Assembly: GCF_003334355.1 (NCBI RefSeq)
Contig: NZ_QOWP01000019.1
Length of the DNA stretch: 64,000 nt
Strand: one strand, 5' to 3'
Source of the DNA: Escherichia coli
Lineage (GTDB): Bacteria > Pseudomonadota > Gammaproteobacteria > Enterobacterales > Enterobacteriaceae
Positions 1-64,000 of the stretch are shown here, one piece after another. Made by a program: the position numbers and the translations under genes. The notes beneath the pieces were generated by a model that did not search any database, was not told the DNA's origin, and worked only from the letters and a program-made list of their open reading frames with translations. Every line of letters starts with the position of its first letter. Position 1 is the first letter of the stretch.

Positions 1-22479: not shown

Positions 22480-23844
22480 TTGATTACACATATTAGCCCG
22501 CTTGGCTCCATGGATATGTTGTCGCAGCTGGAAGTGGATATGCTTAAACGCACCGCCAGCAGCGACCTCTATCAACTGTTTCGCAACTGTTCACTTGCCG
22601 TACTGAACTCCGGTAGTTTGACCGATAACAGCAAAGAATTGCTGTCTCGTTTTGAAAATTTCGATATTAACGTCTTGCGCCGTGAACGCGGCGTAAAGCT
22701 GGAACTGATTAATCCCCCGGAAGAGGCTTTTGTCGATGGGCGAATTATTCGCGCTTTGCAGGCCAACTTGTTCGCGGTCCTGCGTGACATTCTCTTCGTT
22801 TACGGGCAAATCCATAACACCGTTCGTTTTCCCAACCTGAATCTCGACAACTCCGTCCACATCACTAACCTGGTCTTTTCCATCTTGCGTAACGCTCGCG
22901 CGCTGCATGTGGGTGAAGCGCCAAATATGGTGGTCTGCTGGGGCGGTCACTCAATTAACGAAAACGAGTATTTGTATGCCCGTCGCGTCGGAAACCAGCT
23001 GGGCCTGCGTGAGCTGAATATCTGCACCGGCTGTGGTCCGGGAGCGATGGAAGCGCCGATGAAAGGTGCTGCGGTCGGACACGCGCAGCAGCGTTACAAA
23101 GACAGTCGTTTTATTGGTATGACAGAGCCGTCGATTATCGCCGCTGAACCGCCTAACCCGCTGGTCAACGAATTGATCATCATGCCAGATATCGAAAAAC
23201 GTCTGGAAGCGTTTGTCCGTATCGCTCACGGTATCATTATCTTCCCTGGCGGTGTGGGTACGGCAGAAGAGTTGTTGTATTTGCTGGGAATTTTAATGAA
23301 CCCGGCCAACAAAGATCAGGTTTTACCATTGATCCTCACCGGCCCGAAAGAGAGCGCCGACTACTTCCGCGTACTGGACGAGTTTGTCGTACATACGCTG
23401 GGCGAAAACGCGCGCCGCCATTACCGCATCATCATTGATGACGCCGCTGAAGTCGCTCGTCAGATGAAAAAATCGATGCCGCTGGTGAAAGAAAATCGCC
23501 GCGACACTGGTGACGCTTACAGCTTTAACTGGTCAATGCGCATTGCACCAGATTTGCAAATGCCGTTTGAGCCGTCTCACGAGAATATGGCTAATCTGAA
23601 GCTTTACCCGGATCAACCTGTTGAAGTGCTGGCTGCCGACCTGCGCCGTGCGTTCTCCGGTATTGTGGCGGGTAACGTAAAAGAAGTCGGTATTCGCGCC
23701 ATTGAAGAGTTTGGTCCTTACAAAATCAACGGCGATAAAGAGATTATGCGTCGTATGGACGACCTGCTACAGGGTTTTGTTGCCCAGCATCGTATGAAGT
23801 TGCCAGGCTCAGCCTACATCCCTTGCTACGAAATCTGCACGTAA
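22480..23844 (+). CDS. ppnN: Nucleotide 5'-monophosphate nucleosidase (LOG family)
   Basis: 454-aa ORF with LOG-family PGGxGTxEE motif ([11 protein letters not shown]). Confidence 0.93.
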
Positions 23845-24400
23845 TCTCCCCTCCCCCGGTGACGTTTGTTGCCGGGTTTTCTCGTTTTTGGTCACTTACT
23901 CATCAACTCATTTCATTTGTTATATGAATGTTTCTTACCACCCTCACGCGACAAATATCATCACAGTTAATATGTCATACAATTTATATTGCAACGCAAA
24001 CGTTTCCCTATTTTCATAAACCGTATTTTATCGCTATGAAAAAGAAATTATCGCCATGATTAACTAAAAGTATTGATTTTTTCAGTTCAACCTACATATA
24101 TTGCGCGCCCCGGAAGAAGTCAGATGTCGTTTAATGGGCAAATATTGCCCTTAAATTCTCTTTTACTTTTAATTTACAGAGTAAAGCGTTGGGATAATCT
24201 ATCTTCCAAGTAGATTATTGTATTTGGGATCAAGATCACTGATAGATACATAACTTGTGTGTATCTTTCCGCCCTCAAATTATTACGGCGGTAAATGATT
24301 AAGCCATCGCCGATAGACAGATTTCATTTTTACGGTCAGGCACCTTCCCGGGCTGAACTGGCTAAAAGCTGAATTATTTGCATTCCTCCAGGAGAAATAG

Positions 24401-25690
24401 ATGGAAACGACTCAAACCAGCACGATTGCGTCGAAAGACTCTCGTAGTGCCTGGCGCAAGACAGACACCATGTGGATGCTGGGCCTTTACGGCACGGCAA
24501 TCGGCGCGGGCGTGCTGTTCCTGCCAATCAACGCCGGTGTTGGCGGTATGATCCCGCTGATCATCATGGCTATCCTTGCGTTCCCGATGACGTTTTTTGC
24601 TCACCGCGGCCTGACTCGCTTCGTACTGTCTGGTAAAAACCCGGGCGAAGACATCACCGAGGTTGTAGAAGAACACTTTGGTATTGGCGCAGGTAAACTG
24701 ATTACCCTGCTCTACTTCTTCGCTATCTACCCGATCCTGCTGGTTTATAGCGTGGCAATCACCAATACCGTTGAAAGCTTCATGTCTCACCAGCTGGGTA
24801 TGACGCCACCGCCGCGTGCGATTCTGTCGCTGATCCTGATCGTGGGTATGATGACCATCGTTCGCTTCGGTGAGCAGATGATCGTTAAAGCGATGAGTAT
24901 TCTGGTATTCCCGTTTGTTGGCGTACTGATGCTGCTGGCTCTGTACCTGATCCCGCAGTGGAACGGCGCTGCACTGGAAACGCTGTCTCTGGACACTGCA
25001 TCTGCAACCGGAAACGGTCTGTGGATGACCCTGTGGCTGGCAATTCCGGTAATGGTGTTCTCGTTCAACCACTCTCCGATCATCTCTTCTTTCGCCGTTG
25101 CGAAGCGTGAAGAGTACGGCGATATGGCAGAACAGAAATGCTCGAAGATCCTGGCATTCGCACACATCATGATGGTGCTGACCGTAATGTTCTTCGTCTT
25201 CAGCTGTGTACTGAGCCTGACTCCGGCAGACCTGGCTGCGGCTAAAGAGCAGAACATCTCGATTCTGTCTTACCTGGCTAACCACTTTAACGCACCGGTT
25301 ATCGCGTGGATGGCTCCGATTATCGCGATTATCGCTATCACCAAATCCTTCCTCGGTCACTACCTGGGCGCACGTGAAGGCTTCAACGGTATGGTGATTA
25401 AATCTCTGCGTGGTAAAGGTAAGTCTATCGAAATCAACAAGCTGAACCGTATCACTGCGCTGTTCATGCTGGTAACGACCTGGATTGTTGCCACCCTGAA
25501 CCCGAGCATCCTGGGTATGATTGAAACCCTGGGCGGTCCAATCATCGCGATGATCCTGTTCCTGATGCCGATGTACGCAATTCAGAAAGTACCGGCAATG
25601 CGTAAGTACAGCGGTCACATCAGCAACGTATTCGTTGTCGTGATGGGTCTGATTGCAATCTCCGCAATCTTCTACTCTCTGTTCAGCTAA
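24401..25690 (+). CDS. sdaC: Serine:H+ symporter
   Basis: 429-aa polytopic membrane [49 protein letters not shown]. Confidence 0.96.
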
Positions 25691-25747
25691 GTCCTTTCGC
25701 GCCGCTTTCGGGCGGCGCTTCCTCCGTTTTAACGCGATGTATTTCCT

Positions 25748-27115
25748 ATGATTAGCGTATTCGATATTTTCAAAATCGGCATTGGCCCTTCCAGTTCTCA
25801 TACCGTTGGACCAATGAAAGCGGGTAAACAATTTACCGACGATCTGATTGCCCGTAACCTGCTTAAAGACGTGACCCGCGTGGTGGTTGACGTGTACGGC
25901 TCGCTCTCTCTGACCGGTAAAGGCCACCACACTGATATCGCCATTATTATGGGCCTGGCGGGTAACCTGCCGGATACCGTGGATATCGATTCCATCCCTG
26001 GTTTTATTCAGGATGTGAATACTCATGGTCGCCTGATGCTGGCAAACGGTCAGCATGAAGTGGAGTTCCCGGTTGATCAGTGCATGAACTTCCATGCAGA
26101 CAACCTTTCTCTGCATGAAAACGGTATGCGCATTACCGCGCTGGCGGGCGATAAAGTCGTTTACAGCCAGACTTACTACTCTATTGGCGGTGGCTTTATC
26201 GTTGATGAAGAGCATTTTGGCCAGCAGAATAGCGCACCGGTTGAAGTTCCTTATCCGTACAGTTCAGCAGCCGATCTGCAAAAACATTGTCAGGAAACCG
26301 GGCTGTCACTCTCTGGCCTGATGATGAAAAATGAGCTGGCGCTGCACAGCAAAGAAGAGCTGGAACAGCACCTGGCGAACGTCTGGGAAGTCATGCGCGG
26401 CGGTATTGAGCGCGGTATTTCTACCGAAGGCGTGTTGCCTGGCAAACTGCGCGTACCACGCCGTGCTGCGGCACTACGCCGGATGCTGGTCAGCCAGGAT
26501 AAAACCACCACTGACCCGATGGCGGTTGTTGACTGGATCAACATGTTTGCACTGGCAGTGAACGAAGAGAACGCCGCTGGCGGTCGCGTGGTGACTGCGC
26601 CGACTAACGGTGCGTGCGGGATTATCCCGGCTGTGCTGGCGTACTACGATAAGTTTATCCGCGAAGTGAACGCTAACTCACTGGCTCGTTACCTGCTGGT
26701 AGCCAGCGCCATTGGTTCTCTTTATAAGATGAACGCGTCAATTTCTGGTGCTGAAGTCGGCTGCCAGGGTGAAGTTGGTGTGGCGTGCTCAATGGCGGCG
26801 GCTGGTCTGGCAGAACTGTTAGGTGCAAGCCCGGCGCAGGTGTGCATCGCGGCGGAAATCGCCATGGAGCACAACCTCGGTCTGACGTGTGACCCGGTCG
26901 CCGGACAGGTCCAGGTGCCATGCATCGAGCGTAACGCCATTGCGGCAGTAAAAGCGGTGAACGCCGCACGTATGGCGCTACGCCGTACCAGCGAGCCGCG
27001 CGTCTGCCTCGATAAAGTTATCGAAACCATGTACGAAACAGGTAAAGATATGAACGCCAAGTACCGCGAAACCTCTCGCGGCGGCCTGGCAATGAAGATC
27101 GTTGCCTGCGATTAA
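25748..27115 (+). CDS. sdaB: L-serine deaminase II
   Basis: 455-aa ORF MISVFDIFKIGIGPSSSHTVGPMKAG, Fe-S L-serine dehydratase. Confidence 0.97.
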   Translation: MISVFDIFKIGIGPSSSHTVGPMKAGKQFTDDLIARNLLKDVTRVVVDVYGSLSLTGKGHHTDIAIIMGLAGNLPDTVDIDSIPGFIQDVNTHGRLMLANGQHEVEFPVDQCMNFHADNLSLHENGMRITALAGDKVVYSQTYYSIGGGFIVDEEHFGQQNSAPVEVPYPYSSAADLQKHCQETGLSLSGLMMKNELALHSKEELEQHLANVWEVMRGGIERGISTEGVLPGKLRVPRRAAALRRMLVSQDKTTTDPMAVVDWINMFALAVNEENAAGGRVVTAPTNGACGIIPAVLAYYDKFIREVNANSLARYLLVASAIGSLYKMNASISGAEVGCQGEVGVACSMAAAGLAELLGASPAQVCIAAEIAMEHNLGLTCDPVAGQVQVPCIERNAIAAVKAVNAARMALRRTSEPRVCLDKVIETMYETGKDMNAKYRETSRGGLAMKIVACD

Positions 27116-27982
<867 letters not shown>

Positions 27983-27987
27983 CGGCG

Positions 27988-28020
27988 AGCCGGATACGCC
28001 GCAAACGTCGTATCCGGCAT
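27988..28020. repeat. REP-like palindrome
   Basis: gagccggatacgccgcaaacgtcgtatccggcat between convergent xni and fucO. Confidence 0.7.
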
Positions 28021-28036
28021 TATCACATCAGCGCAT

Positions 28037-29188
28037 TTACCAGGCGGTATGGTAAAGCTCTACAATATCCTCAAGCGTTGCTTCACGCGGGTTGCCACCG
28101 GTACAAACATCATCCAGTGCCGCCTGCGCCAGTGCCGGAATGTCTTCCTTGCGTACACCAACATCACGCAAATGTGGCGGAATACCGACATCACGGTTGA
28201 GAGCAAACACCGCTTCAACAGCGGCATTACGCGCCTCTTCCAGGCTCATACCTTCCACTTTCACGCCCATAACGCGCGCGATATCGCGGTACTTCTCACC
28301 GGTAAAGTCAGCGTTATAACGCATGACATGCGGTAACAGGATGGCGTTCGCAACACCGTGTGGAGTGTTATAAAACGCGCCCAGTGGATGCGCCATACCA
28401 TGCACCAACCCTAACCCAACATTCGAGAAGCCCATACCCGCAACATACTGCCCGAGCGCCATTTCTTCTCCGGCATCCTTATCACCAGCAACCGATCCTC
28501 GCAGCGCCCCAGCAATGATTTCAATCGCTTTAATGTGCAGTGCATCGGTTAGCGCCCACGCGCCACGGGTAATATACCCCTCAATAGCATGAGTGAGCGC
28601 ATCGACACCCGTCGCAGCTTTCAGCGCTGGAGGCATACCATCCATCATGTCAGCGTCAATAAACGCCACCTGCGGGATATCATGCGGATCAACGCAAACA
28701 AACTTGCGCCGTTTCTCTTCGTCAGTGATCACGTAGTTAATGGTCACTTCTGCCGCAGTACCTGCTGTGGTAGGAATTGCCAGAATCGGTACACTGGGTT
28801 TATTGGTCGGGGAAAGCCCTTCCAGGCTACGCACATCGGCAAACTCCGGGTTGTTGCTGATAATGCCAATCGCTTTACAAGTATCCTGTGGAGAACCACC
28901 ACCAATAGCGATCAGGTAATCCGCGCCGCTATTCTGGAATACACCGAGCCCTTCTTTGACGACAGTAATTGTTGGGTTGGGCACTACGCCGTCGTAAATC
29001 GCCCATGCCAGCCCTGCAGCATCCATCTTATCGGTCACTTTCGCCACCACGCCGCATTGCACCAGCGTTTTATCGGTGACGATCAGCGCCTTCTGATAAC
29101 CACGGCGTTTCACCTCATCGGTTAAAGCCCCAACAGCACCCCGACCAAACCATGCCGTTTCGTTCAGAATCATTCTGTTAGCCATCAT
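28037..29188 (-). CDS. fucO: L-1,2-propanediol oxidoreductase (lactaldehyde reductase)
   Basis: 383-aa ORF MMANRMILNETAWFGRGAVGAL, Fe-dependent alcohol dehydrogenase family; start may be the second Met. Confidence 0.96.
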   Translation of the reverse strand: MMANRMILNETAWFGRGAVGALTDEVKRRGYQKALIVTDKTLVQCGVVAKVTDKMDAAGLAWAIYDGVVPNPTITVVKEGLGVFQNSGADYLIAIGGGSPQDTCKAIGIISNNPEFADVRSLEGLSPTNKPSVPILAIPTTAGTAAEVTINYVITDEEKRRKFVCVDPHDIPQVAFIDADMMDGMPPALKAATGVDALTHAIEGYITRGAWALTDALHIKAIEIIAGALRGSVAGDKDAGEEMALGQYVAGMGFSNVGLGLVHGMAHPLGAFYNTPHGVANAILLPHVMRYNADFTGEKYRDIARVMGVKVEGMSLEEARNAAVEAVFALNRDVGIPPHLRDVGVRKEDIPALAQAALDDVCTGGNPREATLEDIVELYHTAW

Positions 29189-29212
29189 CCTTCTCCTTGT
29201 TGCTTTACGAAA

Positions 29213-29860
29213 TTACTCTTCAATCCGTAACCCATAGGTTTTGAATTTCTCCAGCACTACGGCAATCTCTTCATCGCTCAGCACTGGCACCGGGTCCGTA
29301 ATCGCCAGGGTCGTCAGGTAAAGTTGCGCCAGCACTTCAACTTCATGCGCCAGCCATAACGCTTTTTCCAGATTCACCTCACAAGCGATAAGCCCATGAT
29401 GTTGTAACAAAGTTGCCTTACGATTTTTGAGAGCCAGCGCAACATGTTCAGAAAGTTCGCGTGTTCCAAAGGTCGCATAAGGCGCGCAAGGAATAGAATT
29501 ACCACCTGCCGCCGCAATCATGTAGTGAATAGCGGGGATCGGTCGGTTAAGAATGGAAACTGCTGTGCAATGAACGGCATGATTGTGAACAACCGCGTTG
29601 GCATCCGGTCTGCTTTGATAGGCCGCCATATGGAAACGCCATTCGCTTGAGGGGAGCTTTCCTTCCTCATGTTTACCGTTGCCATCAATAAAGACAATAT
29701 GCGACTCCGTCAGTTTTTCATATGGAATGCCTGTAGGCGTAATCAGCATCCCATCCTGATAACGTACACTGACGTTCCCCGCTGTCCCCTGGTTCAGTCC
29801 CAGGCGGGTCATTTCCAGGCAAGTGTCAATAATCTGACGAGCAAGTTTATTTCGTTCCAT
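29213..29860 (-). CDS. fucA: L-fuculose-phosphate aldolase
   Basis: 215-aa ORF MERNKLARQIIDTCLEMTRLGLNQGTAGNVSVRY, class II aldolase. Confidence 0.97.
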   Translation of the reverse strand: MERNKLARQIIDTCLEMTRLGLNQGTAGNVSVRYQDGMLITPTGIPYEKLTESHIVFIDGNGKHEEGKLPSSEWRFHMAAYQSRPDANAVVHNHAVHCTAVSILNRPIPAIHYMIAAAGGNSIPCAPYATFGTRELSEHVALALKNRKATLLQHHGLIACEVNLEKALWLAHEVEVLAQLYLTTLAITDPVPVLSDEEIAVVLEKFKTYGLRIEE

Positions 29861-30406
29861 TAGCTACCTCTCTCTGATTCAAAACAGGGCAATAATGTTG
29901 TTCCTTTCACACTATTGAATTAGCCGTTTAATTACCCACCATCTTCTTCCTGATTAACCAGAAAGAAATTCACAAGCTTATATTTTGTGACATGGTTCAA
30001 CTAATCACAGTAAATAACTGCAAGTTCTCTTTTTATAACCCCATTAAAAATGACCGCTCTTAAAAATATTTATCAAAACGGTCATTTTTCTATTCACCCA
30101 AGCCAGGAATGCCCGTTTTCGGCATAAACAATTAATACGGTCATCTGGTTTGTGTTTTTTATGATTTATTTTCTGAAACGGGCATGAAATTTCGATTATT
30201 AAAGTGATGGTAGTCACATAAAGTCACCTTCCAGCTAATAAGTGTGACCGCCGTCATATTACAGAGCGTTTTTTATTTGAAAATGAATCCATGAGTTCAT
30301 TTCAGACAGGCAAATATTCACTGATATGAAGCCCGAACTCGCTGGTTTTGCACTTTTGAAAACATAACCGATTACGTGCTTAAGCTTCTGAACCTAAGAG
30401 GATGCT
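29861..30406. promoter_or_regulatory. Divergent fucAO / fucPIKUR control region
   Basis: 546-bp AT-rich intergenic region between divergently oriented fucA and fucP; individual sites not resolved. Confidence 0.6.
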
Positions 30407-31723
30407 ATGGGAAACACATCAATACAAACGCAGAGTTACCGTGCGGTAGATAAAGATGCAGGGCAAAGCAGAAGTTACATTATTCCATTCGCGCTGCTGT
30501 GCTCACTGTTTTTTCTTTGGGCGGTAGCCAATAACCTTAACGACATTTTATTACCTCAATTCCAGCAGGCTTTTACGCTGACAAATTTCCAGGCTGGCCT
30601 GATCCAATCGGCCTTTTACTTTGGTTATTTCATTATCCCAATCCCTGCTGGGATATTGATGAAAAAACTCAGTTATAAAGCAGGGATTATTACCGGATTA
30701 TTTTTATATGCCTTGGGCGCTGCATTATTCTGGCCCGCTGCAGAAATAATGAACTACACCTTATTTTTAGTTGGCCTATTTATTATTGCAGCCGGATTAG
30801 GTTGTCTGGAAACTGCCGCAAACCCTTTTGTTACGGTATTAGGGCCAGAAAGCAGTGGTCACTTCCGCTTAAATCTTGCGCAAACATTTAACTCGTTTGG
30901 CGCAATTATCGCGGTTGTCTTTGGGCAAAGTCTTATTTTGTCTAACGTGCCACATCAATCGCAAGACGTTCTCGATAAAATGTCTCCAGAGCAATTGAGT
31001 GCGTATAAACACAGCCTGGTATTATCGGTACAGACACCTTATATGATCATCGTGGCTATCGTGTTACTGGTCGCCCTGCTGATCATGCTGACGAAATTCC
31101 CGGCATTGCAGAGTGATAATCACAGTGACGCCAAACAAGGATCGTTCTCCGCATCGCTTTCTCGTCTGGCGCGTATTCGTCACTGGCGCTGGGCGGTATT
31201 AGCGCAATTCTGCTATGTCGGCGCACAAACGGCCTGCTGGAGCTATTTGATTCGCTACGCTGTAGAAGAAATTCCAGGTATGACTGCCGGCTTTGCCGCT
31301 AACTATTTAACCGGAACCATGGTGTGCTTCTTTATTGGTCGTTTCACCGGTACCTGGCTCATCAGTCGCTTCGCACCACACAAAGTCCTGGCCGCCTACG
31401 CATTAATCGCTATGGCACTGTGCCTGATCTCAGCCTTCGCTGGCGGTCATGTGGGCTTAATAGCCCTGACTTTATGCAGCGCCTTTATGTCGATTCAGTA
31501 CCCAACAATCTTCTCGCTGGGCATTAAGAATCTCGGCCAGGACACCAAATACGGTTCGTCCTTCATCGTTATGACCATTATTGGCGGCGGTATTGTCACT
31601 CCGGTCATGGGTTTTGTCAGTGACGCGGCGGGCAACATCCCCACTGCTGAACTGATCCCCGCACTCTGCTTCGCGGTCATCTTTATCTTTGCCCGTTTCC
31701 GTTCTCAAACGGCAACTAACTGA
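30407..31723 (+). CDS. fucP: L-fucose:H+ symporter
   Basis: 438-aa MFS ORF MGNTSIQTQSYRAVDKDAGQSRSYIIPFALLCSLFFLWAVANNLNDILLPQFQ. Confidence 0.97.
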   Translation: MGNTSIQTQSYRAVDKDAGQSRSYIIPFALLCSLFFLWAVANNLNDILLPQFQQAFTLTNFQAGLIQSAFYFGYFIIPIPAGILMKKLSYKAGIITGLFLYALGAALFWPAAEIMNYTLFLVGLFIIAAGLGCLETAANPFVTVLGPESSGHFRLNLAQTFNSFGAIIAVVFGQSLILSNVPHQSQDVLDKMSPEQLSAYKHSLVLSVQTPYMIIVAIVLLVALLIMLTKFPALQSDNHSDAKQGSFSASLSRLARIRHWRWAVLAQFCYVGAQTACWSYLIRYAVEEIPGMTAGFAANYLTGTMVCFFIGRFTGTWLISRFAPHKVLAAYALIAMALCLISAFAGGHVGLIALTLCSAFMSIQYPTIFSLGIKNLGQDTKYGSSFIVMTIIGGGIVTPVMGFVSDAAGNIPTAELIPALCFAVIFIFARFRSQTATN

Positions 31724-31755
31724 ACATATTTTCCGAATAAAGTGAGGAATCTGTA

Positions 31756-33531
31756 ATGAAAAAAATCAGCTTACCGAAAATTGGTATCCGCCCGGTTATT
31801 GACGGTCGTCGCATGGGTGTTCGTGAGTCGCTTGAAGAACAAACAATGAATATGGCGAAAGCTACGGCCGCACTGCTGACCGAGAAACTGCGCCATGCCT
31901 GCGGAGCTGCCGTCGAGTGTGTCATTTCCGATACCTGTATCGCGGGTATGGCTGAAGCCGCTGCTTGCGAAGAAAAATTCAGCAGCCAGAATGTAGGCCT
32001 CACCATTACGGTAACGCCTTGCTGGTGCTATGGCAGTGAAACCATCGACATGGATCCAACCCGCCCGAAAGCCATTTGGGGCTTTAACGGCACTGAACGT
32101 CCCGGCGCTGTTTACCTGGCAGCGGCTCTGGCAGCTCACAGCCAGAAAGGCATCCCGGCATTCTCCATTTACGGTCATGACGTTCAGGATGCCGATGACA
32201 CATCGATTCCTGCCGATGTTGAAGAAAAACTGCTGCGCTTTGCCCGCGCCGGTTTGGCCGTCGCCAGCATGAAAGGTAAAAGCTATCTGTCGCTGGGCGG
32301 CGTTTCGATGGGTATCGCCGGTTCCATCGTTGATCACAACTTCTTTGAATCCTGGCTGGGAATGAAAGTCCAGGCGGTGGATATGACCGAACTGCGTCGC
32401 CGTATCGATCAGAAGATTTACGACGAAGCCGAACTGGAAATGGCACTGGCCTGGGCTGATAAAAACTTCCGCTATGGCGAAGATGAAAATAACAAACAGT
32501 ATCAACGCAATGCCGAGCAAAGCCGCGCAGTTCTGCGCGAAAGTTTACTGATGGCGATGTGTATCCGCGACATGATGCAAGGCAACAGCAAACTGGCCGA
32601 TATTGGTCGCGTGGAAGAATCACTTGGCTACAACGCCATCGCTGCGGGCTTCCAGGGGCAACGTCACTGGACCGATCAATATCCCAATGGTGACACCGCC
32701 GAAGCGATCCTCAACAGTTCATTTGACTGGAATGGCGTGCGCGAACCCTTTGTCGTGGCGACCGAAAACGACAGTCTTAACGGCGTGGCAATGCTAATGG
32801 GTCACCAGCTCACCGGCACCGCTCAGGTATTTGCCGATGTGCGTACCTACTGGTCACCAGAAGCAATTGAGCGTGTAACGGGGCATAAACTCGATGGACT
32901 GGCAGAACACGGCATCATCCATTTGATCAACTCAGGTTCTGCTGCGCTGGACGGTTCCTGTAAACAACGCGACAGCGAAGGTAACCCGACGATGAAGCCG
33001 CACTGGGAAATCTCTCAGCAAGAGGCTGACGCTTGCCTCGCCGCTACCGAATGGTGCCCGGCGATCCACGAATACTTCCGTGGCGGCGGTTACTCTTCCC
33101 GCTTCCTTACCGAAGGCGGCGTCCCGTTCACCATGACTCGTGTCAACATCATCAAAGGCCTGGGACCGGTACTGCAAATCGCGGAAGGCTGGAGCGTGGA
33201 ATTGCCGAAGGATGTGCATGACATCCTCAACAAACGCACCAACTCAACCTGGCCAACCACCTGGTTTGCACCGCGCCTCACCGGTAAAGGGCCGTTTACG
33301 GATGTGTACTCGGTAATGGCGAACTGGGGCGCTAACCATGGGGTTCTGACCATCGGCCACGTTGGCGCTGACTTTATCACTCTCGCCTCCATGCTGCGTA
33401 TCCCGGTATGTATGCACAACGTTGAAGAGACCAAAGTGTATCGTCCTTCTGCCTGGGCTGCGCACGGCATGGATATTGAAGGCCAGGATTACCGCGCTTG
33501 CCAGAACTACGGCCCGTTGTACAAGCGTTAA
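31756..33531 (+). CDS. fucI: L-fucose isomerase
   Basis: 591-aa [44 protein letters not shown]. Confidence 0.98.
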
Positions 33532-33549
33532 TACATTACTCCCTGATGT

Positions 33550-33625
33550 GATGCCCGGTCGCTCCGGCTACCGGGCCTGAACAAGCAAGAGTGGTTAGCC
33601 GGATAAGCAATGTTATCCGGCTATA
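33550..33625. repeat. Pair of REP-like palindromes
   Basis: gcccggtcgctccggctaccgggc and agccggataagcaatgttatccggct between fucI and fucK. Confidence 0.6.
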
Positions 33626-33639
33626 TTGCAGGAGCGATT

Positions 33640-35058
33640 ATGAAACAAGAAGTTATCCTGGTACTCGACTGTGGCGCGACCAATGTCAGGGCCATCGCGG
33701 TTAATCGGCAGGGAAAAATTGTTGCCCGCGCCTCAACGCCTAATGCCAGCGATATCGCGATGGAAAACAACACCTGGCACCAGTGGTCTTTAGACGCCAT
33801 TTTGCAACGCTTTGCTGATTGCTGTCGGCAAATCAATAGTGAACTGACTGAATGCCACATCCGCGGTATCGCCGTCACCACCTTTGGTGTGGATGGCGCT
33901 CTGGTAGATAAGCAAGGCAATCTGCTCTATCCGATCATTAGCTGGAAATGTCCGCGAACAGCAGCGGTTATGGACAATATTGAACAGTTGATCTCCGCAC
34001 AGCGGTTGCAGGCTATTTCTGGCGTCGGAGCCTTTAGTTTCAATACGTTATATAAGTTGGTGTGGTTGAAAGAAAATCATCCACAACTGCTGGAACGCGC
34101 GCACGCCTGGCTCTTTATTTCGTCGCTGATTAACCACCGTTTAACCGGCGAATTCACTACTGATATCACGATGGCCGGAACCAGCCAGATGCTGGATATC
34201 CAGCAACGCGATTTCAGTCCGCAAATTTTACAAGCCACCGGTATTCCACGCCGACTCTTCCCTCGTCTGGTGGAAGCGGGTGAACAGATTGGTACGCTAC
34301 AGAACAGCGCCGCAGCAATGCTCGGCTTACCCGTTGGCATACCGGTGATTTCCGCAGGTCACGATACCCAGTTCGCCCTTTTTGGCGCTGGTGCCGACCA
34401 AAATGAACCCGTGCTCTCTTCCGGTACATGGGAAATTTTAATGGTCCGTAGCGCCCAGGTTGATACTTCGCTGTTAAGTCAGTACGCCGGTTCCACCTGC
34501 GAACTGGATAGCCAGGCAGGGTTGTATAACCCAGGTATGCAATGGCTGGCATCCGGCGTGCTGGAATGGGTGAGAAAACTGTTCTGGACGGCTGAAACAC
34601 CCTGGCAAATGTTGATTGAAGAGGCTCGTCTGATCGCGCCTGGCGCGGATGGCGTAAAAATGCAGTGTGATTTATTGTCGTGTCAGAACGCTGGCTGGCA
34701 AGGAGTGACGCTTAATACCACGCGGGGGCATTTCTATCGCGCGGCGCTGGAAGGGTTAACCGCGCAATTACAGCGCAATCTACAGATGCTGGAAAAAATC
34801 GGGCACTTTAAAGCCTCTGAATTATTGTTAGTCGGCGGAGGAAGTCGCAACACATTGTGGAATCAGATTAAAGCCAATATGCTTGATATTCCGGTAAAAG
34901 TTCTCGACGACGCCGAAACGACCGTCGCAGGAGCTGCGCTGTTCGGTTGGTATGGCATAGGGGAATTTAACAGCCCGGAAGAAGCCCGCGCGCAGATTCA
35001 TTATCAGTACCGTTATTTCTACCCGCAAACTGAACCTGAATTTATAGAGGAAGTGTGA
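33640..35058 (+). CDS. fucK: L-fuculokinase
   Basis: ORF 33610..35058; FGGY kinase from [21 protein letters not shown] with ggag SD at 33631. Confidence 0.95.
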
Positions 35059-35059
35059 A

Positions 35060-35482
35060 ATGCTGAAAACAATTTCGCCGTTAATTTCTCCCGAACTATT
35101 GAAAGTGCTGGCAGAGATGGGACATGGAGATGAAATTATTTTTTCCGATGCTCACTTTCCCGCCCATTCGATGGGACCGCAGGTGATCCGCGCTGATGGC
35201 CTGTTGGTGAGCGACTTGCTCCAGGCGATTATCCCGTTATTTGAACTGGACAGTTATGCACCGCCGCTGGTGATGATGGCAGCGGTAGAAGGTGACACTC
35301 TCGATCCTGAAGTAGAACGACGTTACCGTAATGCGCTTTCACTACAAGCCCCGTGTCCTGACATCATCCGCATCAATCGTTTTGCGTTTTATGAACGGGC
35401 GCAAAAAGCCTTTGCGATCGTTATCACAGGCGAACGAGCGAAGTACGGGAATATTCTTTTAAAAAAAGGGGTAACACCGTAA
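35060..35482 (+). CDS. fucU: L-fucose mutarotase
   Basis: 140-aa [37 protein letters not shown], RbsD/FucU family. Confidence 0.96.
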
Positions 35483-35539
35483 TCTCATACCGGTACGCCC
35501 GCATGACGCGGGCGGTTATCGAATGATGGGGTGAAAAAT

Positions 35540-64000: not shown

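Follow-up and report, generated by a model that had tools for sequence, protein, structure and literature searches.

The 556 bp that separate ppnN from sdaC in Escherichia coli most probably represent the composite, already-studied control region of the sdaCB operon, an ordinary regulatory region that would hold neither a small RNA (sRNA) gene nor a conserved leader peptide. In the arrangement that we put forward, ppnN transcription ends at an intrinsic terminator, and two YieP operators precede a weak distal sigma-70 promoter (predicted start near 24109), which would act independently of CRP and in its present form appears limited to Escherichia and Salmonella. Lrp-like motifs would lie downstream of the distal promoter, and a CRP site at −41.5 would replace the −35 element of a proximal promoter (predicted start ~24274), the probable ancestral core promoter, which all the sampled genera possess. 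Transcripts from both promoters would share a 127-nt leader with an A-rich-loop hairpin (HP1) and, in most genera but weakly in E. coli, a second helix (HP2). This leader would end at an AGGAG ribosome site, which is masked by the Hfq-dependent sRNA ArcZ, so that translation is repressed. The terminator 3′ end, the YieP sites, the in vivo binding of CRP, the promoter-up mutations and the repression by ArcZ come from published work; the conservation, spacing and covariation were computed here. Most of the gap's length is DNA-level control sequence, which the earlier note on this DNA had not considered.

The window is the whole 64,000-nt stretch that was analysed; adding 2,903,828 to a window coordinate gives that of MG1655 (U00096.3), the sdaC ATG at 24401 being 2,928,229. 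The ppnN stop codon TAA occupies 23842–23844, and the gap thus spans 23845–24400, exactly 556 bp. Its GC content is 37.8% against 51.3% for the window, and only 1.3% of all 556-bp segments of the window are equally or more AT-rich. Of the some 49 intervals that separate long ORFs along the window (median 59 bp), it ranks third in size; one of the two larger gaps carries CsrB and the other is a divergent control region (29861–30406). The description of this region as AT-rich, unusually long and 556 bp in length is thus borne out, and so is the earlier remark that it holds no ORF of credible size, the longest inside it reaching 43–46 aa and all of them lacking credible signals. RefSeq annotates nothing inside the gap, in MG1655 as elsewhere.

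The gap is present in a single copy in each of 5426 complete E. coli genomes (5426/5426), which rules out mobile or repeated DNA as its content, and the 851 bases around it are 95–100% identical in all of these, between annotated ppnN and sdaC. The order ppnN–sdaC is kept in 76 of 80 Enterobacteriaceae species loci, where the gap measures 436–648 bp. Strain AR_0061 is identical to the window across the 851 bp, and a single base distinguishes the window from MG1655, at ~23864 in the ppnN 3′ UTR (C in the window, G in the published MG1655 term-seq sequence). In one clinical isolate (E. coli 23AR0151, NZ_CP195448.1; locus L083), an IS903B insertion replaces the right part of the gap and the beginning of the adjoining gene, sdaC being annotated there as a pseudogene; this amounts to a natural knock-out of the sdaC control region. 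The coordinates of the features discussed below are collected in table 1.

Table 1. Features of the ppnN–sdaC gap, in window coordinates.
Feature	Position	Strand	Basis or remark
ppnN intrinsic terminator	23855..23886	+	9-bp GC-rich stem-loop (23855–23876), then U-tract; pattern scan
YieP binding site 1 (ATTTGTTATATGAAT)	23915..23929		Sequence from PMC8282354, located in the window
YieP binding site 2 (ATATGTCATACAATT)	23970..23984		Site from PMC8282354, located in the window
7-codon ORF of the earlier note	24036..24059	+	Judged non-functional
Distal sigma-70 promoter	24073..24102	+	TTGATT (24073), 18 bp, TATATT (24097–24102), then GC-rich discriminator GCGCGCCCC
29-codon upstream ORF (MSFNGQILPLNS...)	24124..24213	+	In distal leader; SD-like GGAAGAAG upstream
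Local hairpin	24130..24155	+	Palindrome GGGCAAATATTGCCC (24136–24150), then U-rich stretch (to 24175)
Lrp-like motif, ACAG-containing, conserved	24176..24192		Alignment conservation; Lrp consensus matched by eye only
CRP site ATTTGGGATCAAGATCACTGAT	24222..24243		Centre 24232.5; conservation and ChIP-seq
Second CRP-like sequence TGATAGATACATAACT	24240..24255		Listed for the same ETEC ChIP-seq peak at sdaC
Proximal −10 hexamer TATCTT	24262..24267	+	Invariant spacing from CRP centre
Proximal 5′ UTR	24274..24400	+	127 nt in E. coli (predicted start); 105–132 nt in other genera
HP1	24286..24312	+	7-bp stem CGGCGGU (24286–24292)/AUCGCCG (24306–24312); 13-nt A-rich loop (24293–24305)
ArcZ pairing site	24388..24398	+	Overlaps AGGAG (24390–24394); predicted seed pairing

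When 77 gaps are aligned with MAFFT, the best-conserved stretch is 24207–24300, followed by the ribosome site. The pattern TGnGATC-NN-GATCACT occurs upstream of sdaC in exactly one copy in 78 of 78 loci, and the proximal hexamer reads TATCTT in 70 loci, TACATT in five and TATCGT in three, its T1, A2 and T6 being invariant, so that TAnnnT is found in all 78. The distance between the CRP centre and the first base of the hexamer (−12), 29.5 bp, is unchanged in every one of these loci (78/78), and this spacing puts CRP at −41.5 of the predicted start, that is, in class II geometry. A separate −35 element is missing from this promoter, the corresponding position being occupied by a CRP half-site; the predicted start falls on a C, which is uncommon as an initiating nucleotide. 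Other genera are identical to E. coli at 0.88 over the CRP 22-mer and at 0.93 over the hexamer and discriminator, compared with 0.81 for the last 30 nt of ppnN and 0.84 for the first 30 nt of sdaC. Variation is confined to base 3 of TGnGA, the two bases at the centre of the site and positions 3–5 of the hexamer. Since these are positions where CRP and sigma-70 tolerate change, and compensatory changes are missing, the constraint appears to act on DNA and not on RNA.

Binding data point to the same site. The CRP ChIP-seq data of ETEC H10407 list, for the peak at sdaC, AGTGATCTTGATCTCA, which is the reverse complement of the CRP site; the second CRP-like sequence listed there is poorly conserved in other genera. 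The site, as TGGGATCAAGATCACT, agrees with the CRP consensus TGTGA-N6-TCACA at 8 of 10 specified bases. Matches to this consensus with two mismatches are not enriched in the window (26 found, 26 expected), so that the argument for the site draws on conservation, spacing and ChIP-seq instead. The supplements of Mendoza-Vargas (2009) hold no start-site entry for sdaC. The arrangement resembles class II CRP promoters of the galP1 and melR type, with which it has in common a TGnGA-N6-TCACT-type site over the −35 region centred 29.5 bp before TAnnnT, in vivo CRP binding and catabolite control of the operon. Unlike in these, the sdaC start is a prediction and a CRP-independent promoter lies 165 bp upstream, so that the sdaC CRP site would also fall inside a transcribed leader. 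The recognition that the invariant core consists of a CRP site, placed as in class II promoters, and the −10 that goes with it, which the E. coli literature that we searched does not single out, is a modest addition.

The distal promoter is the sole sigma-70-like match returned by a promoter scan of the gap; its start is predicted at 24107–24112, giving a leader of ~292 nt. Experimental evolution of a cya mutant yielded insertions at MG1655 2927924 (+A) and 2927928 (+ATT), which raise sdaC expression and permit growth on serine. These map to window positions 24096 and 24100, inside the distal −10, which argues that the distal promoter is real and weak in its native form.

Upstream of this promoter, the two YieP sites were described by Freddolino and colleagues (PMC8282354) from an IPOD-HR and ChIP-exo peak, gel shifts, and lacZ fusions in which scrambling of the sites had reporter effects. 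Site 1 is not conserved beyond Escherichia (identity 0.03). According to the same work, an EcoCyc Lrp site lies ~200 bp downstream of the YieP peak, hence near 24178, and the conserved ACAG motif near 24177 might represent this Lrp site. A TTTTACAG motif (24079–24086) is likewise conserved. The ppnN–sdaC spacer is also among the sequences that genomic SELEX yielded for the nucleoid protein Dan, as fits AT-rich DNA.

Taken together with published expression data, these features suggest a division of labour in which the distal promoter, with YieP, would serve in nutrient-rich glucose medium and the proximal promoter, with CRP, under carbon limitation. In rich glucose medium, sdaC mRNA reaches ~20 times the level seen in minimal medium or in stationary phase (PMC8282354). 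Its abundance in rich glucose, where cAMP is low, calls for a CRP-independent promoter and suits the YieP-associated distal one, and the reported CRP activation of sdaCB, described at the operon level, suits the proximal one. The same scheme would explain why selection in the cya background fell on the distal −10, since the proximal promoter without cAMP-CRP has no substitute for a −35.

In an alternative scenario, the distal promoter would act alone, all sdaC mRNA would carry the 292-nt leader, and 24207–24300 would be an RNA element or a CRP roadblock. We consider this improbable. The distal −10 is indeed the only promoter element that has been manipulated experimentally, and the long leader folds somewhat better than its shuffled versions, if marginally (z = −1.8; 6 of 100 shuffles as good). 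However, only Escherichia and Salmonella retain the distal −35, and the aligned TAnnnT hexamer survives in a minority across genera, whereas the 24207–24300 block is invariant in all genera. Moreover, that block varies just where CRP and sigma-70 tolerate change, with no compensation, its spacing agrees exactly with class II geometry in all 78 loci, and CRP is reported as a positive regulator.

With predicted leaders of 127 nt and ~292 nt, and a leader hairpin that covaries across genera, the long 5′ UTR suggested by the earlier note is upheld. The 127-nt leader as a whole does not fold with unusual stability (z = +0.82), and RNAalifold on the plain MAFFT alignment of leaders returned no helix, because stem positions shift between genera. 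HP1 was instead analysed by folding each leader separately, by swapping its arms between species and with a covariance model. It is seen in 38 of 43 non-redundant leaders, reaches −9 kcal/mol in E. coli, and has a loop of 13–20 nt that is A-rich in nearly all genera. Outside E. coli its stem takes the forms UUACGG/CCGUAA, UUGCGG/CCGCAA, UUACAG/CUGUAA, GCGUUGG/CCAGCGC, GGUAUCGG/CCGGUACU and ACGGGC/GCCCGU. Cognate arms pair at −5.5 kcal/mol compared with −3.6 for arms swapped between species (permutation p ~5e-5, with a statistic that ignores phylogeny), and a covariance model built from nine sequences places HP1 at the homologous position in 55 loci. In the resulting alignment 79.5% of cells pair and double changes occur in all 9 pairs; the covariation is 0.308, against 0.178 after shuffling (reached by 0 of 500 shuffles) and 0.02–0.14 with slid partners, the alignment having been fitted to the structure, which favours the score. 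We read HP1 as a real RNA feature, and this covarying leader hairpin with its A-rich loop is a small new point.

The HP2 helix is found in many genera, with arms such as GUCAGG/CCUGAC, AUCAGG/CCUGAU, GUCGGG/CCCGAC and GCCAGU/ACUGGC. Its support is modest, with a covariation of 0.280 versus 0.180 (1 of 500 shuffles does as well) when 15 of 26 sequences, chosen by eye, are aligned without gaps; E. coli retains just 4 bp of this helix. As to function, the most economical guess is that HP1 might serve as an Hfq docking or stability element. The (AAN)n Hfq sites of the rpoS leader offer a partial parallel, sdaC also having an A-rich element upstream in its leader; unlike in rpoS, the A-rich stretch of sdaC is presented in the loop of a covarying hairpin, and Hfq binding is putative. 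A bolder proposal, which we find possible but rather unlikely, is that HP1, HP2 and the conserved AAUUUCAUAUUAC linker of other genera form an undescribed cis-regulatory RNA module, and that sdaCB is naturally driven mainly by the invariant promoter of class II CRP type rather than by the distal one annotated in E. coli. If so, the HP1 module could be a dock for Hfq or another protein that sets the repression of serine uptake by ArcZ or other sRNAs.

At the 3′ end of the leader, the AGGAG ribosome site lies 6 nt before the sdaC ATG, and the seed of processed ArcZ (UUUCCCUGG, from MG1655) is predicted to pair with CCAGGAGAAAU across it. This agrees with the published ArcZ–sdaC pairing at −13 to −2, and over-expressing ArcZ in E. 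coli brings sdaC mRNA down to ~0.21. The CLASH supplements give no coordinates in the sdaC leader. With tpx and STM3216, sdaC has in common the seed pairing of this Hfq-dependent sRNA across the ribosome site. The proposal of an sRNA controlling sdaC was therefore right as to the control and mistaken as to the gene, given that the sRNA is ArcZ, which is encoded elsewhere and pairs within the gap. Also at the ribosome site, an invariant CCTCCAGGAG (24388–24392) contains the Dcm site CCAGG and sets an anti-SD-like CCUCC directly beside the SD.

The short ORFs of the gap were also considered. The earlier note had offered a leader peptide as one possible content of the gap, with a 7-codon ORF as its example of a short ORF. 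That ORF lies upstream of both promoters, and its aligned start codon is found in 1 of 76 relatives. The 29-codon ORF of the distal leader is probably not a functional leader peptide: its ATG at 24124 is kept in 24 of 76 relatives, the ORF varies from 2 to 29 codons, and the 29-aa product has four scattered Ser residues and no Ser run. A further ATG, at 24295 within the loop of HP1, opens an ORF of 25 codons; 6 of 76 relatives retain it. In the other genera (loci L005–L081), a GC-rich block, ATGGTAGCCTTCGCGCCC(G/A)TAAAT, aligns to 24133–24156 with a majority-base frequency of 0.82 and reads M[VIL]AFAP[VI]N in 59 of 77 loci. Its codon-position entropy (0.74/0.58/0.59) shows no third-position excess and none of the 59 loci matches a ribosome site for it, so that a leader peptide is rejected and the block is better regarded as a nucleotide-level motif. 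It has diverged in Escherichia, the window having the palindrome GGGCAAATATTGCCC in its place; as a protein site or attenuator, this palindrome was set aside, since it is not kept in other Escherichia loci. With no conserved start, ribosome site or coding signature among the short ORFs, the idea of a leader peptide is not sustained. On the opposite strand, a 613-codon ORF (24374–26215, −) runs antisense to sdaC and the first part of sdaB, probably as a side effect of codon composition.

A related scenario, attenuation, would have translation of the 24124–24213 ORF melt the hairpin at 24130–24155, which would otherwise stop distal transcripts at the U-rich tract. The hairpin is unusually stable for its composition (−9.5 kcal/mol, z = −3.1), precedes a U-rich stretch and is overlapped by the ORF, of which many genera have an orthologue of 10–13 codons. 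In thrL, pheL and ivbL, too, a short ORF overlaps a hairpin and U-rich tract upstream of an amino-acid-related operon. Nevertheless we judge attenuation very unlikely. To the sparse conservation of the ATG, the flat codon-position entropy, the missing ribosome sites and the lack of a serine codon run must be added that other Escherichia loci (L002, L004) already carry an altered 5′ arm of the hairpin, that the tract fails the terminator scan and that term-seq lists no 3′ end there. Unlike thrL, pheL and ivbL, the sdaC leader thus has no regulatory codon run, conserved start or ribosome site, and neither an alternative antiterminator pairing nor a mapped termination point.

The 3′ ends of the region speak to the remaining possibility. 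The ppnN terminator folds at −14.9 kcal/mol (z = −3.7), and published term-seq data give ygdH (ppnN) a 3′ end at MG1655 2927709, which corresponds to window 23881. Scanning the gap revealed no terminator besides this one, the published term-seq data list zero 3′ ends between 23881 and the sdaC ORF, and Rfam gave no match in the gap at the gathering score and, up to E = 10, only two chance snoRNA matches (E ~8–9). That the gap, although long, conserved and unannotated, encodes an independent unannotated sRNA, as had been suggested, is scarcely credible, given that its sole intrinsic terminator is that of ppnN, that neither Rfam nor term-seq provides anything relevant past it, and that its conserved parts are accounted for by protein binding sites and the mRNA leader.

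Some observations on the surroundings may be added. The next term-seq 3′ end is at window 24522 (MG1655 2928350), 121 nt inside the sdaC ORF, and the 5′ leader together with the first 40 sdaC codons could exist as a short transcript. A GC-rich hairpin (25691–25735, −16.4 kcal/mol) lies between sdaC and sdaB, where a strong term-seq 3′ end (MG1655 2929551, window 25723) is located 25 nt before sdaB; together they suggest partial termination or processing within the operon. Elsewhere in the window, Rfam matches correspond to CsrB (20328–20687, −), GcvB (38868–39073, +), the ES036 (CssrF) sRNA (42089–42131, −) and a tRNA (43559–43632, +).

With these results the ppnN–sdaC region drops off the list of candidate loci for new sRNAs or leader peptides, and the base-level map joins scattered reports on CRP, Lrp, YieP, ArcZ and promoter-up mutations into one two-promoter model. 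For work on Hfq targeting, the conserved hairpin of the leader offers a modest lead. The operon concerned governs the uptake and breakdown of serine and, through these, growth on peptides, lysis on starvation and gut colonisation.

What the first reader, a model, noticed from the sequence alone, without database searches (positions are those of the whole stretch)
29861..30406. Divergent control region of the fucose regulon
fucAO and fucPIKUR diverge from a 546-bp AT-rich spacer. All seven fuc genes are intact here, which matters because fucose and propanediol utilisation is a frequent target of adaptive mutations (for example IS insertions activating fucO) in laboratory strains; none is visible in this window.
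Basis: partly seen in the sequence, partly recalled or inferred. Interest (0 to 1): 0.2.

Follow-up and report, generated by a model that had tools for sequence, protein, structure and literature searches.

The report
Wild-type E. coli fucose control region
This is the ordinary, uninterrupted control region between the two fucose-utilisation operons of E. coli, already well studied in K-12, and here it differs only by natural single-base variants.

Summary
Window 29861-30406 is the 546-bp, AT-rich (35.9% GC against 51.3% for the window) spacer between divergent fucA(O) and fucP(IKUR). All seven fuc genes are full length and there is no insertion sequence.

The spacer has the same length as in K-12 and differs from it by 9 substitutions. 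Every published K-12 element maps onto it: the PfucAO start and -10, four CRP sites (OCrp0-3) and two validated FucR sites.

Small additions:
- Five FucR-type boxes form a fixed-geometry array that is conserved from Escherichia to Yersinia and Photorhabdus.
- One rare base (29992 C>A, 2 of 5,021 genomes) lies in the unconstrained centre of the essential OCrp2 site. It is the only difference from the closest genome over 6.6 kb and is probably neutral.
- The tetranucleotide used by IS5 in K-12 propanediol mutants (CTAG) reads CCAG here, as in at least 49% of complete E. coli genomes.

About 7% of E. coli genomes lack this region altogether; they carry the known DarK/ABC-transporter variant instead.

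Verdict: a real feature, already known, of low interest.

The parts
28037..29185 (-). fucO, lactaldehyde reductase (382 codons from the RefSeq start)
   Evidence: Matches NF007911 at 754.6 bits against a cut-off of 537. 0 nucleotide differences from K-12.
29213..29860 (-). fucA, L-fuculose-phosphate aldolase
   Evidence: Matches TIGR01086 at 444 bits against a cut-off of 400. Nucleotide-identical to the O121 RM8352 gene; one residue differs from K-12 (P107 here, S107 in K-12).
29861..30406 (.). 546-bp divergent control region, 35.9% GC
   Evidence: Present at 80% coverage or more in 5,013 of 5,426 complete E. coli genomes.
29893..29914 (-). OCrp3, a minor CRP site in the fucA 5'UTR, centred at +19.5 of PfucAO
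   Evidence: Exact match to the published sequence tagTGTGAaaggaacaACAtta (PMC11011485; mapped). Only 33% conserved across genera.
29923..29933 (-). PfucAO transcription start (C at 29923, -63 from the fucA ATG) and -10 element AATTAA (29928-29933)
   Evidence: Published 5'RACE position and hexamer (PMC11011485). Both were found at the stated offsets.
29983..30004 (-). OCrp2, the CRP site essential for PfucAO, centred at -70.5. Carries the rare substitution 29992 C>A in its central 6 bp.
   Evidence: The K-12 sequence ttagtTGAaccaggTCACAaaa maps here with one change. Across genera, TGTGA is 100% conserved, TCAAC 79% and the centre 18%. The A allele is in 2 of 5,021 genomes.
30049..30063 (-). 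FucR box A- (published OFucR3, the major FucR site for PfucAO)
   Evidence: Exact match to TTAAGAGCGGTCATT. Core 87% conserved.
30072..30086 (+). FucR-type box A+ (ATCAAAACGGTCATT), the inverted partner of A-, 29 bp away
   Evidence: inverted repeat I1. Core 88% conserved. The 29-bp spacing holds in 49 of 55 adjacent -/+ pairs across genera. FucR binding here is inferred, not shown.
30108..30122 (-). FucR box B- (published OFucR2). Reads CCGAAAACGGGCATT here and CCGAAAACGGTCATT in K-12.
   Evidence: Both bases fit the published consensus CGGT(G)CAT. In other genera the column splits 15:11 between them.
30131..30145 (+). FucR-type box B+ (ATTAATACGGTCATC), the inverted partner of B-
   Evidence: Core 88% conserved. 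29-bp spacing. Binding is inferred.
30172..30186 (+). FucR-type box C+ (TCTGAAACGGGCATG), 41 bp after B+ and 31.5 bp before the OCrp1 centre
   Evidence: Core 88% conserved. Spacings of 41-42 bp and 31.5 bp are conserved. Binding is inferred.
30200..30221 (.). OCrp1, the distal CRP site of the fucPIKUR promoter
   Evidence: 9 of 10 matches to TGTGA-N6-TCACA. 85% conserved. Lies on the fucA side of the IS5 site, as described in PMC11894529.
30231..30234 (.). Position of the K-12 IS5 target CTAG (-374 to -371 from fucA). Reads CCAG here.
   Evidence: The window's exact 61-mer is in 2,480 of 5,015 genomes and the K-12 61-mer in 1,140 of 5,015. Only 30% conserved across genera.
30240..30261 (.). 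OCrp0, the proximal CRP site of the fucPIKUR promoter
   Evidence: 9 of 10 matches to the consensus. 87% conserved. With an IS5 junction at 30231 its centre (30250.5) falls at -61.5 of the fusion promoter, as published. The published T insertion at -146 from fucP, 'immediately downstream of OCrp0', maps to 30261.
30279..30292 (+). Probable fucPIKUR -10 (GAAAAT, 30279-30284) and start near T 30292
   Evidence: The hexamer is 99% conserved across genera. A start at 30292 would put OCrp0 at -41.5. This is my inference; the primary paper was not available.
30407..31723 (+). fucP, L-fucose:H+ symporter
   Evidence: Matches NF007524 at 977 bits. Protein identical to K-12.
31756..33531 (+). fucI, L-fucose isomerase
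   Evidence: Matches TIGR01089 at 1252.7 bits. Protein identical to K-12.
33640..35058 (+). fucK, L-fuculokinase (RefSeq start)
   Evidence: Matches TIGR02628 at 844 bits. 3 residues differ from K-12.
35060..35482 (+). fucU, L-fucose mutarotase
   Evidence: Matches NF011949 at 306.6 bits.
35540..36271 (+). fucR, DeoR-family L-fucose operon activator (RefSeq start)
   Evidence: Matches NF007720 at 508 bits, covering profile positions 1-243 of 243. Protein identical to K-12.

Best explanation
This is the intact, common ('Variant 1') divergent control region of the E. coli L-fucose regulon, and it should work as described for K-12.

Mechanism. FucR is activated by fuculose-1-phosphate and binds CGGKCAT-type boxes in the middle of the spacer. 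cAMP-CRP binds four sites. Leftward, CRP at OCrp2 (centred at -70.5), helped by FucR at OFucR3 and OFucR2, activates PfucAO (start at 29923). Rightward, CRP at OCrp1 and OCrp0, together with the plus-strand FucR-type boxes, activates fucPIKUR.

Basis. The K-12 steps were shown experimentally in the cited papers. Their transfer to this window rests on sequence identity of every element. The roles of the three plus-strand boxes and the fucP start position are inferred.

The nine differences from K-12 are natural polymorphisms and are most likely neutral for regulation.
For: - The coordinates, length and composition are as stated.
- All seven genes are intact.
- The region is collinear with K-12 and O121, with no indel.
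- OCrp3, OFucR3, the TSS and the -10 match the published sequences exactly. OCrp2 and OFucR2 each match with one tolerated change.
- The published -61.5 geometry for OCrp0 is reproduced from my coordinates.
- Across 27 spacers from other genera, the CRP half-sites and FucR cores are 79-100% conserved against a 61% background. All variant positions of the window that lie inside mapped elements fall in variable columns.
- FucR-type boxes are enriched 181 against 5.3 expected in 47 spacers, and their spacings are fixed.
- No Rfam family matches the region.
Against: - Nothing here was tested functionally in this strain.
- The window is not identical to any complete genome in the collection. 29992 C>A lies inside the operator whose destruction lowers PfucAO 350-fold (PMC11011485), so a quantitative effect is not excluded.
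- The simple promoter scan finds no consensus sigma-70 promoter in the spacer. That is expected for activator-dependent promoters but gives no independent support.
- The -35 sequence given in the 2024 paper (TTGtgA at -96 to -91) is not at that position in K-12 or in the window.
Confidence: 0.95

Rival explanations
1. The 29992 C>A change is a functional cis-regulatory mutation. It would alter CRP affinity or DNA bending at OCrp2 and so tune basal or induced fucAO expression, for example fucO expression for propanediol use.
For: - It is the only difference from the closest genome (MLI023K1) in 6,601 bases.
- It is rare, found in 2 of 5,021 genomes.
- It recurs on a clearly different fuc haplotype in W284 and CD09.
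- It replaces the consensus C at position 10 of the 22-bp CRP site, within the operator that is essential for PfucAO.
Against: - It lies in the central 6 bp, which are only 18% conserved across genera. The homologous column reads C 11, G 7, A 7, T 1, so A is the normal base in 7 of the 26 other species aligned.
- Both recognition half-sites are untouched.
- One base change noticed after the fact carries little statistical weight.
Confidence: 0.1
2. The CCAG allele at 30231-30234 removes the tetranucleotide that IS5 uses in all K-12 propanediol-positive mutants. The classical IS5 route to fucAO activation would then be closed or re-routed in this lineage.
For: - Two papers name CTAG at -374 to -371 as the single insertion site.
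- K-12 has its only CTAG of the spacer there, and the window has none.
- The neighbouring CTAA (30235-30238) is still an IS5-type target. Insertion there would put OCrp0 at -57.5 instead of -61.5, out of helical phase for Class I activation. This is my inference from the geometry.
Against: - IS5 target choice is degenerate (YTAR), and 11 such words remain in the spacer.
- One figure legend of the 2025 paper calls the target 'ctaa'.
- I do not know whether this strain carries IS5.
- Other activating routes are possible.
- This concerns evolvability, not the present function of the region.
Confidence: 0.35
3. The base at 29992 is a sequencing or assembly error in the source of the window.
For: It is a single base, unique among the window's closest relatives.
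Against: The same base is present in two independent complete genomes. The position is not in a homopolymer run.
Confidence: 0.08

Closest known systems
E. coli K-12 fucPIK/fucAO intergenic region (Zhang et al. 2024, PMC11011485; Zhang et al. 2025, PMC11894529)
   Same: Same flanking genes, same 546-bp length, 98.4% identity. It has the same TSS, -10, OCrp0-3 and OFucR2/3, in the same positions.
   Different: There are nine substitutions:
- 29992 lies in the OCrp2 centre.
- 30112 lies in the OFucR2 core (T to G on the box strand).
- 30232 changes the IS5 target CTAG to CCAG.
- 29959 lies at -36 of PfucAO.
- The other five lie between mapped elements.
IS5-activated PPD+ allele of the fuc regulon (Chen, Lu and Lin 1989, as cited in PMC5493358)
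   Same: Same locus. The IS5 site falls between OCrp1 and OCrp0.
   Different: No IS5 is present here, and the target word itself is changed.
'Variant 2' fuc locus of E. coli B/BL21, with the DarK D-ribulokinase and an ABC transporter (Saif et al. 2023, PMC10221146; Elsinghorst and Mortlock 1994, cited in PMC12307932)
   Same: Same chromosomal position, between fucA and fucI, with the same neighbours.
   Different: In that variant the spacer and fucP are replaced by a cassette of about 6.8 kb. It encodes a LacI-family regulator, a pentulose kinase and ABC transporter genes, and has no FucR-type boxes beside fucA or fucI. The window does not have it.
Orthologous fucA|fucP spacers of other Enterobacterales (Salmonella, Klebsiella, Citrobacter, Yersinia, Photorhabdus)
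   Same: They share the divergent layout and a long AT-rich spacer of 419-665 bp. They also share paired FucR boxes 29 bp apart, a further box 41-42 bp on, and two CRP sites 39-40 bp apart before fucP.
   Different: The linker between the two box pairs, OCrp3 and the 5'UTRs are not conserved.

Membership tests
E. coli fuc regulon divergent control region (Variant 1) | Lies between divergently oriented fucA(O) and fucP(IKUR) | tested here: met
   ORF layout, NCBIfam equivalogs for all seven genes, same flanking genes as K-12.
E. coli fuc regulon divergent control region (Variant 1) | 546 bp, collinear with the K-12 spacer | tested here: met
   100% coverage, 98.4% identity, no indel. The published length is 546 bp.
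E. coli fuc regulon divergent control region (Variant 1) | PfucAO start at -63 and -10 AATTAA at -73 to -68 | tested here: met
   C at 29923 and AATTAA at 29928-29933.
E. coli fuc regulon divergent control region (Variant 1) | Four CRP sites OCrp0-3 | tested here: met
   OCrp3 matches exactly and OCrp2 has one central change. OCrp1 and OCrp0 each match the consensus at 9 of 10 positions and bracket the IS5 position.
E. coli fuc regulon divergent control region (Variant 1) | FucR operators OFucR2 and OFucR3 | tested here: met
   OFucR3 matches exactly. OFucR2 has the T/G alternative that the consensus allows.
E. coli fuc regulon divergent control region (Variant 1) | Fucose- and cAMP-dependent activation of both operons | not testable with these tools
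   Needs expression assays in this strain.
IS5-activated (PPD+) fuc allele | IS5 inserted at -374 from fucA, in the fucAO orientation | tested here: not met
   Gap-free alignment to the K-12 wild type. No IS is present.
Variant 2 (DarK/ABC transporter) fuc locus | fucP and the spacer replaced by a LacI / FGGY kinase / ABC transporter cassette | tested here: not met
   fucP and the spacer are present in the window. Examples of the cassette are in L009 and L010.
Class I CRP-dependent promoter (PfucAO) | CRP site centred near -61.5, -71.5, -82.5 or -92.5 | tested here: inconclusive
   The OCrp2 centre at 29993.5 is at -70.5 from the published start at 29923. That is one base from the canonical -71.5.
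Known structured RNA (Rfam) | Match to an Rfam covariance model | tested here: not met
   0 matches at E up to 1 over 29600-30700.

The most novel reading that the evidence does not exclude
The tetranucleotide that makes this spacer the textbook IS5 'hot spot' for propanediol adaptation (CTAG) is a K-12-type allele. This window, and at least 49% of complete E. coli genomes, read CCAG there. The only adjacent IS5-type word (CTAA) would place OCrp0 four bases out of phase for the fusion promoter. So the reversible IS5 switch proposed for this locus may be unavailable to about half of the species.
Probability: 0.3. Interest if true: 0.3.

Novelty: already known. Interest (0 to 1): 0.1.

Why it matters
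It matters little beyond annotation. The window carries a normal, complete fucose regulon with its normal control region, so the strain should use fucose and should not be pre-adapted to propanediol.

The side results are modest refinements of a well-studied system:
- The fixed-geometry five-box FucR array is conserved across Enterobacterales. This suggests that the published 'single' FucR sites are halves of 36-bp palindromic operators, probably shared by the two promoters.
- The polymorphism at the IS5 target bears on the idea that the hot spot is an evolved population-level switch.

Tried and rejected
- **Structured RNA in the spacer or 5'UTRs:** Rfam finds nothing at E up to 1.
- **Consensus promoters or terminators:** the scan finds none, which is uninformative for activator-dependent promoters.
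- **Small ORFs in the spacer:** only short chance ORFs of 11-32 codons. I did not pursue them.
- **A divergent spacer in the roughly 400 genomes without a megablast hit:** rejected. The sensitive blastn also finds nothing, and those genomes carry the known Variant 2 cassette instead.
- **29992 as a unique, laboratory-type mutation:** rejected as unique, because two natural isolates share it.
- **Primary papers for the fucP start and the IS5 excision study (PMC94201, PMC2838058):** not held. The fucP start position is therefore inferred.
- **The -35 hexamer as given in PMC11011485:** it could not be placed at the stated coordinates.

Full report
**Observation**

The ORF table puts fucA (215 codons, minus strand) at 29213-29860 and fucP (438 codons, plus strand) at 30407-31723, so the spacer is exactly 29861-30406, 546 bp. 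Its GC content is 35.9% against 51.3% for the window.

All seven fuc products match the curated NCBIfam equivalog models over their full length and well above cut-off. With the RefSeq start codons, each gene has the same length as in K-12 MG1655 and no internal stop. FucO, FucP, FucI, FucU and FucR are identical in protein sequence to K-12. FucA differs at one residue and FucK at three. The flanking genes are those of K-12 (xni upstream of fucO, rlmM after fucR).

**Comparison with reference strains**

The spacer is found at 80% coverage or more in 5,013 of 5,426 complete E. coli genomes, always at 97.6% identity or better in the rows shown. It aligns without gaps to K-12 (9 substitutions) and to O121 RM8352 (1 substitution). 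There is no insertion sequence.

The nearest genomes over 16 kb (OW1E2, E41) differ at 7-8 positions. MLI023K1 differs at a single base over 6,601 bases. The window therefore comes from a natural lineage that is absent from the collection but very close to several isolates.

IS disruption of this spacer is rare in complete genomes. Only 12 of 5,025 records show partial coverage and one shows a split match. One example is TW10598, where IS1 plus a deletion removes most of the spacer and the 5' half of fucP. PSS-12 has IS1 inside fucP.

**Mapping the known elements**

Zhang et al. 2024 (PMC11011485) give the following for K-12:
- the PfucAO start, a C at -63 from the fucA ATG;
- a -10 element AATTAA at -73 to -68;
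- OCrp2 (ttagtTGAaccaggTCACAaaa), whose mutation lowers the promoter 350-fold;
- OCrp3 (tagTGTGAaaggaacaACAtta), with a 30% effect;
- OFucR2 (CCGAAAACGGTCATT), with a 30% effect;
- OFucR3 (TTAAGAGCGGTCATT), with a more than 50-fold effect.

By exact string search, these fall in the window as follows:

| Element | Window coordinates | Match |
|---|---|---|
| PfucAO start | 29923 | as published |
| -10 element | 29928-29933 | as published |
| OCrp2 | 29983-30004 | one change |
| OCrp3 | 29893-29914 | exact |
| OFucR2 | 30108-30122 | one change |
| OFucR3 | 30049-30063 | exact |

Two further 9-of-10 matches to TGTGA-N6-TCACA sit at 30200-30221 and 30240-30261 (as 22-mers). They bracket the published IS5 site, so they are OCrp1 and OCrp0. 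As a check, Zhang et al. 2025 (PMC11894529) state that IS5 begins at -41 of the fusion promoter and that OCrp0 is centred at -61.5. With the junction at 30231 and the OCrp0 centre at 30250.5, the arithmetic gives exactly -61.5. Their T insertion at -146 from fucP, 'immediately downstream of OCrp0', maps to 30261.

**The FucR box array**

The core CGGKCAT occurs five times within 136 bp (30050-30185), against 29 times in the whole 64 kb. The orientations are - + - + + and the start-to-start spacings are 29, 30, 29 and 41 bp. The two minus-strand boxes are the published OFucR3 and OFucR2. The three plus-strand boxes have no published functional test. The 2025 paper only mentions 'putative' OR0 and OR1 for fucPIKUR.

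To test whether the array is real, I fetched 80 FucA loci from other species. Of these, 46 have a divergent fucP behind an AT-rich spacer of 419-665 bp, from Escherichia to Yersinia and Photorhabdus. In these 46 spacers plus the window (47 in all), the core occurs 181 times against 5.3 expected from shuffles.

The geometry is fixed:
- a minus box is followed by a plus box at 29 bp in 49 of 55 adjacent pairs;
- plus-plus pairs are 41-42 bp apart in 30 of 44;
- the last plus box is 31.5 bp before the next CRP centre in 36 of 45 spacers;
- the two fucP-side CRP centres are 39-40 bp apart in 42 of 43;
- the link between the first pair and the second pair varies from 11 to 52 bp.

I read this as two modules. 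The left module is OCrp2, then 56 bp, then the A-/A+ palindrome. The right module is the B-/B+ palindrome, then 41 bp, C+, 31.5 bp, OCrp1, 39-40 bp, OCrp0 and the fucP promoter. That each -/+ pair is one palindromic FucR operator (ATGMCCG-N22-CGGKCAT) is an inference from conservation, not a demonstrated binding mode.

**Phylogenetic footprint**

I aligned the window with 26 spacers from other species. Mean identity to the window is 61%.

| Element | Identity to the window |
|---|---|
| OCrp2 TGTGA | 100% |
| OCrp2 TCAAC | 79% |
| OCrp2 central 6 bp | 18% |
| Five FucR cores | 84-88% |
| OCrp1 | 85% |
| OCrp0 | 87% |
| GAAAAT at 30279-30284 | 99% |
| OCrp3 | 33% |

GAAAAT at 30279-30284 is a good candidate for the fucPIKUR -10. 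A start near T 30292 would put OCrp0 at -41.5. This is inferred, because the primary paper was not available. The low conservation of OCrp3 fits its small experimental effect.

**The substitutions**

Eight of the nine differences from K-12 are shared with O121 and belong to a common haplotype; 1,966 genomes are at least 99% identical to the window's spacer.

- **30112.** This changes the OFucR2 core from CGGTCAT to CGGGCAT. Both fit the published consensus, and other genera split 15:11 between them.
- **30232.** This changes CTAG to CCAG. CTAG is the single IS5 target reported in all K-12 propanediol-positive mutants. The window's exact 61-mer around this site occurs in 2,480 of 5,015 genomes and the K-12 61-mer in 1,140. 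The position is unconstrained across genera. An IS5-type CTAA remains at 30235-30238, but insertion there would place OCrp0 at -57.5, out of phase. That is my inference.
- **29992 (C>A).** This is the ninth difference and the only one that is rare. It occurs in 2 of 5,021 genomes (W284 and CD09). Those two carry it on a different fuc haplotype, 34-35 differences away. It is also the only difference from MLI023K1 in 6.6 kb. It lies at position 10 of the 22-bp OCrp2 site, in the unconstrained centre, and the homologous column in other genera reads C 11, G 7, A 7, T 1. I judge it most likely neutral, with about a 10% chance of a measurable effect.

**Mechanism**

Shown in K-12 by the cited work:
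- Fuculose-1-phosphate-bound FucR and cAMP-CRP activate both operons.
- For PfucAO, CRP at OCrp2 is essential and FucR at OFucR3 is the main helper.
- IS5 insertion between OCrp1 and OCrp0 creates a CRP-dependent fusion promoter for fucAO and silences fucPIKUR.

Transferred here by sequence identity: all of the above.

Inferred here: the pairing of the boxes into palindromic operators, the assignment of B+/C+ to the fucPIKUR side, and the fucP -10 and start.

**Comparison with what is known, and novelty**

This is the same object as the K-12 fucPIK/fucAO intergenic region, and it is already known.

The roughly 400 genomes that lack the spacer even in a sensitive search carry a cassette of about 6.8 kb between fucA and fucI. 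It encodes a LacI-family regulator, a pentulose-type FGGY kinase (TIGR01315, 536 bits against a cut-off of 409) and a ribose-type ABC transporter. It has no FucR-type boxes beside fucA or fucI. This is the published 'Variant 2' of BL21 (PMC10221146) and the DarK insertion (PMC12307932). It is not in the window.

**Verdict**

The finding is real, correctly interpreted and ordinary. Interest 0.1; novelty: already known.

Noticed in passing
L009:11862-18669 and L010:11911-18719 (not in the window): 400 of 5,426 complete E. coli genomes (7.4%) have neither this spacer nor fucP. Between fucA and fucI they carry a LacI-family regulator, a pentulose-type FGGY kinase and a ribose-type ABC transporter, with no FucR-type boxes beside fucA or fucI. 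This is the published 'Variant 2'/DarK allele of E. coli B.
   Followed up: partly
L003:7001-7832 (TW10598) and L004:6408-8501 (PSS-12): Natural IS1 events at this locus. In TW10598, IS1 plus a deletion removes most of the spacer and the 5' part of fucP. In PSS-12, a very close relative of the window, IS1 sits inside fucP.
   Followed up: partly
window 29951-29975: PMC11011485 gives the PfucAO -35 as 'TTGtgA' at -96 to -91 from fucA. That position reads TAATCA in both K-12 and the window, and TTGTGA occurs only at -115 to -110 (29970-29975). The published coordinates and sequence do not agree.
   Followed up: partly
window 30150-30160, 30335-30341 and 30386-30396: Three short blocks are as conserved across genera as the mapped operators but have no assigned role: TTGTGTTTTTT between boxes B+ and C+, GAACTCG in the fucP 5'UTR, and TTCTGAACCTA just before the fucP ribosome-binding site. 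One of the two fucP 5'UTR blocks may correspond to the proposed SrsR site.
   Followed up: no
window ~27983-28036 (xni-fucO gap), seen in L010:9983-10086: Many genomes (for example H163-H175, and L010) have about 49-50 extra bases in this neighbourhood. In L010 they lie between xni and fucO. I did not examine the nature of the insert; it could be a REP-type element.
   Followed up: no
L034, L041-L048, L052-L054, L056, L058, L060-L061, L063-L073, L075-L077, L080: 31 of the 80 species loci encode a FucA relative (82-88% identity) with no divergent fucP within 2.5 kb upstream. They include Escherichia whittamii and many Citrobacter, so the divergent layout is common but not universal.
   Followed up: no
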